Below, one piece after another: positions 1-64,000 of a stretch of 64,000 nucleotides of DNA. Under the pieces are notes generated by a model, which made no database searches, was not told where the DNA came from, and saw only the letters and a program-made list of their open reading frames with translations. How positions within the stretch are numbered: position 1 is the stretch's first letter; each line of letters starts with the position of its first letter. The stretch lies in NCBI GenBank assembly GCA_964019335.1, contig OZ025724.1:124001-188000 (forward strand), read 5' to 3'. Origin of the DNA: Diplonema japonicum (Eukaryota; Protista; Euglenozoa: Diplonemea). The position numbers and the translations under genes were made by a program.

Positions 1-1314
1 TGGGAGCGGCCCGCAGTGCCCGCCCTCATAGAGCTTTAACATTTGCTGTTTTGCGCTTCGGATTTTGAGCTTCAACTTCTCAAGTCGTTGTTGTCGATTT
101 GTTGCCGCCCCAACTGTCGACTCCGTAGACCTCGCACTCAGCTCCGACTTCGTAGGCTCCCGAACCTTGCCTCTCCCGGTGTATACGCTGCGCACCGGAC
201 CCACGTATCCATGTAGTAGGTACTGCTCCGCGAGGTCTGCTATCTCCGAGAACGCTTCGGTGGGCTTCTGCGCCGTAATGAACTCACGGTATTTCGACTT
301 CTGCATCAGTGTCTCCGCTACTCCGGTGGGTGCCCTCTTGGTCTTCGGTATCTCCTGCGGGACGGTGTATCTTAGGACTTCTTGTCGGAAGGCTGGGATG
401 TTGAGTGTTACCGACAGGCATCGGTGGTCCGACCCGGAGATAGCCTCGTTTACTCCACAGTGTTCGAGCCCCTGGGCCGCGATGTTGTTCAACAGTACCC
501 TATCCACCCGCGTACTGCAGTTGGTTCTGACAAGCGTGCTCTCTACCTGCGCTCCATCCCTCCGAGCACAGAACGCAGCGGCGTCTACCCAATCCGTCTG
601 TAGAGCCCTCCTTAGCGTGGCGGAACGGGTTTCGTCCGTGTTGAAGTCACCCATCACGGCCACCGGCACGTCTCCCAGCTCGAACTTGAGTCGGTGTAGT
701 AGGTAATGGAGAAGCTCCTCACGGTACTTCGCCTTCGTCGGGTCTTGTCCTGAGTGGCAGTATACATTCACCAAATGAAGCCATCGCTTGTTCCCATCAA
801 GTGAGATTTTCACGTGTGACCATCTGTCCTTGTGCGGCCCAGCCGTTTCACAGACCACCGCTGTCCGTGGTTTTTTCACAAAGATCCCTAGTCCGCCCCG
901 CTTCGCTATCGTCAGAGACGTGACACCCTTGGTCTCCCTCCCCGGCTGAGGTTTGCTCCAGAATCTGGTGTATTGTTTGCCCCAAACATCATCTCTCAGC
1001 ACGTGTTCAATCTCCATCTGAGTCTGTGCTGTGAGGGCAGTTTCTTGGATGCAGAATGCGTCCGGGAGGACAGTAGAGTACTCACCCAGCCGGTTGTTTA
1101 GTGCTGAGCCGTTGTGTGTGAAAATGGTGAAACTCTCTGGTCCTGGCTCTGGTCCGGGGTGGGGTTCGACACCTTGTTCGATGAGGCGTTCAAATTTCTT
1201 GTCAGATAGGCGTATCGGATGTATTTGGATGGACGGGAAAGGGGGGGAGGGAATGGGTTTGAAGGGTGGGTTTGGGGGGAGTTCCCCTGTAGTCACTGCT
1301 CGCTTTGCTCGCAT
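1..1314 (-). CDS. LINE ORF2, N-terminal part (2A-like peptide + AP endonuclease), partial
   Basis: Manual translation from the ATG at 1314, open to the window edge (absent from the ORF track because no stop is reached). APE motifs: FTHN, CIQET, GGLGIFV, NVY, VMGDFN, TRVDRVL, SDH. Confidence 0.9.
   Translation of the reverse strand, partial: MRAKRAVTTGELPPNPPFKPIPSPPFPSIQIHPIRLSDKKFERLIEQGVEPHPGPEPGPESFTIFTHNGSALNNRLGEYSTVLPDAFCIQETALTAQTQMEIEHVLRDDVWGKQYTRFWSKPQPGRETKGVTSLTIAKRGGLGIFVKKPRTAVVCETAGPHKDRWSHVKISLDGNKRWLHLVNVYCHSGQDPTKAKYREELLHYLLHRLKFELGDVPVAVMGDFNTDETRSATLRRALQTDWVDAAAFCARRDGAQVESTLVRTNCSTRVDRVLLNNIAAQGLEHCGVNEAISGSDHRCLSVTLNIPAFRQEVLRYTVPQEIPKTKRAPTGVAETLMQKSKYREFITAQKPTEAFSEIADLAEQYLLHGYVGPVRSVYTGRGKVREPTKSELSARSTESTVGAATNRQQRLEKLKLKIRSAKQQMLKLYEGGHCGPLP
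1150..1200 (-). other. 2A-like (stop-carry-on) peptide KKFERLIEQGVEPHPG|P
   Basis: GVEPHPGP lies immediately upstream of the APE domain. It is a variant of the D(V/I)ExNPGP consensus, in the position where 2A-like motifs occur in L1Tc/Ingi-type elements. Confidence 0.65.
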
Positions 1315-3512
1315 CCGCGGCACTTTACCCTATTGCAGTCTAATATTATGCAGGACTGTGCTGGGTTGTTTTTCGTGATATTCCCGTTGCAGTAGTGGCA
1401 CACCCCCTTCCAGTATTGGTATGTCCCGTTGTAGACGTGGCATATGCCTTTGCCCAGGCAGTCGTTGATGTCGGTGCCCTCATCTAGGTCGATGTCGGTG
1501 TCATCGTCAGTCGGGGGGGGACCCAAGTCATCCTCCGTCTCCATGTCGTCGTTTTCTCCTTCCTCGGTTAGCGAACGGGGCTGGTCCTTGTCCAGTCTCG
1601 AGATCGTCGCCTCCGTGAGGGCTTTTATCTGCTCGGTGAGAGCTGCCATCTGGGTGCGCATCTGCTGGACCTCCCCTCGCAGCTGCGCGTTCTCTCTCCG
1701 CAGTTCGATCACTTCCGCAGATGGCTCGTCGTCTCTGCTCGGTTCCCCCGCCAGCTTGCGGATCGCATTTTCGATTGCTGTGAGGCGGTCTTCCACTCCC
1801 GGGGTACCTGATTTTCCCGTCGCTGTGGGCGCCTTCCCGGACTTCAGAGGGGCAGTCTTTTTCGGGGGAGCGGTCTTCTTCCCTGTAGCAGGTGGTTTGT
1901 GGCCGGGCTGGGTGGACCCCGTCACTGCGCCTAGGTAGGATTTGCCTGTGGCTGTGGTCCCTGTCTTCGGTCTTCCCCAGGACTGTGCAGTCGGTGTCTT
2001 TTTAGTGGGCGGGCCCCCCATGTCGGGTGCTATCCTGCAGTGGAGGATCAGCCCTGTCGGGGATGTGATTCTCAGCGTCGTGGTAGGGGGTTTGCCTCCC
2101 CGAATGTACCAGCACCTCCCGTCGTTGCTCCAGCCGCCGTGTAGAGGAACGGCATCCCATTTCATGGTCCGGAGTATCAGTTCCACGTGCTCCACACCGC
2201 ACTGTCCGTACAGGCCCGTCAGACGCCACCTCGGCTCCCCATGTTGTCCGCGCTGTCGTTCATCCTCGCCCAACACCTTGTCAAGGAGCGCGGTCTTCTC
2301 CCCCTCCGACGTCCTCACACCGAGGCGGCAGTCCGACTCACGAATCGCTAACCCCTGCTTTTCCGCTTCTGCCAATTCGAGCGCTTCCTTTAAAGTGGTT
2401 TCCTTCGGGAGCCAAGCGACGGGGGATCTCGGCACATCCTTCGGTCTAACGAAGATCCCTCCCCTTCCGGACGTGTTCACGAATCTGTCGAGGCTGCTTT
2501 TCGGGACCGTCACCAGTACGTCTACCCTCGGGGTCGGACCCTCCACGATCTTGTCGATCCTGTGGATTGTCTTGCAGTTCAAGTCCCGGAGGAGCTTTCG
2601 GGGTTGGGAGGTTATATTCTCCCACGTCTGGGCCGAGGCGTGCGCTTTCGAGAAGATAATCGCGACCCGCGCGAATCTTGCCCCCAGGTTGATGTCCACT
2701 GTGTCACTTGATGTGCGCATGGCAATCCTCCCGCTCACTGCCAGCAGGAACATCTTCCTGTTCGTGAACTCTCCTTCCGCCTTGAGTACAACGTCGTACT
2801 CATCCCGTCCTGTGCCGCGGCGCTTCAGGATGAGCGCTTTGTTCCCGTCCCATGCCATCTTCTCGGCCTCCTTCACGTTCTCCTCGGTTGCGATGGCAAC
2901 GCCGTCCTTTCCCGCCACCAGCTCATCCCACGTCACGAAGGGCTGGTCAAACTGCCCTTGCTCCAGGGACCAGCGTTTCGCTGCCTGCGGTTGTTTCTGC
3001 GGCGGTTTGCTGCTCGGCCCTCTCCAGGCTCTCGCCTCGCCGTCTGAGGTCGGGATGCCTACCCGTGGCAGCTTGAACTCCTGCACTACTTTCTTCAGAA
3101 CGTTCACGTTGAACGGTTCTGACGCGTTGAGGTAAGCCCGGCCGTCGAAGGCGACGTGGATGGGCAGCTTTTTGGACTCTCCCGAGATAGGGGAGACTGT
3201 GAGGGCGCCGTTTTCGACTGCCATTAAGCGGATGTCGATCTTCCATGCGCGGGCGGTGGCCTGGATGGTGACCAGGTCGGCGGCGGTGCCTTCCTTCGCG
3301 TGCTGGGTGCAGTAGGCATCGTAGTCCCCGGTGACGTTCACCCGGTATTCTTCGCTCCCTCGCAACTCCTGTACCATGCGGCGTCTAATGTCGCTCCCCT
3401 TCTTCCCCGTCTTCTCCCCGACCACTCCGTAGAAGGAGTTCCCGTTCCCGTTCCCGTACGCCCTCCTGTGCGCCGTCATCCCGAAGCCCTTCATTGCTTT
3501 AAAGATGTCCAT
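1293..3512 (-). CDS. LINE ORF1: N-terminal OTU-like domain (catalytic residues lost), coiled coil, acidic tract, C-terminal Cys/His cluster
   Basis: 772-codon ORF (open from 3611, first ATG 3512). OTU-like segments: GNGNSFY, IRRRMV, YDAYC..HAKEGT, IHVAFDGRAY. Coiled coil ELRRENAQLRGEVQQMRTQM. C-terminal CHYC..C....C....CRGC. Confidence 0.8.
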   Translation of the reverse strand: MDIFKAMKGFGMTAHRRAYGNGNGNSFYGVVGEKTGKKGSDIRRRMVQELRGSEEYRVNVTGDYDAYCTQHAKEGTAADLVTIQATARAWKIDIRLMAVENGALTVSPISGESKKLPIHVAFDGRAYLNASEPFNVNVLKKVVQEFKLPRVGIPTSDGEARAWRGPSSKPPQKQPQAAKRWSLEQGQFDQPFVTWDELVAGKDGVAIATEENVKEAEKMAWDGNKALILKRRGTGRDEYDVVLKAEGEFTNRKMFLLAVSGRIAMRTSSDTVDINLGARFARVAIIFSKAHASAQTWENITSQPRKLLRDLNCKTIHRIDKIVEGPTPRVDVLVTVPKSSLDRFVNTSGRGGIFVRPKDVPRSPVAWLPKETTLKEALELAEAEKQGLAIRESDCRLGVRTSEGEKTALLDKVLGEDERQRGQHGEPRWRLTGLYGQCGVEHVELILRTMKWDAVPLHGGWSNDGRCWYIRGGKPPTTTLRITSPTGLILHCRIAPDMGGPPTKKTPTAQSWGRPKTGTTATGKSYLGAVTGSTQPGHKPPATGKKTAPPKKTAPLKSGKAPTATGKSGTPGVEDRLTAIENAIRKLAGEPSRDDEPSAEVIELRRENAQLRGEVQQMRTQMAALTEQIKALTEATISRLDKDQPRSLTEEGENDDMETEDDLGPPPTDDDTDIDLDEGTDINDCLGKGICHVYNGTYQYWKGVCHYCNGNITKNNPAQSCIILDCNRVKCRGCEQSEQ

Positions 3513-3624
3513 GGCTGATGCGTCTGGATCGCTGATGTTGATGTTTACGATGCAGATACTGATGTGATGCTTGCGTTCTCCTCTCCTTTCTTTTCCTTCA
3601 CTCCTTTGCACTAATCCCGAGACT

Positions 3625-3795
3625 TTTACACTTCTTAAACCTATGCACTTCCGTTAAACCTTACACTTCCGTTGAACTCCGTTAAACCTTACACTTCCGT
3701 TGAACTCCGTTAACTTTTATACTTCCTTCAAACCTTTACACTTCTTTTAAACGTCTACACTTCCGTTGAACCTTGATGTCGCGTTCTTTACTTCC
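3625..3795 (-). repeat. Degenerate tandem repeats in the LINE 5' UTR (core GGAAGTGTAAGGTTTAAC on minus)
   Basis: About 8 copies of (ac)acttc on plus, including a near-exact 28-bp duplication acacttccgttgaactccgttaaacctt. Confidence 0.8.
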
Positions 3796-3824
3796 AATAT
3801 TTGTATTTTCTTTTCAAACCGTTA

Positions 3825-3862
3825 CAATAAAGTACAGAAACTGTAGCTTTAGAATCGTTGGT
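3825..3862 (-). ncRNA. Spliced-leader (SL/mini-exon) exon copy, 38 nt, without SL intron
   Basis: Minus strand reads ACCAACGATTCTAAAGCTACAGTTTCTGTACTTTATTG. The CAGTTTCTGTACTTTATTG core is the conserved euglenozoan SL 3' half and the ACCAACGATT start is diplonemid-type (recalled, not searched). It is followed by TAACGG, not the GT donor of an SL RNA gene. Confidence 0.9.
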
Positions 3863-3919
3863 AAACAATTGGTTGGTGGAACAAAAATAAATATGGAGCC
3901 CGGGCCATTTACAATTTCC

Positions 3920-4070
3920 GGATGCCAAAAACTAAAAAAAACCATTCTAAAAAGCATGTTTTTGCACGCGCGTTTTAGAAATGAAACAAACGGCGCGCGC
4001 ATTGTGACCTATATGGTGAACACACCTAGACCGCAATTCTGCACACAAAGTGGTCGGACTACTTTTGTAC
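3920..4070 (-). repeat. Fragment of the MITE-like element also at 39955-40622 (inverted)
   Basis: Reverse complement matches 39970-40115 (aaaaccattctaaaaagcatgtttttgcac...gtcggactactttt). Confidence 0.8.
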
Positions 4071-4478
4071 TTAGAAATCTCCGAGGAGCTTCCGTTGCAA
4101 AAGAGGGTCATTTGTTGACATTCTTTTCCGGGCGCTACCGGTGATGACCGACAAGGTCAACAGCGAACAACACATCTGATGTTCTTCTTATATTTTCATG
4201 TTATCCCCACCACCTGAAAAGAAAGAATAACTCGAAAGGGGGGGGGGGGGGTACAGGGAAGAGAAGCGCTCCGGTAACGTCATCAAGAACGCAGTTAGAA
4301 AGAAAGGTATTTTATTAAGAGAAGAAAGAATTGAAAAAAAAACTAAGAGAAACAAAAAAGAAAAAAAGAGAGACATTTAAGGGTACCTGCGGTGTGTGGC
4401 AGGACGCCCTTTTTTTTTTTGGAAGCCAAAAAAGAAAAACTAGGAAGGAAAAAGAAAACTCGATAAAGCCTCAGGAGA

Positions 4479-6416
4479 TCAGCAAACGATGCAACACTCT
4501 TTACTTTTACAGGTTGCTTGCTTCACAGGAGGACCCCAGGACCTTGTTGGTATTCTTGGTCGCTCTTCCTGTTGTGCCGGTTGCTCCTCTTGTGCCGTCT
4601 GCTCCACTTGCTCCTCCTGTTGTGCTAGCTGCTCCTCTTGTTGTGCTGGCTCCTCCTCCTGTTGTGCCGGTTGCTCCTCTTGTTGTGCTGGTTGCTCTTC
4701 CTGTTGTGCTGGCTCCTCCTCCTGTTGTGCCGGTTGCTCCTCCTGTTGTGCCGGTTGCTCCTCCTGTTGTGCTAGCTGCTCCTCTTGTTGTGTTGGTGGC
4801 GCCTCCTGTTGTGCTGGTTGCTCCTCCTGTTCCTGTTGATGTCCCCATAGTCTGAGGAATTCCACAACATCTTTCCTGTGTTCCACTGGGGTCCCTGAAA
4901 GAAAACAGCTGCCGACAGTGGTGACATTGCGAAGGGGGTTGAGATCTACAGTTCTCAAAGAGCTGCAGTTCTTGAGAAAGCTGTCACCAAGATGCTGAAC
5001 GTTCCGCAAGGGGCTCAGATCCACAGAAGTCAATGATTCACAGCGATAGAGAAAACTATCACCTATATTTGTGATGTTCTGGAGAGGACCCAGATCCACA
5101 GAAGTCAATGATTCACAGCGATAGAGAAAATTATCACCTATATTTGTGATGTTCTGGAGGGGACTCAGATCAACAGTTTTCAAAGAGCTGCAGTTGTAGA
5201 GAAAACCATCGCCAACTGACTGAACGTTCTGCAAAGGACCCAGATCCACAGAAGTCAATGATTCACAGCCATTGAGAAAATTGTGTTCGAACCGTGCGAT
5301 GTTCTGGAGGGGACTCAGATCAACAGTCGTTAGAGCTTTGCAGTTGCAGAGAAAATAGCCCACACGGGATGCAGAAGTAAAGGTGTTGCGCAGGGGGCTC
5401 AGATCGATAGATCTTAACGAAACACAATAAAGCATGAAACCCAAGTGGTTCATACTGGTCACATTCTGCAAGGGACTCAAATCCACAGAAGTCAATGATT
5501 TACAGCGACTGAGAAATAATGCGCCGACGGTGGTGACATTGCCAAAGGGGCTCAGATCAACAGTTTTCAAAGAGCTGCAACCATAGAGAAACCAGCCCCC
5601 AATGGACTGAACATTCTGCAAAGGACTCAAATCCACAGAAGTCAATGATTCACAGCCACTGAGAAAATCACGTCCGACGGTGGTGACATTGCCAAAGGGG
5701 CTCAGATCAACTGTCTTCAAAGAGCTGCAATCTCGGAGAAACTCGCACCCAATGGACTCAACATTCTGCAAAGGACTCAAATCCACAGAAGTCAACGATG
5801 TGCAGTTCTCTAGAAAAAAGGAGCCGACGGTGGTGACACTGCCAAAGGGGCTCAGATCAACATTCGTAAGAGACTTGCAATTCTTGAGAAAACAGTCCCC
5901 AACGGACTGAAGACCCTGCAAGGTCGACAGGTCCAAGGTGACGAGTGAGGAGCCAGACAAAAAGGAGTCCCCAATAGAGGTCGCACCGTCGCTCAGGGTC
6001 CACACCTTGAGGTGACGAAGCTTTGAGGGAAGCTTGCTTGTGAGTCCATCATCAAGACAGTCCAGACCAGTGACATCCACCACAAGAAGAAGCTCAGGAT
6101 TCTCCTCAAGATGTCTTTCAACATCCTCTTTCAGACGCGAGAGGTCCACATGACTGACATCAATTGTTTTATAAATACTGAACAAGAGAAGCTCGCTCCC
6201 CTGCCCCATCCCCAGCTGCTGTATCTCCTGTTCCCCACCGCCAGATGTCTCATTATCCAAGACCACACCTTCGAATTGTAAGTGGAATCTCCCCACCTCC
6301 ACTGCAGAAGCCTCAGCCGCCTTCCTGTACAAGTCCTTCACCCTGTCAAGCCCAGACAGCTCCACCTCGTGCACCACATCCTCGTCGACAGTCCTGATCA
6401 ACACTGCGAGGCTCAT
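4479..6416 (-). CDS. Ubiquitin-like + BspA-type LRR protein with QQEEQPA repeats and C-terminal CC-aaX (copy 1, intact)
   Basis: Ubl-like N-terminus (LIRTVD..VKDLYRK..FHLQFEGVVLDN..LGMGQGSELLL). About 15 25-aa repeats SLTSVDLSPLQNVxSIGxxFLxxC. A 7-aa Q/E repeat follows and the protein ends ECCIVC. Confidence 0.9.
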   Translation of the reverse strand: MSLAVLIRTVDEDVVHEVELSGLDRVKDLYRKAAEASAVEVGRFHLQFEGVVLDNETSGGGEQEIQQLGMGQGSELLLFSIYKTIDVSHVDLSRLKEDVERHLEENPELLLVVDVTGLDCLDDGLTSKLPSKLRHLKVWTLSDGATSIGDSFLSGSSLVTLDLSTLQGLQSVGDCFLKNCKSLTNVDLSPFGSVTTVGSFFLENCTSLTSVDLSPLQNVESIGCEFLRDCSSLKTVDLSPFGNVTTVGRDFLSGCESLTSVDLSPLQNVQSIGGWFLYGCSSLKTVDLSPFGNVTTVGALFLSRCKSLTSVDLSPLQNVTSMNHLGFMLYCVSLRSIDLSPLRNTFTSASRVGYFLCNCKALTTVDLSPLQNIARFEHNFLNGCESLTSVDLGPLQNVQSVGDGFLYNCSSLKTVDLSPLQNITNIGDNFLYRCESLTSVDLGPLQNITNIGDSFLYRCESLTSVDLSPLRNVQHLGDSFLKNCSSLRTVDLNPLRNVTTVGSCFLSGTPVEHRKDVVEFLRLWGHQQEQEEQPAQQEAPPTQQEEQLAQQEEQPAQQEEQPAQQEEEPAQQEEQPAQQEEQPAQQEEEPAQQEEQLAQQEEQVEQTAQEEQPAQQEERPRIPTRSWGPPVKQATCKSKECCIVC

Positions 6417-6852
6417 GTTTTTTGGTTTAGCACCTCGGTTGGTTTTGTATTTTTAAGGTTTTTGCTACTGCAGACGAAACAATTGTTAATAGGGGGGGGA
6501 GGTCACTGGGTGAGACAAAGAGATAAAGAAACGCGAGAAGGGCAAGAATTTGCGGTTTTCTTCTCGCCTTTTGCATCACTTTTCAAGGTAAATTGACCCC
6601 CTCAGAAGTAAATCCCACAAGGTCTTGACGACGTTGTGTCAAAAAAAGGTGAACATTTCAATGAAGAAGCAATGATGTGGTAAAAGCATAAGAAAGATGT
6701 AAAAGCAACATAAGTAGGTATTAAACAAGAATCGTATACTGCAAACCAATCGTATTCAGTCGGAAGGGTTTGGTTCTTGCATGATTGAACGCTGGAATTC
6801 CGGGTTTTAGAGTTATGGGTGCGTTCAGACCCTCGCCTTAAAAAAGAAAATA

Positions 6853-8286
6853 CTGTAAAACAAAATTACCGGAAGATAAAATGTCCGGAAGCTCTGGCGG
6901 TCCGAATATTTTTTCTTCCGGACATTTTTTTCCCGGGACCCCCCCTTTTTTTTAAAGGGCTGGACCCGAAAACAGATGAAACTAGTGTCTGTAGCAAAAG
7001 AGAAATCAAACGAAAATCAGAGAATTGAATTACGGACTTTTCCAGATCCTGATTGTTCGCTTCCACCACAAGCTTGTTGAACCGAACCACTTCTTGTGCT
7101 TGCTTTAGGCTTTGCGGGTTTGCGTCATGGAGCCAATGTCCAGTATATCAAATGGAAGCACCGCTTTGGTAGCTCCAAGGTCGATCCCCCCGCCGCACCC
7201 TGTTACTGCGGGTCGCAAGCCTCTTCTGAACAAGGAAGAAACAACAAAGCTCTTTGTTTGGATCCAGGTTCAGAACGGAAGGGGGTGCCGGTAGCAGCGT
7301 CGGACATCTGCCTGTGTGCAGAGGGCCAACCAGCTGTGCCCCAAGCATGGCATCACAAGCCGCCGCCCAACAATAGGGAAGTCTAGCAGCCCCAAAGACA
7401 CCCAAGCAGCGAGGAGGTTCACAGGGATTAGGCCGGTTGACCTGGAACATGGACCAGCTGCTGCCGCTGGGAAGAAGACGAAAAGGAGTCCCAAGGTTGT
7501 CAAGGTTAGGAGTTTGCGACAAGCACGCCGTCACCGGACAGTTTTGGCAAACCCGGGTTAATTTACACGGGAAAAACAGAACCAGCTCGCGGCAGGAAAT
7601 ACCCCGGGTCCGTCCCTCGTGTTGCACACACCCCCAAAACGCTGGAGTTTAACAGCCAGGAAACGCTTCGGCTCGGTAAAAGATTTGTTTCTCCCCTTTG
7701 CTACAACCTCATTGATGACTACAATGTCCATACACCACGCAGGCTTTTGTGAACTTGTTTTCAGAAACAAACGTTCACTTAGCGTTTGTCCCCCAGACCT
7801 CACCTATTTGTGCCAGCCCAAGACTTACTGAGGCCGAGGCCGGGCGCACTGCGAAGGCAGCAGACAAGACGGCCAGACGTGCGGACAGGTAGCGCTTTCC
7901 TCGCCCCTTTTTTAGTTTTCTTGGTCGAGAAAAGTACTCTCCAACCTGCTGGGACGCAGCCATTGAAGGGTGCTTCTCACCTGAAGATATTCCCACCTGC
8001 AATATCATTTCAGTCACCTGAAGAGGTCAGCACCTGGAGGGGTCGCGGGATATGTCCTTCCCCTTTTTAGAGCATGCAGCTTTCGTCTGTTAATTTGAAT
8101 TTTATTTTTGCCGTTCTTAAGACTCTTGCAGCAGAAATATAAGTTTTCCAGACAGAGGGTACAGTGCGTAGGACAGGCTAGGTACCCCCTTAGAAAAGTG
8201 CCCCAAAAAAATGTCCAGAAGAAAAAAATCACCGGATGTTTCGGCGGTCCGGATATTTTATCTTCCGGTGGATTTTTGTTTTACAG
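6853..8286 (+). mobile_element. Degenerate pogo/Tigger-like (Tc1/mariner) DNA transposon
   Basis: TIRs CTGTAAAACAAAA..ACCGGAAGATAAAAT and ATTTTATCTTCCGGT..TTTTGTTTTACAG, flanked by TA on both sides. Frameshifted remnants: GRKPLLNKEETTKLFVWI..GVPVAASDI (CENP-B HTH-like) and WNMD (first DDE Asp region). Confidence 0.75.
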
Positions 8287-8314
8287 TAATTTATTAATAA
8301 TAATATGGGGAAAA

Positions 8315-9025
8315 CACTGTTCACGGTAAGCAAATAACTTTTTTCCACCATTTTCCAACCTAAAATCTTTTTTCCACCAAGTACGGTAACCTGCAACTTT
8401 TTTTCCACCGTTACTGCAACCACCAAGTTTTTTCCTTATGCAACTACAAACTTTTTTTCCACCATCCACGGTAATCCTTATCATTTTTATGTTTGATCTG
8501 ATGTACTTCTCCACCCCCCCGCCCCCCTTCTGCCTGTGAAAACGTGAAAGATGGCCTCAAGCCACCAATCGTGACAAAGTCACAAATAGGCAGGCCGGCG
8601 AAGAGGAAGCGGAATGAGGGGGAGGGGAGAATGTGCAACCTGCAGGAACCCCCATTTCTCAACTGGTGGGGTTCAGTCCCAGTCACTCCTCAAAGTTCTT
8701 CCCGACCTTGAGGTACTCAGCGACTAGGTCTGACGTGTCTTTGAAACCTTGCGGGCCACAGCGCAGATGTGGACACAAGGTATATCCCAAATACCGAAAA
8801 TGCAAAAAAGAATCCTAAATTTCGAAAAACTAAAAATGAGAAGGTTAGGAAGGTTTCATGGGAGAGTGGAAAAAAAGTTATAGGTTACCGTACTTGGTGG
8901 AAAAAAAGTTCCATACATACATGGTTTAGTGGAAATAAGATTAGGTTACCGTGGACAGTGGAAACCTTATTAAAAAAACCGTTTTGGTGGAAAAAAAGTT
9001 ATGACTACCGTACTTGGTGACTAGT
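8315..9025. mobile_element. Foldback/MITE-like element with sub-repeated inverted arms
   Basis: Left-arm units aactttttttccacc / ccaccaagtacggtaacc (8335-8480) are mirrored by ggttaccgtacttggtggaaaaaaagtt (8865-9020). Confidence 0.65.
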
Positions 9026-9414
9026 TTGGCGCTCCATTTGTTTGTGCGCACGAGCGGTCCACTTATGAACACGCCCCCCCCCCCCCCCCCCCCCCCCCTA
9101 GGGCTATGCTGGCATGGAAACGCGTTTCCATGCATTTTTTGAAAAAAAGGGAAACGGAAACGGAAACGTTTCCCTATTTTGGGGCCGTTTCCTTGGGGCA
9201 GAAACGTTTCCTTAATTTTTGGGGGTTTTAGAGGCTTATTTTTTTGGGGGCAAATCACTCGGAAGAAATATACGAGACAAAGTGACATAAGTTAGGAGGG
9301 TGCGATCTTCCGGGGTGTTGAGAGCGGTCTCAGTCTTTCGCGCGCTCGAGTCGCTTACCTGGGGTGCCGCCGGGGTGATGACCGGCTCAAACTGGCGAAA
9401 CTCAGCCTCAGGGT

Positions 9415-10077
9415 CTAGACACGTGTGTTGTGTTTCCTGCCTGGGGTTGTCCTGGCCCACACATCGTCTGGGATGCAGAGGATGTTGTGTTCGGAGTATG
9501 TCGCGCAGATGTGTTTGAAGCTCTGGAGCCTTAGCCGTACGTCGGTGTCTTTGACCATGTACCTTCCCTTCTTCCTGAGAGCGATGAACCAGTGGCCGCT
9601 GAGACTTCGTTTCAAGGGACCAACGATCAAGCAGGGGCTTTCTTTCATGCCCGCACGGAAGACCTCCAAGTTTGCACCAACGACCATGAGGCAAGCACGT
9701 GACAAGGTCGAGCGGGAAAAGTTGCCAAGAGGATCGGGCGCTTCATCAGTGCTGGAAGGGGAGATGAGTCGTGAGAAGCCGTGGTACATCTCCTGGATCT
9801 CCTGCATTGTAGAGAAGGGGATGCGGTCCACACCAGCATAGTCCGCCAACCAGTTTATGACGGCCCAGCCGCATTCCAGGCCCAGGCGACCTTCCCCGCT
9901 GTTGGTGTGCAGGTTGATGGGGGGCGAAAAAACCTGGTCCGTGACACCAGATGGTGAGACCACGGAGGCTGCTCGGGGTTGTGACGGTTCGACAAGACCT
10001 GAAGAGCTGTCCGAGGAACTGTCCGAGGGCTCGTCTGAGGGGCCCCCCGAGAAGGCGACGAGGAGACGACTGAGGAG
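9415..10077 (-). CDS. Josephin-like papain-fold cysteine protease domain, probable C-terminal part of the PLE ORF
   Basis: Frame open 10077->9415. ECGWAVINWL (Cys 9871-9873), LGNFSRSTL, GHWFIALRKKGRYMVKDT (His 9592-9594, Asp 9547-9549). Confidence 0.65.
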   Translation of the reverse strand, partial: LLSRLLVAFSGGPSDEPSDSSSDSSSGLVEPSQPRAASVVSPSGVTDQVFSPPINLHTNSGEGRLGLECGWAVINWLADYAGVDRIPFSTMQEIQEMYHGFSRLISPSSTDEAPDPLGNFSRSTLSRACLMVVGANLEVFRAGMKESPCLIVGPLKRSLSGHWFIALRKKGRYMVKDTDVRLRLQSFKHICATYSEHNILCIPDDVWARTTPGRKHNTRV

Positions 10078-12650
10078 TCAGCTGAGGAGTCGTCCGAGGA
10101 GTCGTCCGTGGGAAGCGCACGGGGTTTCTTGGGGCCTATGTACGTTTTTTCCGGCAACCAAGAATCTACCGGGGCTTTGGCGTCGTATCGGTGGAGGACT
10201 TGCGTGAAGAAGGCCAGCAGGTTGCTTTTCTCCATGGCGAAGCGTCGATCCACGCGTTCGATAAGGAAGGCGTTGTACGCTTTCCGCAGGCCGCCCTCGT
10301 CGTGACCGCGATCTAGGAGCAGGTAGATCACTGAAGCGATCTCCCGTTTGAGGTCCGCGATGTTGTTGGTCAGGGCGCAGGCACGGATGACCATGCCCTT
10401 GAAGATGCCTGGTCCCTGGGTGGTGGGCGCCGCGGTGTGCCCGTGGGTGAACCGCGTAGGCCGGAAGCGCCAGTTCTGCGCCTTATCGTTAATGCTAAGT
10501 CTAATATAGTTGTGCTTAGCTTGTTCGTGGCGCTCTATCCGGATGCGAATCCCGATAAAGGGGACGTCGCATGGGTCTGAAGAGGTCTTTACATAAGCCA
10601 TGCCATAAAGCTCCTCCGGGGGTGGCGCAGTGCTCCACAACAGGAAGTCGTCGATGTAGCGACACGCGTTGCAGTAGCGTTTCAAGGTCTCCCAGTCCTC
10701 TTCGGCGAGGAGCTTGTCGATGTATGCAGCCTCCACGGCGTAGCAGAACAGGTTCGCCAGGTCGGGGGAGGCGTTCCCACCCATGGGGATACCCTTTACT
10801 TGACGAACGGCGCGGCCACCCTGCACAACATAGGTGTTGTCAACAACGAGGTCCAGGAGCTTATGGATCCGTTCCGGGGTGTAGACATCGTCCTCGTCGG
10901 CATCTGTGAAGGAGCTCCCGTCCTTGCCACGGGTGAGGTTCTTGCCGGTGAAGTCGAACGCTTCTTGGACTGCTTTACGAACCCCCTCTTTCAGACGCTC
11001 TTGGTCGAGGTTGGTGTACATGTCCCGGAAGTCGTACGTGGCAGGGGACAGGCTTTTGTAAGCCGTGTACTGCTGCTTGATATCCGCAGCTACGTTCTCG
11101 GCCGAGTCGACGATCCAGTACCGCTTTAGTCGGATACCGTCGGGACCGTGGGTCTTGGACCTGCCCTCCAGATCCTTGTCCAGCAGCGCGCGTTGGACAG
11201 CCTTCAGGAGGGAAGACAGTTCTAGATGGAGGGCCGTGGTGGCAGCTGTGGGTTTCTTAGCTTTATTGCCCGTTGTATCGCCTGCTGCGACCAAGTTCTC
11301 CATAATTTCCTGCGTGCTGACCGCTGCTGGTTGGTCCACAGGGGGTGCATCAGTGGAGGAGACACCAGAGATCCACCTGACGCCCACTTTGTCTTCGTGT
11401 AGCTTCAGGGTACCGTACAGGTATGGCATGCGACGTGTGGAATCGAGGTTGAAGGTCTTGGCTTGATCAGCTATTTCGGAGAAGATCGAGTCCAAGGGCT
11501 TCGAGACCGGCTCGAAAGCTTGGCTATCAAGCTGTTGGTGCAGGATCCTGAGGTAGTGATCCTTGCAACAGACGCCAATGTCGTGGGTGCTTTTGTCTAT
11601 GGGGAGGAAAACGTAGACCTCCTGAAGTTTCCGGAGCTTTGTCTTGATGAACTCCGGGACTGAGGGGTCGAAGACCGGAGACTGAGTGTGGGGGTGGAGA
11701 AGGTTCTGTGCCTTGGCGAGGAGGACCTTCCGGAAGGAATCCTTTTTCACTGCAGGGGATCTCCGAAAGTTCTGAGTGATGAACCCGTTGATGTCCTCCT
11801 CGAGACTTTGGGAAGAGAGGAGGGCGTGTGTTGAGAGGCGGAACTTCATGCCTCTGTTCAGAACCTCCTTCACTTCGTCGTCATCGATGACCTCTGCTAG
11901 TCCGCAGGCGTGTCCCTCATGTGTGTGTGAGGTCTTGCGCTTCGAGCAAGGGCAGTTTGTTGTAGGCTCGGCCGCTTCTGGACGCGGGGTCCCGATGCTG
12001 AGCTTCGTCACATTGCACACTGTGGCCTTGAGGGTTTGACCAAGCTTGTTGCACATGTGTACTCTGCGAAGGAGGGCTGGCTTGGGGCATGCCGCAATTA
12101 CCTCCTTGTCCTCGAAGACCTTACGCCAGAGGATCATCTCCTTGGCCTTGTGGTCAAAACTCGTTTTGAACCACACGAAGCCTTCGTCTCGGCGGACCAC
12201 CTTTTTCAAGAGGGCAGGGCTGAGGCGGTTGGTGAGGCCTCGTTCGATAGCCGCGATCTTGGCGGTGAAGAAGTTCCCGACGAAGTAACGTCTCAGGAAG
12301 TTCAGGTACCTGAAGACGGTCTTGGGGGCCCAGGTAGTGAAGTCGTAGTTCAGCACATCGGGGTGTGCACACATCGCGGTGATCTTCATACACAGGGACT
12401 TGTAGTTGGACCCAGTAGCCTGGATCGACAGCTCCCCGTCGTCGTTCAGCCGTATCGAGGGAGCAGTAGATCTGGTGGGGGTGTTGTTGGGGTTCGAAGG
12501 GGACGTAGTAGTGTTGCTGCTGGGGTCCTGTTTGGCATTCGAGCGCCCCTGGTGTTGGTGTCGCTGCTGTTGCTGCTCGCGTACCGTCTTAGGTTTACGT
12601 CTCGTGTTGCGGCGGCGACGGGTCTGCGTCTTAGCAAACCTACCACGCAT
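9855..12650 (-). CDS. Penelope-type reverse transcriptase
   Basis: Motifs: CPC..H..GH linker, FLPIDKS, PYLYGTLKLH, TYDFRDMYTNL, QVKGIPMGGNASPDLANL, RYIDD, VPFIGI, and thumb region GIFKGMVIRA. Confidence 0.92.
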   Translation of the reverse strand: MRGRFAKTQTRRRRNTRRKPKTVREQQQQRHQHQGRSNAKQDPSSNTTTSPSNPNNTPTRSTAPSIRLNDDGELSIQATGSNYKSLCMKITAMCAHPDVLNYDFTTWAPKTVFRYLNFLRRYFVGNFFTAKIAAIERGLTNRLSPALLKKVVRRDEGFVWFKTSFDHKAKEMILWRKVFEDKEVIAACPKPALLRRVHMCNKLGQTLKATVCNVTKLSIGTPRPEAAEPTTNCPCSKRKTSHTHEGHACGLAEVIDDDEVKEVLNRGMKFRLSTHALLSSQSLEEDINGFITQNFRRSPAVKKDSFRKVLLAKAQNLLHPHTQSPVFDPSVPEFIKTKLRKLQEVYVFLPIDKSTHDIGVCCKDHYLRILHQQLDSQAFEPVSKPLDSIFSEIADQAKTFNLDSTRRMPYLYGTLKLHEDKVGVRWISGVSSTDAPPVDQPAAVSTQEIMENLVAAGDTTGNKAKKPTAATTALHLELSSLLKAVQRALLDKDLEGRSKTHGPDGIRLKRYWIVDSAENVAADIKQQYTAYKSLSPATYDFRDMYTNLDQERLKEGVRKAVQEAFDFTGKNLTRGKDGSSFTDADEDDVYTPERIHKLLDLVVDNTYVVQGGRAVRQVKGIPMGGNASPDLANLFCYAVEAAYIDKLLAEEDWETLKRYCNACRYIDDFLLWSTAPPPEELYGMAYVKTSSDPCDVPFIGIRIRIERHEQAKHNYIRLSINDKAQNWRFRPTRFTHGHTAAPTTQGPGIFKGMVIRACALTNNIADLKREIASVIYLLLDRGHDEGGLRKAYNAFLIERVDRRFAMEKSNLLAFFTQVLHRYDAKAPVDSWLPEKTYIGPKKPRALPTDDSSDDSSADSSVVSSSPSRGAPQTSPRTVPRTALQVLSNRHNPEQPPWSHHLVSRTRFFRPPSTCTPTAGKVAWAWNAAGPS

Positions 12651-13720
12651 GTTAAGGGAGCAAGCCAGCCTATTGATGTACTGGTTCTCCCTGGGGATCG
12701 CAACACGACGGAAGGACTTGGCGTCGTCGAAGAACTTGGGGTTGATGGGAAAGCGAATAACGGGCCCCCGTTTTCCCTGAGGGCCTTGTGAAAGCGGGTG
12801 TCGTTGCTTTCAGCGTTCTCTCTGTGCGATCTGGCGCTGCTCCAGTGGCCCTGCATACGACGACGTAAGGTGTTAAACGTCTACCCTGCGTACACAGGTT
12901 CACCGTGTTTGTCGACAGCGAGGTAGATGATACCTGCTGCGTCCTGTTCGGGGGCCTTTCCTTGGCGCATGTTCTTTACGATGCGGCTGTACTTGGCCAT
13001 GAACTTGGCGGCTGCGTCCTGGCTGAGAGACTCCCAGAGGGCCCAGTCAATGCTGCCGTTGTTTCGTTTGCAGCTGACCGGGCTAGGCTTGGAGATGTCC
13101 CGCGACTTCTTGACTTGGTCCTTTGCCATTGTGCTAAGGAAGAAGTCCTTGCGGATCTCGTACCTGTTTTGATCTTTGCCCCAGCGGTTATCGTAGGCAG
13201 GTTGGTATCCGTGACGATAGGCGGGCTGGGGGCCAGACCGGTGGTTCGGCCGGTGGGCCGGTTGAGGAGTAGTAGGCGTTTTCCGTAAGGTCTTGACGGG
13301 ACGCGTCGGTGCTACACCTTCGGTGAAACAGGCACGGACTCCATGGTGGTGTAGGAGTGCCTGCGTGAAGAGTGCATAGGGAATATGTGTGTCCCTGGTG
13401 GCGATCTCCAGGTGGACTTTTAGCACGTTGCCGTTTTGTACGACATCACGTACGAAGAGGGCCTTTCGGACACCCGCACCATAGGCGTCACAGATGGTGC
13501 GGATGACTTCCTCTCTGGAGGGCGACCTGTTGATTGCACGGTAGTTGAAGGGGTGGGAGTTATATATGCGCGACTGACTATACTTCTTATAAGTGTTTGT
13601 TTTATTCGTTGTTGACGGAAAGGTATTGATCTTTAGGGGTGCATTTCCTGCGGCACGCCGCACCTGTGATGCGCGCGTGTCATAACGAGTTGGAAAGCGG
13701 CCATAGGCGGGTCTCTTCAT
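12651..13720 (-). pseudogene. PLE N-terminal region and GIY-YIG endonuclease (interrupted)
   Basis: GIIYLAVDKHGEPVYAG*TFNTLRRRMQGH reads in one frame (TAG where CAG/Q is expected). After a frameshift, RENQYINRLACSLN continues in the RT frame. There is no CxxC in the GIY-YIG motif. Confidence 0.8.
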
Positions 13721-14983
13721 CGCTATGAAAATGCTTGATGCTTTAGAAAAACGGAGGGTTTCTACAAAGGTGGATTGGTTACCTGACTCCTAGCAGCAGT
13801 TTTATTTAGGACAGCTTTTAGAATGACAGTCACAAGTTGGTCAAAGCACTAGACGGGTTAGAGGACCGGGGACAAGGAGGTCTAGACATGTCATAATGAG
13901 CTGATGGTGGGTATGAACTGCACCCGTTGCCGTAACGGGGTCCGACCGGAGTATTTCAACATGAGCCGAGTTGCCTACTGAGGGCTTTTTTTCCACCACT
14001 TTCCTGAGCGTGCAGGATGGTCCTGTGAGAAGGACGTAGCCTGCGCGGGCAGCAAAGCTAACGAAGGGTTCTCCTTGTCTAGGTAAGAACGGGGGGGAAA
14101 AGGAATAGTTGGGTGCATAGAATGGATATAGGGCACTATATATATGTGCAAATATACGTTCAGTCATATAGCGCGGCTCACCTCATCAAAAAAACGTGCA
14201 TGCCTTGCCTGTATGTTCACCCGTGCAGTCAGGACTATCACTGCACGGTCGAGAGCTCCCCAGGGCCAGTTTACGAAACCTATCATCGCCCAACTAACGC
14301 CGTGTCTCGCATGGACCCCCTCTTTGACGTACAAGGGGCTGAGCGGATTTCTCAGGATGTAGGATGTAGAGGTGGGGAGTCTCTAGTTGTGCGGTCAAAA
14401 GGCATTTTATCAAAAACGGGCTTTTTTCGGAAGAATGCCCTCGAAAACTTCGGCTTTCAACGACGAACGGGAGGAGATCAGTTTCGTATTTGGGTCTACA
14501 TAAATGCGACCCTGCAGAGTGACCTACGGTGAAGTAAGTCCTCATTGTTGGTCGCTGGGGTTGGTACAGCAAAGCTGTGAGAAGTCTTAAAAACTAATCT
14601 TAAGAGTTAAAAACCTGCAGAGCCTCTGGTTGCGTCTAAACGGCGCCCACAAGGTAGTGCAGTTAGAGGCAACTGAAATGGCTTTAAGTTAGGATGAAGA
14701 AGCGAAGAAATAGATAAAAAGGGGTGGGAAAGAATAAATACTGCATACGAAAACAGAGAGTCGAGTAAAAAAGGGAAAAGGTGACTGACATCCTCAAGAG
14801 GAGCCTCCCACGTACCAGGAATTAAGCAGAGGTTGCTTCCATGGCCCGTATCAGTCTATCGCCGGAAAGAATAATGAAAATAACGGAACGAAGTGAAGTA
14901 GGAAAAGAGAAAAGACGGCCTGGTCGCCAGGAAGTGCTGGTTCAGACGCGTCGGCGGACCCCACCCATAGGTTAGACACTTCC

Positions 14984-16934
14984 TTACTTTTTTCGCTTGG
15001 GCCTCGGAGTGCTAGGGGGGGTTTTGCTTTTGGGACTTGGCTCAGATGACGACCTGGGGAGAAGGGTATGTGTTTGGAGACGCTGGTACCTTAGGCGTTT
15101 CTTCGGTGTGGCCGGGGCCTCCAGAGGGGGTAGATTGGGGTGGGTAAACCACTGGTTCGTGATAGTCGGCAAAGCAAGCTGGGCACAGATGCACGTTACA
15201 AACCTTGCAGATGAAGATAGTTTGCACCCGGACCCCCAAAACACGCATGTGGTGTGTGCATTGTCTTGCTGCATCCAGTTTTTTGGACCAGTGATCTTTG
15301 GTGAAGTCGCGCCTGGCATCTTCCCTGGGCCCCTCGGTCCCCATTTCAGAACGGGTGCTTGCTGGGCGGTTGTTTCCGGACTGGCGCATAACAGTCGAAA
15401 AGCTGTTGTCGCTCATCGCGAACCCGTTTTTGGGCCTGCCTGGGCCTACTTGCTTCTTCACTGGGGCAAGATGAGGTACATTCTGGCGATTTTCTTCGGA
15501 TTGTTACCACCATTGACTGGACTTTCCTCGGATTGTTTCCACCACAAACCCGATTCCCACATCTGTTGTACAAGGGTAACGCCAGTATAGAAGTTATCGA
15601 TGCCGGGGTACAAGGGGAACGCTACCGATGCCGAGCCATCCACAGGTGGACACGAATAGTGGCATCGACAAGTCACGTGGGGTGCGCTTTCAGACTGAGC
15701 ACGACGTTCACTTCATGTCAAGCAAGACGCCATTGAAGGCACCGCAGGAGATATGGGAGAACGTTGTAAGAGCTTTCATTGTCGCGCTCGAGCTGCAGGA
15801 CAAGAAGCTCGAAGCAGAGCTCCGCCGCCGAGACATTCTGGTTGCCATGTTGTCCTTTTTTGGCATCATAAGCATTGGTGCTTCTGCAGTGATCACGTGG
15901 TACGCCAATCCTGTACGCGAGTCAGGGCTCCCAAACACCAGCACCCCCCTACAATGACCTCGATCCTTCACCAAATGGGAAGGTAATATGCCAAGTGCTG
16001 AGATACCTCACATCGGGGTCCACAGTGCTGTGTTTGATTGCTTTCACGCTTTTACAATGGTATTACAGCAAGGTCTTTACAGTAGATCGACAAGTTGAAC
16101 ACGACCCTGTGTCAGATCCTGCCCGGTGCACAGCCTCACCTGTCCTCTTTGCAGGCTGGAATACTCTGAAGCGATGCCTACCGTGTGACTTGATCATACT
16201 CTCATCAATGATCGATTCTCCGGGGGAATAGTGTTGCAGACAGGTAGGGGAGCAAGAATCTTATTTTTTGCAACCTGTCTGTCTCTTCACCCCTCCAAAA
16301 TGCAACGACCGCTGTAAGCGCAAAAGCAGTAACGTTTCATTACACTTGCCAAAAAAAGGTGTGGCGAGGGCACAAATGGTCGGCCAGTAATCTTTTATGC
16401 CAGCCTTGCGGATGATGTCCACAAGGCCAGAAACTGATAGATATCGTCTACAGTGAAGTCAAAGTCGGGGTTGTGGTACTTGCAAACGGTGCAAAGAGAT
16501 TTCACAAACCCCATTGAGATGAACAGCTTGGAAATCCTTGATGCACTCATGTGGGAAAAGGGTGATTTCTGCCCCCCTGTGCCCTGTCACTTCTTACGCG
16601 TAACCTGCGTAATATCGCTCTCACAGGGCATATTTTCACTCTTCTCGTCACTACTGGCGCTAGGTGAGGTCCCATCGTCAGTGAGAATGTCCCCTTGGGC
16701 ACTCCCGAACTCGTCTGAATCAGTACTGCTCATATGAGCTTTCGTGCCACCAAAAACTGGTTTCGAGGGTGTTTTTGGAGGTTAATCTAGGGGCCAAAAG
16801 TGCTTTTCGATGGAAAAGAAATCGCGGAACTAGGTCATTCTGTGCAAGGGTAAGGGTCTATGGTACAATAAAATGCCTATACAAAAATCTTATTTTTTTG
16901 ATCGCTAGATATCTAGCGCTTCGTCCTTTAATGG
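14984..16934 (-). mobile_element. Degenerate piggyBac-like transposon
   Basis: Fragmented transposase motifs IIDESMIKSHGRH..FQPAK, IDNFYTGVTL and the C-terminal Cys cluster CKVCNVHLCPACFADYH. The terminus ...cctttaatgg abuts TTAA at 16935-16938. The other end was not found. Confidence 0.8.
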
Positions 16935-16949
16935 TTAAAAAACTTTTTT

Positions 16950-18760
16950 TTTCACGTTTAACCACGTTTTTAAGGACCATGTGACCCCCCCTACCTCCCG
17001 CCGCGTGTCCCTTAGGTCGTGCCAAGGAAAAAACATGTCACAACAGTGTACGCATCCGCCGGATTCTCCCAGGACCTCGCGTAGAACCCAGACATCTCGC
17101 TTTGCGCCTCCTCCGCGATCTCTCGGCTCCGGCACAGCATCTCGAGCATGACCTCGTCACCGGAGTAGGCCTTCCGCCAAGCACCAAGGACGACAGTGCA
17201 CGCGAAGCACCACGTTCCGGAGACCCAACACCCGAAAAGCAAATTCCAGCAGTTCCAGCAGGGCATACATCTCCAGTCGAGCAATGGCCGCTCCTGCCAA
17301 GGCTCGCGGTATACGTCCCCACCTGACGTGTCTCCTCCCGTCGAGCATCAGCATGCAGCACCACCCCGTCAAGCTGGCATCCGTGAAGGCCTCGAGCCTT
17401 ACTGTAGGTCGTTCCATTCGTTCTGTCTCAACTCCTCGAAAGCAGCCCGCAACGCACGTTGCACCGACGCTGGTATCATTACGAGTGTAGTCCAAAAACC
17501 CGCTCGACTGACATCCACCTAAGGATGGACTTGAACCTGAAAAGAGGGAGGGCCAGCGCATGAGCTCGCCAAAGTACAAGACCGCAGAGCCTCCACCACC
17601 TCCGAAGCTGTAGGGGTCAACGACAATTTCGACTCAGGGATCGCTGAAGAAGTTGAAAAGGGGACCTCTCCGCCTGGCTGAAGTACGTCATATACAGCAG
17701 AACCGAACTCGGGCTGAGGCGCTTCTCGTCGCGTAGACGCTGCACCCACATCGCAAAGCACATCTCCTTTTGACAGGTGTGGCTGAATCCTCTGGAGCTG
17801 CTCGCGGAAGGCCTCCGATCTTCGCATCACTGAGAGAAAAGCCTGACCCTTGTAAGCGGTGGACATCGTCTTTAGCGTGTTCTGCCGTAGCTCTGGAACT
17901 TCGCTCCCGTCGACAGAGTCCTTCTTACGGATGGTTCCGCCACGGAGAAGATCGCTCCATGGGGAATCAGAAAGCGTTATAGTTGGAAGAGAGGAAGGAG
18001 GAGAGGGATTTTTTGATTGGGGAAGGAGGGGTTTGGGTTTCGGGGAGAGTGAGGCCGCGGCTCACTTTTTTGGAGTCGAGAAACTTCCCAACCTAGTCCT
18101 CTTAGGGGTTCCACCTTGTCTGTTTCTCAACCTGTCTGCTTCCCTCTCCCTCTCCCGATCCTTCTTCAAGACCTCAAGCACGGCCTCCGTAGAGTTCATG
18201 TGCTTAAATGTAAGCCGTAGCTTTTTATCGGAGAAGTCCTCCCAGTGTGACCCGAAGAGATACCCCTCGTAAGCGCGAGCCTTCTGAATCCCGAGCCGGA
18301 AATTCTGGCCACACTCCGTGAGCACGCGCAGAGCTTCAAGCCGTAGCATGTAACTGTGCAGCGTCGGAAGTAGATCCTTAAACCATTTGCCTTCCTCGTC
18401 GCGAGCTACCCGTAGGTAGTGCCAGATCCTCATAGATTCGTGGCAACCCGCGTTGGCGTCACTCTCCGGCTTGTCCACGAAAGGACCGTAACGCAACGCG
18501 ATCGCGGACAGGATTGCGTCCACCCCCGAAGGGCAATCCAAGTAGGGGACCCACTCCACGACCCGCCGAAGATCCAGGTCAAACGGGACCTCCTTGCGCA
18601 GAGCCGTTAATTCGTGCTTCATGCTTCAGGGCCATCGCGTCGTTCCTCGCCACCATCAGCTGCACCAAGTCTACCTCAGCGACCCCGCCAGTGTCCGTCA
18701 TTTCCGCGCTCCTCGTCCTCCCCTTCCGCATGATCTGCCCCCTCGTCGGTGACAACTAAG
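16950..18760 (-). mobile_element. Internally deleted DIRS/VIPER/TATE-like retroelement (putative gag + RNase H)
   Basis: RNase H motifs FTDASLTGW..IARLEMYAL..ENPADA (17050-17400). A charged gag-like ORF lies at 18062-18622. No RT or tyrosine recombinase was recognised. Confidence 0.65.
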
Positions 18761-18928
18761 TCAGCCCCATTGTCAACTTCCCAGCAACACGGAGGGCAAA
18801 CCCAAAGCTCCTCTGAACTCGTAGGGCCTTCGTTTTCATTTTGCCCGTTTTCATTTTTGCCCCTTTTCTTTTTCTTTTTTCTTTTGCGTGAACAAGAAAA
18901 ACAAACTGATAATGAATTGTTATATTGC

Positions 18929-18981
<53 letters not shown>

Positions 18982-19017
18982 TGGCGGTAGAATGCTAGTA
19001 GGCAATCAATACAGTCG

Positions 19018-20329
19018 TCAGTTGACAACGCAGCACGCTGTACTTTTGCTGTCGTCTTTCTTCACAGGAGGGCCCAGAAACTGTATTGGCTGTGCAGGTT
19101 GCGGGTTTACTACTCTCACCCTCCATGGCCTCCTGTCTCGGTCTCTCTATGTCGTTTTCTTCTCCACAGGTTTCTGTTGCTGCCTCCACGGGAACCGGTC
19201 TCGGTTTACTGACTTTAGCAACCTTCTTGTGTTCCTCGTCACCGCCTGAAGGGAACACGTCGATATGGCGAAGGGGGCTCAGATCAACAGTTTCCAAAGA
19301 CTTGCAGTCGTGGAGAAAACACTTCCTAACCGACTGGACATTCTGCAAGGGGCTCAGATCCACAGATGTCAATGATTCACAGCCACTGAAAAAATAGTAG
19401 CCGATTTTGGTGACGTTCCGGAGGAAGCTAAGATCCACAGTCGTGAGAGACCTGCAGTCTTGGAAGATATAGTTTGGTTCTGAGCAGTCAGTGGCAACAA
19501 TGTTGCTCAGATTAACAAATTTCATTGAGCGGCACCCGCTCATAAAGGACAAGGTGTTCAATGAACTCACATTCCGAAGGGGGCTCAGATCCACAGAAGT
19601 CAGTGATTCACAGCCGCTGAGAAAACTGTAACCGACGGTGGTGACTAGCGCAGACAGATCAACAGAAGCCAACGACTTGCAGTTACATAGAAAACCGCCT
19701 TTGATCGAAACAACACTCCTCAAAGGATGCAGGCGTACGTACTTCAATGACTCACAGCCACTGAGGAAATGGTGCCCAACATCTGCGCCTCTGCCGAAAG
19801 AACACAAATCCACAGTAGTTAGAGATCTGCACTCGTGGAGAAAGAAATCCCCAACAGACTGAAGACCCTGCAAGGCCGACAGGTCCAAGGTGACGAGTGA
19901 GGAGCCAGACAAAAATGAGCCCCCAATAGGGTTTGCATATTCGCTCAGGGTCCACACCTCTAGGTGCCGAAGCTTTGAGGGAAGTATGTTCGCGAAGCCA
20001 TCATCAAGAAGCACACCAGTGACATCCACCACAAGAAGAAGCTCAGGGTTCTTCTCAAGCTTCTTTTCAATCTCACTTTTTCGCTTCGAGAGCTCCCGAT
20101 ATTTAATATGACCTGTTTCCAGACACAAGAGAAGCTCGCTCCCCTGCCCCATCCCCAGCTGCTGCCAGATGTCTCATTATCCAAGACCACCCCTTCGAAT
20201 TGCAAGTGGAATCTCCGCAGAAGCCTCAGCCGCCTTCCTGTACAGGTCCTTCACCCTGTCAAGCCCAGACAGCTCCACCTCGTGCACCACATCCTCGTCG
20301 ACAGTCCTGATCAACACTGCGAGGCTCAT
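19018..20329 (-). pseudogene. Ubl-LRR-CCaaX family copy 2 (frameshifted)
   Basis: Same MSLAVLIRTVDED start with deletions in the Ubl region. LRRs lie in ORF 18995-20152. An alternative frame ends GPPVKKDDSKSTACCVVN*. Confidence 0.8.
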
Positions 20330-20589
20330 GTTTATATGGTTCGTTGTCCTTTTTCGAATATTGCGGAGAGCGACATGAAACAAACGTGCTTTCTTTTTCG
20401 GTTTCCCCCCCCGGCCGCTGTAATGTGCAAAATAAAAAGAAAGAACAACCCGAAAGGGCGAAACAGGAAGAGAAGCGCTCCGGTACCGTCATCAAGAACG
20501 CAGTTAGAAAAATGGAAGAAAAGGGGAAAATATTTTATTAAGAGAAGAAGGAAAAGAAGAAGAAAAAAAAAACTAAGAGAAATTAAAGA

Positions 20590-22170
20590 AAATTCGATAA
20601 AGTTTAAGTGTGCATGGGGTTCAAGTAGAAATTCACATTAATCGGTCACCGTTCTGCGGTTGCTGTCTGGTGCCTTCGGTGGCTGTTTGTCGCGATGAGA
20701 TGGACGGCATCTGGGCGAGAAACACTACATGGAGTCGTGCTAGGTAAGGGGCCGTTCGGCTCGAGGAGAAAAGTGGTCTCCTGTCGTAGCCGTGTGCCGT
20801 CGGGACCCCCATATGTCGCAAGGTATGCACCCTCGACTTAGCTTTGGTAGGGAAAGCAGTGCGCCCCCTCTCTCTGCACTTTTCTGGATGCGACCCAAGA
20901 GATATCGCATTCTATTAGCCTCCTCCGTGAGGAAGTCTTGGTCGTCAAGCGGGCCTATGAGTGACCGGCGGGTGGTCTGCTCATAGTCAATCGCTAGCTC
21001 CATCGTTGTGATGGAAGTCTTGCTCTAACCTACGTACCATCGCAGGTCTCTCAGCCACTAGCTGCGGGCAGGCCATCACGCACCACTCCCAGCCCTCTGT
21101 ACATCGCCGCCTCACGGATTCTTCCCGTGATCGCACACTCCCACAAAGCATGCTCTGTCGTCTCTGTCGTCGACTTGCATCGGTAGTCGCAGACGTCACA
21201 CGCCAAATCTGGTTTTTCCACCTCTGGACCGTCTAGCTTCTTCCCCCACACAATCGGATGCACAGTAAACATCGCACCGCTAATGACCCGTCTCATCCTA
21301 AAGGCGATCAAGGGCTCCTCGCCTGGAGGCTCTTCCACCAACCGTTCGTGGACGGACACGCACCGGTCTCCATTCCAGCAAAAGATCCTCCTCTTTATCA
21401 ATTCCTTCGCGATTGCAGGCCTGATCACCTGCCTCACCGTGTGGCACATTCGCTTCGCAAGGCGACGATAAAGGACCACTCCTTGCCAAGCAGTGGTCCT
21501 TGGTCTCCTCAGCAGACTACCAACCGGACCCACAGTCTTGCAATTGTCGTGGTCCTGATAGTGGCGAGCGATCCCAACTATGCGTTGCCACAGCTTATCG
21601 GAGGACATTCCATCAAACAGGTTATCGTGCTGTACATAACCTTGCGCCGTGTGTCCTGGTAGGAGCACATTGAGCACGGCGGCGGGAGACGTCATCATAA
21701 ACCGCGGGCCGTGCACAGCTTCTTCAACTCGTCATCTGAGGGGGCAGCATAGGCCGAACCGTATAGGCATGACGGTAGCACCGTGCTCGTCAACATCATC
21801 GCCTTGTTCATAAAGCCTTACAGCAGCCGTTTCAAGTTTGTCCAGACTATGCTCACCGCCCGTACTCACGTTTACCCCTAGCGACTTAAACTCCTTAGTT
21901 ACCTTAAAGGAGGCACCGGTGCACACTAGCGCCCCGTCGATCTCATTTTTCGTTGAGAAGGCCAATGACTTCCTCTCATGAAGGCACATGTTCGTGTACC
22001 CACAGAACTCAATTCCTTTGTTATTTGCTCTCGCGAGTATCTTCACCAGACGCGCCAGGAGGTACGCGTCGTCCGCATATGACAGCGAACGGCAGACAGG
22101 CACTTCAGTTGTTACACACTTCACCATCACCGACACCAGGGCGTTAATCATGATAACAGATATTGCAGAA
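20590..22170 (-). mobile_element. Degenerate 5'-truncated LINE (RT C-terminus, CCHC finger, 3' end)
   Basis: SYADDAYL; CDVCDYRC..TEHALWEC. The 3' end is homologous to 31968-32932 and 62612-63391. Confidence 0.85.
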
Positions 22171-22573
22171 AAAAACCAGGAAGGAAAAAACGAGTTCACA
22201 GGTCACAGGCCCAAGAAAAGAGGCTTTCGCGTGGTCTTGGCCATTTTCTGACGCAATTTATTGTGGAGAAAGCAATCTTTAAAAAATTACCCGCATGTGA
22301 TTCCGGGTATACTTTTGCCCCAATGCACACAATTTTGAGAAAACTTCAAATTCTTTTTCATACACCCCAGCAAATGCTAACCACCCCAACACCCCCGTCG
22401 GGAAAGAAGAGATCATCTTCAAGGGAAAATCGGGGAATGACAATCTGGGGCACCTTTTTCTGCATCAATGTTTAATATGGAAAAAGAATGACTAAAAAGA
22501 AAGAAAACAAAGAAGCACACTGCACAGGGGAGGGTGACAGTAGCCCGGGATGCTTTCTTGCCCCGTGAAGTCA

Positions 22574-23745
22574 TCAGCAAACGATGCAACACTCTTTACT
22601 TTTACAGGTTGCTTGCTTCACAGGAGGACCCTGGGATATTGTTGGTTTTCTTGGTTGCTCTTCCTGTTGTGCTGATTGCTCCTCCTGTTCCTGTTGATGT
22701 CCCCGTAGTCTGAGGAATTCCACAACATCTTTCCTGTGTTCCACTGGGGTCCCTGAAAGAAAACAGCTGCCGACGATGGTGACATTGCGAAGGGGGTTGA
22801 GATCTACAGTTCTCAAAGAGCTGCAGTTCTTGAGAAAGCTGTCACCAAGACGCTGAACGTTCCGCAAGGGGCTCAGATCCACAGAAGTCAATGATTCACA
22901 GCCATTGAGAAAATTGTATTCGAACCGTGTGATGTTCTGGAGGGGACTCAGATCAACAGTCGTTAGAGCTTTGCAGTTGAAGAGAAAATAGTCCACACTG
23001 GATGCAGAAGTAAAGGTGTTGCGCAGGGGGCTCAGATCGATAGATTTTAACGAAACACAATAAAACATGAGACCCCAGTGGTCCATACTGGTCACATTCT
23101 GCAAGGGACTCAAATCCACAGAAGTCAATGATTCACAGCGACTGAGAAAATCACTTCCGACGGTGGTGACATTGCCAAAGGGGCTCAGATCAACATTCGT
23201 AAGAGACTTGCAATTCTTGAGAAAACAGTCCCCAACGGACTGAAGACCCTGCAAGGTCGACAGGTCCAAGGTGACGAGTGAGGAGCCAGACAAAAAGGAG
23301 TCCCCAATAGAGGTTGCACCGTCGCTCAGGGTCCACACCTTGAGGTGACGAAGCTTTGAGGGAAGCTTGCTTGTGAGTCCATCATCAAGACAGTCCAGAC
23401 CAGTGACATCCGCCACAAGAAGAAGCTCAGGATTCTCCTCAAGATGTCTTTCAACATCCTCTTTCAGACGCGAGAGGTCCACATGACTGACATCAATTGT
23501 TTTATAAATACTGAACAAGAGAAGCTCGCTCCCCTGCCCCATCCCTGCTGTATCTCCTGTTCCCCACCGCCAGATGTCTCATTATCCAAGACCACCCCTT
23601 CGAATTGTAAGTGGAATCTCCCCACCTCCACTGCAGAAGCCTCAGCCGCCTTCCTGTACAAGTCCTTCACCCTGTCAAGCCCAGACAGCTCCACCTCGTG
23701 CACCACATCCTCGTCGACAGTCCTGATCAACACTGCGAGGCTCAT
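22574..23745 (-). pseudogene. Ubl-LRR-CCaaX family copy 3 (4-nt deletion near 23545; fewer LRRs)
   Basis: Near-identical to copy 1 but frameshifted after QEIQQ. It lacks several whole LRR units and most Q/E repeats, and ends ECCIVC. Confidence 0.85.
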
Positions 23746-23989
23746 GTTGCGACTCCTAGTTCAATGCGATGTCTCTATTTCTTCCCCCAGGCTGTGGTGG
23801 CCTTTTAAATAAAAATAGAATTAAAGCAATCCCCTCTCTTGCAGGAAGCAACAGGAAAGAAGCCTATTTAAAACAAAGTCGAAGGCTGGGGCTTGATGTC
23901 ATGAGGTTGGTTGTTGGGGACTATTTAGGCTCCTTAAGGCAGGAGAGCGAAAGATTCACTCAACTACCTGCGTCGAGTTCGATTACACA

Positions 23990-25783
23990 TCAAGAAGCGG
24001 TGCAACACTGCGGTTGTTTGCGAGTGGTGCCCTTTTCTTTGTTCTCTTGAAGCCCGGGCAGTCTCTTCTTAACATCCTTCTCTTTCATCGCAGTTCCTGA
24101 AAGAAATCTTTTGCCTACCTCGGTGACGCTGCAAAGGGGGCTGACATCTAGAGACTCCAGTGATGCACAGCCACAAAGGAAGAAGTCCCAGATGATGGTG
24201 GCATTACGAAGGGGGGTAAGATCAACGGTTTTCAAAGACCTGCAGTCTTCCAGAAAAGAGTCCTGAATCCGAGTCACGTTACACAATGGGGTTAGATCTA
24301 CAGAGGTCAATGCTTCACAGCCTTTGAGGTAAGCGAAGACATCGTTATCTGTGGAAAATCTGCTTAGGGGGGAGATTTCAACAGTTTCCAAAGACTTGCA
24401 CCCGCTGAGAAAGGAACGGCCTGCCGACTGAACGTTCTGCAAGGGACTCAAATCCACAGATCGCAATGATTTGCAGTCTTCCAGAAAAGCATTCCCAACC
24501 GACGCCACATTCGTTAAAGGGCGCAGATCCACAGAAGCCAATGATTCACAGCCGCGGAGAAAATTGCTCTCAATCGATGTGCATGACCGGAAGACTTCGA
24601 GATCCACGGTTGTTAGAGACTTGCAGTTCTTGAGAAAAGAGCCCGTGCGTAACATAAGTTCGGCATTCTTTGTAAGAGGGTTCAGATCCACGCGGGACAG
24701 CGATTCACAGCCGCTGAGGAACCCTTCGAAAATTGCGGAGAGTTTACCAAGTTTACCAAAAGGGGTCAAATCCACGGTCGTCAGAGATTTGCAGTTTTGA
24801 AGGAATCCCGAATGTATTGATCGAACATCCTCTAGGTCGCTCAGATCCACAGAAGTCAACGATTCACATTTTTTTAGAAAGCTGTCGCCCACAATAACCG
24901 CATTGCGCAAAGGGGCGAGGTCGATAGTTTTCAAAGCCTTGCAGTTGTTGAGAAACGAACAAGAAATAAGCGACGGGTAGTTCTGCAAGGTGCACAGCTC
25001 CACAGAGGTCAACGACTCACAACCTTCGAGGAAATGGTGGCCGATCTCTGTCACGTTTTGAAACGAACTGAGATCCACAGTTTCTACAGATGTGCACTCA
25101 TATAGGAAATACTTTTTAATTGCCTTAATGTTCTGAAAGGGGCTCAGGTCCACAGAAGTCAATGAATGACAGTGACTGAGAAAGTAGTCGCCAACAATTG
25201 TGTTTTCTTGGAGGATACACAAGTGCACAGTAGTTAGGGATTTGTTCCCATAGAGAAACCTGTCTGCAATGGATTGAACACCCTGCAAGGCCGACAGGTC
25301 CAAGGTGACGAGTGAGGAGCCAGACAAAAAGGAGTCCCCAATAGAGGTCGCACCGTCGCTCAGGGTCCACACCTTGAGGTGACGAAGCTTTGAGGGAAGC
25401 TTGCTTGTGAGTCCATCATCAAGACAGTCCAGACCAGTGACATCCACCGAAAGAAGAAGCTCAGGATTCTCCTCAAGATGTCTTTCAACATCCTCTTTTC
25501 GCCTTGGGAGCTCCTCGTGACCGAGATGAACCGTTCCAGACTGACTGCACAAGAGAAGCTCGCTCCCCTGCCCCATCCCCAGCTGCTGTATCTCCTGTTC
25601 CCCACCGCCAGATGTCTCATTATCCAAGACCACACCTTCGAATTGTAAGTGGAATCTCCCCACCTCCACTGCAGAAGCCTCAGCCGCCTTCCTGTACAGG
25701 TCCTTCACCCTGTCAAGCCCAGACAGCTCCACCTCGTGCACCACATCCTCGTCGACATTCCTGATCAACACTGCGAGGCTCAT
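23990..25783 (-). CDS. Ubl-LRR-CCaaX family copy 4 (intact, divergent LRRs)
   Basis: Near-identical Ubl start (ATG 25783), about 16 diverged LRRs, ends QCCTAS. Confidence 0.88.
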   Translation of the reverse strand: MSLAVLIRNVDEDVVHEVELSGLDRVKDLYRKAAEASAVEVGRFHLQFEGVVLDNETSGGGEQEIQQLGMGQGSELLLCSQSGTVHLGHEELPRRKEDVERHLEENPELLLSVDVTGLDCLDDGLTSKLPSKLRHLKVWTLSDGATSIGDSFLSGSSLVTLDLSALQGVQSIADRFLYGNKSLTTVHLCILQENTIVGDYFLSHCHSLTSVDLSPFQNIKAIKKYFLYECTSVETVDLSSFQNVTEIGHHFLEGCESLTSVELCTLQNYPSLISCSFLNNCKALKTIDLAPLRNAVIVGDSFLKKCESLTSVDLSDLEDVRSIHSGFLQNCKSLTTVDLTPFGKLGKLSAIFEGFLSGCESLSRVDLNPLTKNAELMLRTGSFLKNCKSLTTVDLEVFRSCTSIESNFLRGCESLASVDLRPLTNVASVGNAFLEDCKSLRSVDLSPLQNVQSAGRSFLSGCKSLETVEISPLSRFSTDNDVFAYLKGCEALTSVDLTPLCNVTRIQDSFLEDCRSLKTVDLTPLRNATIIWDFFLCGCASLESLDVSPLCSVTEVGKRFLSGTAMKEKDVKKRLPGLQENKEKGTTRKQPQCCTAS

Positions 25784-26514
25784 GTTTCTTATGTTTTCTT
25801 TCTTTTCCACGTCCCCCTACAGTTTTACAATTTTGAATTTTTTATATAAGGGGTAGGGGTGTGCGTGCATTTTCAGTATGGGCACCGTGCTTCCTTCTCT
25901 AGCAGTGGGTCCGTCCCCACTCCAATAGTGGTTAGAATGTCTGAAGAGACTGTCGCCGAGGAAAGGAGGACAGCAGTGGCAGTGCCACTCTTATAATTCT
26001 GATAAAAATGCTGGCAGGCAGTGCCGACGGACAAACGGAGCCAGCAAAGAAGAAGGACCGCCGTGACCTTCCTCAGGCAAACCGACGGTCAGCGCTCCGA
26101 ACTTACGCTCTCCCCTTATGTGTCTCTTAAACCACATATAATAGTGCATAAGAGCCTGCTGGCCCTCTCCAAAAATGTCCACTGCCTTGACCTCATCGCA
26201 CGGTTGAAGAAAAAAGAAATATAAAAAATATAAGAGAAAAAGGAGGCCAGTGTTGGTGGCGCTGTCTACTTGACTACAGGGGGCGCACCTCGTAAAAAAA
26301 GAAAAATACAAAAAAGAAGAGTACTTTTTTGTACATAAAATAGGACATGACTGAGAGAAAAGAAGAAGAAAAAAAAGGAAACGTGACATCATCAGTTAAT
26401 GCTGCCTTCTGCAACTACAAAACAAGATAAAACTAAACATAACGGGAGCATTGACTGGCTTCGTCGTAACATTATACTTAACGAAATCTCATGATAGGAA
26501 TCGTTTCTACTCTC

Positions 26515-29500
26515 TTACACAACCACGTCGTCCCAATTTGCTGTTCCTGCCGCTGCACTGCCCGCACCGAAGATGCTTGATGCCCAGCCGAGCAGCTGCA
26601 CGACGAGAATGAACACAACTATCAACCCCACAACGAGCACCCCCACAAGAAGTATCACATACATCTTCCATCGTTGGCTGGTTTCTGTGTCAAAAAGGAA
26701 ATAAAAAAAGAAAACAATCAAACCTGGTGCGGGCGTAGCTGGTGTCAAGGTGTCAGGGACACCTATGACAGGCGACCGTGTCGGTACTGCAGTGCCGAGA
26801 GCATTCGGTTGTGGGGTTGAGGGGGCAGCTGTTGCTGTTGAAGTGTCAGGTGATGGTGTGGAAGGTGCTCCCGTGACAGGCAAAGATGTTGCAGGTGCCT
26901 GTGTATCAGGTGCTGCTGTATCAGGTGCCGTAGTAGGCATGGCCGTGTCAGGTGCAGGAGTTAGCGGTGCTGCTGTAGTGCCTGGGACCAGGGTGTCAGG
27001 TGCAGATGTGGAGGGAGCTAATGTGTCAGGTGTCGATGTATCAGGGACCGTAGTCGGCACAGCCGTGACAGGTGCAGGAGTTAGCGGTGCTGCTGTCGTG
27101 CCAGGGACCAGGGTGTCAGGTGCAGCTGTTGCTGGGGCTGAAGTGTCAGGTGCTGATGTGTCAGGTGCAGGTGTTGCTGGGGCTGAAGTGTCAGGTGCTA
27201 GTGTGGAAGGCGCTGAAGTGTCAGGTGCAGGTGTTGCTGGGGCTGAAGTACTAGGTGCTGGTGTGGAAGGCGCTGGTGTGTCAGGCGCTGATGTGGAAGG
27301 CGCTGAGGTGTCAGGTGATGGTGTGGAAGGCACTGGTGTGTCAGGTGCTGGGGTATCGGGTGCTGTGGGTTTTGTTTTCATAGTTCGGAAAAAGAAAAGC
27401 ATGAGATAAATGCACTAACTCGGCCTCACGTCGGCTAGTCAACCAGTATTTCTATCTCAGGATTTCTTTTGCCAACATGAGGATCATGCATACCTGGTGT
27501 ATCTGGTGCTGATGTATCAGGGGCCGTAGTCGGCACAGCTGTGTCAGGTGCAGGAGTTTGCGGTGCTGCTGTTGTGCCCGGGACCAAGGTGTCAGGTGCA
27601 GGTGTGTCAGGTGCTGGTGTGTCAGGTGCAGGTGTGTCAGGTGCAGGTGTATCAGGTGCAGGTGTGTCAGGTGCTGGTGTATCAGGTGCTGGTGTGTCAG
27701 GTGCAGGTGTATCAGGTGCAGGTGTGTCAGGTGCTGGTGTGTCAGGTGCAGGTGTGTCAGGTGCTGGTGTGTCAGGTGCAGGTGTGTCAGGTGCTGTGAG
27801 TTATTTTTAAATACGGGTTTTTAAAAATTACATGTGGCCTGAAGCTTTAACCCAGGTATCCCTTCCTGTTGCAGTCACGGGCTGCTGGAATGGCTCTGGA
27901 AGGCTCAAGCTCGCAGACAGACGGAAGGCGGTCGAAGAGGCTCTGGCAGTCCTCCCCAGTGTCCACGCTGATCCAAGCAAGTCAAAAAAAAGTATATCAC
28001 ACCTGATGTATCAGGTGCAGATGTTCGTGGAGCTGATGTAGATGCTGCCCCGCAGGTTGCGAACGAACTACTTAAGAGTATGTACTGCCCATATGAAGTA
28101 GGCCGGTAGCAAACCTTGTATGTTGCAGTCCCTGCTAAGGAGGATAGTGTACCCGAACTCCACTCAGTTGCAGTCCCGACCATTAGAAGCGACCCCACCG
28201 AAGTAGAGCAAGCATTGAGCGCAGCGCACTGTGTCTCGGCGTTGGTGCAGTCCGTTGCAGTAGAGGGGATGACGGCCACACGGTCAGTCGTCGCAAGTGC
28301 ATCGGAGCCAGGATAGAAGTGAAAGACAGGGGCATCGGTGCCAGGTTGGGGACATGAAGGGTTGACATCAAAGGCAGGATCGCGCCTCTCGCAAGGAAGG
28401 AGGAGGGAGTCAATAAAACAGCCCGTAGAAGAAGCTAGGGTGGACAACCTGACAGAGACAATGCTGTCAAAGCCAACAGGGATGGCAGCGGCAATGCCTG
28501 TTGCGGTGCTGTCGATGTTGACAGACAGCGTGCTGGCAGACCAGTCGAAAACAAGCTCCACGTGGTACCAGGTGTTTATAGCCACAGTGCCGAAGAACTG
28601 CATCGCTGTATCATCAGTGCGCAAAGCAAACTGGGTCCCGATGGATAACCAGAACTCAATGCTCTTCCCGTCTCCTACTAGTGTCAGCTTGAGCTGCGAA
28701 TTCACGGAACCTACCCTTCCGTAGTAGCTGCATGACGTGGACTTGATACCGCCTGCAGAGATGCTGTGTATGAACCCGTACATGGACCATGTCAATGAGC
28801 CAGCACCTTCTTTTTTCGTGGCGGTGGTAACTTCGACAACAGAAGAGGTAACCTCAGAGGCACTGTCGAATGGTACATTGAGCCCGGAGGTGCACTCACC
28901 AGGGACAGCAAAAGCCGCTTCCGCAGGAGAGAACGACGGAGTGGTTCCGCTCGTGAACATGTTTCCTGCGAAGCTCAGGCTGATGGTCTCCGTGCCGATA
29001 ATTCTGAAGGTTGGTGCCGGGTTGAGAGGCCCGATGGTTAGCACAGCACCCGAGATCGTCATCTTCGAAGTGTCCAGCATCGTGGCCTTCAGAGCATTCC
29101 AACCAGTTGCAGAAGGGAAGTCTGCAATCATGACATCAAGAATTGCTTGTTTGTTTGCTGTGGTGTCAACCCACTGATCGTAGTCGCCCACCAGGGTGAG
29201 GGTCAGCGTCGCACCACCAGCACGAAGAGTGTCCTGATTGACGCTCTCTACCAAGGTCCCAGACGGCACCACGTAGCTCGTGCACCACAAATGGAATTCG
29301 TCGTAATAACCGGTCTTGAAGAAGACAGCGTAGTTTATCCCAGTGGTGCAGGATCCTTGAAAGGCTACTGCAGTCGCTTCTTGCTTGCCGTCGACGAACA
29401 GGTCTACGGTCTGCGCTGCCCAGTTAACACGCAGGTCGAAAAAGTAGAACTGTTTCAAGTTGCTTGACGTGCTGATTGTGTTGAAATTCACGTGCCACAC

Positions 29501-31027
29501 CCCGTTGTTAATACCGGCTGTGAAGCAGGTGTTCCCCGAGGTGGTGTCATAGAAGTACACGCTGGGCGAGGAGGCAGCGTCGTCGAAGCGTGACATGTAC
29601 CACGTGACACGGTTCGCCATGCTCTTGTCGAGGAGTGTGAGCTGTCCTTGGCCGGCAGCAGACGCGTCGGAAGGGTCGCCCACCCTTAAGGACGCACCGC
29701 CCTCTGCGGCAAACGAAATGTCCACATCAGCGGAGTTCGCAAGGTTCACCGACCCAGCATCCTCATCGAAGGACAGCAAGTAGTTCTGGGGACAATTCGC
29801 AAATCCAAAACACTCAAGTCCTCCATATGCCCCGTTGCAAGTACATGGGGCAAGCGGGTTGGCGACGCACGTCCCACGTCCCGAGCAGACATTCGGGTCA
29901 TTAGACGCAACGCCAAAACACACAGCAGTCGACGAAGCAACAGTGACATCTATAGAACACGTCACGCTGGTCCCGTCGCTGCCTGTGAACGTGGCGCCGA
30001 TGGTGTAGTCATTGCCGGCCTCGCCGGCGGTTGGGGTGAACGTGGCCTGAGTGTTCCCAATCTGGCCAATGTTTGTACCCAATGCCTTGGAGTACGACAT
30101 GGTGCCCCCCGGTGCTGTGGTCGCAGTATATGTAACCGTTACCGTCTTTCCCGACGCAAAGACTGCATTGAACTCCGTGACGTACCCCGCAGAGTGCGGG
30201 ATGACGTGCCGTGTGGTCGACGTGCGTGACGACCTGCATATGGGTGCGTCATACGTGTCGGAGCATGTGTTGTACATGAAGTGCACCGTGTCTATGTCAC
30301 CGCTCGACAGACCCTTCCGCTGCCCGATGGGGTATGGCGACACAATGGTGGGAAGGCTTCCGATCGCGAAGCCATTCTCCCCGTAGTGCATGATGCTGCT
30401 GTAGTCGTACGGCCCAATGTCCCTGCCGCTCCCGCCGATCTTGTTGAAATTGCCCTCCTCACCCATCTCGATCTGCGTGGTGTCCACATACACGAAGCTG
30501 TCACGGTCGTTCCGAGACTGCTCGTGGGACAGCCCCACACTGTGTCCTATCTCGTGTATGACAGCACCCAAACCGCAGTGCTGTTGCAAGTTTATCTGGT
30601 TGATGCCGGACGGGTTCTTGCCGACTGGTGAGCTGCATGAGCTGACATCGGATATGAAGTACAAGTAAGGGGTCGGGCATGCTGCTTGTGTCGTGCACCT
30701 TGTGAAGCGAAGGCAGGTATGAGCTTCCCAGTGCGCAATGCCAGCAGCTATCCTGCTGTCGTCGGCAGTTAGAAAGTACGTAGCAGGATTACCCACGTTT
30801 GTCGCGGCTGTCTCTATGTAATAGTTTAATTTGCCCTGCGGCCAAAGGCGCGAGGCGCTGGTGAACCATGTGGCACCCAGTGCGTGCGCTGTGCGAGCGT
30901 CATCTTCGTACACCTCTTGGATGTCTCCGTGGGTAGTTAGGTAGCTGTAGTGCATGCCCTTGGTCAGGTTCTGACCGGTGGCCACCACCAAACATAGAAG
31001 CAGCCCAACTACTGCTGACACTCTCAT
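26515..31027 (-). CDS. Astacin (M12A) metalloprotease with EGF-like and beta-sandwich domains, PDT(P/S)A mucin stalk and C-terminal TM; 4 exons
   Basis: Signal peptide, HEIGHSVGLSHEQSRNDRD and SIMHY Met-turn. Predicted exons 31027-28003, 27793-27494, 27362-26724 and 26684-26515, joined by phase-1 GT-AG introns. TM: YVILLVGVLVVGLIVVFILVV. Confidence 0.85.
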
Positions 31028-31967
31028 TCTTTTTGTTTTCTTTTTTTTTTTTAATACTGCGGGGAGCTGTTTTCAAAAGTTGCATAAGGTCGCAGAAAAG
31101 AAAAAAAAGTAGAAATACTGAAACTGTTCATAAAAAGAAATAAAAAGAAGAAGAAAGAAAAAAGAAATAGGTCGCTTATAGAGCTGGAGAGAACTGGAGA
31201 AACAAAAAACCCACACAAAGAAAGCAAAAAAAAGAAGAAAAACAACACATAAAAGTACCGCGTTTTGTTTAAGCAAGGGCACAAAAGGGGGGGGGGGGGG
31301 GTGCGGGCCACTGCCCAGGTAAGGGTAGGCTAATTTTTTCTGTTTGTTTAAAAAAGAAAAGAAAACAAAGATGAACGAAACGGTTTAAAAAAAAGACAAA
31401 ATAAAATGGGGGGGCTTGGTTGCAACACTATTTGGCGTTAAGTGTGCAGCGTGGCGAGAGGAGAAAAATAATAATTGAAAAGATTCATCAAAAAGCAATC
31501 TCCTCGTAGGCAGTCGAGCTTCCGTCCGGATAAAAAGAAACAAAGAATGTCCACAAACAACCTGTGTTGCATTTCCTTTTTTTCTGTTCTTTTTTGGACG
31601 AGATCAAAAAAAAAAAAGAGAGGAAGTCTTGGAAGGGGGTGGTCTAAACTACATAAGAGGGGAAGGGACTGCAAAGTCTGTACAGCCACAGTGGGCCTCA
31701 AGTACCGACTTTGCTCAGGGACATCACAAGCTTGTAGGCGAGGGGGGCATCTTCTTCGTTCTTCGAACCTTGTTTTGCAAGGCCTGCTAAAGTAATTGGT
31801 GCCCCCTTTCGGCACAGATGACAGGTTAATAATCAAAGCAAAAAACTTTCTTTTTTTCTTCCCACACACAGGCGCTCGGGTTTCTTTTTTTTTTTTTTTT
31901 TTTTTTTTTTTGGTAGCTACATAAAAAAATAGGGAAAGAACAAAAAAAAAAAAAAAAAAAAAAAAAA

Positions 31968-32932
31968 CTCGATAAAATTTCAGTGTGCATGGGGGTGCTC
32001 ACTGTTCAGGTAGAAATTCACACTAATCGGTCACCGTTCTGCGGTTGCTGTCTGGTGCCTGCGGTGGCTGTTTGTCGCGATGAGATGGACGGCATCTGGG
32101 CGAGAAACATTGCTTGGAGTCGTGCTAGGTAGGGGGGGGTTTGGCTCGAGGAGAAGAGTGGTCTCCTGTCGTAGCCGTGTGCCGTCGGGCCCCCAAGATG
32201 TCGAAGGGTATGCACCCTTGATTTGGCGCTGGCGGGGAAGGCTGACCTTCCACAGCGTGCTGAGCATTTCTGGATGCGACCCAAGATGTATCGCATCCTT
32301 GCGGCCTTCTCCGTGAGCAGGTCTTGATCGTCGAGGGGACCTATGAGTGACCGGCGGGTGGTCTGCTCATAGTCTATGGCGAGTTCCATTGTAGTGACGG
32401 AAGTTTTCTTCTTACCATCGTACCATCGTAGGCCTCTTAGCCACTTGAGGACGTTCTTCAAATGAAAGGTCAGGACCGCGCCTGACGCCCCGTTCGCCTT
32501 CAGCAACGCTTCCGTCGGAACATCATGTTGCCTCCCTGTCGTTACCTCATCCCAAGGGTTGGAGGTGAGCACTCTCTTGCTTTTTTCCGCTGCTCTGGCG
32601 TCACGGACCGTCACTACTTTCAGGAGGTATTGTTGCACCATCCTGGCACCTTCTTTCCCTGCTTTGTCGGCCCCTCTTGGGACTATCCCGTGAAGGGCTG
32701 TGGCAGCTGGGAGGCCTTCTCGCTTCACCTCTGCGTATTGCTCGCTTTCCAACACACTCCTTGCCGGCTCGCACTCCCACAGTGCATGCTCCGTCATGCT
32801 GGTCGTTGTCTGGGACCGGTGGTCGCAAACGTCACACGCTAATGCTGGGTTTTCCACACCAGGGCCATCCAATTTGGAAAAAAAACCCCACATCCTCCCC
32901 TCGGGTGAGTCGTGAACACTGCACCACTAACC
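31968..32932 (-). mobile_element. 5'-truncated LINE 3' end (recent copy)
   Basis: ORF 32018-32893 with CDVCDH..EHALWEC; nearly identical to 62612-63391; flanked by T-tracts on the sense strand. Confidence 0.9.
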
Positions 32933-33757
32933 AAAAAAAAAAAAAAAAAAAGAAGAAGAATGAACTTTGGTGCTTATAAACCGCCTGGCGTACAAGCAAC
33001 TGCTAAAAAAAAAAAAAAAAAAAAAGAGATAAACAACAAAAAAAACAAAACACAAAATAAAATACTAAAGGCCTCCCGAATAATCCCTTTATGTGGGCAG
33101 TGGGAGGGGGTGTGGGCTCCACACTTATTGAATTGTACTTATTTGGGCTGGGGGCCACATGGAAAAGCAGGGAGTGGGGCTTAGAGCACATCTTGGTCTT
33201 GTCGCTGGGCGGGCTTGAGAAGCTGCTTTCGGGGCTTTATTTACGTATCGAGAAGACTCTACCAATAACAACCGAGAATTCTCTTTCATCTTCACCCTAC
33301 GTAATAGCCCCCCAATAGATTGAGTATCTCGGGACAAAAAAAAAAAAGGCAGCGTCCGAAGTTATGAAGTTTCAGATGGATACAGATAGCGCATTTAACG
33401 CAGATTTTCAAAATCTTTTCATTCCATTTTTTTTTTTTTTTTTTTCTTTTTTCTTTTCTGAAACCCCATTCGAGGCTTTGGTCTAGATGACCGGAGGAAC
33501 AATTACACCTAACAACTGCTTTACTTTAGCTTCTACAGAAGCAGTTTGAAACCGCATAAAATAACAAAATCTGCAAAAGAAGAATATCAGCAAACCCGGT
33601 CAAAAGTTTCAGTTTCCCACTTTAGAACCGAAAAAGAAGCTCGTAATCGTTGAAATCCCAAACCTGAGTTTTCAACGGGAAAAAAAAAAAAGAAAATAAA
33701 AAAAAATAAAAAAAAAACGAAGAGTTATGAGAAAAGATATTTCAGGTAACAGTGTAA

Positions 33758-33830
33758 CCCGGCGGTTGCTGCCTGGTGCCTGCGGTGGCTGTTTGTCGCG
33801 ATGAGATGGACGGCATCTGGGCGAGAAAAA
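33758..33830 (-). repeat. Short fragment of the same LINE 3' end
   Basis: gcggttgctgcctggtgcctgcggtggctgtttgtcgcgatgagatggacggcatctgggcgagaaa matches 32040-32107. Confidence 0.8.
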
Positions 33831-34726
33831 TTACTGACGCAAATGTGGAGAAAGCTTCGCTTTTTAAAGAGAGAGAGCCAGCGAAGCTAACATCACCAAT
33901 AATAAATAAATAGAGGGTGCTCCTTCTAAACCATAATTACTCCACAAACACCAGAGAGCCGCCGCAGGGAAGTTGGAAATTGGTTGTGCACAGCCGGGTG
34001 GGGTTAACCTGTAGAAGGATAAGCCCAACAATGCCACCACTACTCTTTTTAGCAAATAACAATTCATTATCAATATATTGTTTTTCTTGTTCAAGCAACA
34101 CGTTAGGAACACAGCACAGCGACAAACGGGGGAGGGGAGGAAAGAGGGAAAAGAGGGTGCTAGAACAGCACTATGTTACGAGAAAAAATTCAAATTAACA
34201 TGCAAGCTCCCTGAGACGAAAGCCGCATGCCCTAAAAAGGGGAGGGGGTATGGTCAGTACCAGGTATCTCTCAGTTTTGGTCAATCTCGCGACTCCTCCA
34301 GGTGTTGACCTCTTCAGGCGATTCAATGGCTCCTACTAGCGTCCCAGCAGGTTGAAGAGTACTTTTCCCGACCAAAAAAAATATATGAGTTAAAGGAAGT
34401 CTTTGTGACGCCCCCCCCCCCCCCCCTTTTCTTTTCTGAAAAAAGAAATCGAATGCGGGGAGGGGGGGGGCAGGTTTTTTTTTTCCATCCTCTTTTTTCT
34501 TTTTGTTTTTGTTTCTCTACTCTTTTTCTTTTTCCGCTGTTTTTTCAACATTTTGTAAAAAAAGGAATAGAAGGAAACAAAACAAAAAAAAAAAAATTGT
34601 ATACATGAGTTAAAAGAAGTCTTGAGTTAGTGAGTCGCCCCCTTGTTCTCATCCACCACTGCACCAATCCCTTTTCAGCAGGGGGTTCTCCTTTTTTCCC
34701 TTCTTTCTCTTGCCCTTTCCGAACTT

Positions 34727-37700
34727 TCAAATCGTGTATTGCGAACTACCTGCCAGTTCGCAGCTGATGGTGATCCAGTTTGAGAGGTTCTCACTCGGAG
34801 AATGCAGAATTGAAAAGCAAGGTCTAGTCAGCGTAATCGGCTCAGAGAGAGCCTTCGGTTGCTCAGCCTCCCCGTATTCATCAGCACCTGCTTGAACTGG
34901 AGCAAGAAGCGGCAAGGAAGACTCCAAGGAACAGTTGGCCACCGGGGTCATCTCCTTGTCGAATATTTCACGGGTTTTGATGTCCCTCGATTGCTGCCGG
35001 GCCCCCGCACGCCTATTCAACCAGATATCCACACAGTACACACTAATATCCCAAGCACACTTTGCCATCACCACGATGGCTGACGAAAACAACAACCAGG
35101 CAGCTGACACAAAAAACCAGGATTCTGTTGACGAGAAGGACCAGATGCCTGTGGTCATCAAGAGCAACGCACCAAACATACACCCAGCCACAAAGGCCGA
35201 TATACCATTGTCGAGGAAAGCTAAGTAAGGGCGGAAGAAGATAAGGGCGATGAAGAACCCGCCAAACAGCACGCAGAGCAATACATTCCTCGCGTCGCAC
35301 TGGTCGGCATCGGAGGTCTGCCACGTGGCGAGAAACGACAGACCGAGGGTCACGAACATCTCTACCAGGCAGAACCACGCCATGCCGTGCCGGTACCCCT
35401 CGAAGATCACCCCGTACTTCTCTGCGAAGCGGGACTCCTTTCTCGAGGACACCCACACCTTGTCACCGAACACAAACTGGTACACAGCACCTACCTTACC
35501 TTTGTACTTCTCCAGCAGCGGGTCTTCCATTATCTCCGCTTCTGTTGTGATTTGCCTTATGATGACGTAGTAGAAGATGAAGGGTGATATGCAGCATCCG
35601 ACAAGAACTGTCCAGCCGCACACTGCCGTCCATGAGGTCGAGGCTTGCGGGTAGAATGCCATCCTCGCTGCCAGCAGGCTGGTACCTTGTAGCAGGAATA
35701 TGTACGGGATGTAGGCGAGGCCTGGGGCCCTCATGTTTCCCAGCGCTGTTTCCATTTCGCTGTTGAAGATCAGTTTTATGACACCCGCCAGCAAGACCAA
35801 GAGGATAAAGGTGCCTGTCACGATGACTGGGTTCATGATGGTGGCTGCTAGCATGTACTTCCGCTTGTCGCTGCCCAGCCCGAACGTTGCGGGGTGGAAC
35901 TCCCAGTCCAGCTCCTCCGCCTCGGGCACGTCTACGTCCTCCACTTGACACCCGAAGTTCAGCAGCACAGCCAACCTGCCTGTCGTTGCCAGCGACGTCC
36001 CTGACACAGTCGCCAGTGCCACGCCTGTCGCAACCGACTGTGCCGTCTTGGCTGCATCCCTTGCACTCCCAGTCAGCACCTCCCCAATGAGTATCGACTC
36101 GTTAGTACCATTAGGTGGGGCATCGGTAGCAGGCACCAAAGCGTCTTGCCACGGTGTGGCGGGTGCGACTGTATCAGGTGCTTGGGTCGCTGGCGCTGAA
36201 GTTGGCTGGGCTGTAGGGGTTGACGTTGGGAGTGCAGTGGGGGTTGCTGTAGGTGGGGCATTCGTAGGTATCGCAGTTGGCGGGCTTGTAGGAGCTACTG
36301 TAGGCTCCGCTGTGGGCGGACTCGCAGTGGCAGGCGCAGAAGTAGGAACACCCGTTGGTATGGCGGTCGTCGGCGCAGTAGTAGCTGGTGCAGTAGTCGC
36401 TGGCGCAGTAGTAGCTGGTGCAGTGGTAGCTGGTGCAGTGGTAGCTGGTGCAGTGGTAGCTGGTGCAGTGGTAGCTGGTGCAGTGGTAGCTGGTGCAGTA
36501 GTAGCTGGTGCAGTAGTCGCTGGTGCAGAAGTAGCTGGTGCAGTAGTAGCTGGTGCAGTAGTAGCTGGTGCAGTAGTAGCTGGCGCAGTAGTCGCTGGTG
36601 CAGTGGTAGCTGGTGCCGTAGTAGCTGGTGCAGTGGTAGCTGGTGCAGAAGTAGCTGGCGCAGTAGTAGCTGGTGCAGTGGTAACTGGTGCAGTTGTAGC
36701 TGGCGCAGTAGTAGCTGGCGCAACGGTTGGCACGGCTGTGGCGGGTGCGTCAGTATCCGGAGGCAGTGCCATCTGCCTGTTGAGAAGATCAGCGGAACAT
36801 GTCGGGCTCTTTGGGACTGCGCACTTCACAGAGTTTAAGTCTCCCGTGAAAGTATAAGGCGAACATGCCATTGACCCACTGCAGTCCACCTCGCACAGAA
36901 CAGGGGTCGAGACGGGACAGGTCAGCGCAACCCCGTAGCACGTTTGGCTGCCGTCGCACACGTGTTTACATGAATCAGCAGAGCTGCAGTCAAGAGCTAT
37001 CTCCCTGCAGCCAGAGAGTGTGCAGGATGTGGTGCAGGATGTGGTTTCTCCACAAGTTATGACGGACTTAAGACAGCTGCTGCTTGCTGTGCAAGCCACA
37101 GTGGTAGACCCAGTAGAGCCCGTGGGGCGAGTTGTTGTGAAGTCGGAGCACGAGGAGCTTCCTGTGCAGCGAATGTCGCAGTCACCTGTTTTAGGGCAGG
37201 TGACGGCGATCCCAGGACAGCTGGAGGTGGCAGGGCAGTCCACAATACAGTCCCCTGGACAGCTGACGATAGCGTTGCTGCACGACGTGCTCTGTTTGCA
37301 ATAAAGACTGAGGGCAGAGGTGGAGGGGTCCGCTGTCTTAATCTCAGTATCCAGACAGGCAGACGTACCATCGCACGTGATGTCGCATGTCCCAGAAGTC
37401 GGGCAGGTAAAGGCCGCAGGGGTACAAGCACTCGCTTTGCAATCTACGGACATCCCTGGCATGCTCCCCGTGCCCCCTGTGACCGCGAGGTCGGTGCAAG
37501 CTTTGTCCACTTTGCATTTGAAGTCGCAGTTTCCGTTTTCCGGGCATGTTGCAACCATCTCCTTGCAGGCGTCCTTCACTTTGCAGTCTACGGTGACGGT
37601 GCCTGTTGCCATTGGCTTGGACTGCAACCGCATTTCCTTGCAGCCTTGGCCGTTGCAGGTTAAGTCGCAGTTTCCCGAGACGGGGCATGTCACGCTTGTG

Positions 37701-37996
37701 GTCGAACCGCGACATCCTTCAAAGTCACAGATGAGGTTGCAATTCGCCGTGTCAGGGCATATCAATGTCATCCCTTTGCACCCGTCTTTGGCCGTGCATG
37801 TCACAGTGCAGTCCTGAGAGGGGTCGCAGGTTATTGCACATCCTGCACAGTCCGTCCCACTGCAGGTAAGGCTGTCTGCCATCCCGGAAGGGAAGTATAA
37901 TACCTTGCTGGCCACGCAGTCAGCTGAACTTATTGCGCTTGTTACCGTCACGCATGCTACAAGGATCAATGGGGCTACCCTTGCTGCCTTGGACAT
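34727..37996 (-). CDS. Surface protein: Cys-rich repeats, TTAPA mucin stalk, C-terminal multi-pass (7-8 TM) domain
   Basis: Signal peptide, regular C-x repeats over ~380 aa, over 20 ATTAP units, and hydrophobic helices in the last ~400 aa. Confidence 0.85.
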   Translation of the reverse strand: MSKAARVAPLILVACVTVTSAISSADCVASKVLYFPSGMADSLTCSGTDCAGCAITCDPSQDCTVTCTAKDGCKGMTLICPDTANCNLICDFEGCRGSTTSVTCPVSGNCDLTCNGQGCKEMRLQSKPMATGTVTVDCKVKDACKEMVATCPENGNCDFKCKVDKACTDLAVTGGTGSMPGMSVDCKASACTPAAFTCPTSGTCDITCDGTSACLDTEIKTADPSTSALSLYCKQSTSCSNAIVSCPGDCIVDCPATSSCPGIAVTCPKTGDCDIRCTGSSSCSDFTTTRPTGSTGSTTVACTASSSCLKSVITCGETTSCTTSCTLSGCREIALDCSSADSCKHVCDGSQTCYGVALTCPVSTPVLCEVDCSGSMACSPYTFTGDLNSVKCAVPKSPTCSADLLNRQMALPPDTDAPATAVPTVAPATTAPATTAPVTTAPATTAPATSAPATTAPATTAPATTAPATTAPATTAPATTAPATTAPATSAPATTAPATTAPATTAPATTAPATTAPATTAPATTAPATTAPATTAPATTAPTTAIPTGVPTSAPATASPPTAEPTVAPTSPPTAIPTNAPPTATPTALPTSTPTAQPTSAPATQAPDTVAPATPWQDALVPATDAPPNGTNESILIGEVLTGSARDAAKTAQSVATGVALATVSGTSLATTGRLAVLLNFGCQVEDVDVPEAEELDWEFHPATFGLGSDKRKYMLAATIMNPVIVTGTFILLVLLAGVIKLIFNSEMETALGNMRAPGLAYIPYIFLLQGTSLLAARMAFYPQASTSWTAVCGWTVLVGCCISPFIFYYVIIRQITTEAEIMEDPLLEKYKGKVGAVYQFVFGDKVWVSSRKESRFAEKYGVIFEGYRHGMAWFCLVEMFVTLGLSFLATWQTSDADQCDARNVLLCVLFGGFFIALIFFRPYLAFLDNGISAFVAGCMFGALLLMTTGIWSFSSTESWFFVSAAWLLFSSAIVVMAKCAWDISVYCVDIWLNRRAGARQQSRDIKTREIFDKEMTPVANCSLESSLPLLAPVQAGADEYGEAEQPKALSEPITLTRPCFSILHSPSENLSNWITISCELAGSSQYTI

Positions 37997-39401
37997 TCAC
38001 CCCCCCCCCCCCTCCCTATAATTTCTTTCTTCGACTATGCTTGTTTTTAGAAGAAACAGAAAGGACTAAAAGTGTAAACAAGGGGGGGGGGGGGGTTTGT
38101 ATTTTCTTTATGATCAAATGTCATATTCTTTTTTCGGTATTTTTCGTAATTTCTTTTTTCCTCCTTTTTTTGGGTAGGGAGGGGTGGGGGGGGGGGGATT
38201 GGGAGAGAAAAAAAAAAAAAAAGAATGGTGGGTTCTTGTTTGTGTTCGACAAAAAAAAAAAAAAAAAAAAACGGGTTACAAAAAATCTTTTTTCCTGCGT
38301 AGTAATCATTCTTCTTTTTTTTTTTTTTTTGATAGCTACTATAACAAGTGTTTCTGTTCATCATAAAGAAATACAAAGGGGTATCTGAGGCCGTTGTTGT
38401 GGAAAAAAAAAAAAAAAAGACTCTTTAGAAAAAAAGATAACATCGCTGTCCCCCCTTTTGTGTAAAAAAAAAACCATGTAGAAAAATAAATAGAAATGAG
38501 TCTAAATTGAATACCTTGGCGTACCGTCAGGAAGACAGCACCTGGTTCTGGAAAAGGGTGCGCCTGCAGAGCAGTGGTGCTTACCAAATAATACTGATAT
38601 GCAAAAAAAAAAGGAGGGGAAAAAAAGCTGTCCCGTTATCGCTTTCAAAAGAAAAAAAAGGAGGGGATAATTCAAAAAAGAAAAAAATGAAAAAAAAGCG
38701 ATGGAGTGAACTAAAAAAGACTGAGTGGAAGAAAAAAATATAAATATATATGAGTTAAAGGAAGTCTTTGTGAGACGCCCCCTTGTTCTCATCTAAAAAA
38801 AAAGAGAAAAATAGATAAGGAGAACTAGGGGGAAGGTGAAGTCACCATTTTTCTTTTTTCTTTTTTTTTTTTTAAGCTCGCAAGTTTTCCTCCATCGGTG
38901 CAAAGAATCATTTCTACTCAAAAAAAAAAAAAACTATTTTGTCGTGCCGGTCTCCTTCATGGCTGCTTTTTCCCTTCTTTTCGTTGCCCATTTGACCGAG
39001 TACCTTGATCGGCAAGAAAGCCATCAATCGAGTTTGTGAGTGCCCAAAGGGACATTCCCACTCTGCTCTACAGGGCCAAAGGGAGTGTATAGCACTTTTT
39101 TTTATTACCTCTCATTATGGGTTATGTAAAGCTTAGCCATTAGAACGATCAATCAAAAAGAAATACACAGGAAAAAAAGAAAATAGAGGTCAGGGGGTTG
39201 CTGTTTCGTGCGTGGATTTCTTTTTTTATCTCATAGTTATCACGCCATTCAGGAAAAGAAAAACCACCATTAAGATAAACAAACGAGGCCACACCTTTTT
39301 ACAGGCGACACGAAAGGTTCTGGAAACAGGGGGACAAGAAATTGTGAGTGGAATTAAACACAGGGGGAGGGGGGGAAGGACCGTTCTCGTGCAAAAAAAA
39401 A

Positions 39402-39432
<31 letters not shown>

Positions 39433-39449
39433 GAAGAAAACACAAATAT

Positions 39450-39770
39450 AAGAGTTAAAGGAGGCCGGTGTTGGCGGCGCCCTGCACAAGAAGAACTGTC
39501 TACTTGATTACAGGAGGCGCACCGCGGCCGAGTTGTAGCTTCTTCTGCGTTCTGCGTCGTGTCCTTAATGCGTGCGGTGTACAGCTCAACCCCAACCGGT
39601 GCGTCCCGGGTAACCAAGATTCTGCGCTCGTGCAGTTTGCTGCCTGTTCGTCACCCTGAGCATCTGCATGATGTTCTTCCACTCGGGCGCTACCGGTGAT
39701 GACCGACGAGAAGGTCAGCAGCGAACAACACATCTGATGTTGTTCTTATATTTTCATGTTATCCCCACCA
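39450..39770 (-). repeat. 3'-end fragment of a second retroposon family (other copies 46390-46590, 26230-26290, 4128-4213)
   Basis: Near-identical dispersed copies ending (minus) GGCCTCCTTTAACTC(A/T)TAT + T-tract. Remnant peptide RRRSYNSAAVRLL resembles LINE ORF2 C-termini. Confidence 0.7.
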
Positions 39771-39954
39771 CAAAAAAAAAGAAATTGTACTTGTAACTGA
39801 ATTGGAAATTAAAAAAATTCACTATGATAGGAACGAAGTGGTTAGCAACGGCCCGCAAAAAAAAAAAAAAAAGATGTCGTTGAAGGGAACCTGCAGTATG
39901 TGACAGGATCGCCTAGCTGCTAAAAAAGAAAAACGGAGGGTGGAAAAAAAAATA

Positions 39955-40622
39955 TGAGTTTGTCCGGAAAAAAAGTAGTCCGACACCACTTTAAGTGCAG
40001 AATTGCGGTCTAAGTGTGTGCACCATATAGGTCACAACGCGCGCCGTTTGTTTCATTTCTAAAACGCGTGTGCAAAAACATGCTTTTTAGAATGGTTTTT
40101 TTTTAAATTTTGGCATATATTTCTTTTTTGTTTTCTTCAATGCATGAAAAGCGAGAAGAAATGGACGCAGACGGAAGATCTGTGAAACTTAAGTTCATTT
40201 TTGGGTGGTTTGGGCTCTTAATCACTATTAAAATGGGGGTGGGGGGAAATACTAGGCTACAATCCCTTGAAAGTCCCTTAAAAAAGCAAACCTCTCAATT
40301 TTTAATTTGTAATGACAAACTTCAGCAGATGGATAGCGAATGCAAGTTTGGCCCCAAAGATACCGATGTTGAGCAAGCAAGTGTTAAGAGGAAAATGGGC
40401 CATTTTAGGCCAAGTTCCCTAGGGCTTAAAAAACCGGTTTTTTGGGGGCTATGCAACGCCATATATTTTTCTGCATTTTTCGTGCTTTTCTGACCTCCCA
40501 GTGGAAGCCGGTTGCATCTTCCTATGGTTGCATGCTGCCCTTTTTTTGCTCAAATATTCCAAACAAAAGATTTTCGAACTGCCAAAAAAAAAGTGTTTGA
40601 CATTTTCTTCCGGACAAGCTCA
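39955..40622. mobile_element. MITE-like element
   Basis: TIRs tgagtttgtccggaaaaaa / ttttcttccggacaagctca. Internal segments recur at 3920-4070 and 60770-60810. Confidence 0.6.
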
Positions 40623-40848
40623 CATATATATAAATTATATATTTCGCACGATATTATTTCTTTATCTTTTTCTTTGAAATTTGAACATTCTTTTTTTTTT
40701 TTTTTATATATAATTTCACTCCTTTCAATTTTTGTTTTTAAAAAAACTTCATGCTCTTTTTTTAGAAGGGGAGGGGAGAAAAAGGTAGAAGTTTTAAAAA
40801 AAGAAATTGAGGAGAAGAACAAAATATAAAAAAAATTTTTTTTCTTTT

Positions 40849-41850
40849 TCAAACCCAATTTGCCTCCACTTCAAAATGACACCCCTGCGTATAAGGTCTC
40901 GGGGGGCAGGAGAGCACCGGCAACGCGAGAGCAGAAGGCGAATTCGACAGTATTCCCTTCAAACCATCAACGCCTGCCCCACCACCGACTAAAATATCAG
41001 AAATCGGCGGGCTCCTTGTATAAGGAGGGGTCAACGACGACACCTTTCTGTGCAGCGATCGTAAAGAAGACGTACGTTTCACAGACCTAGAACAGGAAGT
41101 AACAGGCCTGTCAAACACTAGCAATGACTGGCTACTCGACCTCCGCAACCCCCTGTCAGGGATGGATGAATAGGTGTCCGGAGCATTAGGATGAACAGCT
41201 ACCTCCTGCGTTGCGATAGAGCACGTTCCCATGCTTTCGACAGTATTCACACTGAGGCCAAGGGGGTCTGCTACCTCTTCTTCTTCTTCTTCTTCTTCTT
41301 CCACTTCTGTTGCAATCTTTTTAACGTTTTGCTCCGGTTCAGTAGAATCCGCAGGAGCCTTACGTCCGTTCTCCTTTACGCTATGTCTGTAGAAAATTAT
41401 AGATGTGGCACAGCATGCTAGGAAAAGACCGGCGCTTCCCATCACAGCCCAGAGACGCCATGGTTTGCTTGTTGTTTGTGTGTGTTTTGGATTGTAGAAT
41501 ATCACCGTAGACGCTATGTTCTGCCCTATGAGGGCGTTGCTTGAGCCGTTTTGCAGTTTCCAAGGATCGTTGTCTACCTTTACGGAGGAGATGTCCCAAA
41601 GGGTTGTTATGTTAAGTGAGATGATGTGAAGAGCGGTCATTTTGTGTGACTCTCCAGGGACCCTTAGCTCGCGAACTGTTGCCGGCTGGAAGCAGCACCA
41701 TTCCCCTCCATGGTGTAAGGTTCCTTCAGTGTCAAAGAAGTCTAGCCGGTAGACCCCACTGCCCTGTGTAGATTGCGTTTCGAATTGAAGTGTTATAACC
41801 TCCGCGGCCACCAGGACGGGGGAAAGGAAGAGTAGTGTGGCTACGAGCAT
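40849..41850 (-). CDS. Type I membrane protein with PLAT/LH2-like ectodomain
   Basis: Signal peptide, beta-rich domain ending WDISSVKV (like the PLAT repeats of 48234-52217), TM LWAVMGSAGLFLACCATSIIFY, and a disordered tail. Confidence 0.7.
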   Translation of the reverse strand: MLVATLLFLSPVLVAAEVITLQFETQSTQGSGVYRLDFFDTEGTLHHGGEWCCFQPATVRELRVPGESHKMTALHIISLNITTLWDISSVKVDNDPWKLQNGSSNALIGQNIASTVIFYNPKHTQTTSKPWRLWAVMGSAGLFLACCATSIIFYRHSVKENGRKAPADSTEPEQNVKKIATEVEEEEEEEEEVADPLGLSVNTVESMGTCSIATQEVAVHPNAPDTYSSIPDRGLRRSSSQSLLVFDRPVTSCSRSVKRTSSLRSLHRKVSSLTPPYTRSPPISDILVGGGAGVDGLKGILSNSPSALALPVLSCPPRPYTQGCHFEVEANWV

Positions 41851-41889
41851 CTTCTCATTCTCTTCCCTTTCCTTTTTTTTTTTTTTTTT

Positions 41890-42563
41890 TTATTTCACTC
41901 TTCAGAAATTACTTCACGCACTTGGGGGGCCCATTACTTCACGCTAAATCTCATTACTTCACGGTGAAATAATGGCCTGTTTCCGTGAAGTAATAGGGGG
42001 CTTCCGTTAAATAATATGCCTCGGTAGGCCAATTTTTGCCTCGGTTCGGTTCCCAGTGGGGCAACTTTTTCCTCTCAGTTTGCTAGCTTCCCCCCAGGTT
42101 CAGCTCAATTAGGCCTTGTTCCCAGTTTCTGGGGGTAACTCTTCTGTGGGTAAGGGTAACTTAGTCAGCTTACCCAAGCTCCCCAAATGACTTCAAAATA
42201 CCGAAGCAGCAGAATAAAAGGAGCCAGCGGCCGCGCCAGGTATGGGAAGGCCTGATTAGAGATGGTGACAGTGGCAATGCCAGCGGCAGCGGCAGCTCTT
42301 AGTCAACAAAAGGAGGGAAAACAACTTGTATTGTAACCTTTGTAACCCCTCTCTTGTTGCACCCCTTGTCACCCCGTTGTGCCCCTCGTGGTGAAGTAAT
42401 TTCTGAGTGTCGTGAAATAAAACCACTTACCTACCGCCAAGTAATGCTTTACCGACCTCTCGGTTCCGCATTTTACCATCTCGGGCCCTGCGGGCCCTCG
42501 ACGATAAATGCGGAACCTCGAGGTAACGGTAAAGTCATTACTTGTTGGCAGTAATAGCTATTA
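41890..42563. mobile_element. Non-autonomous element with long terminal palindrome (copy A)
   Basis: Shares both ends with 47330-47908; attacttcacg sub-repeats at the left end; long hairpin at 42441-42541. Confidence 0.75.
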
Positions 42564-43730
42564 TTGAGCAAAAAAGAATATAAAAGAAATAAAAAATAAA
42601 AAAAAGAAAGAGAAGAGTGAGGAGAAAAAGTGGAAAAAAAGGAGGGAAAAAGAGGGGGGGAAAGAGGAAAAAAGAGGGGGGAAAGAGGAAAAAAGAGGAA
42701 AAAAAAGGGGAGGGGGGGTGGGAAAGAGAATGGAGGGAACGCAGAGAAAAAAAAAAAGAAAAAAAAGTGACTTTAAAAAAAAGATTTTTAGAAGAAGCGA
42801 TCTTCACAGAAAATATTTTAAAAAAAAAAATGAAAAAGAAAAAAAAAGAAAAAAAAAGAAACTTTTTTTTTTCTTCTTCCAATGGGGAGTTGCCGTAAAC
42901 GGGGGGGGTTGTGAAAGAAAAGATTACATTTTAAAAAAAAAGAAAAAAAAAAGGGGGGTAAAAAAACAAAGAGTCGAAGCGCTTTACAATCGCTTTCACT
43001 GGAAAAAAGAAAGAACTTCAGAAGGCAAAAAAAGGTAAAAGAAAAACTGTAAAGGTTAAGTACTTGGCTTTTTCAGAATCACTTGATCCATCACTTGGCC
43101 AGCTCGTTGCCATCCTCAATTAGCTCTCTTTGGCTTGCCACATGGACCTTGGTCCTGTTGGCCCCCCTCTGAAAAGAAAAAGAAAATCACGAATAAATGA
43201 CCTTCTGTATCAGAATCCCCAGAACTCTGCAGCGTCCGAGTATGCTTGTAACTTTTGTAGTTTGTTCCTCCTGCTATTTGGGGGGATTCTTCTTTTTTTT
43301 TTTTTTTTTTTTTTTTTTCCCTTCTCTTGTTTATGTGTTCCCTCACTCTCCTTCTTTCTTTATCGACTGGTATAAAAACAAAAAGGGGGGTTTGCTCACT
43401 TAATAGTCCCAAAATAGTCAAGTCTAATGAAAATTCGGTTTTTTCATTTTTTTTTGGGTATGAAGCGAACGAAGGCACTTTTCTTGAGATACCTGTGAAT
43501 CGCCTTTAAAAATACTCCCCCATGGCACATGAAGAACAGAAAGGGAAAAAAAAAGGGGGGGGGGGATGGTTGTGTTTTCTTTTTTGTTCTTCCTTCGAAA
43601 AGCATAGGGAAGGCAAAAAAAAAAAAAAAAAAGAATATCTCCATTTTCTGACAGAATAAGAAAAGAAGAAAAATCACTACTTTTTTTTAGTTCACATAGG
43701 ATTCTTCTTTGTTTCCTTCCTTCCGACAAA

Positions 43731-43763
<33 letters not shown>

Positions 43764-44034
43764 GGAGTTATCTCAATCTACCTCCCACCTACACCTTTAT
43801 TCTTTTTCTTTCCCCCTCCCCACCCCCTTTCATTTAAAATTAATTCCTTTTCCGGAGAATTACCCCCTTCTTGTCTGTCATAGCGGTGGGGAGAGAAAAA
43901 AAAAAAAACACTTTTATGAATTCCTATTTTTTTTTTTACCCCATGGAACTTAGATAACCCAAGAGTAGGAGGGGAAAAAAAAAAAAAAAAAAAAAAGAGG
44001 GGGTAAATGAAGAAAGTGTTTTCTCACCTAAATT

Positions 44035-44070
<36 letters not shown>

Positions 44071-47000
44071 ACCCTTGCTCTTCATAGGTTTCTGTGATTC
44101 TCCCGCAGGAGGAGTAGCAAATCTTCGAGCAATACCATCACGACAAAAGAAAAAAAACGCCAAAACACTTTTTTGGTTCTTTTTTGTTTGGTTGGCAGGC
44201 CCTACATATTTTTTTTTTCCTAAAGGTACATCTTTCGATTTTCAACATATCCGGAGACAGGGCACGGCAGTGCATTTGTTTGTTAGAATTTAAAAAAAAA
44301 AGAAAAATTGGTTGCGCCGTCAGCTTCGTGGTAAAAAAAATAAAAAAGGGGGCAATTTCTTTCTTTTTGCATCTTATTGTAATAGGGGAAAAGAGAAAAT
44401 AAACTGGCAAGATTCTTGTTCCTTTTTTTTTTTTTTGTTGTTTGTTTACTTTTTTCGCCCCTCTCCGCTCCCTTTTTTCCCCTCCCCCTGTTCTTTTTTT
44501 TTTTTTTTTTTTTCTCATTTCTTTTTTTTTTTCTTCTCTATCTCCCCTTCCCCCCCTTTTTTTTTTCCTCCCTTTTATTTTATTCTTTGTTCTAATCAGT
44601 AGCTTCAGAAGAATTAAAAAAAAAGGAGGTGATCAGGACGAACCGAAGAAAAAAAAAAAAGAACGGAAAAAAAGAAAAAAAAAAAGGAGGGGGGAAAAAA
44701 AAAACCCCCTGTCTTTGGTAAGGAGAGGACTTGTGGGGGCGGTGGGGTGGAAAGGAAACAAACTCGAAAACTCCATCTATGCCGAGTCGCCCTTTTGCCC
44801 CAAGGTTTTGCTTATTCTTTCTAAAAAGTTTATACCTCACTTTCTTGAAGAAAAAAAAAGAAAAGAAAAATACTAAAATTTCACTATGGTGGGAGAAGTG
44901 TCAGGCTACAATACACCATAATGTGGCACAAAACAAAAGTAATCTCATTTTTCACAGGTGCAGCTGCAAACGAGCTTTTTGTTCCTCTTTTTTTTTTTTT
45001 TTCCCTTTTCTTTTCTTCCCTCTCTACCCTTTCTTTTTTTTTGGGGGGGGGAGAAAAGGGAGCATCGAAAAAAATAAAATAAAATAAAATTAGACTAGGT
45101 ATCCAAAAAAAAAAAAAAAATTGCCAAAGAATTAACTAGGCGCTTTCATTTCTCTGTTTCTTTTTTTTTTTTTTTTTTTTTTTTGTTGTTGTAGTTGTTT
45201 TCTTAAAAAAAAAAGGCTACATTAAAAGCAGCGGGGCTGAAAAGAAAAACGAGAAGACCCTAATAGCAGTTGTGCTCCTTTGTGTTTCTTTCCTTATTCA
45301 CCTTTCCCCCCCCTTTTTTTTTCAAATCGCCTGTGAAATAATCAATAGAAAGAAAAAAAAAAGAGACATTTAAGGGTACCTGCGGAAAGAAACTATTAAA
45401 TAGCGACAAACCGTATTTGGAACATGAAAAGTACTTTTTTTTTAAAACCGAGTGTTGTGGAGTTTTTCTTCCGGAAGAAAATAGGGCAAAACCTAAAATT
45501 ACGATTTAATTTTTGGACGGAATAAAAATGGCCATATTAAGTACAAATACGGGTATGAAAGAAAGAAGAGAAAAAAAAAAAAACTTTTGTTTGATTTTTT
45601 TTAAAGGTCGACCTTAAGAAAAATCTTTTTGCTTTCGTTTTTCCTTTGCGGATATCCTTTTTGCGCTCATCTAGCTGAGCAAAAAAATGCCCACCCCCAC
45701 CCCATCCGTTACACATTTTTCTTTTTTCTTTTTCTTTTTTTTTTTTTTTTAAATTTAATTTTCTTTTTCCAGCTGATCGTTCAGGGGTGGTATTCTCTGG
45801 CTGAGTACTGCAACAGTAACTTCCGCTCAACCAAGAAAAAAAAAAAAAAAAAAACTGCTCAGAACGAAGTCCGTCTGTTTCAGCCCGTGTGATATTTCTC
45901 CCTTCCCAACAGGCAACATGGCGCGATTCGAGGCTGTGGTAGAAAAAAAGAAAATGCGAGAAAAGGGCGAAGAGAGGGGAAAAAATACTAGAGGGGGGAG
46001 GGGGGGAAGAAGAAAAAAATGATGTAAGAAAAAAAAAAAAGAAAAAAAAATAGAAAAATCCTTGTGTATCTACATCGGTATGTTTATCTTTTCCTCCTCT
46101 TTTTTTTTTCTTCTTCTCCCATCAGTGCTTTGCAAAAACTATTTTCAGTTCTTGTGATCGGTGTCTTAATAGCAAGCATGCATGGAAAAGGGAGGGTTCT
46201 TACCCGCTGAACAAAGAGAGAGAGAAAAAAAAATCAAAAAAAACAGCTGGATTCTTTTTTTTTTTATATTCTTTTTTTTCTTATTTTGGACATAGGTGAA
46301 ATATCAGTATGGGGGAGGGGGAAAAAGAAAATGGGAAACTGGATATATAAAAAAAAGAAATGAAAAAAAAAAGGACAAAAAATATATATATGAGTTAAAG
46401 GAGGCCGGTGTTGGCGGCGCCCTGCACAAGAACTGTCTACTTGATTACAGGGGGCGCACCACGGCCGAGTTGTAGCTTCTTCTGCGTTCCGCGTCGTGTT
46501 CTTAATGCGTGCGGTGTACAGCTCAACCCCAGCCGGGACGTCCCGGGTAACCAAGATTCTGCGCTCGTGCAGTTTGCTGCCTTCGTCACCAAAAAAAGAA
46601 ATAAAAATAAAAGCGTCCCCCCCCATCCCGCACAATAGAAAATAGTTTGACGAAACGCAAAGCCCAAGATTAGCCACAACCAAGACATAAAAACCTTGGG
46701 GAGGATTCAAGCGCTGGGGCGTGACGTACCTTCATAAGAAAAAAAAAAACTTAAATTTTTAAAAAAAAGATTTAAAACAGTGTGTGGAAATACGAAAAGA
46801 CCTTTTTTCTTTTTTTTTTTTTTTTTTTTTTTTTTTGCACAAGCAGTGGCCACCTGACACTGACCTTTTGTGGGTAGATGCTCCTGTCAATAAGATAGAA
46901 ATAGGTCAATGGAAAGAAAAAAAAAAAAGAAAAAAAAAAAACAACTCCTTCCTCCCCCGTTTCTTTCCCCTCGGATTCTTCCGAGACAAAAAAAAAAAAG

Positions 47001-47329
47001 AAAAAAGAAAAACTTCGAGTTATGGTTGAAATCATTCAAAGTGCCCTCTATACTTCTACAGGGGAGACGAGGAATATTTTGAAGAAAGAGGAAACTACTG
47101 GCATATGCGATGGATGTTCAAAAATAATAAAAATAATAATAACCCTACCCAAGACTAGATGAAAAGGACTGGAAAAAATAAACAAGAAGAATCTATGTAT
47201 AGGTGGGCTATTATTGTGTTCTTTATCCCCCCCCTCTCACCCTTTTTTTCCTTCTTTGCTTTGCATATTGGTTTTGTTTGTTCTAATGAATTTTCGATCC
47301 TCGTTTCATGCCCCTTTGTTTTTTTTTAT

Positions 47330-47908
47330 TATTTCACTCTTTTCAGAAATTACTTCACGCACTTGGGGGGCCCATTACTTCACGCTAAATCTCATTACTT
47401 CACGGTGAAATAATGGCCTGTTTTCCGTGAAGTAATAGGGGGCTTCCGGTAAATAATATGCCTCGGTAGGCCAATTTTTGCCTCGGTTCGGTTCCCAGTG
47501 GGGCAACTTTTTCCTCTCAGTTTGCTAATTTCCCCCCAGGTTCAGCTCAATTGGCCAACTTTTGCCTCGGCTCAGTTCCAAGTACTTTTTCCTCCCAATT
47601 TGCCCACTTTTGACTAGGCCTTGTTCCCAGTTTTTGGGGGTACTCTTCTGCGGGTAAGGGTCACTTTTCTATGAAGCAGCAGAAAGTGAGGAGCGAGTGG
47701 CGCATTAGATGGTGACAGTGGCGAAAACAACTTGTATTGTAACCTTCGTAACCCCTCTCTTGTTGTACCCATTGTCACCTTTGTGTCGCTCGTGGTGAAA
47801 TAATTTCAGAGTGTCGTGAAATAAAACCACTTACCTACCGCCAAGTAATGCTTTACCGACCTCGAGGTAACGGTAATGTCATTACTTGTTGGCAGTAAGT
47901 AGCTATTA
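47330..47908. mobile_element. Non-autonomous element with terminal palindrome (copy B)
   Basis: Homologous to 41890-42563, with the inner hairpin deleted. Confidence 0.75.
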
Positions 47909-48233
47909 CTGTGGGAAACGTGTTAAGAAAAAGATAAAAAATACCCCCCCCCCACCCCACCCCCTCACCAACAAAATAAAGATGAGAAAAAAAAAAAAAG
48001 AGGGCGGGAAGAAATACTTAAAAAAAAAAAAAATCCTTCCTTCGATCAAAAGGAGAATTTCTTTTTTTGTCATTTTCATGTTTTTTTTTCTTCTTCTTTT
48101 TCTTTCCCCCCCTTTTATATGTTGCACTCACTAAAGAACCAAAAAAAAAAACAAAAAAAACAAAAAAAAAAAAGAACAAAGCGGAAAAGTGGGGGCGGAG
48201 GGATTTAAAAAAAAAAAAGAAATTCTACATTCT

Positions 48234-51200
48234 TCACGCAGGAATCCAGTCGCGAGTCCTCTTACCAGACTCGTCCTTAATCCACTGTCCCGTCGCCCCG
48301 TTACACCTCCATGTAGCATAAGACAGAGTCGCAGGGTTCTGGACCTTAATATATTTGACCTTCCACCCATCACTGCCCTGCTCTTTGATACGGACCGACT
48401 GAAGATTGCTGAAGTACTTGACATAGTTACCTGTAAGGGTGACAGTAGACCCCTGCGAAGGAGACACAACATTGCCGATAACAAGAACCTCATCAGAAAA
48501 GACCAGCTCAACAGGGAATGTATGACTAGACTGCGAATAGCTCGCACTGTCGGTTGTAACCTTTACTTCGAACGTAACACTCGCCGTAGGAGGAGGTGTC
48601 GGCCCTGCTGGGATACCAACCCAGTCCCTCTGCCTCTTACCATTCTCGTCCTTAATCCACTGTCCGAAGAAACCGTCGCACTTAAGCGAGACAAGCGAGG
48701 CGGTGTCCGGGTTGCGAATCTGCACAAACTGCACCTTCCACCCATCGCTGCCCTGCTCTTCCAAGCGCACGGACTGGACAAGGTAGAAGTTGCGGTCAAG
48801 CGTTTTTTTAATCGTCGTCACATCGCCCCTCTGCGGTGCCACGATGGACCCGATGGTCTCCACATCCCCATTGCTGAAGACCAGCATCACAGGGTACGTG
48901 TGTCCGGAGTTCGCGTACTGAACGTCGACTGTCGTGACGACAACTTCGAACTCCACACCAGAGGGTGCTTCGGTGTCAGGTGCACTTGTAGGTTCAGCGG
49001 TGTCGGGGGCTGATGTTGGTTCTGCAGTGTCAGGAGCCGACGTTGGTTCTGCAGTTACGGGGATCGGAGTAGGAACAGGTGTGGGTTCAGGGGTGGGCTC
49101 AGGCGTCGGGATAGGAAGTGTCAGAACATGTGTCTGCCCGATGCCATGCCACCCGCCGTAGTTCCCATCAGCCCTTACGAACTTGTTTGTGTTCGTCTGC
49201 AGTGCGATGTAGTCGTACAGCCAGTCGTCTCCGGATCCCAGATGCTGCACCTCCACGCTCACCACGTCGCTTGCTGGGAACGGGCAGATGGTGGATGTCA
49301 GTGTCACCTCACCTGCCGCGGGGAAGGTCACCGGGCCCATCACGTGCGAGCCTCCGTCGGCCTTCTTAATGGTGAACTTGATTTCCTGATTTGTGACGCC
49401 CCACTGCTGGCTGGACGTGTACATGAACAGCGACACAGAGTGGTAGGAGGGCGGTGTGCCGTCCAATGTGAAGTCCAACGCTGTCTCACCGCCATACCCA
49501 AGAGAGACACCGCCCTCCACGTTCCCGTGGTCGGCGAGGATGAACCTGCTCCACGACCCATCGGTGAGCTGCACCTCAAGGTACTCGATGACCCACGGGT
49601 CAAGAACACCATCTGCGGACACTCGCAACATGGTAAGGAAGTTCGATGGGGAGGCCGCCTGGTTCGTGGTGAAGGTGGTGATGCCCTGGCTGGGCTCCAG
49701 GATGTACCCGATGATGACTGGGGTGCCGCTTCCGATGGTTGCTGTGAGGGGGAAGCTCCCGATAGACTCGTTAGTGGTGGAGATCCTGATGTTCAAGGTG
49801 TTCAGCGGTGTGGGGGTGATGGTACTGATGATGGTTCCCTGACCCGAGTTCCCGTTGAGCTCGTTCGTTGCGTGCCACACTACCCCGTTCACCTTGACAA
49901 GGTCGAAGATCCACAGGTTTGTGGAGGTGCTGGCGTCGAACTTCAAGGCGACGACCTCAGACGAGTGGTACTTAGCAGTCGTGATTGAGAACGTCAACTC
50001 CAGACCCTTCGAGTGCGGGGTGAATGACTGCACCTCCTGCTCCTCTCCATTCCTGTACACGAGGGTAAGGGAACGAGCGTCAGGGGAATCAGCGTACTGG
50101 TCGGTGCTGGTCCTCACGTACACCTCAATGTTGTGCGAGACAGGGAGCTCGAACTTCAAGCTCGAGGGGTGCGTGATGGAGTCACGGTCGATGACATACC
50201 CGCCCGTCCCTGCCGAGAAGACCGTCCACTGTTCCCACCAGACGTTTGTCTTCCACACACTAACGGACGCGATGACCCAGTCGTCGTTAGAGGTCTCGGC
50301 ATCAGGGGCGGTGATGGTGATGGACTTCAAGAATTCCACGCTGGGGAAGCCCGCACCGCCCACATGCTCGATGATATGCTCTGTCCCAGGCATGGGCGTG
50401 CTCACGGTGTAGGAGGCAGTGTCACCAGTGAGGTAAGTCAGTAAAACGTCATACGTGCCGACAGATCCATCGAACAGCTCGCTGCCTGTCGTGATCTTGA
50501 ACTTCGTAGTGCCGGAAGGCGACGCCACAGGAGTGGGGGTCGAAGGGGCTTCCGTGTTCGGTGCATGTGTATCCGGTGCGTCGGTGTCAGGGGCGGACGT
50601 CTCAGGGGGGTGTGTCTCGTTAATACCGTTGAGCGAGTGGCACTCGTAGTTGAGACTGAACCCTGAATCCGTCTTGCTCGAATCCGAGCTGAAGATCAAC
50701 AATGCGGTGCCCTGCAACGTGATGGGGGCGGGGAGGCTTGTCCCTGTGAGCTTCGCCATACTCCCCACCACACCGTAGTGCAGGAAGTCGTAGTTGTTCT
50801 CAAGACCAAAGTGCGTGAAGGTCATCGTGAGGTCGTCCTCGCTCGGGCAAATAATCTTCATGCACCTGTACTCATTATTCTTGTAGTCGATGCTGTTGGC
50901 AGGCGTGGCCGGCGGGTAGCTAAGAGTACCCTTACCCCTCGCTACGCGGAAGTGATGCTCATGACAGTTTGCCTGAACCGGGAAATAATCATCGTCAGAT
51001 GTGGTAAGGTCCGTGGTGTCGGTACACGGCAAGTGCACCAAAAGGTCGGGTGTGTTCGCAGGGATGTTGGTGACACCGGTAATCGCATTGCTCAAAATGT
51101 ATGACTTAACCTGAGCAACGGTGGCAGCGGGGTTCTTCGACAGGTACGCCGCAGCAAGACCGGTAACATGCGGCGCGGCATTCGACGAACCAGACTTCAG

Positions 51201-52217
51201 TGCGTAACAGTCACGGCAGTCCGGGCTAGCACTGTAAATGTTCATCCCCGGCCCGTAAATGTCGACACATTCTCCGTGGTTCGAGCGGTCGTGCGGGACG
51301 TAGTTCCCACTGTCGTCGGTGGTCACGAACGCAACAGAGATACCCACGCGGGCAGACGAAGGGGAGTACGTGCAAGAATCACCGCCGGAGTTACCAGCAG
51401 CCATGACGATGGTGATCCCAGCATTGTGCGCCGCTTGCACGGCCATGTCGAATGTGGACGACACAGAACCCGTTCCAAGCGAAAGGTTGATGACAGTGGG
51501 AACACGGGGAACCTTGTTGTTAACAGCAGAGGTCACATAGTCGAGACCGGCAATGAAGTCCGACACGGTGCCCTGGTTGTAGATGTCAAGAACTTTTACA
51601 GATATGATGTTGCTTGACTTGGCAACACCGAAGACAGTACCAGCGGCGGTGGCGGCAATGTGTGTTCCGTGCCCGGTGTTGTCGATGTTTGGTTCGGTTT
51701 CAACAAAGTTGGCGCCGTTTGAGCATCTGCCTACAAGGTCATCGTGGTCGCACCTCACTCCTGAGTCGACAACGAAGATGTCAACACCAGCACCCCATGA
51801 TGCATCGTGTTTGAAGCCGCCCAGGTTGATGCCTTGTGAGCCGCTTAGAATGTTTAGGAATTTCTGTCCCCAGGAAAGTGGTTCGCTTTGGACGTTGGGG
51901 CAGCTCATGGAACTGCCGTAGACTGACTGATCGGGCTCGCTGTTCTTCTCGTCAATCGCTTCGTTGTCTTTGATGACACGCTGGAACTGCGAATCCTTCA
52001 TGGAAGCGGTCAGGAAGAACTGGTCGTTGTCCTGGCCGTTGATGTCGTAGAGATTCGGCTTCTTCTTGAGATCCTCCTCCCTGTAGATTTTCTCCTGAAG
52101 GGCTACTGCGTCGGCCTCTGAAATGTCCTTCAGGAGAAAGACGAAATTCCTCTCGACATCCAGTGCTGCCTGGCAGCAGGTCACTGCGCTCAGCAGCATT
52201 GCTATCGCCAACTTCAT
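48234..52217 (-). CDS. Secreted subtilisin-like (S8) protease + CUB + multiple PLAT/LH2-like domains
   Basis: Signal peptide; catalytic motifs VVDSG, GHGTH, AAGN, SGSSNAAPHV; CUB (YKNNEYRC..FGLENNYDFL..FSSDSSKTDSGF); repeated x(T/V)TT..D.W.V..(V/I) beta domains. Confidence 0.9.
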   Translation of the reverse strand: MKLAIAMLLSAVTCCQAALDVERNFVFLLKDISEADAVALQEKIYREEDLKKKPNLYDINGQDNDQFFLTASMKDSQFQRVIKDNEAIDEKNSEPDQSVYGSSMSCPNVQSEPLSWGQKFLNILSGSQGINLGGFKHDASWGAGVDIFVVDSGVRCDHDDLVGRCSNGANFVETEPNIDNTGHGTHIAATAAGTVFGVAKSSNIISVKVLDIYNQGTVSDFIAGLDYVTSAVNNKVPRVPTVINLSLGTGSVSSTFDMAVQAAHNAGITIVMAAGNSGGDSCTYSPSSARVGISVAFVTTDDSGNYVPHDRSNHGECVDIYGPGMNIYSASPDCRDCYALKSGSSNAAPHVTGLAAAYLSKNPAATVAQVKSYILSNAITGVTNIPANTPDLLVHLPCTDTTDLTTSDDDYFPVQANCHEHHFRVARGKGTLSYPPATPANSIDYKNNEYRCMKIICPSEDDLTMTFTHFGLENNYDFLHYGVVGSMAKLTGTSLPAPITLQGTALLIFSSDSSKTDSGFSLNYECHSLNGINETHPPETSAPDTDAPDTHAPNTEAPSTPTPVASPSGTTKFKITTGSELFDGSVGTYDVLLTYLTGDTASYTVSTPMPGTEHIIEHVGGAGFPSVEFLKSITITAPDAETSNDDWVIASVSVWKTNVWWEQWTVFSAGTGGYVIDRDSITHPSSLKFELPVSHNIEVYVRTSTDQYADSPDARSLTLVYRNGEEQEVQSFTPHSKGLELTFSITTAKYHSSEVVALKFDASTSTNLWIFDLVKVNGVVWHATNELNGNSGQGTIISTITPTPLNTLNIRISTTNESIGSFPLTATIGSGTPVIIGYILEPSQGITTFTTNQAASPSNFLTMLRVSADGVLDPWVIEYLEVQLTDGSWSRFILADHGNVEGGVSLGYGGETALDFTLDGTPPSYHSVSLFMYTSSQQWGVTNQEIKFTIKKADGGSHVMGPVTFPAAGEVTLTSTICPFPASDVVSVEVQHLGSGDDWLYDYIALQTNTNKFVRADGNYGGWHGIGQTHVLTLPIPTPEPTPEPTPVPTPIPVTAEPTSAPDTAEPTSAPDTAEPTSAPDTEAPSGVEFEVVVTTVDVQYANSGHTYPVMLVFSNGDVETIGSIVAPQRGDVTTIKKTLDRNFYLVQSVRLEEQGSDGWKVQFVQIRNPDTASLVSLKCDGFFGQWIKDENGKRQRDWVGIPAGPTPPPTASVTFEVKVTTDSASYSQSSHTFPVELVFSDEVLVIGNVVSPSQGSTVTLTGNYVKYFSNLQSVRIKEQGSDGWKVKYIKVQNPATLSYATWRCNGATGQWIKDESGKRTRDWIPA

Positions 52218-53583
52218 TTTTATCTTATTTTTTCTTTTTTGTTCTCTTTTCTGATCGACCTGAGTGATGGGGGGGGTTTTTTCTTCTTTGAAGAATGAAG
52301 GCTAGGATATAAAAAAAAAAAGGAACAGGAAAAAAAGAAAATAGAAAAAAAAAAAAAAAAACGGTGAGCCAATGAGGGGGAGGGACTTTTTTTTTTTTTC
52401 TTCCTTTTTCCAATTTTCTTTTTTTGTGAGTAACACTTTTTTTTTTTTTTTTTTTTCTTCGAAAATTCCACAAAAAAAAAAAGAAAAAAAAAACGGAAAA
52501 AAAAAAAGAAAAAAAAGTGGGTTTCGTTTTTTTTTGTGGGTCACACACAGTTGCAAGAAGGGAGAAAAAAGAAAAAAAAAAAAAATCATCAGTCATTTGA
52601 AGAAAACCTGCATCTTTTCTCAGCTCACTGCGGCGCAAGCGTTCTTTCTCTATATCGTATAGCACTCATTTTTCTTAAACCATTTTCATTGGCACATCAC
52701 TACTTTTATTCGTTAATTTTTTTATTTTTTCGAAAAAAAAACCAAAAGAGGGGCAGAGTGGGAGGGTGGGATGGAGACAAATCTTAATCGAGGCTTCTAC
52801 TTTCATCACAACAGTAAAAGACGAGAAGATACTTCAGTCAGAATGAATTTTTTTTTTTTTTTTGCAGTTCAAAAAAAAAAGGGGGGGGGAACTGGGCTAA
52901 GTTCTAAGGGGAAAGGCAGAAATGGAGAAGGAAAATGAACAGGCCCCATAAAACGTGTGATTCCACGTCTCTAGCAGCCCAATCCGCGTCCAAGTTACTC
53001 TGCAGGACCTTGGGGGAAGGGGGAGGGGAGGGGGGTGTGGACTTCTCTCATTTTTTATTTTTATTCTTTAAAATTTCTTTTTTTTAGACGCGCGGTTTCT
53101 TTTTCCCCCACTCCCCCCCTTTTCTTCATTCGCGCAACAACACTACAGAAGAAGAAAAAAAAAAAGAAGAAGAAAAAGAAGAGTAAAGAAAAAAAGAAGA
53201 ACAAAAAAGAAAAAGGTAAATGTTTCTTCCTCAGTGACATTTACAAAGCTTTAAAAAAAAAAAAAAGAACACACTGCAAATCTGTAAATCAACATGAGGC
53301 TATTCTTTTCCCCCCCTTAGGCTTAGATTTTTATTTTTTAAAAAAAAAGCCAAGGGGGGGGTGTTCATATATTTACCTTTTCTTTCCTTTTTTTTGTTTT
53401 TCTTTTTTTTTTTTTTTTTTAAATTCTTTCTTTTTCTTTCTTCTTTTTTTTTTTTTTTTTTCTAAATTCTTTTTTTTATTTTTCTTCTCGTAAGAGTAAA
53501 GGGGGAAAACAGGGAGTTTTATGAAGGGTCATCTAAAAACAACTACAAAAAAAAAAGTTTTTTTTTTTTTTTTTCTCTCTCTC

Positions 53584-55485
53584 TTAAAAATGAGGAGTTA
53601 ACGGAACGCAAACAAACCCTTGCTGCTGTGCCTTCATAATCAGCTCAGGGAAATTGCTTTGATTACTAAGCAGCCCAAGAACGGCTCCACCGGACCCCGG
53701 AAATTTCATGTGCCCACCATACGACCTCCCGAGTTCAATCTTTAAGGGTTTTTTTTTTTTTTTTTTTTTTTTTCCCCTTTTCCATACCATTGCCAGATTC
53801 TTAGTACCGAGACACGCGTCTCCGTAAAGCTCTCTTCTTAAGTTGAAGTTCGCGTCCATTATCTCACCAACCTTCTCGAAATCGCCTTCTTCAAAAGCGA
53901 CACGTCCCTGATCAGTTAAGTCTGCGAATTTTCTCATCCCTTCAACAATGGCCTCATTGCCGCTCAACCACTTCTCCTTTACATCGCTGTGTATCCTCCC
54001 GCTGTCGGAGGGGTCAGACGCATACATCAGAAAAAACTGCGGCAACTTAACGTTGTCTAAGCGTTCGTAGTTCCCGTGGCCGTGCTTCACCATGATGTCC
54101 TTGCTGAAATCCATGTATACAAGGCCTTCGTAGACCTGCACGACACGGTCCTGCAAGCCCGCGGTAATGAAAAGCTCCTCCTCCTCAACCGTTAGTACCA
54201 GTGACGGGATCTTGTGTTTTGGAATGTCTGCTTCCGTGATTCCGTAGAACTGCATCAACGCTTTAACGCACGCTGTGACAATGCATGAGGAGCCAGCCAA
54301 CCCCACCTGTCTCGGGATGTTTGTGTCGTACTTCATGGTGAAGTTTCGTTTAGACAGAGCGATACCGTTTTTGGTGCAGTATTCGTAAAATTTCTTGCAG
54401 GTTGCCTGCATGAGGCGGAGGCCGCCTACGTACCCTTCCTTCTTCGAGATGATGAACAGATCGGACAGACCGCCGAATTCGTTGGGATCGTTGATAGGGT
54501 GCGGGACCAATCGAAGTTTTTCAGAACCGACGATGCTCACCTCCGCCCAGAAATTTTCGATGGACATCGCGATGGTTTTCCCGTTGAAACCGTCTGAGGG
54601 GTTACCCACGACCCCTACCCTAGCGTAGGCTCGGGTGGTGAATGTTCTGTTGTCGCCTGTAGGGGTTGGTGTCACAGCGTTCTTTCTAACATCCAGATAT
54701 TCCTGAAGCTTCGTCGCACCAATAAGCTTGAACTCTGTCGGTACCTTCATCCCATAAACATGGCCCTTAGGGACGAGCCATTCCATTAGCTTCCCGAAAG
54801 AACGTTCTTTCGTGGTTTTGAATGTTGCGAGGTATTCTGGGATGAGCTCGGAGCATGTTTTTGAGCAGAATACGTAGAATACGACAGATGCGTGGGGGGT
54901 GTCCCATGTGGAGGGTTTCTCTTTGAACTCCTTGACGTTCTTTGTTGAGGTGTCGATTGATACCATGCCGCGGGTGGTGGGGGACTCGCCTTTTTTCAGA
55001 TCGTAGTAAATGAGGAGATCGCCGTTTTGATGTTGGTCGAAGAACCGTTTTACGCCGTTGATCTCGAAATCTTCGTTGGTAAGCATATCACCCGATACCA
55101 CCATTACGTCACCGGTTATGTCTTTTGTTTGGATTGCGAGTTGGAAATCGCTGACCGCGCCTATCCTGCCGTCGTAGGTGGTGGACCCGTCGTTGATGAT
55201 GTTTTCAACCGGGAAGTCGGATGCGGTGGCCCATCGTTCGTAGTACTTGTACTTGTCGGCGTTCGTTACTAGGTATACGTTCGAAAACGTTCGCCGTTCC
55301 TTGAGCTCGTCCCACCACAGGTCCAGGATCGTCCCGTCTTTGCCGTTCCTCCCTTTCACCTGGAGCAGTGCCTTGGGGATGCCCTGGAGTGATTGCAATT
55401 CCTCGCACTCCGAGTTCTTAATCTGCTCCTCGAGGAAGTTATTGTGCCCTGCTACTAGGATCACACACGTCATGGAGCGCGACAT
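53584..55485 (-). CDS. Nucleotidyltransferase-glucuronokinase (GHMP) fusion; 48-nt in-frame intron 53740-53787
   Basis: N-terminal VILVAG..PKALL..FKEKP. Kinase motifs ARVGVVGNPSD, IPRQVGLAGSS, AGLQDRVVQVYEG, GSGGA. The K-rich insert is bounded by GTATGG...AAG. Confidence 0.9.
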   Translation of the reverse strand: MSRSMTCVILVAGHNNFLEEQIKNSECEELQSLQGIPKALLQVKGRNGKDGTILDLWWDELKERRTFSNVYLVTNADKYKYYERWATASDFPVENIINDGSTTYDGRIGAVSDFQLAIQTKDITGDVMVVSGDMLTNEDFEINGVKRFFDQHQNGDLLIYYDLKKGESPTTRGMVSIDTSTKNVKEFKEKPSTWDTPHASVVFYVFCSKTCSELIPEYLATFKTTKERSFGKLMEWLVPKGHVYGMKVPTEFKLIGATKLQEYLDVRKNAVTPTPTGDNRTFTTRAYARVGVVGNPSDGFNGKTIAMSIENFWAEVSIVGSEKLRLVPHPINDPNEFGGLSDLFIISKKEGYVGGLRLMQATCKKFYEYCTKNGIALSKRNFTMKYDTNIPRQVGLAGSSCIVTACVKALMQFYGITEADIPKHKIPSLVLTVEEEELFITAGLQDRVVQVYEGLVYMDFSKDIMVKHGHGNYERLDNVKLPQFFLMYASDPSDSGRIHSDVKEKWLSGNEAIVEGMRKFADLTDQGRVAFEEGDFEKVGEIMDANFNLRRELYGDACLGTKNLAMVWKRGKKKKKKKKPLKIELGRSYGGHMKFPGSGGAVLGLLSNQSNFPELIMKAQQQGFVCVPLTPHF

Positions 55486-56139
55486 TTTTTTTTCTTTTTT
55501 TTTTTTCTTCTTCTTTTTTTTTTTCTTCTTTTTTTTTTTTTTGAGGCTTGAGTCCCGTCAAACGAGAGAAAAAAAAAAATAAAAAAAACACGCCATATAT
55601 TTTTCTTAAAACCCTGTTTCGCACCCCCCAGAGGCCATACATAGAAAATCCCAAAAGAACCACTCCAGGCACAAAAAGCTTTTCTTTCCCAGAACTTCTT
55701 TTTTTTACGAAAGCCTCTTGGGAATACTTTTCGAAAGGGGGAATTCAAGTCCAAACAGGTTTTAGAGTATGGGCGCGTCAGTAGTTTTGAACTTTTGTCG
55801 CTTTTTTCTGGGGGTTTTTTTGATCTTTTCCTCGCTCAAGCAACAGAAGTGCGAGAAGAAGCAGAAAAAAAAAAAAAAAAGACACAAAAGGATGACTAGT
55901 TCCAGTTATCATTCCCCCCCCCCCCCTTTGAATAATAAAAAATATATGAGTTAAAGTCTTTCTGATGCCCCTACTGCACTATTCCATTCAGCAGGTGCTA
56001 TTTTTCCCCATCTGTTCTCTTATCGCCATCCTCTTCCCTCCTTCGAGTACCCCTGCAGGACTTCCCCTTGCAGGTAACTTGCAAAAGAAACAGGATTTTA
56101 TCATTCTCTCTCTCTTTTTTTTTTTTTTTTTTTTTTTTT

Positions 56140-57624
56140 TCACGTCTCCTGCACCGCCAATGGAACCCTCTCATCGTCCCGTGCTGATGAAGGGTACCAG
56201 TATTCTATCTTAACGTCAAGACCTTCTGTGTACTTGTAACGCGACAGGAAGACCGACAGCACAAGGGACACCAATACAAGCCCTGAAGACACACCGAAGA
56301 TCAACACATCAGCTACCGCCCCGAAACCGGTACACACAAGACAAAAACAAATCGGAACGAACAGAAAAACAGCGAGCGCTCTGGGCGCAAGAGGAATCTT
56401 AAAAGGACGCGGCAGCGTCGGGTGCTTCACGCGCAGCACGTAACAAGAACACAAAATCGCCGTCAGCCGAAGAGAATACAACACACTGTCAATACTCACA
56501 AGCGTGTCGAACTCCATGACAAGCGACAACCCAAGACACAAAACAGAGTTAACAACTATGGCAGGAACAGGTGTTTTGTACTGAGGATGGAGGTACGACA
56601 ACACCTTATTGACCTTTGAAGGGAAAAGCCCCAACATGGCATGTCCCTGCAACGCCCTAGAAGTTGTACACAACAGTGAACACATAAAACCAAATGCCGA
56701 GACACACCCACCTACAGTTATGATGTCGGCTAGCCAATCTCCTTCGATCCATCGACCGATGTCAACCCAAAACCCATCCGTCCAGTCCGAATAGTCTAAG
56801 GTCGAGTTGGGGTCGTACCCCGAAGCACTGTCAGAATACCCAGAATACCCTCGCCGGCGCTGAGCTGACACGCCAGCGAGGACAGGTAGAGCATACACTA
56901 CTTGTGTGATGAACAGCAAGACAACAAGTGCTTTAACAAGAATTGTTCCTGATGTTCTGACTTCTTCTACGACATGACCGGCGGAATCGAAGCCAGACAC
57001 GTTCCAAGCTATCATTGGAAGAAACACTTTCCAGCTTACACCTGCCTCCGGTGTTTTAAACAGATCCGACAGGTCCATGTTCGGGGCTTCAAAAGCAAAC
57101 ATCAGAACAAAGGGCAGAATCGTCAGGAGCATCAAGAACACGGAGGCCTTCCCTACAATTTCAATCCCTAGGATGTTTAAGAAACAGCAGATTGCGACGA
57201 AACCTGTTTTAATGCATGCTTGTTCGAAGGACGAGAGGTCCACTACTGGTGTCAGGTAATCGACAAAAAGGTTTGGGTATACTGAATTGTCTATTCGGTT
57301 GACGAAGAATGTCCAAAAGATCGACATTACTGCGAACCATGTTGGGAAAGCAGCACCGATCCATGCGTCTGGTCCTGAGTTTGCCGGGAGGGATGTGGCG
57401 AGTTCTGCAACGCATAGTGCTGTGGGTAGGCCCCATACCCATGGGAGGACAGCTACTCCTATTATTGTCCACAGCCCGCCCCCCGTCCTGACGCAGTCCT
57501 CCATTCCGTAGGCGCCGCCGATCGCTGCGACGAAAAGCACGCCGAGGAGCTGTAAGAAACCCAAGCCTTGTTGAGGTTTAACTTGTCTTTTTTCCATCGA
57601 GTTGCATACGAAACGCGCTTCCAT
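56140..57624 (-). CDS. APC-superfamily amino-acid/polyamine transporter
   Basis: About 12 TMs; GGAYGMED, AELAT, WNVSGFDS, LRVKHPTLPRPFKIP. Likely ATG at 57624. Confidence 0.88.
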   Translation of the reverse strand: MEARFVCNSMEKRQVKPQQGLGFLQLLGVLFVAAIGGAYGMEDCVRTGGGLWTIIGVAVLPWVWGLPTALCVAELATSLPANSGPDAWIGAAFPTWFAVMSIFWTFFVNRIDNSVYPNLFVDYLTPVVDLSSFEQACIKTGFVAICCFLNILGIEIVGKASVFLMLLTILPFVLMFAFEAPNMDLSDLFKTPEAGVSWKVFLPMIAWNVSGFDSAGHVVEEVRTSGTILVKALVVLLFITQVVYALPVLAGVSAQRRRGYSGYSDSASGYDPNSTLDYSDWTDGFWVDIGRWIEGDWLADIITVGGCVSAFGFMCSLLCTTSRALQGHAMLGLFPSKVNKVLSYLHPQYKTPVPAIVVNSVLCLGLSLVMEFDTLVSIDSVLYSLRLTAILCSCYVLRVKHPTLPRPFKIPLAPRALAVFLFVPICFCLVCTGFGAVADVLIFGVSSGLVLVSLVLSVFLSRYKYTEGLDVKIEYWYPSSARDDERVPLAVQET

Positions 57625-57785
57625 TTTCTTTTTTTTTTTTTCCCCCCTTCCCCTCTCCCTCTCCCCTTGAAAGAAAAAAAAAATCTTTTTTTGGGAATGA
57701 AAGAGAGAAAATGAATGTAATGATCCGATCCGCCAGAGCGTGTCTTTTTTTTTTTTTTTTTTTTTTCCCCACATTTTTCGTTTTT

Positions 57786-57828
57786 TTACGTCAGCTCCGA
57801 CAGACGTTTCTGTTTGTGAAGAAATTAA

Positions 57829-57868
<40 letters not shown>

Positions 57869-59026
57869 TTTGGGGCTGGGCACACACACCTTTACGTACT
57901 GAACGGTCTCCTGGTTTATTTGTTCGTTTTCAAATTTTTTAGTGCCGTTGTTTTCCTCGAACGCCCATTTGCCCGTCCACCACAGTATTTTGAGCGAGAA
58001 CACAAAAATCGAAGGGTGCTCGGAGTACCCAATCGGCTTCTGAAGCCGGAGCTCCATGTTAAGATCAGTCAGACGCTTCCAAGCAGCCCGAAAATCTTTT
58101 CTAAAGTCCTCCTCCGACCCCGCATAAAGCTTCACGTACTTGTAAGTCTCTTCATTCTGAAGAAGCGCTACATCTGCCGGGAGCATAGAGACACCATTCG
58201 CCTGGTACTGAGCATGGGGGGTGTCCTTGTTCTTTGTCCTCCACACAAAATCTTTGAGGTTTCTGAAATACTCATTTGAGAATTTTTCGGGTTCGGAGGT
58301 CCATGATCCATCATAGCCACTAACGTCCTTGTGCATGCTTCCCAATGTGTGGGCACCCATTAAACACACGTACTCTTGAGTGGTAAAACCCATTCTGGCG
58401 AATTCTATGAGATTTTTCAAACACCCCACCTCACCATGACGGTATGGGGGGGGTATTAAATTGGTATCGATTACAGCTTTGCGCTGGGTGGTATCGATGC
58501 GACCGAATTCCCAGTCTTCTGTAACCGGTGGTCCGCCGAGTTGTTCTACGGCCACGCAGGCAGCAAGGGTCCAGATGTCCATGTTGCCAACACCCGGGTA
58601 GATTTCTGAGAATTCATGGAGAGATGAAAGGAGTTCGGAGAAGCCAGCACAGGGCCCCGAGCCTCCCGAGTAGACGCGGAGCGATGCTGTGTTGGCAGAG
58701 GACACATTACATCCTTTGTTGAAGACGTGCATGCTGTTCTGACAGAAGACTAGCCGGATGACTGTAGGGCGGAGGTGAGGGTGGGCATTGAAGAAGAATC
58801 GTAGATCTTCCCTTATCTCGTCGAACTCTGCTGCCATGCACATGTTGTTGCGGACCCAGCTTGCGAGGTAGAACCACCCGCTCAGCAGCATGGTTATCGC
58901 CATCGCCTTCCCTGCGATGGCTGTCATTGTGGTATCCTTCTTCCCCCCGTTGCCCCCCGATGGAGGCTTCCTCGTGGCAAACCGTCTGCCCCTTACCATG
59001 ACTCTACTCAATAAAAGTAGGTTCAT
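57786..59026 (-). CDS. Class I heme peroxidase-like (APX/CCP) protein with presequence and TM; intron 57810-57889
   Basis: DIWTLAACVAVEQLGGP, FGRID, MGAHTLG, GSWT..PEKFSNEYF, MLPADVAL. The spliced end reads VQYVKKRLSELT*. Confidence 0.85.
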
Positions 59027-59047
59027 TTTTTTTTTTTTTCTTTTCCT

Positions 59048-59084
<37 letters not shown>

Positions 59085-59126
59085 AACTCCCACCATATAT
59101 TAAAAAAAACAAAAACAAAAATATAA

Positions 59127-60869
59127 CCTAAACGCCCGCGCGGACGTTTTTGTCCTTATTTCAAAATTTGCTTTTTCGCTAAGTACTTTTTTTTGAACAC
59201 GGCCCCTGGACTTCAAAAATATGGCATTGTTGCGCGGTTTATTTTGTCTTGGACACATTTTGCGTTAAAGATTTTGTTTTAATTGAAACCGGCAGGGTTG
59301 GCTTAAAATGAAATCAGATGGTCAAAATAGCAGCGAAAACGTGAGTCTCCCCCGACTGGTCAGATAAAGAAGAAAAAGACGATGAGGCGGTCAAAGAGGG
59401 GCCGGAAACGATGCTTGGGTGGGAGAAATACTCCCAAAGGCCCAAAACATATCATTTCCGTAAAAAGGTGGGCTTTGGACACCTCTAGGTGAAGCGGCCA
59501 ATGAGGAGGGTGTTTTTAATCTTTTTTTTTACACACGCGGTACTTAAGCTCATAGTTTCTTCCACGAACGGTCGTTTCGGTTCAAAAAAACAGCGGAATC
59601 TGAATCTTTCCATCCTAGAGTACAAAATTTGGCTTGGGTTGGTCCTGTTAATGGGTTTACGCTCGGCACCGAACATGAAGAGCTACTGGACAACAAATTC
59701 TAATTTAACCATCCCGGCTTTTGAGAAAATGAGCAAACCGATTCGTTGACATACAGCGCTACCTCACCTTTGACAACCTGGAAAACATTTGGAAGGCCTG
59801 AAACTGCACCTCATGCGCAGGTTTCTTGACCATTGTCAACCGGTGTAGGACTGTGCGGACCCCTGGCAAGTGGTTGTCTGTTGACGACAGTGTTATCCCG
59901 ACAACAACAAAAGTCATGGCACCACGAAAAAGCAACTCGGTGGGCATCAAGGTAATCGCTACATGTGACTCATAAAACTGTTACCTGGCGAATTTCAACA
60001 TTTTCAGCAAGAAGTCCACAACACAGGACCTAGTCATGCGTACTGTCGACTCCTAAGGGTTTGCTGTCGACCCCTGACCTGCAAGACCAGCTCCAGGGGA
60101 CTGGAGTTCGGCATATGAAAACCCGGAAGTGGACCATGGTCGTTTTTTATTGGGTCCTGGAAAGCTGTGTTGCCAACTCCTCCATAATCTGGAAGAAGAG
60201 CAGGGAATGCAAAAATTATGGCTTCCCGAGCTTCAAAGAAGAACTTGTTGGCAAGCTTCTCACCCATGCCCAAAAACCGATAGCACACACCCCGACAACA
60301 CCGTCACCGACCCCCAAGCGCAAACACGCTAGCAATGAGGATTCCCTCACTCAGAAATACCCAAAACGTCTCGATTTGACCCTAAATCACACCTCCGAGA
60401 CCATGATGAACGGAACGAAGGTGAGGAGGGTGCTCTATGCTGTTCCTGGGTGCGGGAAGAAGGTGCACACAAGGTGTTTTTAACCCTTGCATGCTACCCC
60501 AGCTGGAAAAAAAACTCACAAGTTGCTTTTTTCATCCCACAGCCCCAAAAAGTCTCCAGACTGACCTCAATCCTAGAGTTCAGGGCACCAAATAGGGCTG
60601 AATGCTGCCCTTTTTAGCCCAGCCATAACTCCACGGACCCCCCACGACAAGACCCCCCAAAATCGGACATAAAAAGTACACCTTCAATCCCCCTCTTACA
60701 CACATAGTTAAGTGTTCTCATCTGAATCTGGCACCTGGAATTGAAAATTTTAGTACCGTTTACCCTTTCCTTGCACCTTCCTATGGTTGCATGCTGCCCT
60801 TTTTTTGAGTATTTAAAGCAACAACGAAAATGGGGGGGGTACCGTAGATAGGCTCCGGGCGTTTAGGGG
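59127..60869 (+). mobile_element. Internally deleted piggyBac-like transposon
   Basis: TIRs cctaaacgcccg / cgggcgtttagg, flanked by ATAA on both sides. Remnants WLGLVLLMGL..PNMKSYWT, LSVDDSVIP, RKWTMVVFYWVLESCVANS. Confidence 0.8.
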
Positions 60870-61148
60870 ATAAAAAGAAAATAATAAAAAAAAGAAAAGC
60901 ACGGGTGTGCGTGTGCAGTTTTCATAGCAGGGGGGTGGGGTGGGGGGAGGAAAAAAAAATGATATTTCTCCGTCGGGCACTGCATGCTTAATTTACGGTG
61001 TGTGTACGGTATGTTTTCCCCTCTCTCTCTCTCTTTGTTCACGCAGTTCGCTTTTCCCCTTGAATTCCTTTAAAAAAAACCCGATGAAAGCAGCAAAATT
61101 AGCTCCTGCTGAAAGGAGGGGGGGACCTAACTGAAGCACGTAAAAAAG

Positions 61149-61181
<33 letters not shown>

Positions 61182-61602
61182 CAGGTCGAAAAAACGCTCA
61201 CTTTCAAACCGTTTCTTTTTTTTTTTTTTAAAAAAAAAGGGAAAGAAAAACATAAAAGTCAGTTCAATATTCTATTGAGGAAGTTTGACAAAAACAAAAA
61301 AAAAAAAAAAAAAAAAAACTGGAAAAAAAGCTGATCTATGATCTTTTGTCGGTAAATCAGCACCCGGTATCATTTTCTTTTCTTTTCTTAAAAAAAGGTG
61401 TCCCCACCCAGCTTGTTCTTTTTTTTTAAAAAAAAAAAGAGGGGGACATGCCAAGCAAACAAAAAACCAAAGAGAAAAAAAAAAAAGGTTTCTTCCCCTT
61501 TATGTCACAAAAAAAAAAAATAAGATTGTTAACCGTTTGGTACTACACAAACGAAGAAAAAAAAAAAAAAAAAAAAAAAAAAGTTCGCCCCCGCTCCATC
61601 CC

Positions 61603-61681
61603 CTATTTCTTTTTCATCTCACTTAGATAATCCATGAAATCATCAAGCAACACAGGCCAGTAACTCGATTCCCCGTATTCA

Positions 61682-61717
<36 letters not shown>

Positions 61718-62478
61718 TTTCCCTCCCTCCGTTCACCATACCCAAACTCTCCAATGCAACAAGGTCCAGCAAGACACACCACTCGTCCCGCGATATCTGT
61801 GCCCTGCCTTGTTTCTGGATGAAGTCCACCCAGCTGTCGAGGTAAGCCCACCTCCCGTCCCCGAAAAGAAGCTGCCAATACCTTTTTTTGAAAAACAAAA
61901 AAAAAATTTCTTTTTGAAAAAAAAAAAAAAAAAAAAAAATACATGATAGCGTTCTCCAAACTTGCATTCCGCCCCTGCGGTTCTCTTATGAATCCGAAGG
62001 CAAAGTCGTAAATAGGCCGGAACGCAGGAGCGCCCACGGTACTGAGCCTTCCACGGACGGTCTCCACACGGCGTCGCAGTAACTTCTCAGAAGATAAGCT
62101 GTGGACTTCACAGTAATCTATAATGACGTCTAGATCTACGGACATTGGAGTGGGCTCAAGAGAGGTACCATGTGCATCAGAAAGGAAGGCTAGAAGAGCA
62201 GGGTCTTCGACATCGATCCCTACTAGGGTGGCGAAGGCTTCCCAAGAGGTTGGGTCTTCGATTTTTCTTGCTTCCCTGTCAGCTTCGCACAAGGTGCGTT
62301 CTAGTACCTCTTTAAGGGTGTCAGTTGTTGCCTTCTTTTTAACAATTCTTTTATTGGGTTCTGAAGTGGTGTTGGTTGTTATGCTGTAGTTGTTGGCGTT
62401 GATGGTGGCTTCTATGGTTTTCTTCTTTTCTTTTTCCTTCTCTTCGCTGGCTTTGAACGACCCGAAGCAACATCCCAT
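61603..62478 (-). CDS. DCN1-like (cullin neddylation, PONY domain) protein with N-terminal MGCC acylation motif; 3 exons
   Basis: Exons 62478-61943, 61881-61742 and 61682-61603 give FRPIYDFAFGF..AIMYWQLLF..ISRDEW..YGESSYWPVLLDDFMDY. Confidence 0.88.
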
Positions 62479-62494
62479 TGAGGTGGGACGGAGC

Positions 62495-62525
<31 letters not shown>

Positions 62526-62611
62526 CCCCCCGTTCCTCTCCCCTCCCCCCTCTCCCAACTGTCGATTGTGATTTTTTTTTTTTTGTGTTTGAGAATTTAA
62601 AAAAAAAAAAA

Positions 62612-63391
62612 CTCGATAAAATTTCAGTGTGCATGGGGGTGCTCACTGTTCAGGTAGAAATTCACACTAATCGGTCACCGTTCTGCGGTTGCTGTCTGGT
62701 GCCTGCGGTGGCTGTTTGTCGCGATGAGATGGACGGCATCTGGGCGAGAAACACTGCTTGGAGTCGTGCTAGGTAGGGGGGGGTTTGGCTCGAGGAGAAG
62801 AGTGGTCTCCTGTCGTAGCCGTGTGCCGTCGGGCCCCCAAGATGTCGAAGGGTATGCACCCTTGATTTGGCGTTGGCGGGGAAGGCTGACCTTCCACAGC
62901 GTGCTGAGCATTTCTGGATGCGACCCAAGATGTATCGCATCCTTGCGGCCTTCTCCGTGAGCAGGTCCTGATCGTCGAGGGGACCTATGAGTGACCGGCG
63001 GGTGGTCTGCTCATAGTCTATGGCGAGTTCCATTGTAGTGACGGAAGTTTTCTTCTTACCATCGTACCATCGTAGGCCTCTTAGCCACTTGAGGACGTTC
63101 TTCAGATGAAAGGTCAGGACCGCGCCTGACGCCCCGTTCGCCTTCAGCAACGCTTCCGTCGGAACATCATGTTGCCTCCCTGTCGTTACCTCATCCCAAG
63201 GGTTGGAGGTGAGCACTCTCTTGCTTTTTTCCGCTGCTCTGGCGTCACGGACCGTCACTACTTTCAGGAGGTATTGTTGCACCATCCTGGCACGTTCTTT
63301 CCCTGCTTTGTCGGCCCCTCTTGGGACTATCCCGTGAAGGGCTGTGGCAGCTGGGAGGCCTTCTCGCTTCACCTCTGCGTATTGCTCGCTT
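62612..63391 (-). mobile_element. 5'-truncated LINE 3' end (recent copy) upstream of the DCN1-like gene
   Basis: Nearly identical to 31968-32750; T-tracts on both sides on the sense strand. Confidence 0.9.
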
Positions 63392-64000
63392 GAAAAAAAA
63401 AAAAAAAGAGAGACGCACAAGAGAGAGAGAGAGAGAGAGAGGGGGATGGTGGATTTAAAATAAAAATAAAAAAATGTTCACGATGATGGAGGAAGTTGTT
63501 TAGCAATACCATCGTATATTCAACAGAGAAAGAAATAGGTTTAAGTGGCGGATATTTAAAAAAGAAAAGGGGGGTAGAGGGGGGACAGGGCTTTCTTTTT
63601 TAATTTTTGCCTATTCACCCCTCTTTCCCCCCCCTTTTTTTTTTTCTTTTCTTTCTTTTTTTATAAATTTTTAAAACTGAGTAAGAAGACTATGAAAAAA
63701 AAAGACAAAAAGATCGAGAGCTAATAAATAAAAAAAAACCCTTTTTCTTTTTATTTTCTAGCGAATAGGTTTTTAGTTTCGCACATTGCATTACTTTTTT
63801 CCCCCCCCTCTCAGCCACCTTAAAAAAAAAAACTCATGTCAAAAAAAAAAAAAAGCAAGCAAATTAATTTCTAGGATCAAATTAATAATTTTTTTGCGGT
63901 AAACGCCTTTAGCTCATAATAAGAAACATGATAATTTTTGAACAAAAGAAAAACAAAAAAAAAAATGTGAGGCATAAAACAAAAAACGAATTTTCTTTTA

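Follow-up and report, generated by a model that had tools for sequence, protein, structure and literature searches.

The 64,000-nt stretch of the Diplonema japonicum genome analysed here (the window) carries three neighbouring minus-strand ORFs, at 13720-12881, 12650-9855 and 9963-9415, which raise the question of whether a Penelope-like element (PLE) encodes a ubiquitin-type peptidase in cis with its endonuclease (EN) and reverse transcriptase (RT). The first ORF ends in the start of a GIY-YIG domain (GIIYLAV..VYAG), the second contains a CxC motif and an RT (Pfam RVT_1, E 4.5e-5), and the third contains ECGWAVINWL, GNFS and GHWFIALRKKGRYMVKDTD. An earlier note, made from the sequence alone, had read them as a PLE spanning 9415-13720 and ending in a Josephin-like protease. 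The window holds a dead copy of a PLE whose intact form carries, in cis, a Josephin-fold peptidase; we consider it probable that this peptidase acts to remove ubiquitin or a ubiquitin-like protein.

The window copy and the intact element

Intact copies elsewhere in the genome are 8.3 kb long, with 414-bp terminal direct repeats and a single 2059-aa ORF (e.g. G000:C52), which bears out the proposal that EN, RT and protease are encoded together. Its order is N-terminal GIY-YIG, KR-rich block, CxC, GxKF, DK, RT, Ser/Asp linker, a 155-aa cysteine-peptidase domain and a 619-aa tail with a conserved distal part; the domain is therefore internal rather than C-terminal. The window contains 5678 bp (9282-14959, minus strand; blastn against intact copies, 98.5-99.2%) of the 8315-bp element, the limits of which were set from copies C52 and C96, and the fragment is thus larger than the span first proposed, although the three ORFs do lie within that span. 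Missing from it are 116 bp at the start of the 5′ terminal repeat and the last ~2.5 kb (the remaining ORF tail, 3′ UTR and 3′ repeat), the match to other copies ending at 9282. Positions 117-414 of the 414-bp repeat (a pseudo-LTR) lie at 14666-14959 by comparison with C52 and C96, and an identical 414 bp closes the 3′ end of the full element. The 5′ untranslated region, collinear with an intact copy, occupies 13721-14665 and leads to the ORF start (ATG, 13718-13720).

The reading frame is broken in several places. A TAG at 9415-9417, private to the window copy, arises from loss of a T at 9419; at this site GTTCTAG stands in all ~29 other copies, which read through for 619 further codons, of which the first ~44 are present, out of frame, at 9282-9414 (comparison with an intact copy). 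The break between RT and protease, previously attributed to a frameshift at the G6 run (10043-10048), is instead a 1-nt deletion at 10059, where other copies read CTC[A]GTC and public contigs likewise contain the absent base; the deletion lies 11-16 nt upstream of the run, which is itself unaltered. A nonsense codon (12881-12883) together with the deletion of 10 bp at 12746 separates the GIY-YIG and RT ORFs; upstream of the RT core, two deletions of 3 nt each keep the frame, at 11898 (CxC region) and 11282 (spacer between RT1 and motif A). The window copy is a pseudogenised, doubly truncated member of a young, multi-copy retrotransposon family.

The 182-aa protease ORF has 46 matches in the same genome, 12 of which, besides the window's own copy, are 99-100% identical across the entire query, and further families have diverged to 75% and 42% identity. 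The domain is joined in frame to the RT throughout, in three families (100/75/42% identity), and on these grounds the ORF is not a product of chance. Element copies have a common 3′ end, variable 5′ truncation and target duplications of 6-18 bp, which establishes insertion by target-primed reverse transcription. Many strongly 5′-truncated ‘solo’ copies of the terminal repeat exist, and contig depth at the repeat is 20-50x that of the interior. A search of the element for a hammerhead ribozyme found none.

Endonuclease, CxC motif and reverse transcriptase

All features of the core lie on the minus strand. P0037 (KAJ9437456.1, Diplonema papillatum, 1412 aa) is collinear with the element at 33% identity over 995 aa. 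The GIY-YIG endonuclease (12665-12934; GIIYLAV..VYAGQT..R..H..E..N) has no CCHH finger and is broken in the window copy; Pfam recovers it from the intact ORF (E 8.9e-4, 19.9 bits) and from P0037 (21.5 bits). Direct reading gives a KR-rich block (12588-12650), a putative NLS, between EN and CxC; Naiads usually have such a block between EN and RT (Craig et al., 2021; PMC8557442). The CxC region, read in the same way (11895-11957; NCPCS...GHACGLA, with CPCQ..GHALGLA in P0037), is the motif diagnostic of N-terminal-EN PLEs as defined by Craig et al. (2021), and is followed by the directly read GxKF/Y motif (11838-11852; GMKFR, GRKYR in P0037) and DK(G) motif (11589-11603; PIDKS, PVDKT in P0037). 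The RT core and thumb (10230-11423; Pfam RVT_1) include RT1 (YLYGTLKLHK, 11397-11423) and motifs A (YDFRDMYT, 11013-11036), B (GIPMGGNASPD, 10761-10793) and C (RYIDDF, 10644-10661), with a long, IFD-like spacer between A and B. The diagnostic motifs follow the published order and, with the two Pfam matches, identify the element at sequence level as an N-terminal-endonuclease (Chlamys/Naiad-type) PLE in a diplonemid host, in agreement with the original reading.

Fold and conservation of the peptidase domain

Beyond the RT, a Ser/Asp/Pro-rich linker (9922-10115, minus strand, containing the 10059 deletion) leads into the papain-like cysteine peptidase domain (9418-9921, minus strand; 168 aa modelled). 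The AlphaFold model (pLDDT 91.2, pTM 0.87) was best matched by Josephin folds. VIA-align placed the ataxin-3-like Josephin 3o65_A first (Z 12.8, 143 aa, 3.2 Å), with the JOSD2 Josephin 6pgv_A at Z 11.8 (124 residues aligned), and bacterial Josephins (Z 9.2-8.6) and C39 peptidases (Z 8.9-8.6) ranking lower. In Foldseek, the first three places went to Josephin domains, from ataxin-3 and the ataxin-3-like paralogue (E 1.7e-5 to 1e-4), and ataxin-3 or ataxin-3-like entries took ranks 1-4 of a profile search of 177,635 PDB sequences, at sub-threshold E values of 0.11-0.6; in these alignments GWFS falls on GFFS and gHW on the catalytic EHWF of ataxin-3. Identity to Josephins is only 14-16%, Pfam Josephin (PF02099) gave no match to the domain even at E 10, Pfam C39 also gave none, and ESM features of the domain point to C39-like clusters. 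The suggestion of a Josephin-like domain is thus upheld by the modelled fold and not by Pfam: because PF02099 gives no match, we describe the domain as Josephin-fold, its family membership not being demonstrable by sequence.

The candidate catalytic codons (minus strand) are Cys 9871-9873, His 9592-9594 and Asp 9547-9549, and the motifs SGEGR (9886-9900) and GNFS (9715-9726) lie on the same strand. H110, W111 and D125 are almost invariant among homologues, and the Cys is kept in most full-length homologues, with Cys and His jointly absent in two. All three residues are retained in the three element families of the genome and in most external homologues, as the note had proposed for the single copy. 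It had also found the oxyanion Gln not obvious, and this residue is not identifiable, as homologues have E, Q, K or C seven residues before the Cys. Comparison of families 1 and 2 gave a dN/dS of 0.32 for the domain, 0.16 for the RT, 0.22 for the distal tail and 0.56 for the low-complexity tail; the domain is under purifying selection.

Proposed function of the peptidase and comparison with known systems

Relatives of the element in D. papillatum and D. ambulator share its GIY-YIG-CxC-GxKF/Y-DK-RT backbone and, like it, carry a cysteine DUB-type domain straight after the RT thumb, but the appended domain is a USP/UCH (PF00443) of another fold family. In P0037, annotated as ‘Ubiquitin carboxyl-terminal hydrolase 26’, the UCH follows the collinear stretch (1137-1406, E 3.6e-18), and RT and UCH are also joined in P0023, P0026 and the D. 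ambulator transcript P0035; no USP part joined to RTs of this kind was found in the D. japonicum genome. The Josephin-like module is itself present on a non-LTR protein with APE and RT (P0009, Flectonema), on a MULE transposase (P0010) and, with a PLE RT, on the Flectonema transcript P0014, and has been kept across diplonemid genera and three transposon classes. A deubiquitinase function is predicted because an unrelated DUB fold fills the same post-RT slot in collinear relatives and because non-LTR and MULE transposon proteins carry the same module. The peptidase, which the transposition machinery carries in cis, is most likely an enzyme deconjugating ubiquitin or a ubiquitin-like protein. 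It would shield the protein or RNP of the element from turnover or restriction that depends on ubiquitin; alternatively, it would remove ubiquitin marks at the integration site.

That the protease ORF is an unrelated adjoining insertion, or a captured host gene beside one PLE copy, might be supposed from its position off the RT frame and its own stop in the window. Both frame breaks are, however, 1-nt deletions private to this copy, RT and domain are contiguous in at least 12 copies and align without a break, in a single frame, in the 42%-identity family, and P0014 joins them in another genus; the copy-private deletions and the 42%-identity family refute this explanation, to which we attach next to no probability. 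It is also improbable that catalysis is irrelevant and the domain a module for ubiquitin binding or a scaffold, or that the domain is a passenger in decay, with no function. Cys and/or His are absent from P0011 and P0013 and from one of the repeats in P0016, two to three homologues in all, and dN/dS in the domain is double the RT value, but it is still 0.32, Cys, His and Asp persist in all three genomic families and most external homologues, and the domain is retained across genera and transposon classes.

A somewhat better, though still unlikely, alternative is a protease that cuts the 2060-aa precursor in cis (e.g. at Gly-Gly sites), as C39 and viral papain-like proteases do, freeing the RT from the tail, an activity that could coexist with deubiquitination. 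C39 is the second-best fold match (Z 8.9-8.6; Foldseek E 1e-4) and the one suggested by the ESM features, torovirus and enterovirus G polyprotein proteases are among the BFVD matches, and the domain sits between long disordered linkers with GG dipeptides nearby (FSGG on its upstream side in family 1, EQNGG on its downstream side in family 3). The GG positions, however, are not kept between families, Josephins exceed C39 by ~3-4 Z units, and we know of no processing requirement for PLEs. Relatives that have a USP in place of the domain speak rather for ubiquitin-type specificity, even if polyproteins are also processed by USP-like viral proteases.

The closest enzymes are the Josephin DUBs (ataxin-3, ATXN3L, JOSD1/2; MEROPS C86; PF02099) and the bacterial DUBs/clippases PaJOS, PcJOS and BpJOS, which are alike in fold and size, in a Cys at the start of helix 1, in a His within an HW motif opening a strand, in a G-aromatic-F-S motif (GFFS in ataxin-3) and in an acidic or amide third residue 15 after the His (H110-D125 here, H119-N134 in ataxin-3). 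The element's domain differs in having Asp for Asn as third residue, no clear oxyanion Gln and a transposon-polyprotein setting. Peptidase C39 (the bacteriocin-processing double-glycine type, e.g. PCAT1 and ComA) shares the minimal papain-like fold and a (D/E)CG-x-A-like motif around the Cys, (D/E)CG-x-A being the C39 consensus, but C39 domains belong to bacteria, where they form fusions with ABC transporters. Ubiquitin/UBL-type cysteine proteases are likewise fused to transposition enzymes in Dualen/RandI non-LTR elements, in NeSL/Utopia and KI-MULEs (Ulp1) and in others (OTU); the machineries of Dualen/RandI, NeSL/Utopia and KI-MULEs differ from that of PLEs, and Dualen, whose domain is cited as Josephin-like by Craig et al. 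(2021), is likened here by description, not sequence.

Contrary to the earlier note, a PLE with a Josephin-type domain was already known, a Josephin-like motif having been published in a Chlamys-type element by Craig, Yushenova, Rodriguez and Arkhipova (2021; PMC8557442). That element, Chlamys-1_cBra of Chara braunii, again compared by description rather than sequence, shares the N-terminal GIY-YIG without CCHH, the CxC and DK motifs, the long RT, pseudo-LTRs, 5′ truncation and lack of a canonical hammerhead. The tail of the present element shows no evident counterpart of the second C- and H-rich motif described in Chara, and the Chara host is a streptophyte rather than a diplonemid euglenozoan (Discoba). 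A further difference is that the Josephin assignment here draws on a high-confidence fold match in addition to weak sequence homology. New are the diplonemid host, the USP in the same post-RT slot of relatives, and the module on non-LTR and MULE proteins.

The window copy and the intact element

Three consecutive minus-strand ORFs carry the start of an endonuclease (EN), the reverse transcriptase (RT) and protease motifs, as the earlier note had observed: the first (13720-12881, 279 aa) ends in the GIY-YIG start GIIYLAV...VYAG, the second (12650-9855, 931 aa) contains NCPCS...GHACGLA, GMKFR, PIDKS and an RT (Pfam RVT_1, E 4.5e-5), and the third (9963-9415, 182 aa) holds the protease motifs quoted in that note. 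The 182-aa ORF had 46 matches in the organism's own genome (62.5 Mb, 132 contigs), 12 of which, besides the window copy, were 99-100% identical over the full query, with open frames of up to 2175 codons, and a DNA search with the element recovered about six near-full-length copies at 98-99% identity. In the same search 5'-truncated copies formed a ladder with at least 16 distinct truncation points and one 3' end of the query common to all, a hallmark of target-primed reverse transcription, and target duplications of 6-18 bp border the short ones among them. Comparison of the two full copies, on contigs C52 and C96, defined a unit of 8315 bp with 414-bp direct repeats at both ends, the C52 copy being preceded by an extra 2.9-kb 5'-truncated tandem copy in a pseudo-LTR arrangement. 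A single uninterrupted 2059-aa ORF in C52 begins at the ATG and ends 360 nt short of the 3' repeat, with the protease-like domain at roughly aa 1285-1440, which confirms the proposal that the intact Penelope-like element (PLE) encodes one EN-RT-protease polyprotein.

The window copy (14959-9282, minus strand) spans unit positions 117-5794 and lacks ~2.5 kb at the 3' end. Scored against the uninterrupted natural copy C52, its lesions on the minus strand comprise a nonsense codon (12881-12883), a 10-bp deletion (12746), two in-frame 3-nt deletions (11898 and 11282) and 1-nt deletions at 10059 and 9419. At every lesion site the collapsed contigs of three independent public studies on this organism show the undeleted state; they represent the family majority sequence and cannot separate true window lesions from assembly errors. 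The frameshift had been placed at a G6 run, yet this run (10043-10048) is unchanged and it is the deletion at 10059 that shifts the frame. Nor is the domain C-terminal, as had been supposed: 619 residues follow it in the intact C52 ORF, and the stop at 9415-9417 is private to the window copy, ~29 of ~29 other examined copies having GTTCTAG and an ORF that continues. We conclude that the PLE copy in the window is genuine but dead, is of Chlamys type and carries its Josephin-fold peptidase domain internally.

The tail beyond the domain is coding sequence and is in frame in the family of 75% identity; the 42%-identity family likewise extends beyond the domain. Its dN/dS was 0.56 in the low-complexity part and 0.22 at aa 1781-1925. 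The tail had no Pfam match and its distal part no meaningful match among PDB sequences. Between families this distal tail (aa ~1790-1960; locus L031:3-824, minus strand), missing from the window copy, is ~80% identical (dN/dS 0.22), exceeding the Josephin-like domain in conservation. It opens with a SUMO-interaction-type motif (PIAS-like, EMIDLTQDSPD), after which a helical region is predicted.

Several further features of the element's surroundings were recorded. The 414-bp terminal repeat (window 14666-14959) also often stands alone, at 94-97% identity, on contigs C85, C52, C82, C105, C51, C60, C95 and C96 of the genome (G000), and its depth in public contigs is 20-50x that of the element interior; most lone repeats resemble extreme 5'-truncated insertions with their own target duplications rather than recombined solo LTRs. 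PLE copies are concentrated on a few contigs (C85, C52, C81, C106 and C91). A 399-aa non-LTR-type RT ORF fragment (L031 7582-8781, plus strand; G000:C52:210581-211780) sits in antisense orientation in the interval separating the partial tandem PLE upstream from the full-length copy, a nested insertion in a transposon-rich region, and a perfect tandem array of 10-bp period and ~630 bp (G000:C52 about 198275-198906; C52rc 24094-24725) lies 3.3 kb downstream of the full-length copy. About one third of the element's words (window 9282-14959) were also found in a second, differently labelled organism (run X11), with pieces at 99% identity, pointing to a close relative or strain or to a mixed sample.

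Features of an N-terminal-EN Penelope-like element

The GIY-YIG motifs lie N-terminal to the RT (GIIYLAV..VYAGQT, then R, H, E and N). Pfam GIY-YIG scored E 8.9e-4 and 19.9 bits, below the cut-off of 22.6, at aa 263-303 of the intact ORF, and 21.5 bits in P0037, a collinear D. papillatum protein. A KR-rich block follows the GIY-YIG domain in the intact ORF, and NCPCS, GMKFR and PIDKS occur in this order, corresponding to the CxC, GxKF/Y and DK(G) motifs as defined by Craig et al. (2021; PMC8557442); they are conserved in P0037 as CxC, GxKY and DK. Read by eye, the EN (aa 263-360 of the intact ORF) has neither a CCHH finger nor a CX2-5CxxC linker. Some 75 residues separate YDFRDMYT (motif A) from GIPMGGNASPD (motif B), into which, considering length alone, an insertion-in-fingers domain (IFD) could fit. 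The pseudo-LTRs, partial tandem copy and 5' truncation agree with the PLE trait set of pseudo-LTRs, truncation and no poly(A), and no hammerhead ribozyme was matched by Rfam either in the window at the gathering threshold or in the 20 kb spanning the full copy at E up to 1. GIY-YIG, CxC, GxKF, DK and pseudo-LTRs together with the lack of a hammerhead are diagnostic of N-terminal-EN PLEs of the Chlamys type (Craig et al., 2021; PMC8557442), and by this feature set, as read from the sequence, the element matches that class.

Pfam and NCBIfam searches with the three window ORFs found only weak RVT_1 and group-II RT matches, with nothing for the protease; the RT had no match among PDB sequences, and a protein search with the EN-RT profile returned no homologue and no named non-diplonemid PLE relatives. 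The region before the GIY-YIG domain (aa 1-260 of the intact ORF; window 12935-13720) had no family match; it includes a stretch rich in Pro, Gln and Tyr and, at aa ~85-150, what may be a small folded region.

The domain downstream of the reverse transcriptase

The extra domain (window 9418-9921, minus strand) is always in frame with the RT in three diverged families of the organism's own genome (100, 75 and 42% identity), which removes the scenario, allowed for in the earlier note, of an unrelated neighbouring insertion. Exhaustive searching of 1.84 billion proteins with a profile yielded 20 relatives, and those of named source all came from diplonemids (Diplonema japonicum, D. papillatum, Lacrimia lanifica and Flectonema neradi); a second homologue search with the domain profile gave one protein. 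An AlphaFold model built from a 15-sequence alignment reached a pLDDT of 91.2 and a pTM of 0.87, superseding a first model from three sequences (pLDDT 69.6) for which peptidase C39 had ranked top. When the later model was compared with 48,161 PDB representatives using VIA-align, the best matches were the ataxin-3-like Josephin 3o65_A (Z 12.8, 143 residues, 3.2 A) and human JOSD2 (6pgv_A, Z 11.8), about 3 units over the next fold group, with bacterial Josephin-like enzymes at Z 9.2-8.6 and C39 peptidases at Z 8.9-8.6. The top three Foldseek matches were likewise ataxin-3 or ataxin-3-like Josephins (E 1.7e-5 to 1e-4), so that the Josephin-like character proposed from motifs stands at the level of fold. 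An assignment to peptidase C39 was rejected on its Z of 8.9 versus 12.8 for Josephins and on the lack of a Pfam Peptidase_C39 match; the ESM Atlas gave weak C39-like and phage leads only.

At the sequence level, Pfam Josephin (PF02099; MEROPS C86) did not match the window domain or 15 homologues at E 1-10; it also found nothing in the six-frame genome, a search that is uninformative since the control genomes gave none either. The best four matches of the domain profile among 177,635 PDB sequences were all ataxin-3 or ataxin-3-like, at E of only 0.11-0.6, aligning GWFS with GFFS and gHW with the catalytic EHWF of ataxin-3. Membership of the Pfam Josephin family is thus not demonstrable by sequence.

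The model places the Cys at the opening turn of helix 1 and the His where a central strand begins; the Asp is 15 residues further on, beyond the next strand. The candidate triad C17, H110 and D125, whose putative register follows the Cys position in the model and the HMM alignment of the His, is conserved: most full-length homologues keep the Cys, the His and the leading Asp of DTD hardly vary, and two homologues have lost both Cys and His. At the candidate site for an oxyanion-hole Gln, 7 residues N-terminal to the Cys, the families of this genome have E and the homologues Q, E, K or C. The dN/dS was 0.32 for the protease-like domain and 0.16 for the RT. On the modelled structure, the domain is a Josephin-fold candidate Cys-His-Asp peptidase, probably of distant homology to Josephins. 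One relative, P0016 (ENA, 624 aa), has three tandem Josephin-like domains, at least one without the catalytic Cys, and may be a host-domesticated or decayed derivative.

A proposed peptidase exchange, possible function and precedent

The closest named relatives of the RT are D. papillatum proteins annotated as 'Ubiquitin carboxyl-terminal hydrolase 26', an annotation that covers retroelement ORFs. P0037 (KAJ9437456.1, 1412 aa) shares with the element a collinear stretch that begins with the GIY-YIG and extends through the RT thumb (995 aa, 33% identical), and has a full USP/UCH domain (PF00443, E 3.6e-18) in place of the Josephin-fold domain. RT and USP are joined on several D. papillatum contigs and in one D. 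ambulator transcript, and hence do not represent a one-off chimeric gene model; no RT relative in the D. japonicum genome carries the USP part. P0037, P0023 (KAJ9462022.1) and P0039 (KAJ9472448.1) of D. papillatum and P0035 of D. ambulator are GIY-YIG-CxC-RT-USP PLE ORFs. Another protein, P0024 ('Dynein intermediate chain 2, partial'), combines the same RT with WD40 repeats, probably because the gene model is chimeric. Fusions of the Josephin-like module were also seen at the N-terminal end of a non-LTR element with APE and RT (P0009, Flectonema) and at the C-terminus of a MULE transposase (P0010), as well as in P0013 (504 aa, D. papillatum), which shares its 90%-identity cluster with P0042, a 2209-aa model whose annotation is that of a SLACS retrotransposable-element protein.

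The occurrence of two unrelated deubiquitinase (DUB) folds in one slot, a natural swap on a single backbone, together with that of one module in three classes of transposon, speaks for deconjugation of ubiquitin or a ubiquitin-like protein (UBL) being itself the selected activity, as far as domain composition can indicate. The target could be the element's own protein, which the peptidase would protect, ubiquitin on chromatin or repair factors where the element integrates, or a host restriction system that it would counter. The domain might also process the polyprotein in cis, a role with which its similarity to C39 and to viral PLPs agrees, but the GG dipeptides near the domain change position from family to family, and the idea of a GG cleavage site common to the families was rejected. 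Within the deconjugation reading, we put forward tentatively, and with rather more doubt than confidence, that at least three kinds of diplonemid transposon (Penelope-like, non-LTR and MULE) recruited DUBs as exchangeable cassettes, with a Josephin-fold domain in this genome and Flectonema versus a USP in D. papillatum and D. ambulator within a collinear PLE. If so, deubiquitination would be a general need for transposon spread in diplonemids, for example against ubiquitin-dependent restriction, and these elements would form a natural domain-swap series for testing the role of accessory DUBs in retroelements. The family is young, with copies 98-99% identical and one uninterrupted 2059-aa ORF, and the host group has culturable members.

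The earlier claim that a Josephin-type domain on a PLE was without precedent fails, because Chlamys-1_cBra of Chara braunii, a Chlamys-type PLE with a Josephin-like motif, has already been described by Craig et al. (2021; PMC8557442), who likewise refer to Josephin-like proteases of Dualen non-LTR elements. In the searchable literature we found no report of PLEs in diplonemids or of a USP domain on a PLE, and the list of elements in the D. papillatum genome paper (LINE-1, SLACS, R2/jockey, TATE, MULE and Helitron) has no PLE. The diplonemid host, the Josephin/USP swap and a module common to several transposon classes are moderately interesting additions, to which the model adds a high-confidence prediction that an accessory domain of a PLE has the Josephin fold. 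Accessory cysteine proteases recur on transposons, as Ulp1, OTU and Josephin-like domains, and the element described here extends N-terminal-EN PLEs, previously reported from the green lineage, slime moulds and invertebrates, to the diplonemids (Discoba).
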